From contig NC_006908.1 of assembly GCF_000008365.1 (NCBI RefSeq), forward strand, positions 210,001-242,000: a DNA stretch of 32,000 nt. Reading direction: 5' to 3'. Of the stretch, positions 1-32,000 are shown one piece after another. The translations under genes and the position numbers were made by a program. Within the stretch, counting starts at the first letter, position 1. Each line of letters starts with the position of its first letter. The notes beneath the pieces were generated by a model. It ran no database searches. It was given only the letters and a program-made list of their open reading frames with translations, and was not told the origin of the DNA. The stretch is from Mycoplasma mobile 163K. GTDB lineage: Bacteria > Bacillota_I > Bacilli_A > Mycoplasmatales > Metamycoplasmataceae.

Positions 1-813
1 GAATACGATGCTATTGATCCTTTACAATTAAAAAAATCTTTAGAATCCAAAGAAATTGAAAATTTATTTTTTGCTGGACAAATAAATGGTACAAGTGGTT
101 ATGAAGAAGCTGCAGGTCAAGGACTTCTAGCAGGGATTAATGCTTCATTAAAGTTAGAAAATAGAGAAGCTTTAAATTTAAAAAGAAGTGATTCTTATAT
201 TGGAGTTTTAATTGATGATCTTACAACAAAAGGCACAAAAGAACCTTATAGAATGTTGACGTCTCGTGCAGAGTATCGCTTGCTTTTAAGAAATGATAAT
301 GCAGATATAAGATTATTAAAATATGCAAAATATGCCAAAACATTAACAGATAAAGAAATTGCTACTACAGAAGCTAAATATGATTTGATCACTAAAAAAA
401 TTGCTGAATTAGAAAATCAATATATTTCAATTAATGATCCTCTTGCAAAAAAATATAATCTTGCAAATAGCACTTCATTTTTACAATTAATTTCAAGGCA
501 TGAAATTGATATCAAAGAAATTGTTGGCAATTTCCCTTTTCTAGAAGAATTAAGCACTAATGTAAGATTAGATGGTTATATAAAAAAACAATTGAGTCAA
601 GCAGATAAAATGCTTCGATTAGAAAATTTAAAACTTCCAGAAGATTTGAATTATGATAATGTTGTTAATTTAGCATTTGAAGCAAGACAAAAACTTAAAA
701 TGATCAAACCTCTAACAATTGGACAAGCATCTAGAATAAGCGGAATCAATCCTGCAGATATTCAAATGCTAATGTTTCATTTAAATTTAAAAGTAGTAAA
801 AAATGAAAATTAA
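1..813 (+). CDS. mnmG: tRNA uridine 5-carboxymethylaminomethyl modification enzyme MnmG (GidA), C-terminal part; 5' end lies outside the window
   Basis: Frame +1 is open from base 1. Translation [48 protein letters not shown]...[25 protein letters not shown]...[16 protein letters not shown] matches conserved MnmG blocks. TAA stop at 811-813. Confidence 0.95.
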
Positions 814-1234
814 TCTTATCGCAGTTGGAAAACTTGAGAAAGAATATTTAAATTTATATCTTTCATATTTAAAAAAAATAAGTTTTTTCGCAACTATAAA
901 CCTTATTGAAATAAAAGAAATAAATGAAAAAAATATTGACCTTAAAAAGCAAAAAGAAACTGAACTTATTATTGAAAAAATTCCTAAAAACTCCAAAGTA
1001 TATCTTTGTTCTTTACAAGGACAAGAAAAAACTAGTGAAGACTTTTCATTATTATTTAATGAAGATAATTTAACATTTGTAATAGGTGGTTCAAATGGAG
1101 TTGATGAATCAACTTTTTTGCACAAAATATCTTTTTCAAAAAACACCTTTCCCCATCAATTGTTTAGAATTTTATTAGTCGAACAAATATATAGATCCTT
1201 TACAATTTTAAAAGGAATAAAGTATCATAAATAA
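803..1234 (+). CDS. rlmH: 23S rRNA (pseudouridine1915-N3)-methyltransferase RlmH (SPOUT family)
   Basis: 143 aa. [16 protein letters not shown]...[14 protein letters not shown]...[33 protein letters not shown] is the typical RlmH/YbeA end-to-end pattern. The ATG overlaps the mnmG stop region by 11 nt. Confidence 0.9.
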
Positions 1235-1263
1235 ATATAGTAGCATTTATTTTTTTATTTTAT

Positions 1264-1269
1264 TATAAT
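1264..1269 (+). promoter_or_regulatory. candidate -10 box (TATAAT) only 9 nt upstream of the 1279 ATG; implies a leaderless or near-leaderless mRNA
   Basis: TATAAT at 1264-1269. No Shine-Dalgarno between it and the ATG at 1279. Confidence 0.3.
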
Positions 1270-1278
1270 AGTATAGAC

Positions 1279-2214
1279 ATGAACAAATGAACAAATAAAA
1301 AGATTTCTTTTATCTCTGTATTAATAGCAACTTCAGTTGCATTTACAATAATTGGTGCAGGTGCTTTAGCAATAACTTCTTTACCCAATATTAAGTTATC
1401 TTTTGCGGGTTTACCAGTAAAAATTACTGGATATTTATTTGGGCCTTTAATAGGTTTTATTACAGGATTTCTAGCTGATTTATTGTCTTTTTTGTTCATT
1501 CCTTCTTTTTACAATCCATTATATTCTTTTGGATTAGCTTTAACAGGAGCAATTCCTGGGATTGTCGCCTGATTTTATTTTAAATTTGGAAAAAATTTGT
1601 TTAGTAAGGAAACAAAAATCCAAAGATACACGAATAAAATTATTTTTTACAAAAACTTCATATGATTTAATGAAAATAAAGAAGAAATTAAAACAATTGA
1701 AAAATACAATTTTTTAATTAATAAATATGAGAAAAAAATCATTTTGCTACAAAAGGCTGAATATTCAAATTCTATTTTAAATTTCAATTGAATAAGTTCT
1801 TTCATAATTATTTCCATTTTATTAATTGCAATAGTAACATTAATAACAAATTTACCAGATAGGTTTTTTGACTCTCCAATTTTTTTTAGAACTAGACCAT
1901 CTTTTTATTTATTTTCAATTTTAGGTTTAGCAATAATGATAGTTTTTATTAGTTATATGAGATTTAACTCCAAGCCAAAAACCTTTTTGAATATTGTTCC
2001 CATCATAATTTTTTCAGCATTAATTGAATTTTCAACAATAGCGGTAATAGCTTATGCAGATTCTATAACTCTGGGAATTGATTTTCAAATTTCATTAATT
2101 GGAACTTTGCTTTTATCCCCAATAAAAATATGAGGAAATTTAATTATTATTTTGATCACATATAATATTATTGCTCCATTAATTAAAAATAAACAAAGTA
2201 ATGGATGAGTATAG
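1279..2214 (+). CDS. polytopic membrane protein, ECF-transporter S-component-like, with a ~70-aa hydrophilic insertion (311 aa)
   Basis: A single frame runs from ATG 1279 to TAG 2212-2214 when in-frame TGA is read as Trp. The track shows only the 1936-2133 fragment. The N-terminal region ISFISVLIATSVAFTIIGAGALAI...GLPVKITGYLFGPLIGFITGFLADLLSFLF resembles the glycine-rich TM1-3 pattern of ECF S components. About 7 hydrophobic segments. Family assignment is by eye only. Confidence 0.45.
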
Positions 2215-2239
2215 TAAAATTACTTTTAATGAGGAAACT

Positions 2240-4753
2240 ATGGAAAAAAAATGAAATCTTAGCATAGAAAATTTAATTAGCAAAGAATTAGATTTAGAAA
2301 CAAAAATGCCTTACTTTGATAATTTAAATATTGATATTATTCAAGGTGAAATTGTGACTCTTTTTGATAAAAGAGATTTTGAATCTCGGAATATTATTAG
2401 TAATATTCTTAAAAATAAGTCTAAAAATTCAACTCATTCATTTTATTTAAATCAAACTATTAATGATGAAATAAAAGATGGAAACAAAGAGTATTTTTTA
2501 TCGAATTTTAATATTGATACTTTTGAAGATGATTCCTTAATTGGGATTCATAAAATTTTTGAAAATAATAACAATTTCTTTTTTTATGATTTATTTAAAA
2601 AACATTTAAAAGAAAATGAAAACATAAAAAATATTACAGATTTTTTCCAGGATATTTACCCAATTTACTATAAAGAATCATTTTTAAAACTAGAATCATT
2701 TTTGCTGTCTGAAAAATTAGATTTGCAAGAAACCTATTTTCAAAACTTAGAAAATTTTGTTCAAAAAAATAAAAAATTATTAAATTCATTTAAAGAAATT
2801 GATTTTGAAAATAAAAATAATAGAATTAGTTTCAAAAATTCTTATTTAAATTTTTTAGATGATTATTTAAATTTAAAAATTTCTAATTTGGAAAAAATAA
2901 GTTTACAAAAGAAAAACATTTTTAATTATATTTTTGAAAAAATTAATGAATTTAAGACAAAAGAATTTCAACTTGCAAGCAAAAAAATAAAAAAAGATGA
3001 ACTTCAAAAACAAATTGAATCACTAAAAGAAAGCAAAAGAGTTTTAGAGTCTAAAGAAAAAATTTCCGAGCTTTTAGAAAGTTTAAACAAGAAAAAGAGC
3101 AATTCAATTTTAAATAGAAAAAAAACTTCTAAAATTATTTGAAATTTCATTAAAAATTTCAAAAATAGCTATAAAATTTATAAAAAAGTTTCTTTTATGC
3201 AAGATAACAAGGAAATTAAATTTCATTTTTACAAACTTGCACTATTGAATAAAAAAACTTTTCAAAAATTTAAAAAAATGGGTTCTAGATCAGACTTATC
3301 TTGGTTATCTCAAAAAGATATAGTTGCTTTATCAAGAGATATAAGGGAATACAATAAAACTCTATGAGACCAATTAATTAATTCAACTAATTCTAACATG
3401 TCAAATAAAAATGTAAAAAAACACATTGATTACGAGTATTTGTTTTTATTCAAACCTTATGAAGCTATTTATTCATTGAATAAAAAAAATTTTAAAATTG
3501 AAGTAGAATCTATCAACAAACAAATTAACGAATATAAATTAATTTTGAAATCAAAGAAAAATATTCAACCTGAAATTAATGAAAAAAAACTTTATGATGC
3601 AACGCAAACACTAGAAACTTTTGTAGTGAATGAAAAATGGGAACAAGAAATTGAGTTTAAAAAATTAGCAGATAAAAACGAAATTTTAAACAAAGAAATT
3701 TCATTTGTTTTTAATAATATAAATGTTTTAAGTTTTCAAGAAAAAGATTTATTAAAATCTTTTAATGAACTTTATAATGAAATTTTTGAAGTAAATTTTA
3801 AAAATAATGATGAAAAAACATTAATGCAAATCATAAAAATTCACGAACAATTTGAAGATGCTGATAATGCATATAAAATGATGCAGCTTGATTTTGAAGA
3901 AATTATAAATCTTTCCTTTTCTAGGGATTTCAATTTCAAAGGAAATGCACTAGAAGAAGTTGTGAAAAAAGATTTTATTTATCAAGCACTATTAAAATTA
4001 GAAATTCCATATTATTTTTCTTATTTTAAAAAATTAAATCTTTGAAAATCTGAAAAATTAAATATTATAAATTTAATAATTTCACTTTTAATAAGTAAAA
4101 AATCTAAATTTATATTTGTTCAAGATAGATTTTTTTCTGAAACTCTTATGAAAGATAAGACTTTTATTTTGAATTTAAGAAAATTTGTAAAAAAAGAAAA
4201 CATAGGATTTTTTTTTAGGACATATTCAACACAAAATCTGGACCTGATTGCTGATAAAATTTTTGTCTCTTATTATGGAAAAATAATTGAAAAAGGAAAG
4301 ACTTTGGAAGTAATAAAAACTCCTATTCATCCCCAAACAAAACTTCTTTTGGAAAATGGCAATTTAAAAATAAATGATGAATCAATTAATTATTTGATTG
4401 ATTTAGTTCCAGGAGATATTTTGAAAATGTACAATGTTGAATCTACTAATCATTCTATACTTGCAAATGTTCATTATTTTACTAAATGGACAAATAAATT
4501 TCCTGATTCAAAAACTAAAACATTTTCATTTGTAAATTCACCAATTTTAAGTGAAAGAGAAATTGAAAAAATAAATACCAAATTTGAGTTGGAAGAAACA
4601 AAAATCATTGATATTTCGTATTTGACTAAATTAAATAGCCTTAAAAAATCTAATAAAAATTTATTTTTAACTAAAACTATTGATTTTCAAACAAATAGAA
4701 ATATAGATTTATTAACAAAAACATTTGCTACCAAAAAAGAAGAGAGAGTTTAA
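2240..4753 (+). CDS. OppF/OppD-type ABC nucleotide-binding-domain homolog with degenerate Walker A, signature, Walker B and H-loop and a roughly 450-aa insertion (837 aa)
   Basis: Track fragments 2306-3142, 3398-4045 and 4148-4753 are all in the same frame and are joined by TGA codons. ATG at 2240. The N-terminus WNLSIENL...FDNLNIDIIQGEIVTLFDKRDFESRNIISNIL aligns to the ABC pattern L.v.nL...l.nvsf.i..GE.lgLvGeSGsGKSTl. The C-terminus LWKSEKLNIINLIISLLISKKSKFIFVQDRFFSETL...IGFFFRTYSTQNLDLIADKIFVSYYGKIIEKGKTLEVIKTPIHPQTKLLLEN aligns to LSGGQ...LLIADEPTSALD...ISHDL...ADRv.VMY.GkIVE.G....i...P.HPYT..LL. Confidence 0.6.
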
Positions 4754-7273
4754 ATGGAAAAAATTTATAATCATAAAATTGTTGAAAAAGACAAAAATGA
4801 AAAATGGATTAAAAAAGAATATTTTTCAACTCACGATTTAACAAAAAAACCTTTTTCTATCTTGTTACCTCCTCCAAATGTAACAGGAAAATTACATATT
4901 GGGCATGCTTGAAATACAACTCTTCAAGATTTTTTAATTAGATTAAAAAGATTGCAAGGATATGATGTTTTGTGATTACCAGGAACTGATCATGCAGGTA
5001 TTGCGACACAAGCAAAAGTAGAAAAAAGATTATTGGATCAAAAAATTTTTAAAAGTGATTTAACAAAAGAAGAATTGTTTGAAAAAGCAATGGATTGAAA
5101 AAATGAATATGCAAACGAAATAAAAAAACAATGGTCAAAATTAGGTCTTGCATTAGATTATAAAAAAGAAAGATTTACATTAGATGAATTATCAAATAAA
5201 GCTGTAAATGATATTTTTGTTATGTTGTACAAAGATGGTTATATTTACAGAGGAAATAGAGCAATTTATTATGATACTTTTTTGCAAACATCTTTAAGCA
5301 ATATAGAAGTAATCAATGTTGAAAAAGAATCTAAAATGTATTACTTAAAATATTTTTTAGAAAATTCAAACTCTGAATATGTTTTAGTTGCAACTACAAG
5401 ACCAGAAACTTTAGCAAGTGATGTTGCTTTAATAATAAATCCTAATGACAAAAAAAATAGCCATTATTTGGGAAAAAACTTTGTGAACCCTTTAACTAAA
5501 AAAATTATCAAGATGCATAGTGATGACTATGCGATTATGAATTTCGGATCAGGAATTGTAAAAATTTCTGCTCATGATATGAATGACTTTGATGTAATTA
5601 AAAGATTAAATCTTGAAGTAATTGAAACAATAGATAAATTTGGAAAAATGACAAATGCGATTCCTGAATTCGAAAATATGTCTAGCCTAGAAGCAAGAGA
5701 AAACATTGTTTTGAAACTTAAAAAAGAAAACTTAATTGATAAAATTGAAAATATTAAATCAAATATAATAATGAGTGAAAGATCAAATACAGTTGCAGAA
5801 GTTTTGGTAATGCCTCAATGATTCATTAAAATGGAGCCTTTTTCAAAAATGATTTTGAAAAAAATTCAGAATGAAAATGAAGATGACAAAAAAGTTTTAT
5901 TTTTTCCTAAAAAATTTGAAAATATTTTGAAAATATGAATGCAAGAAGCTCATGATTGAAACATTAGTAGACAATTGTGGTGAGGTCATAAAATTCCTGC
6001 TTGATATGATGAAAAGGGAAATATTAAAGTTCAAACTACTTCTCCAGGTTCTAATTGAACACAAGATCAAGATGTTTTGGATACTTGATTTAGTAGTGGC
6101 ATTGCACCTTTTTCATTTTTGAATTGACCTCAAAAATCAGAGTTCTTAAAAAGGTATTATCCTACAAGTGTAATTGTGACAGCTTATGATATTATTTTCT
6201 TTTGAGTTGCAAGAATGTATTTTATGGGTATTTATTCTATGAAAAATATCCCTTTCAAAAAAGCTTTAATACATGGTTTAATTAGAGATGAACAAGGAAG
6301 AAAAATGTCAAAATCATTGGGAAACGGAATTGATCCAATGGATTTAATTGAAAAATATGGAGCAGATTCTTTGAGATGATTTTTAATGACAAATTCAACA
6401 CCTGGGCAAGACATAAGGTTTAATTATGATAAGATTGAATCTGCTTGATCTTTAATTAATAAGATTTGAAATATTTCAAGATATATTAAAATGTTAGATT
6501 CTGATAAAAAAGAAATAATTCCTGAGGAAATTGAACAAAATGCAAATTCTTGGATTTTAGAAAAATTTGAAAATTTGAAAATTTTAATATATGAAAAATC
6601 TGAAACATTTGAATTTAGTGTTATTGGAAAAGAAATTTTCAAATTCATAAATGAAGATTTTTCTAGTGTTTATATAGAAATTATCAAAGGGACTGATTCA
6701 AAAGAATTTATTTCTAAAATTTGATCTAACTTTTTAATTCTATTGCATCCTTTTTTACCTTTTTTAACAGATCATTTATATTTTGAGTTAAACAAAAAAG
6801 AACTTTTAGAATCAGATTTTTTTGAATTAAAATCAAGGAAAAACAATTTATTTATTGATGAAACAATTGAAATTATTTCCACACTAAGAGAATATAGAAC
6901 AAGGTTCAATTTGAGTCATAAAATAGATTTAAATTACAATCTTGTTTCAATTAATAATTCAAATCAATGTGATTTTAATTTAGATTTAAAAAAATATCTT
7001 ATAAAAAAAATGGCAAATGCTAATTTTTCTGAAAATGGGCAAATATTTTTTAAACTAAACAATTATGAACTTAGACTTCAAATTCCTGAAGAAGTGAAAA
7101 AAGAAGAAGAAACAATAAGAATAAAACGAATTCTTTTTTTAGAATCTGAGATAAAGCGCTCCCAATCAATTTTATCAAACGAAAAATTTATTAATAATGC
7201 CTCGGAAATAAAAGTAAAAGAAGAAAAAGAAAAACTTGAAAAATATATAAAAGAATTTGAAGAAATAAAATAA
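4754..7273 (+). CDS. valS: valine--tRNA ligase
   Basis: 839 aa after joining same-frame fragments across TGA. HIGH motif [59 protein letters not shown] motif [17 protein letters not shown], and a C-terminal coiled coil. The ATG directly abuts the upstream TAA (4751-4753). Confidence 0.97.
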
Positions 7274-7360
7274 TCAATTCGTTTAAATAATTTTATTTTT
7301 CAAAAATTTTTAATTATGTTTTTTCATTAATGAAAATTTTAAAAATTCAATTAAATTATA

Positions 7361-7366
7361 TATAAT
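7361..7366 (+). promoter_or_regulatory. candidate -10 box (TATAAT) for the DUF2188-like gene and folD
   Basis: TATAAT at 7361-7366 in the 120-nt valS-downstream spacer. AAGGAG Shine-Dalgarno at 7384-7389, ATG at 7394. Confidence 0.35.
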
Positions 7367-7393
7367 AATGTAATAAAAATAACAAGGAGTTCT

Positions 7394-7567
7394 ATGATTA
7401 AATACGTAGTAAACCATGATGGCAAGTGAGCTGTAAAAAATGCGAATGCTGAAAAAGTTACAAAAGTTTGTGACACTCAAAAAGAAGCGATAGATTATGC
7501 AAAATCTTTAGATAATACATCTGCAATTATGATTCAAGGTAGAGATGGGAAATTTAGAAAAGGTTAA
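7394..7567 (+). CDS. small DUF2188-like protein (57 aa)
   Basis: Not in the ORF track because it is short and contains TGA. MIKYVVNHDGKWAVKNANAEKVTKVCDTQKEAIDYAKSLDNTSAIMIQGRDGKFRKG matches the DUF2188 pattern (hV.p..dgW.Vk.eg..r....f.tk.EAi..Ar.la......l.ihg.dG.ir). Strong SD AAGGAG lies 5 nt upstream. Confidence 0.65.
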
Positions 7568-7583
7568 AACTTTTCTTTTTTTT
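7556..7583 (+). terminator. rho-independent terminator-like hairpin spanning the DUF2188-like stop codon, 14 nt before folD
   Basis: AGAAAAG (7556-7562) pairs with CTTTTCT (7570-7576), with a 7-nt loop GTTAAAA, followed by T7 (7577-7583). Confidence 0.45.
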
Positions 7584-7596
7584 ATTAGTTAAAAAC

Positions 7597-8439
7597 ATGA
7601 TCATTTTAGATGGTAAAAAATTGTCTCAAAAAGACACAATTTTTTTAAAAGAAAAAGTAAATCAATTTAAAATAAAGCCAGTTTTTACAATTGTTCAAGT
7701 AGGAAATTTATTTTCTTCAAATAAATATATAAAAACTAAAATGGACAAAGCATTAGAAATTGGTGTTGTTTCTAGATTGATTAAAATTCCTGAATCGATA
7801 TCTGAAAAGGATTTGATATCTATTATTGAAGAAGAATCAAAAATTTCTCATGGTTTAATAGTTCAATTACCACTACCATTGCAATTTGATCAATCTAAAA
7901 TTTTAAATTCTGTCCCAATTACAAAAGACATTGATGGCTTATCAGAAAAAAATTCAAAAAATCTTTACTCAGGAAAATCCTGCATTCAACCAGCAACAGC
8001 TAGAGGAATTATTGATTTGATAAAGGAATACAATTTTACTATTAAAGACAAAAAAGTATATGTAATTGGAGAAAGTAATTTAGTTGGTAAACCGATAAAA
8101 GAATTGTTTAAGCAAGCTGGAGCAATTGTTAAAAGTTTTAACATTAACACAGGAATCAAAGGAAGTGAAGAAGCTGACATATTAATTGTTGCAGCTGGTC
8201 ATCCAAATTTAGTGAAACCGGAAAATGTTAAAAATAATAGTATTGTAATTGATGTTGGAATAAATTCAATCGGAGAAAACGATAAGATGATTGTTACAGG
8301 AGATGTAGATTTTTCAAATGTTAAAACTAAAGTAAAGGCCATTTCTCCAGTACCAGGTGGTGTTGGCCCAATGACAGTTATTTCTTTATTTAAAAATTTA
8401 ATTGAAATTTTTGAAAAATATTTATTAGATGATAATTAA
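7597..8439 (+). CDS. folD: bifunctional methylenetetrahydrofolate dehydrogenase / methenyltetrahydrofolate cyclohydrolase
   Basis: 280 aa. MIILDGKKLS...VQVGNLFSSNKYIKTKMDKALEIG...GLIVQLPLP...KDIDGL...PATARGIIDLI...VIGESNLVGKP...DVGIN...GDVDF...ISPVPGGVGPMT are canonical FolD blocks. Confidence 0.95.
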   Translation: MIILDGKKLSQKDTIFLKEKVNQFKIKPVFTIVQVGNLFSSNKYIKTKMDKALEIGVVSRLIKIPESISEKDLISIIEEESKISHGLIVQLPLPLQFDQSKILNSVPITKDIDGLSEKNSKNLYSGKSCIQPATARGIIDLIKEYNFTIKDKKVYVIGESNLVGKPIKELFKQAGAIVKSFNINTGIKGSEEADILIVAAGHPNLVKPENVKNNSIVIDVGINSIGENDKMIVTGDVDFSNVKTKVKAISPVPGGVGPMTVISLFKNLIEIFEKYLLDDN

Positions 8440-8522
8440 ATTTATTGAATTAATAAGAATAACAAAATTAAATATTTAGTAAAATAATTATTTAAACTAC
8501 CAAATTATTTTTTTAAATAGGG

Positions 8523-8528
8523 TATAAT
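8523..8528 (+). promoter_or_regulatory. candidate -10 box (TATAAT) for the F1-like ATPase operon
   Basis: GGTATAAT at 8521-8528 in the 124-nt spacer after folD. SD AAAGGAA at 8553-8559, ATG at 8564. The same GGTATAAT context precedes rpsB. Confidence 0.4.
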
Positions 8529-8563
8529 TATCATATTTAGAAAACTTTAAAAGAAAGGAATTT

Positions 8564-10006
8564 ATGGAAAAAAATGCAAGTTTTTCGCAAGAGAAAATAT
8601 CTAGAATAAATTTATCAGAGAAAGTATCAAGCAATTTATCAATATTATTAAAAGTTTTTTCATATATTTTTTATGGAATATTTTTTGCAATTATTATCTC
8701 TTTACAATTTATATCTAACCCAAGTCAAATTGGATCTCCTAATTTGATAATGATTAGCACAATTGTGATGTTTTTATTTATTTTTGTTGCTTTAATAAGT
8801 GTATTTTTTATAAACTTTATTGCTGATTCATATAGAAAAATATGAAAAATAAAATTTTTATCTTTACACATTTTAAATTCTATTTTTTTAGTAATTGCTG
8901 CTATAGTTATGACTTTGTTTAAAATTAGTTCTATCGAAATAATGGCTACTAATTCTAATTTGAATTCATGAATTTTAACATCATCTATTATTATTTTAGT
9001 TCATACTTTAGCAATTACTATAATGCTTACAATTGTGGGGCTACAAACAAGAAAAAGTTTTTCAATCACTTGAATGAAAACTTTATTATCTTTACCAATT
9101 TTCTTATTAGAAATTGTTATAGGATTCTTGCTTTTTGTAGCTTCTTTTAATTTTTTAGAAGGAGCTTCTAGTTTAGCTTTTACAATGCTTTTTATTGCCT
9201 TAGCTGTTTTTATATTCAATTTTATATATGGGATTTTAATTGTTCTTTTTGTTGCTGCTTTTAAAACTCAACTTTTCGGTCAAAAAACAAATAGGGAATT
9301 AGCAAAAATTGAATTAAATAGAGAATATGCATATTTTTCAATGTTTGCAATTAGTATTGTTTTAATGTCAATAGCAATTGTGTTTCAAGTAAATTTATCA
9401 CTTAATGCAATTGGATTTATTGTTAACTTAATTATATTATTGATTTCTCTTTCAACTTATTTGTTTATTATGATCAAAAGAAATATGTCAAAAGCAAATT
9501 TGATTAAGTCAAATGATATTGAATTAAAAAATGCAATTACAAGTAATTTCTTTTCTTGAATTTTTGTATTATCAACAACAATTTTTATATTTTTTGCAAA
9601 TTTCTTATCTGAAAATTCTTCTACAGCCATTATCATTACTTTTGCAAGTTTTTGATTAGTTAAAATAATATTAAATATTGTAATTGGATTTAAATTTCCA
9701 AATATTAAAAACACTATTACTACTTTTATAATTGGAATTGTGATGCTTTTTGTTGTATTATTTGCATTGATTTTATTGACAATACCCGGTTCATCAGCAT
9801 TTAAAATTTTCTTAAGAGATGCATCGATGCTTATAATAATATCAACAATTTTTATAGGATTATCAATAAATTTTGTTCTAACAATACTAACCACTCAAAA
9901 AGCTTATGCTCAAGGTGAAATTAGTAAAAAATTCAAATTGAAAAAAGCAGAAAATATAATAAAACAAGAAGAATTACTAGAAAAAATCACATCTAAAATA
10001 AGCTAG
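8564..10006 (+). CDS. F1-like ATPase cluster gene 1: ~12-TM integral membrane protein (480 aa), candidate X0 membrane sector
   Basis: Track fragments 8564-8845, 9074-9559 and 9740-10006 share one frame and are joined by TGA codons. About 12 hydrophobic segments, e.g. YIFYGIFFAIIISLQFI, IMISTIVMFLFIFVALISVFFINFI, LSLPIFLLEIVIGFLLFVASF, FIIGIVMLFVVLFALILLTI. C-terminal charged tail KKFKLKKAENIIKQEELLEKITSKIS. The stop is 19 nt before gene 2. Confidence 0.8.
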
Positions 10007-10025
10007 TTAATTAAAAGGAGAAATT

Positions 10026-10907
10026 ATGAAAAAAACAGATAAAAATCAAACAGGAAAAGAAATAATGAAAAAAGAATTACTTATTAAAACAAATGAGCAA
10101 GATATTAACTTAGCTCCTAAATCTCAATCAACATCTAAAAAACTTTCGAATACTTGAAATTATGAAGAATTAATTAACCAAACAAAAGAAATTGATGTCA
10201 ATTCAAAAATAGTCAAAACTGAATTAGAATATGTTGAGGAAGATTCTCGTTTAAGAAAAGAGAAAATTGAATTAATTCAAAAAAATTATGACAATTTAAA
10301 TGCAAAACCTTTAGTTGGGGTTGATTTATATGAAAGTTACTCATTAGTTTTAAACAAATCTGCGTGAAATTACAACGAAATTATTCAAAGAGACACTCAA
10401 TTAACTATTTTAGATATGGCTTTACAAGTTCATCTATTTCTTTATGAAGGAAAAATAATTGATATTGCTCATATTCAAAAAATAATAAAAACATTTGTAT
10501 TAAATGTTTTTGCAAAAATTATTAAAGGGGTCCCAATTGTTTTAAACCCGATTATCATCTTTGATTCAGTTCGTTTTGATAAATCAAAAATTCTTCCTGT
10601 TGCTGTTGCAAATCCAAAATTAATGCCACCATTGGGTGTTCAAGATTGAGACACAATTGTAGATGAAGATGAAGAAATTAAAAAAATTGTTTCAACATTT
10701 ATCAAATTACTTGAAAATGCTCTAACAGTTGGCCATGAAGTGGAATTTTTTCAAGACACTTTATTAGTAAGAAATGTTGATGGAATAACTTCTTTATATG
10801 TTTCTGAAAAAGCAGCTCAGGTTTTTAACAATAGTGTAATTGATCAAATTATGCCTGAAAAACCAAAATATGAGGCACTAGAAGATCCTTTTAGCAATAA
10901 GAAATAA
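10026..10907 (+). CDS. F1-like ATPase cluster gene 2: soluble orphan protein (293 aa), no recognisable domain
   Basis: ATG at 10026 after SD AAGGAG (10014-10019). Same frame as track fragment 10416-10649, joined across TGA. TAA at 10905-10907. Contains an internal repeat W-N-Y-x-E-[LI]-I-[NQ] (aa 44 and 114). Confidence 0.75.
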
Positions 10908-10931
10908 TAGAAAAATCAATTAGGAGAAAAA

Positions 10932-11942
10932 ATGAAAAGAAAAGATGTCGAAGAGAAAAAACAAAATCTCGATTTCTATCATAACTATATTGATATTTCA
11001 AAAATAAAAGTATTACAAAAGTTGAATGAAGAAATTGCAAGTTTAAATATGTTAAAACTTCAAAAGGGAGAAAGTCATTATTTATTGAATAGAATTATCA
11101 ATAAATGATTTCCTCATAACTCAAATATCTATCATGAATTGCATCATGAAAATGATAGGAAAGAATTATACATATTAATCGATCCTAAAAAATTAGATTT
11201 ATTCTCAGAAGCTCTTTTACGTAAATTAAGTCAAACAGTAAAAGAAAGAATTAGACCTGATAAAGATTTTGTAATAACTGTAGGAACAAATGTTGATAAC
11301 ATTGCTAGACAATTAAATTTAAATATTATTGATCATTATGATCTGGATTTATTTAATCAAATTGATGATTTTGCAAACAGAATTGGAGAACTTGTTGATG
11401 TTGGTTTAAATAATAAAATTTTCAACTATGTTTCTTTGTTGATTGCTCAATCTAGTACAAAAAATAATGGTGGCCTTGTTCAAGAAAGAATTGTTCCTTT
11501 TAATACAAAAAATATTAAAGTTTGAAATGAATCAAATCAAGATGAAAACGGAATGCCGATTGTTTCTGAAGAAAATGAAGTTGAAATAATGTCATATGCG
11601 AAAACATTGAGAAATATAAATTTTAAAAAGCACACATGATTACCAAATATCAATACTTTTTATGAGCAATTTGTTAAGTCAGTCTTCAAACAAGAACTTT
11701 TTGAGTTTAAATCCATTAGTGTTATTGAAGAATTAAAAATCGAATTACAACTTTTAGATGAAAAGAAAAAGCGTTTAGAAGAACAAAAGAAAGAACTTAT
11801 CCTTAAATGAAATAGAGCAAGAAAAGAAGAAGCTACTTTGCAATCAACACTTTTATTTAGTGCTTTTAAAGTTAAGAATCAAAAATCAACAAGAGATGAA
11901 ATTTTGAGATTATCAAAAGGAAAAAATAGGAATGGAGCATAG
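10932..11942 (+). CDS. F1-like ATPase cluster gene 3: ATP synthase gamma-subunit-like protein (336 aa)
   Basis: ATG at 10932 after SD AGGAG. Same frame as fragment 11139-11525, joined across TGA. The C-terminus ELILKWNRARKEEATLQSTLLFSAFKV mirrors the gamma C-terminal helix signature (L..YN[KR]ARQ..IT.E..EI..GA). The central block FVITVGTNVDNIARQLNLNII resembles the gamma Rossmann-like core. Confidence 0.6.
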
Positions 11943-11944
11943 TA

Positions 11945-12541
11945 ATGAATAATATCAGTATCCATACAACAAATCCAAGAGATTTAAAAAATATCTATGA
12001 TCACTTTAATTATAAAATTTCAAAGGCAACTATTTATTCAATAGATAATAAAACTCTTGTCTTAAATTCAAATACTTCTTTTAATAAAGATTTAATACAA
12101 ACTTTTGATGTTGCTTTGTTAACATTGGAAATTTCAATAAAAAGTGACTTTATTGGTCAAGTTTTTGAAGATCAAAAAACCATTAAAACTCATGTACTTG
12201 TAGAAAACTTAATGCTAATGATTAATAATAAAGAATTTTTATTTTTAGTAAATGGAAAATATGATGTAATTTCAGAAAATAAAATTGTTCAAATTTTGCA
12301 AGAAGTAAGTGCAAAAGAATTTTCAAAGGAAAGTGTTCTTGAAAAAATTGAAAATGAATTAACTTTAAGTTCAAATCTATCTGTAATAAGAGCATACAAT
12401 CAATTATCTGATTATTTCACAGCTGAAAAATATTCTTTCAATAATAATGTTTTTAAATTATTAGCTCATCAAGCGGAAGCATTGAAAATTGCAAAGAAAA
12501 TTTTACTTAAAAACTTATCAATAAATGAAATTTCTAGATAA
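11945..12541 (+). CDS. F1-like ATPase cluster gene 4: 198-aa soluble protein, possible epsilon-like subunit (assigned by position only)
   Basis: Intact ORF starting 2 nt after the gene 3 stop. The beta-rich N-terminal half (ISIHTTNP...KATIYSIDNKTLVLNS...THVLVENLMLMINNKEFLFLVNG) and helical C-terminal half fit an epsilon-type layout. No diagnostic motif seen. Confidence 0.4.
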   Translation: MNNISIHTTNPRDLKNIYDHFNYKISKATIYSIDNKTLVLNSNTSFNKDLIQTFDVALLTLEISIKSDFIGQVFEDQKTIKTHVLVENLMLMINNKEFLFLVNGKYDVISENKIVQILQEVSAKEFSKESVLEKIENELTLSSNLSVIRAYNQLSDYFTAEKYSFNNNVFKLLAHQAEALKIAKKILLKNLSINEISR

Positions 12542-12552
12542 AAGGGAGAAAA

Positions 12553-15500
12553 ATGAAAAAAAGAACAAAAAAAATTTTAATAGGATCGTCATCTGCGTTG
12601 TTAGTTGGACTAACAAGTACTTTTGTTATTTCTCAGCCAATTTTAGATTCATCTAAAGAAAATTTAAATTTAAACAAAGCTATTTCAGGCAATGTTAATG
12701 GGCCAGTAATTATTTCTAATGAAAGCACAATAAATGTTTTCCCTACAACTTATTTTTATTTGTCTAATTTTGATGCTAATTCTCCTGAAAGATTTACCCA
12801 ATGAAATAACACAAACCAAGCTTTAACAGAATTTAAAAAAAGAGCTGAAAACCAATCTTTAGCTACAAATTCAGTTGCTTCAGAAGCTTTAAATTCTTTG
12901 ATTGAAATTTATGAAAATCTTAGAGTAGTTGAATTTAATTTAAATCAAGCTGCTCGTTTAGATGGAATTAATTCACAATTATTTCAAGATTCTTTTAACC
13001 AAAAAAAAGATGAGGAAAAATTTTTAGGTGTTACTCCAATTGAAACAGTGAATTTGAATGTAACTAGTGCAAGATCTGTTTTTGAAACAAACGATCCTAA
13101 TGCAGAACTTCAAATTTTAATTAGAAGTTTGAATGGATTTACTATAAATTCAAATAGCACGCTTTCGCTTAGAGGAAATTTAAACCCAGATGCAAATTCA
13201 GTTCCTGCAACAACTCCTGAAATTGTTAATTTAGCAAATGGTGTTCCGACCACTCCTGATTTTGTTAATTTAGGAAATTCGACAACTTCAGGAGTTTCTA
13301 CAATTGTAGAAATTGCTGAAATTGATGAATTGACATTGTCTTCTAATAGAAATATTATTCTTGATTTTTCATATACAGGAATACAAAATGGTGCAAGTAC
13401 AAATAATTTTAATGATGCTGTTTCTTTACCAGAAACTACAAGAGGAAAATTAGTTTTAATTAATGAAAATGGAGAATTAGCAAATGCTACTTCTATTTCA
13501 AGTTATGCTTCAAATTTAAATGTTTTTGGTAGATGAATGCCTTCATCAACTAATTCTGTTTCTCTTGAAAATACACTAGCAAGACCACATTTTATGAATA
13601 ATTTTATTATTGAAAAAGTAAATTCCACTTATAAAATTTTTGTTAGTTTAAAACCAAAAGAACTTATTAGTAATGTTTCGGTTTCTCAAGGAAGTGCAAT
13701 TCTATCAAAATTTGGAATCTTAAATACTCAGATTTTAAGCACACAACCTTTAATCCAAAATAATGCAAATGCTATTTTTACAATTCCATTTTTTGAAAGT
13801 AATGCAACTACACAAACAATTCCAAATGCTCCAAGTTTAGGTCAAAATCAAAAATTAGATGTATATCTAGGAAATGGTGCAACTTTTACTTCACAAGGTA
13901 TTTTTATTAAAGGTCTTAATGATAATGTATTCACTAGATATGATGTTGTAGCACCCAATGCTGCAGGTGGCGGAAGAATTGCTCCTAATTTAGAAATTGT
14001 AACTTCACAAAATAATGTTTCATCTCCAACAATCACTCCAGGAAATATTCAAGTAAATCCTACAACCTTAGGTTTAGGAAGCGGAACAGAAGATTTGAAA
14101 GTCTTGGATATTAATGTTAGTACTTCAATTTTTTCTCAATTCAATTTTAGTTTACAGGAAATTACATTCAATAATAATCATATTGCTATAACTGATCAAG
14201 TCACTGATGCAGCAAATTCAAATAGTAGAAATTACAATCCTATTTATTCACTTGTTAGAGAAACAGAAGAAATTACAAATTCACTTATTTCAAAGAAAAT
14301 CTTTTTTAGAGCTCCTTTTGTAAATTCAAATAGTGTATTAGGAAACCCTGATCAAAGATTTCCTAGAAATTTAGTTTCTGCAACACAAATTGAAAATCAA
14401 AACCAAGCTTCTTTAGTTAATTTATCTCATATTTTAAATGGTTGAATTTCAGGTAATCCTATTGTAAATTTATCTTTTGATCAAGATCTTAAAGTGATAA
14501 CTTTTACTGAAGAATTAAATAGATTCACAAGAATTAGACTAGATCAAATATCAAGAGAAACAGGAATTAGTGGAAATAGAATTTATTCTTCTTTAAGAAA
14601 TACTTTTGAAAATTATGAAAATTTAAAAACTCAAATAATTTCAGGTTATAGAAAAATAGAAAATAATCCTTTTAATAGTGCTTTGGGATCAACAGCAATT
14701 ATTGATAATATTTTACAATTAGTTCCTGGTTCAGTTCGTGAAGATTCATTACAATTAATAGCTAGTGCAGATCCTGTATCCAATTCAAGCTCTTCAAGAT
14801 TAAATTATGACACAGTGACTTCAAATGAATTAAATAAATTAATCATAGAAGCTTATTCTACTTTACAAAATAGAGTAAAATCAGCAATTGATAGTGTTTA
14901 TGCAAGGGCAATTTCATCCTATTTAAATGGGGACATTGTGAACAATGATGAAAAGAGAATTCCTAATTTAAATTCAATGAGCTTATCTACTTCAACTCCA
15001 AATGGTGAAATTCCATTAATTAACATTAATAGAAATCAATCTGTTTTATCTGATTTACCAGGTGTAGTTAAAGGTAATCAAATATTTAAAGGAATCTTTG
15101 AATGATTATCATCAAATAATCTTGGAATTGGTTTATATTCTTCAACAACTCCAATAATTAATAGAACAGCAGAATCTTTTAGTTTGAGTCAAATTTTTGA
15201 AGAATTTAGAACAACAGATCCAAAACTATCAATTTTATCTGATTCAGCTTTTTTTGGAAATGATTTAACAGGAAATATTGAAGTAGAAAAAGCATTAAAT
15301 TTATACAAAATATTATTTAGATTCTTTGGAACAGATTTAAATACATATCAAGCAAATATATTACTTAATGGAAATCAAATTAATTTTTCAGATTTTGAAA
15401 ACCAAAATACAAATAACATTAGTGTTTCTCGAATAGTTAGAAATATGTATTCGAATTTAAACCTTCAAAATAAAACAATTAATTTTGATGTATTTGGAAT

Positions 15501-16029
15501 AAATATTAAAGTTAATTCATATAATGCATTAGTAAGTGCTGCAAATCTTAAATTTACCCTAGATAATATTAGATCTCTGAATTCAAACAATAGAGCTTTA
15601 TTAGAAGCTATAAATACTCAATTAAGAGAAAATTTATTAGATATTAATAATTTAGCTTCTTATTCAATTTTAATTGATGAAACAAATTTGGATAAATTTA
15701 CACAGGATTTTAGTAATGTTTCAACAAACCAAAGCATAAGATCAAGACTTGAGAATTCAGATATTATAAATAAACCATTATTTGTATCTAATTCATTACA
15801 AAGTAATTTTGGAACAAGTATAAATCAAAGTGCCCCAATTGTTGCATTAATATTATTTGCTTTGGTTGGATTTGCATTAATAAGCACTGCAGGTTATGTA
15901 TTAGTTGCAAGAAAAAAAACTATTACATTTAAAAATAGCAATAAAGGATTAAAATTAACCTTAAGTTCAATGATTATTTTAGGAATAATACTATTGTTAG
16001 TAATTGTACCTATTGCAATTATTTTGTAA
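12553..16029 (+). CDS. F1-like ATPase cluster gene 5: 1158-aa membrane-anchored surface protein (N-terminal signal anchor plus C-terminal TM hairpin; 3 TM)
   Basis: Five track fragments (12553, 12898, 13537, 14494, 15184) are all in one frame and are joined by TGA codons at 12802, 13534, 14443 and 15103. N-terminus MKKRTKKILIGSSSALLVGLTSTFVISQP has no lipobox Cys. The C-terminus APIVALILFALVGFALISTAGYVLVARKKTITFKNSNKGLKLTLSSMIILGIILLLVIVPIAIIL gives two TM helices around a basic loop. The ~1050-aa middle is N/S/T-rich. Confidence 0.85.
13201..13281 (+). repeat. imperfect tandem duplication inside the surface-protein gene (VPATTPEIVNLANG / VPTTPDFVNLGNS)
   Basis: GTTCCTGCAACAACTCCTGAAATTGTTAATTTAGCAAATGGT is followed directly by GTTCCGACCACTCCTGATTTTGTTAATTTAGGAAATTCG. 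Units are 42 and 39 nt, both in frame. Confidence 0.7.
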
Positions 16030-16053
16030 TAAAGGAATTTGAAAGGAAAAAAT

Positions 16054-19981
<3,928 letters not shown>

Positions 19982-19986
19982 TTTAT

Positions 19987-20014
19987 AAAAAGACCATTGG
20001 TCTTTTTATTTTTT
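19987..20014 (+). terminator. rho-independent terminator of the F1-like ATPase operon
   Basis: AAAAAGACC (19987-19995) pairs with GGTCTTTTT (19999-20007), with a 3-nt loop, followed by ATTTTTT. It starts 6 nt after the beta-like stop. Confidence 0.8.
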
Positions 20015-20051
20015 ATTCAAAGAATATTTTAAAACAATACAAGTTATATTC

Positions 20052-20057
20052 TATAAT
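20052..20057 (+). promoter_or_regulatory. candidate -10 box (TATAAT) for pta-ackA
   Basis: TATAAT at 20052-20057. SD AAAGGA about 6-11 nt before ATG 20100. Confidence 0.4.
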
Positions 20058-20099
20058 TTTACTATATAAACTTATTACAAAGTAATATGAAAGGAAAAA

Positions 20100-21068
20100 A
20101 TGTTATTTACAGAAAAAATCAAAACTAGTGTTAAAAATCTAGCTAAAAAATACAAGGTACTTCTTGTTGATGGAGATGATTCAAGAGCCCAAGAAGCAGC
20201 TCGTATGTTACAAGACTCTGATTTAGTGGAAGTGAGTTTGCTAGTTGAAAATCCTACAAATGCAAAAGGATTAAAATTCATAAACATGAATGATAACAAA
20301 AATCTTAAGACTGAATTCATAACAAAAATCTTAGAATTTAGAAAAGGAAAGGAAACTGAAGAGAGTGCTAAAAGTGCAGTTGAAACTAGACCTTTTTATG
20401 CTGCAATGCTTTTAAAGGAAAATTATTTTGATGCAGTTGTTGGTGGTTTATTATATAAAACATCAGATATTTTAAGAGCCGCATTTAAAATCATCGGAAG
20501 CAAAAAAGGTCAAAAAACCATTTCATCTTCAATGATTATGCATAAAAATGATGAGGCATTTTTATTTAGTGATATTAGTGTACAAATAAAACCTGATGCT
20601 ACACAATTGGCTGAAATTGGATTAAATGCTTCTGAATTTGCAAAAGCTTTAGGTTTAAAAGATACAGTTGCATTTTTATCATTTTCTACTGCTAAAAGTG
20701 CAGTTTCACCTGAATCTGAAACTGTTTCGCAAGCTACAGAAATTTATAATTCCAAAACAAGTGGAATAAAAGCAATAGGTGAAATCCAATTAGATGCTGC
20801 AATTGATTTAAAAGTTAGAGAAGCAAAATTTGGAAAATCTTCTTTTGAATCAAAACCAGATGTATTTGTTTTTCCAGATTTAGGAGCTGGTAATATAGGT
20901 TATAAATTAGTTCAAAGATTTGGTAATTATGGTGCAATTGGTCCAATTGTAAATGGGATATCTAAACCTATGAATGATTTAAGTAGAGGTTCTACATCTG
21001 AAGATGTTTTTTATACAGTGTTAATTTCAGTATTACAAGCTGCACACAATGAAAAAGAGAGCAAATAA
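20100..21068 (+). CDS. pta: phosphate acetyltransferase
   Basis: 322 aa. KVLLVDGDDSRAQEAARML...RPFYAAMLLKENYFDAVVGG...ISSSMIM...VFPDLGAGNIGYKLVQR...GPIVNGISKPMNDLSRG is the typical short-form Pta (PTA_PTB) pattern. Confidence 0.92.
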   Translation: MLFTEKIKTSVKNLAKKYKVLLVDGDDSRAQEAARMLQDSDLVEVSLLVENPTNAKGLKFINMNDNKNLKTEFITKILEFRKGKETEESAKSAVETRPFYAAMLLKENYFDAVVGGLLYKTSDILRAAFKIIGSKKGQKTISSSMIMHKNDEAFLFSDISVQIKPDATQLAEIGLNASEFAKALGLKDTVAFLSFSTAKSAVSPESETVSQATEIYNSKTSGIKAIGEIQLDAAIDLKVREAKFGKSSFESKPDVFVFPDLGAGNIGYKLVQRFGNYGAIGPIVNGISKPMNDLSRGSTSEDVFYTVLISVLQAAHNEKESK

Positions 21069-21069
21069 C

Positions 21070-22254
21070 ATGACAAAAATTTTAGTAATAAATGCAGGAT
21101 CTTCATCAATTAAGTGAGCTATTTTTAACAAAGACACTTTAAACCAAGAATACAATGGATTAGCAGAAAGAATTGGAGCAAATGCTTCTTTAGGTCTAAT
21201 TAAAATGGGTAAAATTTCAAAAGAAATAAGTTTACCTAATCATGAAGTAACAATTCAAGAACTAATAAAAATGTGAAGTGAACACAAAATCATTAATTCT
21301 CCAGAAGATATTTCTTTAATAGGTTTTAGGGTTGTTCATGGAGCTGATTCTTTTAATAAAGCAACAATAATTAGTGATGAAGTAATTAAAAAAATTTCTG
21401 ATTATGCTATTTATGCCCCTTTGCATAATCCACCAGCAATTGATACAATTAAAGCTACTAAAAAGTTTTTTCCTAAAGCTAGATTAAGCGCTCATTTTGA
21501 TACAGCCTTTCACACAAGCATTCCTAAAATTAATTATACATATCCTATTAATAAAGACTTAGCTAGTGAATTAGGAATCAAAAAATACGGAGCACATGGT
21601 TTAAGCCATAATTTTATTGCAAATAAAACTGCTGAAATTTTAAAAAAATCAAAAATAAATATTATTAATTTTCATTTAGGAAATGGTTCAAGTTTATGTG
21701 CTATTGAAAATTCTAAATCAATTGACACTTCAATGGGTCTAACACCTTTAGCGGGTGTTATGATGGGAACAAGAAGCGGAGATATTGATCCATCGATTCA
21801 TGAATTTGTTTGTAGACAAAAAAAATTATCTATTGTCGATTTTACAAATAAATTAAATAAAGAAAGCGGAATTCTAGGAGTAAGTGGCGTTTCAAATGAT
21901 TTTAGAGATGTTCAAAAAGCAGCAGAAAATGGGAATCAAGATGCTAAGTTTGCAATTGATCTATTTGCTCAAAGAGTAGCCGATATAAGTGCTACATATG
22001 CAAATAAAATCAACGGGAAATTAGATGCAATTGTTTTTACTGCAGGAATTGGAGAAAACGCTTCTTTAGTTAGAGAAAAAATCATTGAAAAATTACACTA
22101 TTCTAAGTTTAAATTAGACAAAGAATTAAATAACACAAGTCCAAGCAATGTAGGAGAATATTTACTAATTTCTAAAAAAGATTCAGAAGTTCCAATTTAC
22201 ATTGTTAGAACAAATGAAGAATTATTTATTGCAAAAGAAGTAAAATCCCTATAA
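21070..22254 (+). CDS. ackA: acetate kinase
   Basis: 394 aa. ATG 21070 lies 1 nt after the pta stop. MTKILVINAGSSSIKWAIF (TGA=Trp), GFRVVHGA, PLHNPPAI, AHFDTAFH, KKYGAHGLSH, HLGNGSSLCAI, SIDTSMGLTPLAGVMMGTRSGDIDP, VFTAGIGEN, IVRTNEE. Confidence 0.96.
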
Positions 22255-22256
22255 TT

Positions 22257-22286
22257 AAAAAAAGATCCAACTTGAGATCTTTTTTT
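22257..22286. terminator. bidirectional rho-independent terminator between convergent ackA and the minus-strand operon
   Basis: AAAAAAAGATC (22257-22267) is a perfect complement of GATCTTTTTTT (22276-22286), with an 8-nt loop CAACTTGA. The A-run and T-run arms allow termination in both directions. Confidence 0.8.
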
Positions 22287-22680
22287 AATTCATTACATCT
22301 TTATCTTGTTGATTCATAATTTTTATTAAACTTTTCAATGACCAAATCTCTTTTTTGAAAAGATAGCTATATAAAAAAGATTTTATTTTTCGTTTTCAAT
22401 TTGAAGATAGCAATTTCATGTTATTTTGACGAATTTTAATTATTAATCATCATATAAAAGGATTTATAAAAGAACAAAATAAAAATATAACTGTAAATAT
22501 TAAAAACCCAAAAAAAGAATTAGACATTTGATTTCTCGTATATGAAGAATAAGCAATAAAAAACATAATAAATCCAATAACTATTAAAATCATTTGAAAA
22601 ATGATAATTCTATAAGAAATTATTTGAAGCTCAATATATTTTTTTTTATAATTTTTTCTATTTTCAATATTATTTTCCAT
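22285..22680 (-). CDS. small hypothetical membrane protein (131 aa; 2 TM plus basic C-terminal tail)
   Basis: Track ORF 22450-22680 continues through two consecutive TGA codons (WW) to TAA at 22285-22287. TM segments RIIIFQMILIVIGFIMFFIAY and FFGFLIFTVIFLFCSFINPFIWWLII. Tail KIRQNNMKLLSSNWKRKIKSF. No homology recognised. Confidence 0.35.
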
Positions 22681-22700
22681 TGTTTTATTATATATGAAAA

Positions 22701-23762
22701 TTATTCTACTTCCGAAGAGTTAAATGTACCAACACTATCTTTTACTTTTTTGATACTGATTCAAACTTTAGGATCAACTTCTTGAATTAAATTTTTAATT
22801 CTGTTCACTTCTAAAAGAAGAATAACAGTTTCTATTTTCTTACCTTTTTTATTAGTGTAGCCACCTTCAATATCAGAAATTGTATATCCATGTCAATAAT
22901 TAATTTTTTTGAAAAGCTGCAAAATGTCTTCATATTTTTCAGAGTGAATTGTAAGTTGAATTTTGCTATATTTAGGATATAATGCTCCTAAAAGCGAAGA
23001 AGAAACAATAATATAAAGAATTGTTCCTAAAGTTCTAATTCCAAAAAAATCTCTTTTTACGGCATTAGGATTTGGATCTGGATTTGCAACCGATAGGATT
23101 ACTAAAATTATGATAGAAATAAAAGAAATGCTTAAAGAAATTATTAATAGCGGAGTAGAAGCGCTTATTTTTCTTTTTGTAGAAAAATAATAAGCAATAA
23201 TATCTGTTCCTCCTGAACTTGCTCCATTTCTTCATGCAATCGCAATTGAAAACCCAATTAATAAAGCACCTACAAAAGCAAACACTAAAACAGCTCAAGT
23301 ATCTTGTGTTTTATCTGCACTTGCAATAAAATTAGGAGCCATTTTGCCTACTGTGTTATCAATCAAAAAATTATTTATAACAGGAATAGCTAAAATAAAA
23401 TTTCATACTATTTGAAATAGTGATCAAATAATTGTTAAAACAAAAAAACTTCTCTTTATTTTTTTTCAAAAAATAATAATAAGAGGTATATTTAAACCAA
23501 ATAAAATCAAAGCAAAATATTGTCCTAAATCAACACTAGGAAAAGAAAAAATAATCAATAATGGAATAGCAGATAATCCAGTTGAAATTGTACCAGCTGT
23601 TGTTAGAAATAAATTTACCCCTAAAACAAAAATAAGAGATGAAATCAAAAGCATAAATATTGAAAATTTTTTATTTTTTATAATAACTCAAATATTCTTT
23701 TCGTCAGAAGAAAGTCTTTTTTTTATAGAGAGAGTTTTTTTAGATTTTAGATTTAATTTCAT
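22701..23762 (-). CDS. YitT-family membrane protein (DUF161 membrane domain plus C-terminal DUF2179 domain)
   Basis: One frame runs from ATG 23762 to TAA 22701-22703, reading TGA as Trp. GVNLFLTTAGTISTGLSAIPLLI, WRNGASSGGTDIIAYY, and C-terminal KIQLTIHSEKYEDILQLFKKINYWHGYTISDIEGGYTNKKGKKIETVILLLEVNRIKNLIQEVDPKVWISIKKV (DUF2179 pattern). The alternative start is Met at 23654. Confidence 0.75.
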
Positions 23763-23804
23763 GATTTTTAAATTTTTCAATAATAATTTTATCACAAAGA
23801 AAAA

Positions 23805-25163
23805 TTAAAAATTATTTTCATCATTTTTTTGACTAATAAATTTTCCTACAGAAGGTTTAAAAAAGAAATTTACTTTCCCTATTGCTCCATTACGGTTTTT
23901 AGAAATGATTAGTTCTACTTTTTGAAAGTCATTATTTGAAATATATTGTTTATCATGTTCATCATCATGTTCTTTATTTTTTTTATAATATTCTTCACGA
24001 TATAAAAAAGCTACAATATCAGCATCTTGTTCAATAGAACCACTTTCTCTTAAGTCAGACATGATTGGCACTTTTTCTTCTCTTGCTTCGACTTTTCTAC
24101 TTAACTGACTTAAAGCAAAAACAGTGATTTTCAAATCAGTAGCTAAAAGTTTCAATTGTCTAGAAATATACGAAACTTCTAATTGTCTATTAAAATTATT
24201 TTTTTCAGATGTATTTATCAATTGTAAATAATCAATAAAAACAGCATCAAGTCCTTTTTCTTTTTTTAATTGTCTACACTTTCAAATTAAATCATTAATA
24301 TTAGAACTAGTTTCATCATTAAAATGAAGATTTAAATTTTTTATTTTGTCTTTTGCAATATAAATTTTTTGTCATTCCTCATTACTTAAATTTTTAGGCT
24401 CTTTTATTTTGTTGCCATCAATATTAGATCAAGCAGCAAAAATTCTATCAGCAAGTAATAAATTAGGCATTTCATAAGAAAAAAAAGCAACATTTTTCTT
24501 CTTACTGATTTCTGTTGCTAAATTAAGAGCAAATGCAGTTTTCCCCATTGAAGGTCTTGCTGCTAAAATAACAAGATCTCCTTTTTGAAATCCATTTGTT
24601 AATTTGTCTAAAAGAGGATATCCTGATGAAATACCATTAATTTCTTTTGAAGTTGCTCTTTTTTCAATTTCTTTTATAGCTTCTTCTGCTAATTCAGCTG
24701 CTTTTTTAAAACTTCCATCTGAATTAACTATTGAAATCTCTAGTAAATCTTTTCCTAAAGAATTCAATATATCCGAAGGATTAAAATTTCCTGGTATAAT
24801 TTCCTTATTTCAATTTTCAAAAACTTCTTTAACTTTTCTTTTTCTAGAATAATTTAGAATCTCTTTGTGAAAATACAAAGCATTTTCTTCAAAAGACGAT
24901 CAAGGAATTAATTCTGCTAAAACATTATTAATATTAGCTATGTTTTTTTCAGGTTCTTTTTCTAGTTGATTCTTAATTGAATTAAAATCTATTTTCAAAT
25001 TGTTATAAAGTAATTCTTTAATACTTCAAAAAATTTTTTGATGAGTTTTATTAAAAAAATCTTCAGGTTCTAAAAGATCAACAGTTTTAGATAGATTTTT
25101 TGGATTTATAAGCAAAGAAGCAATGTAAGTTTTTTCTAAATTCTCGTCATGGAATTTATTCAT
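23805..25163 (-). CDS. dnaB: replicative DNA helicase
   Basis: 452 aa joined across TGA codons. [40 protein letters not shown] (Walker A), [13 protein letters not shown] (Walker B), [47 protein letters not shown]. The ATG overlaps the rplI stop by 8 nt. Confidence 0.95.
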
Positions 25164-25611
25164 CTTTTTCGACTTTCACAAGTAATATTGCTTTGATATC
25201 TTTGTATAAATTAATAATTATTTTAGACAATCCAATTGTATTAATATGAACATTTTCTAATGCATGACGATCGATTTTTAAACCATGTTTTTCTTCTAAT
25301 TCATTTAAGATATTTTTTGCACTAATTGAAGAATGAACGCTTATTATTCCGTCTTTTCTTAATGATGCTTTTAACTTAAAAGATAGATTAATTTTTTCTA
25401 ATTTTGTTTTTAACTCATTTGCTTCAAATCTTTTTTCATTTTCAATTTCTCTTTCTTTTTCCAATACATCTTTTAAAAATTTTTCATTATCTTTATTGTA
25501 TGGAATTGCCAAATTTTGTCTAAAAAGAAAGTTTGTAGCATATCCAGCACTTACTTCAACTATTTGATTCTTTTTCCCCGCATTAGAATCTTTTATTAAA
25601 ATCACCTTCAT
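25156..25611 (-). CDS. rplI: 50S ribosomal protein L9
   Basis: 151 aa. [39 protein letters not shown] is the conserved L9 N-terminal domain. SD AAGGAG upstream. Confidence 0.93.
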
Positions 25612-25635
25612 AATTTTCTCCTTTAATTTTATTTA

Positions 25636-27597
25636 TTAAGCAATTTCTGTATTTGCACTAACAATTGCTTGGATAACATTATCCGTAAAAACAGTTAAGC
25701 TTTCATTAGAAACAGCAGCAGCAGCACTATAATGCCCACCACCACCTACAGCTTCTGCGATAATTTGAACATTTGTTTCAATCCCTCTTGCTGATAGTTT
25801 ATAAGAATCACCATTTGAAGATTTTGCAATAACAAATGCTGCTTTTCTTCCACTAACTCTTAAAATTTCATCTGCAGCTATGCTTACAACTTCTGAAGGA
25901 ATTGGTCCATCATAAGAAGCAAGATAAAATCCTTTTTTAATTTCCCTTAACTCAGCTAAAATACTATCGACAATTTCTCTAGTTTTAATGTCCATTTTTA
26001 GAACATTTACACTTTCAACCACTTGAGCTCCTCATTCATTTAATAAACTTGCAGCAGCAAAAGTCTTAGAAGACGTTGCTTTTTGAAACTGATTTGTATC
26101 TAAATAAATTCCATTTAATAAAAATTGAGCTGCTTTTTTTGAAATAATTTTTCCTAAACTCATAAAAGAAATAATTTCTGTTGTAATTTCACAAGCACTT
26201 GAAGAACCTGTGTCAATAAATGTATTTTTATATTCAATGTTTTCTGGTAATTTACTTACTCTATGATGATCCAAAATAAAAATATTTTCAATTAAAGCCT
26301 TATCGAAAGCTTCTGGATTTTCAATTCTATCAATTTCTGCTGTATCACAAACAATAACAAGAGTATTTTTATCTGTTAAACTAATAGCTTTTTGTTTTTT
26401 TATAAAAAGTTCTTTTTCGGCAAGAGTAAAATATTTATTAATTGTTCTTTGAGATGTTTCATCAATAATAACATTTTGAATATATACTTCTTTTTTGAAA
26501 TATTTTGCAATTTCACTTAAAGCAAATGTTGATCCAATTGCATCCAGATCAGCCATTATGTGACCATATAAAATTACTTTTGTAATACTTTGGTCTTCCA
26601 TTTTTTTTAATAAAAGAGTCGCAACATCTTTTGCTTTTGTTCTACTTGGATTTATTGCAATTTCACTTTTTGATCCAAAATAAATTGGTTTTTCATTTTT
26701 TGATCAAACTGTAATTTGATCTCCACCTCTAGATTTAGATTGTCTTAAAGCATCTTTTGCTAATTCCATCAATTCACTAATAGAATTTCCTCTTTTTGAC
26801 AATCCGATTGAAACAGAAAGTCTAAATTCTTCAACTTTTTGTGCTCTTAGAGAATCAAGAAAGTTGAATTTAGAATCTATAAATTGATTTAAAGTTTCTT
26901 CATTTGTAATCAATAAAAATTTCCCATTTACATATTGACGATAGCTTACATTGTAATTTTTTACTAATTTTTCTAACATATCAATTACTTTGTATTGAAT
27001 TGAGAATAAATCTTCTTCATTAAGAGAAGATTGATATTCTTGAAAATTATCAATATCCACTTCACCAATAACAATTTTTTCAGCATCATATTGCATAATT
27101 GCGCTTACTTCTTTAGTGACATCTTTAAATACTAAAACATTACTTTGGTAAATATAATTTACAAAATAGTGAAACCCTTCTAATTCAATAGTTGTATTTT
27201 TTTCAGCATTCAGCAGCATAGTTTCAATTTTTTTAGAAATAGAAGTAACATTTTTACCAACAACATTTTCTTTGAATCTTTGGTTAATAAATTCACTAGC
27301 CCAAATAATTTTTGATTTATCACTGATGATTATCAATCCTAATCCATTTTCGGCAACAATTTTTTCAATATAATTGTTAAGAACATAATTTTTATTTACT
27401 TCTTTTTTGTTTATTAAATAAAAAGAAATGGAAAAAACTCCCAAAATTATTAATGAAAAAACTAATGTCAATAGTGAAAACAAAATTTTATCAAGCAATT
27501 CTTGTAAAAGAAACCCAATTAATAAAAATGAAACAATTGTAACAATTAAATTTAAAACAATTAGAGATAAAAAGATGATTTTTGGTTTTCAAGACAT
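25636..27597 (-). CDS. gdpP: GdpP-type membrane-anchored DHH/DHHA1 phosphodiesterase (putative cyclic-di-AMP phosphodiesterase)
   Basis: 653 aa. Fragments 25636-26022, 26032-26601 and 26704-27498 share a frame, with the true ATG at 27597. Two N-terminal TM helices (IIFLSLIVLNLIVTIVSFLLIGF, ILFSLLTLVFSLIILGVFSISFYLI), a central PAS/degenerate-GGDEF-like region, DHH motifs GHIMADLDAIGS, VIVCDT, ILDHHR, and DHHA1 GGGGH. The gdpP-rplI-dnaB order is conserved in Firmicutes. Confidence 0.8.
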
Positions 27598-27642
27598 AAT
27601 TTCCTTATTTTAATATTTATTATAGTTTACTAAATTTAAAAT

Positions 27643-28995
27643 TTATTTAGTCAAATAGTTTACAAGTGTTTTTAATAAAACGGCATTTGGATTTGATTTT
27701 TTACTTACTGTACCTGCAATGTCTAAGTGTATTAGATCACTTTTATTAGTGAATTGCTTTAAAAATATTGCGGCAGAATTTGAATCTGAATAATTGTTCG
27801 CATCATAGTTTATCAAATCGGCAATCCTACTAGATTTTAAACCTTCCAAAAAATCCTCATCCAAAGGCAATCTTCAAATTTTTTCATTAGAAATTTTGGC
27901 TGCTTTTTTTAATTTTTTTCAGCTTTCATCATTTGTTGATCAAACACCACTTATTTTATCTCCTAAAGCCACTATTACACTTCCTGTTAAAGTTGCAATT
28001 GTAATAATTTCACTTGCTTTTAAAATTTTAGATGCATATGAAATACCATCAGCTAAAATTAATCTGCCTTCAGCATCAGTATCTGTTATTTCAATACTTT
28101 TCCCATTCATTGCATAATGAATTTCCTCAGGAGTTGTGCCTCTTGATGAAATTTTGTTATCAGTCAATACCATAAGGACACTTAAATTTATTTTTGGGCT
28201 TAAATTTTCCACTACTTTCATAACTCCAGAAGCAATCATTGCACCTGACATATCAAATTTCATACCTGATAAATATTTAGAAGGTTTTAAATTATAACCA
28301 CCTGTATCAAATGTAATTCCTTTACCCACAATAACTGTTCTGTTTTTAGATTCAAGATTTCCATTATAGTTTAACTCAACTACTCTAGGTTCATGAGAAG
28401 AACCTGCATTTACAGCTAGAAGTAGCCCCATTTTTAAATTTTTAATATCTTGTTTATTTAAAATTTTTACATTTATTAAAGGAGAATTTTCAAACTCTTT
28501 TTCAACAACACTTGCAAGATACTCACTTGTTGCAATATTAGGTGGCATTTCTTGATATTTTTTAACAAAAAGTTTTGATTTAGAAATCAAAATCATTTTT
28601 TTGTAAATTTCTTCTGAAATCGATGTGACCAAAGTTAAATTGGGAATAATTTTGTCTTTTTCTTTTGTTTTATATGAAAAATCATAAACAAATTTTTCCT
28701 CAAAATATTCTATAAAAATTTCTAAAATTTTTTCTTCTGATTTTCCTCAAAATTCTAAATCAATAAAAACATTTCTACTTCCAATTGAAGATAAAATTTT
28801 TGAAACTATTTTCTCAAGTTTTTCCTGCTTCAATTCATCGATATTTTTTATAAATATCAAAATTTTATTTTGATCTAAAAACTCACTAATTGCCAAATCT
28901 TCGGTATTTATCAAATTTTTATTATCATCTATTTTTGAAATAAATTTTAGTTCAATTTCCTTAATATTTTGCTTGCTATTTATGATTTTTAACAT
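27643..28995 (-). CDS. pepA: leucyl aminopeptidase (M17 family)
   Basis: 450 aa. Three same-frame fragments joined across TGA. VGKGITFDTGGYNLKP, MKFDMSGA, ITDTDAEGRLILADG, TLTGS, WRLPLDE. Confidence 0.92.
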
Positions 28996-29008
28996 TTAAG
29001 TTCCCCCT

Positions 29009-30430
29009 CTACCCTCTATTTTTATCTGTTTTTAAATAATATTTATGAATGAAAGCCAATTTCTTTTCATTGAAAACATATTCAAAAATATATTTTGTCA
29101 AAATTTCCTTAAGAATTTCTAAATTTGTAAAAGGAAGAGTTTGAAAGGAATTTAAAGAATTAATTTTTATTTGAGAATTGTACATTCATAAAAAAACAGA
29201 TGAAATTTCAGTTATATTTTCCCCAACAATTGAAGCATTTAGAAGCCTATGTTTTTTGTCAAAATAAGCTCTTATGAATCCTTTATCTTTGTCATTTACT
29301 ATTGATAAATTACTCTCTTTAAAATCATATTCAAATTTGTTATAAAAAATTTTTTGTGATTTAATTTCATCTTCATGCATCCCAATGAAAGAAAATCCAA
29401 TCTTTGCATTTATATTACTTGAAAAATTTTCAAAATCAAATACATTTCTTTCATCATTTTCTATAAGATTATTAATTATAAGATTTGCTTGGTAAAATCC
29501 TTGGTTCGAATCTATGTAAGGACCAAAACAACTCCCTATCGCAAAGAAATTTTTATTATTTCTTAATCTTAATTGTCTATCTGAAATTGGAAAATTTCTT
29601 AAATTAGTTTCAAAAATAATATCCTTACTTACTTTGTCTAAATTCCCTTTTTTTGTACCACCTAAAATTAATCTATCAGAAATTAGAAAAAGAGAATATG
29701 TTCCAATAGAATATTCAATTTGAAACTGATCAGTTTCAGTTTTGTTTATGTTTTTTATTGAAGCATTATTAATTATATAAAAGTTATTTTTCCTTGCATA
29801 ATTTTGAAATTTTAAAAGCATATCATCTTTTAAAAGATTTATAAAATTATCATTTTTATTCAATAAATAAACAATAGAACCAGATTCTGCAAATGTAATT
29901 GCTAATTCTAAAGAATTTTTATCATTTCCAATAATGGTTACTGAATTAAAATTTTTGTCAAAGTTATATCAGTTTTCAATTGTTTCATATTTTGAATAAT
30001 CTAGACCTTTAATTAAAGGTTTTAAAAATCTTGATCCAACAGCAAATACGCAATATTTAAAACTAATTTTTTTCTCATTAATTATCAAATTATTTTTATC
30101 CACTATGTGAACTGTTCCTATCAAAGAATCAATTCCTAGTTTAGTGAATGAATTTTGTCCAGTTTTTTCAATTAAATTATGCAATTTTAAGTTTAATTCA
30201 GATCTAAAAAATTTAAATTTTTCATCCAAGCTCATTTTTTTTTCAATTTTATCAAGTGTATTTTGAAGAATTTGAATTGGTACATCTCTGTTAAATTGCT
30301 TTCCACCAAAAATTTCATTTTTGTCAATTATTAAGACTTTAGCTCCAAATCTAGCTAAATTTTTTGCAAAATGAGATCCAACTCTTCCAGCGCCTATTAC
30401 AACTGTATGATAGTCAAAACTTTTTTTCAT
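29009..30430 (-). CDS. dihydrolipoamide-dehydrogenase-like flavoprotein homolog lacking the redox-active disulfide, the NAD-site GxGxxG and the C-terminal His-Glu dyad (473 aa)
   Basis: Fragments 29186-29863 and 29969-30430 share a frame, which continues through TGA 29186 to TAG 29009-29011. FAD site YHTVVIGAGRVGSHFAKNLARFGAKVLIIDKNEIFGG is intact. GGKQFNRDVPIQ replaces GGTCLNVGCIPSK. VTIIGNDKNSLELA replaces viGgGyIGlE. FAVGSRFLKP, FFAIGSCFGP and GFIRAYFDKKHRLLNASIVGEN keep the fold landmarks. Confidence 0.65.
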
Positions 30431-30632
30431 AAACCACCTATTTTCAATTTTTAATTTTACCTATTTTAAGAAAGTAAAATTAAACTTCCACTACAAATTT
30501 ACTAACTTTAAAAAGTATAAAGTAATTATAAACTAAATTAATGATAATCAAATTCTTATTATTTTGCAAAATCAAATTTTTAATGTTTTTATTTCTAAGT
30601 TCTTGAAATTTACATTTTATTGATTAAAAAGG

Positions 30633-30638
30633 TATAAT
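30633..30638 (+). promoter_or_regulatory. candidate -10 box (TATAAT) for rpsB-tsf
   Basis: GGTATAAT at 30631-30638, about 135 nt upstream of the rpsB ATG. Confidence 0.4.
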
Positions 30639-30646
30639 AAAAGAGT

Positions 30647-30670
30647 TATTTGCAAACTAATTTGTAAATA
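30647..30670 (+). promoter_or_regulatory. 10-bp stem-loop at the predicted 5' end of the rpsB leader
   Basis: TATTTGCAAA (30647-30656) pairs with TTTGTAAATA (30661-30670), including one G-U pair, with loop CTAA. Confidence 0.35.
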
Positions 30671-30773
30671 CGAAAAAACAAAAAGCACTTTGGTGAATTT
30701 ATTAGGTGTGCTCTAATTAAAAGAGTCTTAATTTTAGAAACCAAAGGAAGTAAAAACAAATATTAAGGAAAAT

Positions 30774-31676
30774 ATGAATATTAATGATATGAATGATGCT
30801 CCTGAAGTAAGTTCTTCAGAGTCTCAAAAAAACGAAATAGTTTCTAAACAAAAACTTTTAGAAGCAGGAACTTATTTTGGTCACAAAGCAAGTTTGTGAA
30901 ATCCTAAAATGAAACCTTTTATCCATTCAAAAAAAATGGGAACACATATTATAGACATTGCCCAAACAAGAAAAGCACTAGAATATGCTTATAAATTGAT
31001 TGAAAAATATGCTCAAAAAGGCGCTTCATTTATTTTTGTAGGAACAAAAAAACAGGCCAAAGATGTTGTTAAAGCTCAAGCACTAAGAACAAATTCAATT
31101 TATGTATCCGAAAGATGACTTGGTGGAACCCTTACAAATAGTAGAACTATTATGAATCAAGTAAGAACTTTAAGTGATCTTGAAAAATTAGAAGAATCAG
31201 GATATGAAGGATATACAAAAAAAGAAGGTGTTGAATTTTCTAAAAAATTAGCAAAGTTACAACGTAATTTAACAGGAATTAGAAACATGAAACACTTGCC
31301 ACAAGTAATGATTGTTGCTGATGTTAATACAGATAAAATCGCAATTAAAGAAGCTCAAAGAAAAAATATTAAAATTATTGGAATTTTAGATACAAATTCA
31401 GATCCTTCATTAGTAAATTTTGGAATCCCTGCAAATGATGATAGTGTTAAATCTTTAAATTTAATTATTACAATTTTAGCAGATGCAATTGTTGCGGCAA
31501 AAAATGGAAAACAGTTGTTTGCTTATCAAGGTGATGAGGCTATTGTATTTCCAGCAACTAGTGAAAATGTTGGTAAAGATGGAGAAGAAAGAAAACCAAG
31601 AAAACCTTATGTAAAAAGAAGACCAGATGGTGATTTTCAACCAAGACACAACAACAATGAAAGCGAGACAAAATAA
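30774..31676 (+). CDS. rpsB: 30S ribosomal protein S2 (with N- and C-terminal extensions)
   Basis: 300 aa joined across [87 protein letters not shown]. Charged C-terminal tail [33 protein letters not shown]. Confidence 0.96.
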
Positions 31677-32000
31677 TGGTTGATGCTGAAAAAATTAAAA
31701 AACTTAGAGAAATGACTGATAGTGGTTTTTTAGATTGTAAAAAAGCTCTAGAAGCTACAAAAAATGACTTAAATGCTGCAGTGAAATGATTACAAGAGAA
31801 CGGAAAAGCTAAAGCTGCAAAAAAAGCAGATAGAATTACAGCAGAAGGTTTAGTTGCTGCTTTTTCAAATGATAAATATGGTGTAATAATTGAAATTAAT
31901 TCAGAAACTGATTTTGTTGCTAAAAATCAAAAATTTAAAGATTTAGTAAATAAAATTGGTCAAGAATTGTTAAAACATGATTTTTATAAATACAAAAATA
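31676..32000 (+). CDS. tsf: elongation factor Ts, N-terminal part; 3' end lies outside the window
   Basis: The ATG overlaps the last base of the rps[64 protein letters not shown]...[10 protein letters not shown] is the conserved EF-Ts UBA-like N-terminus. Confidence 0.95.

What the first reader, a model, noticed from the sequence alone, without database searches (positions are those of the whole stretch)
2240..4753. Intact 837-codon OppF-like ABC domain with every catalytic motif destroyed and a huge coiled-coil-like insertion: a maintained pseudo-ATPase
SEEN: the ends of the protein align convincingly with an Opp/Dpp-type nucleotide-binding domain, including the C-terminal P.HP.T..LL tail. 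Every catalytic motif is replaced. Walker A GxxGxGKS/T is DKRDFESR (nt 2360-2389). The signature LSGGQ is LWKSE. Walker B hhhhDE is FIFVQD followed by RFFSETL instead of PTSALD. The H-loop ISHDL is RTYSTQNL. Roughly 450 aa of K/E/N-rich, heptad-like sequence are inserted between the two halves. The frame stays open for 837 codons in a genome where TAA/TAG are frequent off-frame, which argues for selection rather than decay. No opp permease or substrate-binding gene is adjacent. The only neighbour is the ECF S-component-like gene 25 nt upstream. ESTABLISHED: mycoplasma OppF proteins are known to carry large insertions but normally retain the catalytic motifs. INFERENCE: this is a non-catalytic NBD repurposed as a scaffold or regulator, or the inactive partner of a heterodimeric ABC ATPase.
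Basis: partly seen in the sequence, partly recalled or inferred. Interest (0 to 1): 0.7.

Follow-up and report, generated by a model that had tools for sequence, protein, structure and literature searches.

The report
Dead OppF-like ATPase kept by selection
This Mycoplasma mobile gene encodes a full-length copy of the peptide-transporter ATPase OppF that has lost every ATP-handling motif yet is kept intact by selection, always just after a folate-type membrane transporter gene; NCBI already names the family, but nobody knows what it does.

Summary
Read with genetic code 4 (Mycoplasma mobile, TGA=Trp), window 2240-4753 is one intact 837-codon gene. It aligns end to end with the long-form OppF proteins of mycoplasmas, including their ~430-aa helical insertion. 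Walker A, Q-loop, signature, Walker B and H-loop are all replaced, and no cryptic P-loop exists. It is not a pseudogene: an uncultured relative has four intact 838-codon variants with dN/dS 0.06-0.11. It does evolve much faster than its neighbours (38% identity against 71-77%).

It is not new as an object. NCBIfam NF045976, "MAG1360 family OppF-related protein", matches it at 390 bits (cutoff 200), and RefSeq already uses that name. The large insertion is inherited from OppF, not acquired by this protein.

What I add is a conserved gene pair. A FolT-like ECF S-component gene sits 5-34 nt upstream in M. mobile, its relative, M. citelli and a Mycoplasma sp., with different surrounding genes in the two clades.

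Best reading: a non-catalytic OppF paralogue acting as a structural or regulatory subunit, probably with that S-component. The partner and role are inferred, not shown. Interest is moderate.

The parts
2240..4753 (+). Complete CDS of the pseudo-OppF: 837 aa plus a TAA stop, read with code 4 and containing four TGA=Trp codons. NCBIfam MAG1360 family OppF-related protein.
   Evidence: NF045976 scores 390 bits against a cutoff of 200 and covers 1-794 of the protein and 2-775/777 of the model.
2240..2662 (+). N-terminal NBD half (aa 1-141). It holds beta-strands 6-13, 27-34 and 38-43, the degenerate Walker A DKRDFESR at nt 2366-2389, and the degenerate Q-loop TFEDD at nt 2519-2533.
   Evidence: Alignment A1, AF2 model, coordinates. 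Region aa 59-140 has pLDDT below 50 and only 12-28% identity to the ortholog.
2663..3952 (+). Helical insertion of about 430 aa (aa 142-571), rich in K/E/N. It is homologous to the insertion of long-form mycoplasma OppF.
   Evidence: Absent from 18 compact NBDs. Long helices H192-263, H266-320 and H448-519. True OppF P0098 matches NF045976 over 113-760. The A2 profile aligns end to end with P0098 and P0119.
3953..4519 (+). C-terminal NBD half plus an oligo_HPY-like tail (aa 572-760). Remnants: signature LWKSE (nt 4040-4054), Walker B FIFVQD (4109-4126), D-loop RFFSETL (4127-4147), H-loop RTYS (within 4208-4240), GKIIEKGKT (4277-4303) and PIHPQT (4322-4339).
   Evidence: Foldseek top hits are Dpp/Opp NBDs at probability 1.0.
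4520..4750 (+). Family-specific C-terminal extension (aa 761-837). It is absent from OppF and 45% identical to the ortholog. The model has low confidence here.
1279..2214 (+). Conserved upstream partner gene: a FolT-like ECF S-component (311 aa) with an inserted helical hairpin at about aa 110-159. It ends 25 nt before the pseudo-OppF start.
   Evidence: TIGR04518 E 8.5e-14 and PF07155 E 1.4e-5, both below cutoff. AF2 pLDDT 85. Foldseek top hits are FolT 5jsz, 7nnt (TMt 0.70), 5d0y and 4z7f, then RibU. Adjacency is conserved in L002, L006 and L013.
4754..7273 (+). valS. Its ATG directly follows the pseudo-OppF stop codon (0-nt gap), so the genes are probably co-transcribed. It is context, not part of the system.
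   Evidence: The same order is seen in the relative and, with one intervening gene, in M. californica and M. elephantis.

Best explanation
SHOWN: window 2240-4753 encodes a selectively maintained paralogue of the long-form, insertion-bearing OppF of Metamycoplasmataceae. It belongs to NCBIfam family NF045976 (MAG1360 family OppF-related protein). It keeps the two-lobed NBD architecture, the ~430-aa helical insertion and the Opp/Dpp-type C-terminal region. It has lost Walker A, the Q-loop Gln, the LSGGQ signature, the Walker B Asp-Glu pair and the H-loop His.

INFERRED from the motif loss (no assay was done): it cannot bind or hydrolyse ATP in the ABC manner.

INFERRED from gene arrangement: it acts as a non-enzymatic structural or regulatory subunit. 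The most likely partner is the FolT-like ECF S-component encoded immediately upstream in the same transcription unit. It could tether, gate or stabilise that membrane protein through its helical insertion and NBD-like head. It is less likely to energise transport or to serve in the Opp permease.

The confidence of 0.5 is for the whole statement. The identity part (a dead, maintained OppF paralogue) is about 0.9, and the S-component partnership is about 0.35.
For: Identity: NF045976 scores 390 bits against a cutoff of 200 over the full length. RefSeq uses that name for the identical 837-aa M. mobile protein.

OppF descent: the X+P0002 profile aligns with genuine long-form OppFs from position 7 to 759 at 64-70 bits, while the best shuffled controls score below -38. 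The C-terminal half matches 4fwi, DppF and OppF. Foldseek ranks Dpp/Opp NBDs first at probability 1.0.

Motif loss is shared across the family: X, its ortholog P0002, M. citelli L006_802 and Mycoplasma sp. L013_802 all lack the motifs that OppF P0098 and P0119 keep.

Selection: four 838-codon variants in the relative are all intact, with pairwise dN/dS 0.06-0.11. For one pair there are 21 synonymous against 7 non-synonymous changes, Fisher p = 6e-11. M. citelli against Mycoplasma sp. gives 66.8% identity and dN/dS 0.14, both 802 aa.

Partner gene: an S-component homolog lies 25, 34, 5 and 5 nt upstream on the same strand in M. mobile, the relative (L002), M. citelli (L006) and Mycoplasma sp. 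(L013). The flanking genes differ between the clades: mnmG-rlmH ... valS in one, SNase ... deoD-pdp in the other. The upstream protein is structurally FolT-like. No terminator-like site lies between the genes.

Against canonical docking on a permease: the Q-loop and helical-subdomain region is the least conserved (12-28% identity) and the lowest-confidence part of the model.
Against: No direct evidence exists for any interaction, for expression, or for lack of nucleotide binding.

The S-component homolog occurs without a recognisable pseudo-OppF neighbour in 4 of 10 contexts sampled: M. columbinasalis, M. caviae, and two metagenome-assembled genomes (MAGs). Two more, M. californica and M. elephantis, have only a 700-aa positional equivalent with no detectable similarity.

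Most contexts were reached through the S-component, so I could not check whether pseudo-OppF genes also occur away from S-components. M. agalactiae MAG1360 itself could not be retrieved.

The X+P0002 profile does not detect the M. citelli member once composition bias is corrected. P0002 scores only 118 bits against NF045976. So orthology between the M. mobile lineage and the Mycoplasmopsis MAG1360 proteins rests on the NCBIfam model plus synteny, and independent degeneration of OppF copies is not excluded.

S-components normally work with EcfAA'T, and no precedent exists for an Opp-type NBD partner.

The best-conserved NBD part is the Opp/Dpp C-terminal region, which would equally suit binding to OppD.

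The X model is only moderate (pLDDT 65.6, pTM 0.46).
Confidence: 0.5

Rival explanations
1. It is an inactive stand-in for OppF. The protein binds OppD, and possibly OppBC, through its conserved Opp/Dpp C-terminal region. This forms a complex that cannot complete either ATP site, so it would act as a brake, an assembly factor or a regulator of oligopeptide import.
For: It descends directly from long-form OppF. The best-conserved NBD segment is aa 641-720, the Opp/Dpp-specific region including GKIIEKGKT and P-HP-T. In one MAG the S-component homolog sits directly upstream of oppA-oppB-oppC-oppD (L005). That hints at an ancestral neighbourhood with opp genes.
Against: It is never adjacent to opp genes in the four genomes where it was found. 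The permease-coupling region (Q-loop and helical subdomain) is the least conserved and worst-modelled part. Losing both Walker A and the signature would disable both composite sites, unlike known degenerate-site heterodimers, which keep one working site (general ABC knowledge). The rest of the M. mobile genome could not be read, so whether a canonical oppBCDF exists there was not checked.
Confidence: 0.2
2. It is a free-standing cytoplasmic scaffold with a Rad50/SMC-like layout, meaning split ABC head halves joined by long helices. The dead head would serve only as a dimerisation or folding module, the function would be unrelated to transport, and the link to the S-component gene would be only co-transcription.
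For: Very long predicted helices lie between the two NBD halves. Rad50 chains appear in Foldseek over about 640-690 aligned columns. The sequence evolves fast, as is typical of proteins constrained mainly by helical pattern.
Against: The Rad50 match has probability of only about 0.5 and rmsd above 80 angstroms. Heptad periodicity is weak. The same insertion is present in ordinary, catalytically intact OppFs that sit in transporters. This reading does not explain the conserved 5-34 nt adjacency to the S-component gene in two different neighbourhoods.
Confidence: 0.12
3. It is a decaying pseudogene, or an annotation artefact, whose frame is open by chance.
For: All catalytic motifs are lost. Divergence is very fast, with dN 0.55 against 0.14-0.22 for the neighbours. 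Pfam finds no ABC_tran domain.
Against: There are 0 in-frame stops against 72 and 81 in the other frames, and shuffles reach at most 133 codons. Lengths are intact at 837, 838 (four variants) and 802 (two species). dN/dS is 0.06-0.14 at low to moderate divergence. Codon-position GC is gene-like.
Confidence: 0.02
4. It is a cryptic but functional ATPase. The motif columns were misaligned, or an unconventional nucleotide site exists.
For: P0002 keeps a Lys at the Walker A lysine column (DERKSEKQ) and has a chance AFLISGKT at 614-621. The M. citelli protein keeps ILIEDDP at the Walker B position.
Against: HMMER alignments to PDB NBDs place the degenerate residues in register with GESASGKS and THD. 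Relaxed patterns find no P-loop, signature or H-loop in X. The stray matches are not conserved between orthologs. PF00005 gives no hit even at E<=10.
Confidence: 0.03

Closest known systems
NCBIfam NF045976, MAG1360 family OppF-related protein (equivalog model used by PGAP/RefSeq)
   Same: X scores 390 bits against a cutoff of 200 over the whole model, and RefSeq already gives the identical protein this name. The M. citelli neighbour-of-S-component protein scores 684 bits.
   Different: Nothing differs at the family level. However, X's own ortholog P0002 scores only 118 bits, below the cutoff. Direct profile similarity between the M. mobile lineage and the M. citelli member is not detectable after bias correction. 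I found no paper describing the family's function.
Long-form OppF of Metamycoplasmataceae, for example M. agassizii WP_371246728 (762 aa) and M. gallopavonis WP_119572124 (815 aa); also NF043078 MMSYN1_0168 OppF
   Same: End-to-end collinearity, including the insertion of about 430-450 aa between the Q-loop region and the signature, and the C-terminal HPYT/WT tail.
   Different: Those proteins keep GESGSGKT, FSGGQ, IIADEP and AHD and score 240-260 bits on Opp/Dpp ATPase models. X has none of the motifs and scores at most 26 bits on those models. It is not next to oppBCD. It carries an extra C-terminal extension of about 77 aa.
Compact Opp/Dpp nucleotide-binding subunits with solved structures (T. 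tengcongensis 4fwi; E. coli DppD/DppF 8z1v-8z1y; OppD/OppF 8z21)
   Same: The fold of the NBD core and the C-terminal region matches (Foldseek probability 1.0 over about 150 columns; sequence E 1e-5 to 1e-3).
   Different: They are about 330 aa, have no insertion, are active ATPases, and are part of BCDF permease complexes.
ABC proteins with a degenerate nucleotide-binding site, for example heterodimeric exporters and CFTR NBD1 (from general knowledge; reviewed in PMC3971661, which appeared but which I did not read)
   Same: Catalytic residues are lost in an NBD that is nevertheless retained.
   Different: In those systems only one composite site is degenerate and it still binds ATP. Here Walker A, signature, Walker B and H-loop are all gone in a stand-alone polypeptide.
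Rad50/SMC-type ABC ATPases
   Same: The topology is similar: an N-terminal Walker A half and a C-terminal signature/Walker B half separated by long helices. Rad50 7zr1 appears in Foldseek.
   Different: The match is weak (probability about 0.5). No hinge or zinc hook was identified. Descent is clearly from OppF. Rad50 and SMC are active ATPases.

Membership tests
NCBIfam NF045976 MAG1360 family OppF-related protein | Whole-protein HMM score at or above the curated cutoff (200 bits) with full-length coverage | tested here: met
   390.3 bits, E 1.5e-116, protein 1-794 against model 2-775/777. The source database gives the same name.
NCBIfam NF045976 MAG1360 family OppF-related protein | Direct sequence similarity to another bona fide member, independent of the NCBI model | tested here: inconclusive
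   The X+P0002 profile against M. citelli L006_802 scores -44 bits after a 128-bit bias correction, no better than shuffles. MAFFT identity is 18%. Shared position after the S-component gene supports orthology.
ABC transporter nucleotide-binding domain (Pfam PF00005 ABC_tran) | Walker A GxxGxGK[ST] | tested here: not met
   DKRDFESR occupies the aligned column. There is no relaxed match anywhere.
ABC transporter nucleotide-binding domain (Pfam PF00005 ABC_tran) | LSGGQ signature, Walker B hhhhDE, Q-loop Gln, H-loop His | tested here: not met
   The aligned residues are LWKSE, FIFVQD, FEDD and RTYS.
ABC transporter nucleotide-binding domain (Pfam PF00005 ABC_tran) | Pfam HMM hit at the gathering threshold | tested here: not met
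   No PF00005 hit even at E<=10.
ABC transporter nucleotide-binding domain (Pfam PF00005 ABC_tran) | NBD fold | tested here: met
   AF2 places the core strands at 6-43 and 624-687. Foldseek top 14 hits are ABC NBDs, all at probability 1.0. Model confidence is moderate (pLDDT 65.6).
ABC transporter nucleotide-binding domain (Pfam PF00005 ABC_tran) | ATP binding and hydrolysis | not testable with these tools
   Needs a biochemical assay. Absence is inferred from the motif loss.
Opp/Dpp-type ATPase subunit (OppF/DppF; oligo_HPY C-terminal domain PF08352/TIGR01727) | oligo_HPY domain at the curated threshold | tested here: not met
   PF08352 scores 12.5 bits against 27.1. TIGR01727 scores 16 bits against 37.6. 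The motif PIHPQT partly retains P-HPYT.
Opp/Dpp-type ATPase subunit (OppF/DppF; oligo_HPY C-terminal domain PF08352/TIGR01727) | Encoded with oppB, oppC and oppD | tested here: not met
   No opp genes in the 32-kb window or next to the orthologs.
Long-form (insertion-bearing) mycoplasma OppF | Homologous insertion of about 430-450 aa between the Q-loop region and the signature | tested here: met
   End-to-end alignment with P0098 and P0119. P0098 matches NF045976 across 113-760.
ECF transporter ATPase (EcfA/EcfA') | Best similarity to EcfA models and encoded with ecfT | tested here: not met
   All of the best NBD hits are Opp/Dpp/Sap/Nik types. There is no ecfT or ecfA in the window.
ECF S-component, folate (FolT) type: the upstream partner gene 1279-2214 | S-component fold and family HMM | tested here: inconclusive
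   The fold criterion is met: AF2 pLDDT 85, and Foldseek's top hits are FolT 5jsz, 7nnt (TMt 0.70), 5d0y and 4z7f, then RibU, but with E 0.1-1.3. The HMMs fall below cutoff: TIGR04518 51.6 against 60, and PF07155 25.6 against 26.7. Substrate was not tested.

The most novel reading that the evidence does not exclude
A catalytically dead, OppF-derived NBD has been recruited as a dedicated cytoplasmic partner of a FolT-like ECF S-component in Metamycoplasmataceae. That would be an S-component that works with, or is regulated by, a non-ATPase ABC-like subunit, for example one that controls its access to the shared EcfAA'T module or anchors it. It would be a hybrid between the type-I importer and ECF branches of the ABC superfamily that has not been described.
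Probability: 0.15. Interest if true: 0.7.

Novelty: already known. Interest (0 to 1): 0.38.

Why it matters
As an object, this gene is already catalogued. NCBI curates the family and names this very protein, so the finding does not reveal a new kind of element.

It matters in a smaller way. Fully motif-less, stand-alone ABC domains kept under selection are uncommon. Minimal genomes rarely keep an 837-codon gene without reason. The function of this family is undescribed in the literature I could search.

The conserved pairing with a FolT-like S-component gives a concrete, testable lead for a family that currently has only a name. It also shows that the long helical insertion of mycoplasma OppF, itself unexplained, can persist and remain under selection after catalysis is lost. 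That suggests the insertion has a role of its own.

Tried and rejected
- Two genome-contig scans and one metagenome scan found no relatives: nothing, and only a Clostridiaceae OppF. The source genome itself was not retrievable, so I could not look for the canonical opp operon or ecfAA'T of M. mobile, nor fetch M. agalactiae MAG1360.
- Literature searches for MAG1360, OppF-related and MMOB1560-1590 gave zero hits. Broader OppF, mycoplasma and ECF searches gave nothing relevant.
- I tested whether the 700-aa proteins in the same slot in M. californica and M. elephantis are diverged family members. They have no NCBIfam hit, hhalign probability 0.3%, and hmmsearch scores no better than shuffles. 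Homology is therefore not shown, and I left them as positional equivalents only.
- The promoter scan showed no enrichment over shuffles, and the only terminator-like site lies inside the S-component gene.
- Rfam found nothing, so there is no THF riboswitch.
- phmmer with default filters rejected the true family member L006_802 at the bias filter. Negative HMMER results on these K/N-rich proteins should therefore be read with care.
- Between-species dN/dS values (0.37-0.49) are unreliable because dS is at or above 1. I rely on the low-divergence comparisons instead.
Full report
SOURCE AND READING FRAME

The window has about 24% GC. The table-11 ORF list breaks the region at TGA codons. With table 4 the frame is open from 2183 to 4753, with in-frame TGA codons at 2252, 3140, 3365 and 4043. 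The 837-aa product starting at the ATG at 2240 is identical to a RefSeq protein of Mycoplasma mobile on a 777,079-bp contig.

The frame has no TAA or TAG, against 72 and 81 in the other two + frames. In 500 shuffles the longest open frame was 133 codons. The open frame is therefore not a chance event.

WHAT THE PROTEIN IS

Pfam finds no ABC_tran domain, only a sub-threshold oligo_HPY match. NCBIfam gives a full-length hit to NF045976, "MAG1360 family OppF-related protein", at 390 bits against a cutoff of 200. It also gives weak hits (E about 1e-6) of residues 608-727 to OppF, DppF and SapF models.

An exhaustive phmmer search of 1.84 billion representatives found one full-length ortholog cluster: P0002, 838 aa, 38% identity, E 8e-144, from SRA assemblies of an uncultured relative. 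All other hits were genuine Opp/Dpp ATPases matching residues about 610-710.

Among those hits are long-form OppFs of M. agassizii (P0098, 762 aa) and M. gallopavonis (P0119, 815 aa). They carry the same large insertion but keep GESGSGKT, FSGGQ, IIADEP and AHD.

A profile of X plus P0002 aligns with these OppFs from position 7 to about 759 at 64-70 bits, whereas 400 shuffled controls score below -38. In the other direction, P0098 matches the MAG1360 model across residues 113-760. So X is a paralogue of long-form OppF, and the insertion was inherited from OppF rather than newly acquired.

MOTIFS

Aligned columns, with coordinates:

| Motif | True OppF | X | P0002 |
|---|---|---|---|
| Walker A | GESGSGKT | DKRDFESR | DERKSEKQ |
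| Q-loop | FQDP | FEDD | FDQN |
| Signature | FSGGQ | LWKSE | LWRTK |
| Walker B | IIADEP | IFVQDR | IYINNE |
| H-loop | AHD | TYS | TYT |
| C-terminal motif | HPYT | HPQT | HKYS |

HMMER alignments to solved NBDs place the same residues in register. The M. citelli and Mycoplasma sp. family members also lack Walker A, the signature and the H-loop His. Relaxed patterns find no alternative P-loop. The only GKT in X lies in GKIIEKGKT, which aligns with OppF GKIVEEGET. This rules out the "misaligned motifs" escape.

STRUCTURE

AlphaFold2 with a 26-sequence alignment gives a moderate model (pLDDT 65.6, pTM 0.46). Strands 6-13, 27-34 and 38-43 form the N-terminal part of the head, and strands 624-687 the C-terminal part. 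Between them lie very long helices, including 192-263, 266-320 and 448-519. Residues 59-140 have pLDDT below 50.

Foldseek against the PDB ranks Dpp/Opp NBDs first (4fwi, 8z1v-8z1y, 8z21; probability 1.0). Rad50 appears over about 640 columns at probability about 0.5.

The insertion, about aa 142-571, is absent from 18 compact NBDs. It is 47% K/E/N/D/Q and has only 3 Pro and 2 Gly. Heptad periodicity exceeds shuffles at p<=0.05 in only two of nine helices. "Long helical insertion" is therefore a safer description than "coiled coil".

SELECTION

Four variants of the relative's gene are all 838 codons and intact. Pairwise dN/dS is 0.06-0.11 by my own Nei-Gojobori implementation with code 4. One pair has 21 synonymous against 7 non-synonymous changes, Fisher p = 6e-11. 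The M. citelli and Mycoplasma sp. copies are both 802 aa and 66.8% identical, with dN/dS 0.14.

The protein is also the fastest or nearly the fastest evolving gene in its neighbourhood. Identity between M. mobile and the relative is 38%, against 71-77% for mnmG, rlmH, the S-component and valS. The corresponding dN is 0.55 against 0.14-0.22. Conservation is lowest in residues 81-120 (12%). It is highest in parts of the insertion, the C-terminal NBD region and the family-specific tail (40-50%). The gene is maintained, but under looser constraint than housekeeping genes, as expected for a domain that no longer needs a catalytic site.

GENOMIC CONTEXT

In the window the order is mnmG, rlmH, a 311-aa membrane protein (1279-2214), X, valS and folD, all on the + strand. 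The gaps around X are 25 nt upstream and 0 nt downstream, with no terminator-like site between the genes. The relative has the same order.

The membrane protein hits ECF S-component models just below threshold (TIGR04518 E 8.5e-14, PF07155 E 1.4e-5). It gives a confident AF2 model (pLDDT 85). Its best PDB matches are FolT structures 5jsz, 7nnt (TMt 0.70), 5d0y and 4z7f, followed by RibU. It has an extra helical hairpin at about residues 110-159.

I looked up the contexts of its homologs:
- M. citelli (L006) and a Mycoplasma sp. (L013): SNase, then the S-component, then an 802-aa protein 5 nt downstream, then deoD and pdp. The 802-aa protein of L006 scores 684 bits on NF045976. L013's copy scores 549 bits on a profile containing X, P0002 and L006.
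- M. californica (L008) and M. elephantis (L010): these keep the mnmG, rlmH, S-component ... valS frame. The slot after the S-component holds a 700-aa K/N-rich protein with no detectable similarity to X.
- M. columbinasalis, M. caviae and two MAGs: these have the S-component without such a neighbour. In one MAG it lies directly upstream of oppA-oppB-oppC-oppD.

So the S-component and pseudo-OppF pair recurs in two divergent clades with different flanks, which suggests a functional link. It is not universal, however, and most of my sampling started from the S-component side.

INTERPRETATION

Shown: X is an OppF-derived, motif-less NBD paralogue that selection keeps intact.

Inferred from motif loss: it has no ABC-type ATP binding or hydrolysis.

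Inferred from conserved adjacency and likely co-transcription: it acts together with the FolT-like S-component as a structural or regulatory subunit.

The alternative, that it binds OppD as a dead OppF substitute, is supported by the well-conserved Opp/Dpp C-terminal region. It is weakened by the absence of opp neighbours, by poor conservation of the permease-coupling region, and by loss of both Walker A and the signature, which would leave no complete ATP site. A free-standing Rad50-like scaffold is possible but weakly supported. The pseudogene and cryptic-ATPase readings are effectively excluded.

NOVELTY

The protein and its family are already curated and named by NCBI, so I rate it as already known. 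I found no publication on its function.

LIMITS

- HMMER's bias correction is severe on these K/N-rich sequences.
- The dN/dS values rest on few substitutions at low divergence and on saturated dS between species.

Noticed in passing
window 10011-19981 (+): This is the M. mobile gliding-motor internal F1-like ATPase cluster. 10911-11942 is MMOB1630 family (424 bits), 11930-12541 is MMOB1640 family (223 bits), and 16033-17640 is the MMOB1660 alpha-like subunit (840 bits). 17624-19981 is a 784-aa beta-like subunit with an N-terminal extension of about 300 aa. 12538-16029 encodes a 1158-aa membrane-anchored protein that I did not classify. By gene order the pseudo-OppF would be about MMOB1580, which is an inference.
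   Followed up: partly
window 1279-2214 (+), aa ~110-159: The FolT-like S-component is about 130 aa longer than solved FolT proteins (311 against 155-177 aa). It carries a confidently predicted extra helical hairpin after the third helix. All 46 homologs found (272-343 aa) are similarly long, whether or not a pseudo-OppF gene follows. Its membrane topology and role are unknown.
   Followed up: partly
L008:6017-8119 (M. californica) and L010:6024-8135 (M. elephantis): In the conserved mnmG, rlmH, S-component ... valS frame, the slot occupied by the pseudo-OppF in M. mobile holds a 700/703-aa K/N-rich ORF. It has no NCBIfam hit and no detectable similarity to X or OppF. The two copies are 44% identical with dN/dS about 0.37. 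It is either an ortholog diverged beyond recognition or a replacement.
   Followed up: yes
L005:6001-12957 (ENA MAG, ERZ4740364): Here a 43%-identical homolog of the S-component sits directly upstream of an OppA-like lipoprotein gene (886 aa), oppB, oppC and oppD. This is a second, different link between this S-component family and Opp genes. The locus ends before any oppF could be seen.
   Followed up: no
P0002 / L001:140-2656: The clear ortholog of X in the uncultured relative scores only 118 bits on NF045976, below the 200-bit cutoff and below the score of a genuine OppF (P0098, 144 bits). PGAP would therefore leave it unnamed. The high score of X itself (390 bits) may mean that the model's seed includes the M. 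mobile sequence.
   Followed up: partly
window 1-8439 (+): Several folate-linked genes lie on one strand: mnmG (whose enzyme uses methylene-tetrahydrofolate, from general knowledge), the FolT-like S-component gene, and folD at 7597-8439. No THF riboswitch or any other Rfam family was found in the window.
   Followed up: partly
window 4043-4045: The Trp in the signature remnant LWKSE is encoded by TGA and is conserved as Trp in the ortholog (LWRTK). Any table-11 reading therefore truncates the protein exactly at the former signature motif.
   Followed up: yes
L011:8338-9975: In one Metamycoplasmataceae MAG the gene upstream of the S-component encodes a 545-aa protein with an N-terminal MAG3090-family domain (52 bits, below the cutoff of 70), a long N/Q/P-rich low-complexity middle and a C-terminal transmembrane helix.
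   Followed up: no

What the first reader, a model, noticed from the sequence alone, without database searches (positions are those of the whole stretch)
12553..16029. 1158-aa surface protein encoded inside the ATPase operon: candidate output module
SEEN: the track splits this gene into five ORFs. It is one frame with four TGA-Trp codons. The topology signal is clear. There is a basic N-terminus plus one hydrophobic helix with no lipobox Cys. A ~1050-aa N/S/T-rich domain follows. The C-terminus has two TM helices around a basic loop (VARKKTITFKNSNKGLK), so the large domain is predicted to be extracellular and pinned at both ends. ESTABLISHED: F1-like clusters include a 3-TM protein of unknown function. 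INFERENCE: pinning at both ends, and placement between the stalk-like genes and the alpha/beta genes, suggests it is the element on which the motor acts (conformational work, secretion or surface remodelling). Being surface-exposed, it may also be antigenic.
Basis: partly seen in the sequence, partly recalled or inferred. Interest (0 to 1): 0.65.

Follow-up and report, generated by a model that had tools for sequence, protein, structure and literature searches.

The report
Known gliding-motor membrane protein MMOB1650
The gene is real and reads as one 1158-codon frame, but it is MMOB1650 of Mycoplasma mobile, a described gliding-machinery membrane protein already proposed to link the internal motor to the surface legs, so the finding is correct but not new.

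Summary
Window 12553-16029 (+) is one 1158-codon ORF under translation table 4, with four in-frame TGA (Trp) codons and a TAA stop. Two of those Trp are invariant in all five orthologues. The window appears to be Mycoplasma mobile 163K. The gene is MMOB1650, "Protein 5" of the Type 2 (gliding) F1-like ATPase operon described by Béven et al. 2012. Published work places it at the gliding machinery. Toyonaga et al. 2025 propose that it and the 12-TM protein MMOB1610 form the membrane link between the gamma subunit and Gli521. New here: the outside-facing topology signals are conserved in all five detectable orthologues. These are a basic N-terminus, a basic acid-free hairpin loop, no tail after TM3, no cysteine, and a Lys-poor, N/S/T-rich large domain. 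It is the fastest-evolving gene of the operon (dN/dS 0.49 against 0.14-0.24 for the F1-like genes), yet its TM hairpin is conserved (0.19). The family is tiny. One genuine Type 2 cluster (L087) has no detectable homologue and carries three unrelated predicted surface proteins next to a relocated 12-TM gene. The fold stays unresolved (AlphaFold2 pLDDT 35-39). Function and topology remain unproven by experiment. Novelty: already known.

The parts
12553..16029 (+). MMOB1650 coding sequence: 1158 codons plus TAA, 127.2 kDa, gene 5 of the Type 2 F1-like ATPase operon
   Evidence: Single ORF under table 4. Exact self-hit on a 777,079-bp contig. The mass matches the ~127 kDa given for MMOB1650.
12543..12548 (+). 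Shine-Dalgarno-like AGGGAG, 4 nt upstream of the ATG and 1 nt after the gene 4 stop codon
   Evidence: Read directly from the sequence.
12553..12642 (+). N-terminal signal or anchor (residues 1-30): basic n-region MKKRTKK and hydrophobic core at 8-26. A possible cleavage site lies after VIS27.
   Evidence: Kyte-Doolittle score 1.91, with 5 K/R and 0 D/E before the core. The cleavage site is inferred from the -3/-1 rule only. This is the least conserved part of the protein: 43% identity and dN/dS 0.69 against L081.
12802..12804 (+). TGA encoding Trp84
   Evidence: Trp in L081 and Tyr in the tortoise-mycoplasma clade.
13534..13536 (+). TGA encoding Trp328, inside the invariant FGRW motif
   Evidence: Invariant Trp in all five orthologues.
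14443..14445 (+). TGA encoding Trp631
   Evidence: Invariant Trp in all five orthologues.
15103..15105 (+). TGA encoding Trp851
   Evidence: Trp in L081 and Leu in the tortoise-mycoplasma clade.
12643..15822 (+). Large domain (residues 31-1090), predicted extracellular: 33% N+S+T, 3.2% Lys, no Cys. The tentative layout is helices at about 78-195, a strand-rich middle at about 220-570 and a helical C-terminal half at about 610-1070.
   Evidence: Composition compared with cytoplasmic neighbours. The secondary structure comes only from low-confidence AlphaFold2 models. Conserved motifs are LNGF 193-195, NLN-FGRW 321-328, KIFF-x-x-P 582-588 and LQS 1082-1084.
13192..13280 (+). Imperfect 39-nt (13-residue) tandem duplication inside the large domain (ANSVPATTPEIVNL / ANGVPTTPDFVNL)
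   Evidence: Tandem Repeats Finder: 2.2 copies, 76% matches.
15838..15894 (+). TM2 (residues 1096-1114), the first helix of the C-terminal hairpin
   Evidence: Kyte-Doolittle score 2.51. No K/R in the 15 residues before it in any of the five orthologues.
15895..15969 (+). Hairpin loop (residues 1115-1139, basic core ARKKTITFKNSNKGLK), predicted cytoplasmic. It is the only part of the mature protein that could face the motor.
   Evidence: 6 K/R and 0 D/E here, and 5-6 K/R with 0 D/E in every orthologue. K1131 is invariant. The hairpin is 82% identical to L081, with dN/dS 0.19.
15970..16026 (+). TM3 (residues 1140-1158). The protein ends with this helix, so the C-terminus is predicted to be outside.
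   Evidence: Kyte-Doolittle score 3.43. No tail after TM3 in any of the five orthologues.
8564..10006 (+). Gene 1 (MMOB1610 by position): multi-pass membrane protein, 11 segments by my scale and 12 in the literature. It is the likely membrane partner of the target.
   Evidence: It evolves fast like gene 5 (56% identity, dN/dS 0.36 against L081). The Type 3 counterparts of genes 1 and 5 co-purify in detergent.
10026..10907 (+). Gene 2 (MMOB1620, GliD by position)
   Evidence: Named.
10932..11942 (+). Gene 3, gamma-like subunit (MMOB1630 family)
   Evidence: NCBIfam NF045862, E = 4.4e-127, 423.7 bits against a cut-off of 250.
11945..12541 (+). Gene 4 (MMOB1640 family, epsilon-like)
   Evidence: NCBIfam NF045864, E = 2.2e-66.
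16054..17640 (+). Gene 6, alpha-like subunit (MMOB1660 family). A TTG at 16039 is an alternative start.
   Evidence: NCBIfam NF045863, E = 7.4e-253.
17627..19981 (+). Gene 7, beta-like subunit with an N-terminal extension (MMOB1670 family)
   Evidence: NCBIfam NF045858, 1209.8 bits against a cut-off of 850.
19985..20009 (+). Terminator-like hairpin directly after gene 7, marking the end of the seven-gene unit
   Evidence: 11-bp stem followed by a T-run. Gaps inside the cluster are 2-24 nt and genes 6 and 7 overlap.

Best explanation
The gene encodes MMOB1650, the conserved 'Protein 5' of the Type 2 (gliding) F1-like ATPase operon of Mycoplasma mobile. Shown: it is one ORF, co-directional and tightly packed with six motor genes. 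Inferred from sequence: it is exported through an N-terminal Sec-type signal, which is either cleaved or kept as an anchor. It then displays a large domain of about 1,060 residues (Lys-poor, N/S/T-rich, no cysteine) on the cell surface. A C-terminal TM-loop-TM hairpin holds it in the membrane, and the short basic loop of that hairpin is its only cytoplasmic part. Inferred by analogy and from published work: together with the 12-TM protein MMOB1610 it forms the membrane sector beneath which the twin-motor chains sit. It acts as a trans-membrane adaptor. The conserved hairpin sits on the motor and MMOB1610 side, and the fast-evolving outer domain sits on the side of the surface leg proteins (Gli521, Gli349, Gli123). 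In this way it couples, or at least aligns, the internal motor with the surface machinery. Whether it carries force or only docks the two halves is not known.
For: Identity and operon.

Topology signals conserved in all five orthologues:
- N-terminus with 4-6 K/R and 0 D/E.
- Hairpin loop with 5-6 K/R and 0 D/E.
- No K/R in the 15 residues before TM2.
- No residues after TM3.
- No cysteine.
- Large-domain Lys 3.2-5.3% against 9-10% in the cytoplasmic subunits of the same clusters.
- N+S+T 28-34% against 18-19%.
By the positive-inside rule (established knowledge) the loop is inside and the large domain outside.

Evolution: against the close relative L081, the large domain has dN/dS 0.50 and the hairpin 0.19. 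The F1-like genes are at 0.14-0.24 and gene 1 at 0.36. Over the M. mobile to M. agassizii split, genes 5 and 1 are the most divergent, at 26.5% and 28% identity, against 53-58% for beta and alpha.

Literature:
- MMOB1650-EYFP co-localises with Gli349, and the N-terminal fusion gave only a weak signal.
- It is Triton-soluble together with Gli123, Gli349 and Gli521, and it elutes away from Gli123 along with Gli521.
- It is retained in ATP-reactivatable gliding heads.
- It is proposed as the membrane partner of gamma.
- The Type 3 counterpart co-purifies with the 12-TM protein and, after cross-linking, with the F1-like subunits, MIB and MIP. AlphaFold3 puts it on the far side of the 12-TM protein from F1.
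Against: - No experiment has tested the topology of MMOB1650.
- Trypsin shaving of the Type 3 counterpart MSC_0620 left residues 182-231 protected in intact cells, and was read as a cytoplasmic location. That protein has no detectable sequence similarity to MMOB1650. The section I read names no surface-exposed positive control for digestion.
- The C-terminal EYFP fusion fluoresced although the C-terminus is predicted to be outside.
- EYFP tagging gave no reported change in gliding or binding.
- The purified twin motor as described does not contain MMOB1650.
- A genuine Type 2 cluster (L087) has no detectable homologue at the locus.
- The fold is unresolved, so no structural argument for a mechanical role exists.
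Confidence: 0.55

Rival explanations
1. It is a surface scaffold or assembly factor. The topology is as above, but the protein transmits no force. It organises or positions the Gli surface proteins over the internal chains, much as Gli123 does for localisation, or it shields the machinery.
For: - EYFP tagging had no reported effect on gliding or binding.
- The large domain is the fastest-evolving part of the operon, which is unusual for a load-bearing mechanical element.
- L087 lacks the family and carries other surface proteins instead.
- Tulum 2020 reports that surface components of the machinery are less conserved than internal ones.
Against: - Its fixed position inside the motor operon is kept in M. 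mobile, L081, L090 and M. agassizii.
- The cytoplasmic loop and hairpin are conserved (dN/dS 0.19), which suggests a constrained contact on the motor or MMOB1610 side.
- A C-terminal tag that is tolerated does not test function.
Confidence: 0.25
2. It is a cytoplasmic stator or peripheral-stalk analogue (the Béven 2012 model). The large domain lies in the cytoplasm, the hairpin anchors it to the membrane, and it holds the alpha3beta3 ring while gamma turns.
For: - Trypsin protection of the Type 3 counterpart in intact cells.
- TMpred predicted a cytoplasmic orientation for that protein.
- The C-terminal EYFP fusion was fluorescent.
Against: - This orientation would place a loop with 5-6 K/R and no acidic residue outside, and ignore a basic N-terminal signal-like segment, in all five orthologues.
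- Lys content is a third of that of every cytoplasmic protein in the window.
- The cryo-EM twin motor already has a stalk-like GliD dimer and lacks MMOB1650, and the alpha-like subunit lacks the helix that binds a peripheral stalk.
- AlphaFold3 places the Type 3 counterpart on the opposite side of the membrane protein from F1.
- There is no Pfam match to subunit b or delta.
Confidence: 0.12
3. It is a passenger surface antigen or adhesin that is merely co-transcribed with the motor genes and has no role in the ATPase complex.
For: - Fast evolution.
- No family or structural match of any kind.
- No detectable homologue at one Type 2 locus.
Against: - It co-localises with Gli349 and is retained in gliding heads.
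- A gene with the same architecture occupies the same position in Type 3 clusters across many mycoplasmas, and there it physically associates with the ATPase.
- The hairpin is under purifying selection.
Confidence: 0.08

Closest known systems
MMOB1650 of Mycoplasma mobile 163K (Type 2 F1-like ATPase cluster 'Protein 5'; UniProt Q6KIC5 as cited in PMC12994834)
   Same: The same protein by every available check. The only exact hit lies on a 777,079-bp contig. The mass of 127.2 kDa matches the published ~127 kDa. It is fifth of seven genes between the MMOB1640-family and MMOB1660-family genes, with pta and ackA downstream as published.
   Different: Nothing. The tools withhold names for window-encoded proteins, so the identification rests on size, cluster order, family matches of the neighbours and contig length. 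That 777,079 bp is the M. mobile 163K genome size is my own recollection.
Type 3 F1-like X0 ATPase 'Protein 5' (MSC_0620 / MMCAP2_0577), which works with the MIB-MIP antibody-cleavage system
   Same: Same position in a seven-gene cluster and the same architecture: an N-terminal signal-like segment, a large domain and two C-terminal TM helices. It has a 12-TM partner with which it co-purifies. Its proposed role is to relay ATPase work to surface proteins.
   Different: No detectable sequence similarity: the exhaustive HMMER search returned no Type 3 protein. It is about 85 kDa against 127 kDa, and its predicted structure is described as 'radically different'. It partners MIB and MIP rather than Gli proteins. 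The one topology experiment on it was read as cytoplasmic.
F-type ATP synthase subunit c
   Same: A hairpin of two TM helices with both ends outside and a short polar loop in the cytoplasm, which is where c subunits contact gamma and epsilon (established knowledge). The MMOB1650 hairpin has the same predicted topology.
   Different: No match to Pfam ATP-synt_C even at E <= 10. There is no acidic residue in either helix in any orthologue. It is fused to an ectodomain of about 1,060 residues. There is no evidence for a ring.
Gli123 (M. mobile surface protein needed to localise Gli349 and Gli521)
   Same: A surface-associated protein of over 1,100 residues at the gliding machinery. Both are Triton-soluble and extracted together.
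   Different: It is encoded in the gli locus, not the ATPase operon. It is absent from M. agassizii and M. testudineum, whereas MMOB1650 orthologues are present.

Membership tests
Type 2 F1-like ATPase cluster 'Protein 5' (MMOB1650 family) | Encoded between the MMOB1640-family gene and the MMOB1660-family alpha-like gene of a Type 2 cluster | tested here: met
   Genes 3, 4, 6 and 7 pass the NCBIfam cut-offs for the MMOB1630, 1640, 1660 and 1670 families, and the target lies between genes 4 and 6 with gaps of 11 and 9-24 nt.
Type 2 F1-like ATPase cluster 'Protein 5' (MMOB1650 family) | N-terminal signal-like hydrophobic segment plus two C-terminal TM helices joined by a short loop | tested here: met
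   Segments at 8-26, 1096-1114 and 1140-1158, with the same layout in all five orthologues.
Type 2 F1-like ATPase cluster 'Protein 5' (MMOB1650 family) | Full-length sequence homology to the orthologues of other Type 2 species | tested here: met
   phmmer gave M. agassizii 1.7e-18, M. testudineum 2.2e-18 and L090 2.5e-24, each aligned over residues ~180-1155. The L081 orthologue is 58% identical. The split M. pulmonis orthologue reported by Tulum 2020 was not recovered.
Type 2 F1-like ATPase cluster 'Protein 5' (MMOB1650 family) | Localisation at the gliding machinery (cell neck) | not testable with these tools
   Reported for MMOB1650-EYFP by Tulum 2020.
Type 3 F1-like X0 ATPase 'Protein 5' (MSC_0620 / MMCAP2_0577 family) | Detectable sequence homology to MSC_0620 / MMCAP2_0577 | tested here: not met
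   The exhaustive HMMER search of 1.84 billion representatives returned only Type 2 orthologues and one chance hit. Berlureau 2026 also calls the sequences highly divergent. No profile-profile test against Type 3 sequences was possible because none were in hand.
Type 3 F1-like X0 ATPase 'Protein 5' (MSC_0620 / MMCAP2_0577 family) | Same cluster position and signal plus C-terminal two-TM architecture | tested here: met
   compared with the descriptions.
F-type ATP synthase subunit c | Match to Pfam ATP-synt_C (PF00137) | tested here: not met
   Four hairpins were scanned at E <= 10 and none matched.
F-type ATP synthase subunit c | Conserved ion-binding carboxylate within a TM helix | tested here: not met
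   No D or E in TM2 or TM3 of any orthologue (sequences).
F-type ATP synthase subunit b (peripheral stalk) | Single N-terminal TM helix followed by a long cytoplasmic helical domain, and a match to the family profile | tested here: not met
   No Pfam or NCBIfam match. The charge bias places the large domain outside.
Bacterial lipoprotein | Lipobox with an invariant Cys after the signal peptide | tested here: not met
   No cysteine in any of the five orthologues.

The most novel reading that the evidence does not exclude
The F1-like hexamer, gamma/epsilon and the 12-TM protein form a conserved 'inside-out actuator'. Different mycoplasma lineages attach non-homologous surface proteins to it: the MMOB1650 family in gliding lineages, the MMCAP2_0577 family with MIB-MIP in Type 3 systems, and a set of an LRR lipoprotein and two N-terminally anchored proteins in the L087 lineage. 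On this reading, gene 5 is the exchangeable, fast-evolving output adaptor of a general machine that uses cytoplasmic ATP to move proteins on the outside of a wall-less cell.
Probability: 0.3. Interest if true: 0.7.

Novelty: already known. Interest (0 to 1): 0.3.

Why it matters
How the force made by the internal F1-like twin motors of M. mobile crosses the membrane to the Gli521/Gli349 legs is the main open step in the gliding model. MMOB1650 and MMOB1610 are the only membrane proteins encoded in the motor operon, so they are the obvious candidates, and the field already says so. This analysis sharpens the experiment rather than making a discovery. The conserved cytoplasmic basic loop (residues 1119-1136, invariant K1131) and the hairpin are the parts under constraint and the place to mutate. 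The large domain evolves like an exposed surface protein. A natural Type 2 cluster without this family (L087) offers a comparative test of whether the adaptor is exchangeable.

Tried and rejected
1. The search for related loci on genome contigs with the alpha-like subunit was wasted. The pattern YPGDIFYV is universal to F1 alpha subunits, so all 80 loci (L001-L080) were generic atpA from unrelated phyla.
2. The search for homologous proteins returned only the protein itself, both with the protein and with the family profile A1. Its word prefilter was saturated by 8000 low-complexity candidates and missed even the known orthologues.
3. A metagenome-contig scan with A1 gave 600 pattern matches, none confirmed.
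4. AlphaFold2 on the full length with 5 sequences gave pLDDT 35.0 and pTM 0.26. A crop of residues 170-640 with 7 sequences gave pLDDT 38.9 and pTM 0.40. Neither model is usable.
5. Foldseek against the PDB with the crop model gave a best E of 0.022 and TM-scores of 0.14-0.20 (a tailspike-like enzyme). I rejected this as noise from a poor model.
6. A PDB sequence search with the family profile gave no hits at E <= 1.
7. Pfam and NCBIfam found nothing for the target, and no Pfam family recurred among the five members at E <= 1.
8. The idea that the hairpin is a c-subunit relative was rejected: there is no ATP-synt_C match and no carboxylate.
9. The idea that L087's 1072-aa or 457-aa surface proteins are diverged gene 5 homologues was rejected: HMMER gave E > 1 and hhalign probability was 0.1% or less.
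10. The idea of a conserved membrane carboxylate in gene 1 was rejected: the Glu of M. mobile is Gln in L081 and absent in M. agassizii.
11. P0009 (699 aa, E = 2.4e-4) was rejected as a chance hit, because it is a repeat protein of different composition matched over only about 120 residues.
Full report
**1. The observation**

Under the standard bacterial code, the frame at 12553-16029 (+) splits into five ORFs. The only in-frame stops are four TGA codons, at 12802, 13534, 14443 and 15103, and the terminator is TAA at 16027. The window has about 25% G+C. Its + strand genes use TGA 37 times against TGG 4 times. All four Trp of this protein are TGA-encoded. Two of them, W328 in the motif FGRW and W631, are invariant Trp in all five orthologues. 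The chance of 1158 codons free of TAA/TAG in this composition is about 2e-28, and an AGGGAG motif precedes the ATG.

The described anatomy is also there:
- The N-terminus is MKKRTKK, followed by a hydrophobic core at residues 8-26.
- The protein contains no cysteine.
- The large domain is about 1,060 residues with 33% N+S+T.
- The C-terminal hairpin is TM 1096-1114, a loop with 6 K/R and no acidic residue, then TM 1140-1158. The protein ends with that helix.

**2. What it is**

The gene is fifth of seven co-directional genes. The gaps between them are 2-24 nt, genes 6 and 7 overlap, and a terminator-like hairpin lies at 19985-20009 just after gene 7. Genes 3, 4, 6 and 7 pass the NCBIfam cut-offs for the MMOB1630, MMOB1640, MMOB1660 and MMOB1670 gliding-motility families. 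This is therefore a Type 2 F1-like ATPase cluster in the sense of Béven et al. 2012.

The only exact database match to the target lies on a 777,079-bp contig. The computed mass of 127.2 kDa equals the ~127 kDa reported for MMOB1650. The flanking genes valS, folD, pta and ackA fit the published layout. The window is evidently Mycoplasma mobile 163K and the gene is MMOB1650 itself.

**3. What is already published**

[quoted passage not shown] Topology predictions conflicted (TMHMM outside, TMpred inside). From trypsin protection of the Type 3 protein MSC_0620, the authors modelled it as mostly cytoplasmic and possibly a peripheral stalk.
- Tulum 2020 showed that MMOB1650-EYFP (a C-terminal fusion) co-localises with Gli349. 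A second, smaller band was seen, and the N-terminal fusion gave only a weak signal. No change in gliding or binding was reported for it. Orthologues were reported in M. agassizii and M. testudineum, and a split one in M. pulmonis.
- MMOB1650 is an abundant Triton-soluble band extracted with Gli123, Gli349 and Gli521. It is retained in ATP-reactivatable gliding heads.
- The cryo-EM twin motor as described does not contain it. Its authors propose MMOB1610 and MMOB1650 as the membrane partners of gamma that transmit rotation to Gli521.
- Berlureau 2026 describe MMOB1650 as a signal peptide plus two C-terminal TM segments. For the Type 3 counterpart, they show detergent-stable association with the 12-TM protein. 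After cross-linking, it co-purifies with the F1-like subunits and the surface proteins MIB and MIP.

**4. What this analysis adds**

(a) The family is very small. An exhaustive HMMER search of 1.84 billion representatives found only five other proteins:
- a fragment of a close relative's orthologue;
- three full-length proteins at 24-26% identity, from M. agassizii, M. testudineum and one unnamed assembly;
- one chance hit.

No Pfam, NCBIfam or PDB relative exists.

(b) Gene 5 is seen at the same cluster position in M. agassizii (L089), the unnamed assembly (L090) and an uncultured close relative of M. mobile (L081). The M. testudineum homologue was recovered by sequence only. Its position comes from Tulum 2020.

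(c) The topology signals are conserved in all five orthologues:
- 4-6 K/R and no acidic residue before TM1;
- 5-6 K/R and no acidic residue in the hairpin loop;
- no K/R in the 15 residues before TM2;
- no residues after TM3;
- no cysteine;
- large-domain Lys 3.2-5.3% against 9-10% in the cytoplasmic subunits of the same clusters;
- N+S+T 28-34% against 18-19%.

By the positive-inside rule these place the loop in the cytoplasm and the large domain outside.

(d) Evolutionary rates between the window and L081:

| Gene or region | Amino-acid identity | dN/dS |
|---|---|---|
| Gene 5, whole | 58% | 0.49 |
| Gene 5, signal region | 43% | 0.69 |
| Gene 5, large domain | 57% | 0.50 |
| Gene 5, hairpin and loop | 82% | 0.19 |
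| Gene 1 (12-TM) | 56% | 0.36 |
| Genes 2, 3, 4, 6, 7 | 65-84% | 0.14-0.24 |

Synonymous divergence is high (dS 0.7-1.2), so only the ranking is reliable. Over the deeper M. mobile to M. agassizii split, genes 5, 1 and 4 are the most divergent, at 26.5%, 28% and 29% identity, against 53-58% for beta and alpha. The pattern is that of an exposed, fast-evolving outer domain on a constrained membrane anchor. The two membrane proteins also diverge together.

(e) There is a variant cluster. L087, a metagenomic contig that uses TGA as Trp, passes all four NCBIfam gliding-type cut-offs. It runs straight from gene 4 to the alpha-like gene. Its 12-TM homologue sits downstream of beta (profile E = 3.8e-7). 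Between them lie three genes: a 164-aa single-TM protein, a 1072-aa lipoprotein with LRR_5 repeats, and a 457-aa N-terminally anchored protein. None of these is related to gene 5 by HMMER or hhalign.

There are two caveats. The locus ends inside the 12-TM gene, so a gene 5 homologue further downstream cannot be excluded. Sensitivity is also limited, because the M. pulmonis orthologue was not detected either.

**5. Structure**

AlphaFold2 gave unusable models:

| Input | Sequences in alignment | Mean pLDDT | pTM |
|---|---|---|---|
| Full length | 5 | 35.0 | 0.26 |
| Residues 170-640 | 7 | 38.9 | 0.40 |

Foldseek on the crop model gave nothing significant. Only a tentative layout can be stated: helical N-terminal part, strand-rich middle and helical C-terminal half. 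Béven described the same order for the Type 3 protein, but this is weak evidence.

**6. Mechanism**

The best-supported reading (confidence 0.55) is a trans-membrane adaptor. A Sec-type signal exports the large domain. The hairpin anchors it, and the basic loop is the only motor-side surface. Together with MMOB1610 it forms the membrane sector that couples, or aligns, the twin-motor chains with the Gli surface proteins. The shown and inferred steps are marked in the structured fields.

The hairpin has the topology of an F-type c subunit, whose cytoplasmic loop contacts gamma and epsilon. It is not a family member, because it has no ATP-synt_C match and no carboxylate. Gene 1 also lacks a conserved membrane carboxylate, so ion translocation is unlikely.

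The rivals are:
- a non-force-bearing surface scaffold (0.25);
- the cytoplasmic stator model (0.12), which conflicts with every conserved sequence signal but has the only wet-lab topology datum, obtained on a non-homologous protein;
- a passenger surface antigen (0.08).

**7. Verdict**

The modest new points are the conserved topology signals, the rate contrast between ectodomain and hairpin, and the L087 variant.

Noticed in passing
L087:7713-20999 (ENA ERZ28618891, scaffold_48): A rearranged Type 2 cluster. Genes 2, 3 and 4 and the alpha- and beta-like genes are contiguous, and genes 3, 4, alpha and beta pass the NCBIfam gliding-family cut-offs. No gene 5 family member is detectable. The 12-TM gene is relocated downstream of beta, separated from it by a 164-aa single-TM protein, a 1072-aa LRR_5 lipoprotein and a 457-aa N-terminally anchored protein. 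The organism is unidentified, and the locus ends inside the 12-TM gene.
   Followed up: partly
window 18113-18232 (beta-like gene 7, residues 163-202): The only four cysteines of the 784-residue beta-like subunit form CxxC-x18-CxxC (C168, C171, C190, C193) with flanking histidines, which looks like a zinc-binding knuckle. The motif is conserved in the close relative L081, but the beta subunits of M. agassizii and L087 have no cysteine at all. The 2025 cryo-EM paper does not mention zinc or cysteine, and it modelled only about 100 of the 299 extra N-terminal residues.
   Followed up: partly
L081:1-15925 (Logan SRR26596556; also L082-L086 from five other runs): An uncultured close relative of M. 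mobile with a fully syntenic valS-DUF2188-folD-Type 2 cluster-pta region. Amino-acid identity to the window is 56-84% per gene. A 57-residue DUF2188 gene lies between valS and folD, and I did not call a counterpart in the window.
   Followed up: partly
window 19985-20009: A strong terminator-like hairpin (11-bp stem plus T-run, readable on both strands) lies directly after the beta-like gene, 90 nt before pta. Tulum 2020 cites an operon prediction that pta and ackA are co-transcribed with the alpha and beta paralogues, so read-through or a separate promoter would need to be checked.
   Followed up: no
L089:17057-19200 (M. agassizii CP166874): In this M. agassizii genome, pta and ackA lie only about 1 kb downstream of the beta-like gene, after one reverse-strand ORF. 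Tulum 2020 states that they are distantly positioned in M. agassizii.
   Followed up: no
window 8564-10006 (gene 1, MMOB1610): The 12-TM protein has no conserved membrane-embedded carboxylate: the Glu in LLEIVIG is Gln in L081 and absent in M. agassizii. The conserved motifs fall in predicted loops instead (TNREL-x2-IE-x-N and K-x-PNIKN), which makes them candidate contact sites for the motor.
   Followed up: partly
window 1279-4753: An 850-residue, very Lys-rich (14.8%) protein with no Pfam match (2201-4753) overlaps by 14 nt the end of a six-TM protein with sub-threshold similarity to ECF transporter S components (1279-2214). This may be an unusual transporter-associated pair.
   Followed up: no
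window 13192-13280: An imperfect 13-residue tandem duplication lies inside the large domain of the target (ANSVPATTPEIVNL / ANGVPTTPDFVNL). L081 shows it too, and it is only loosely recognisable in the tortoise-mycoplasma orthologues.
   Followed up: no
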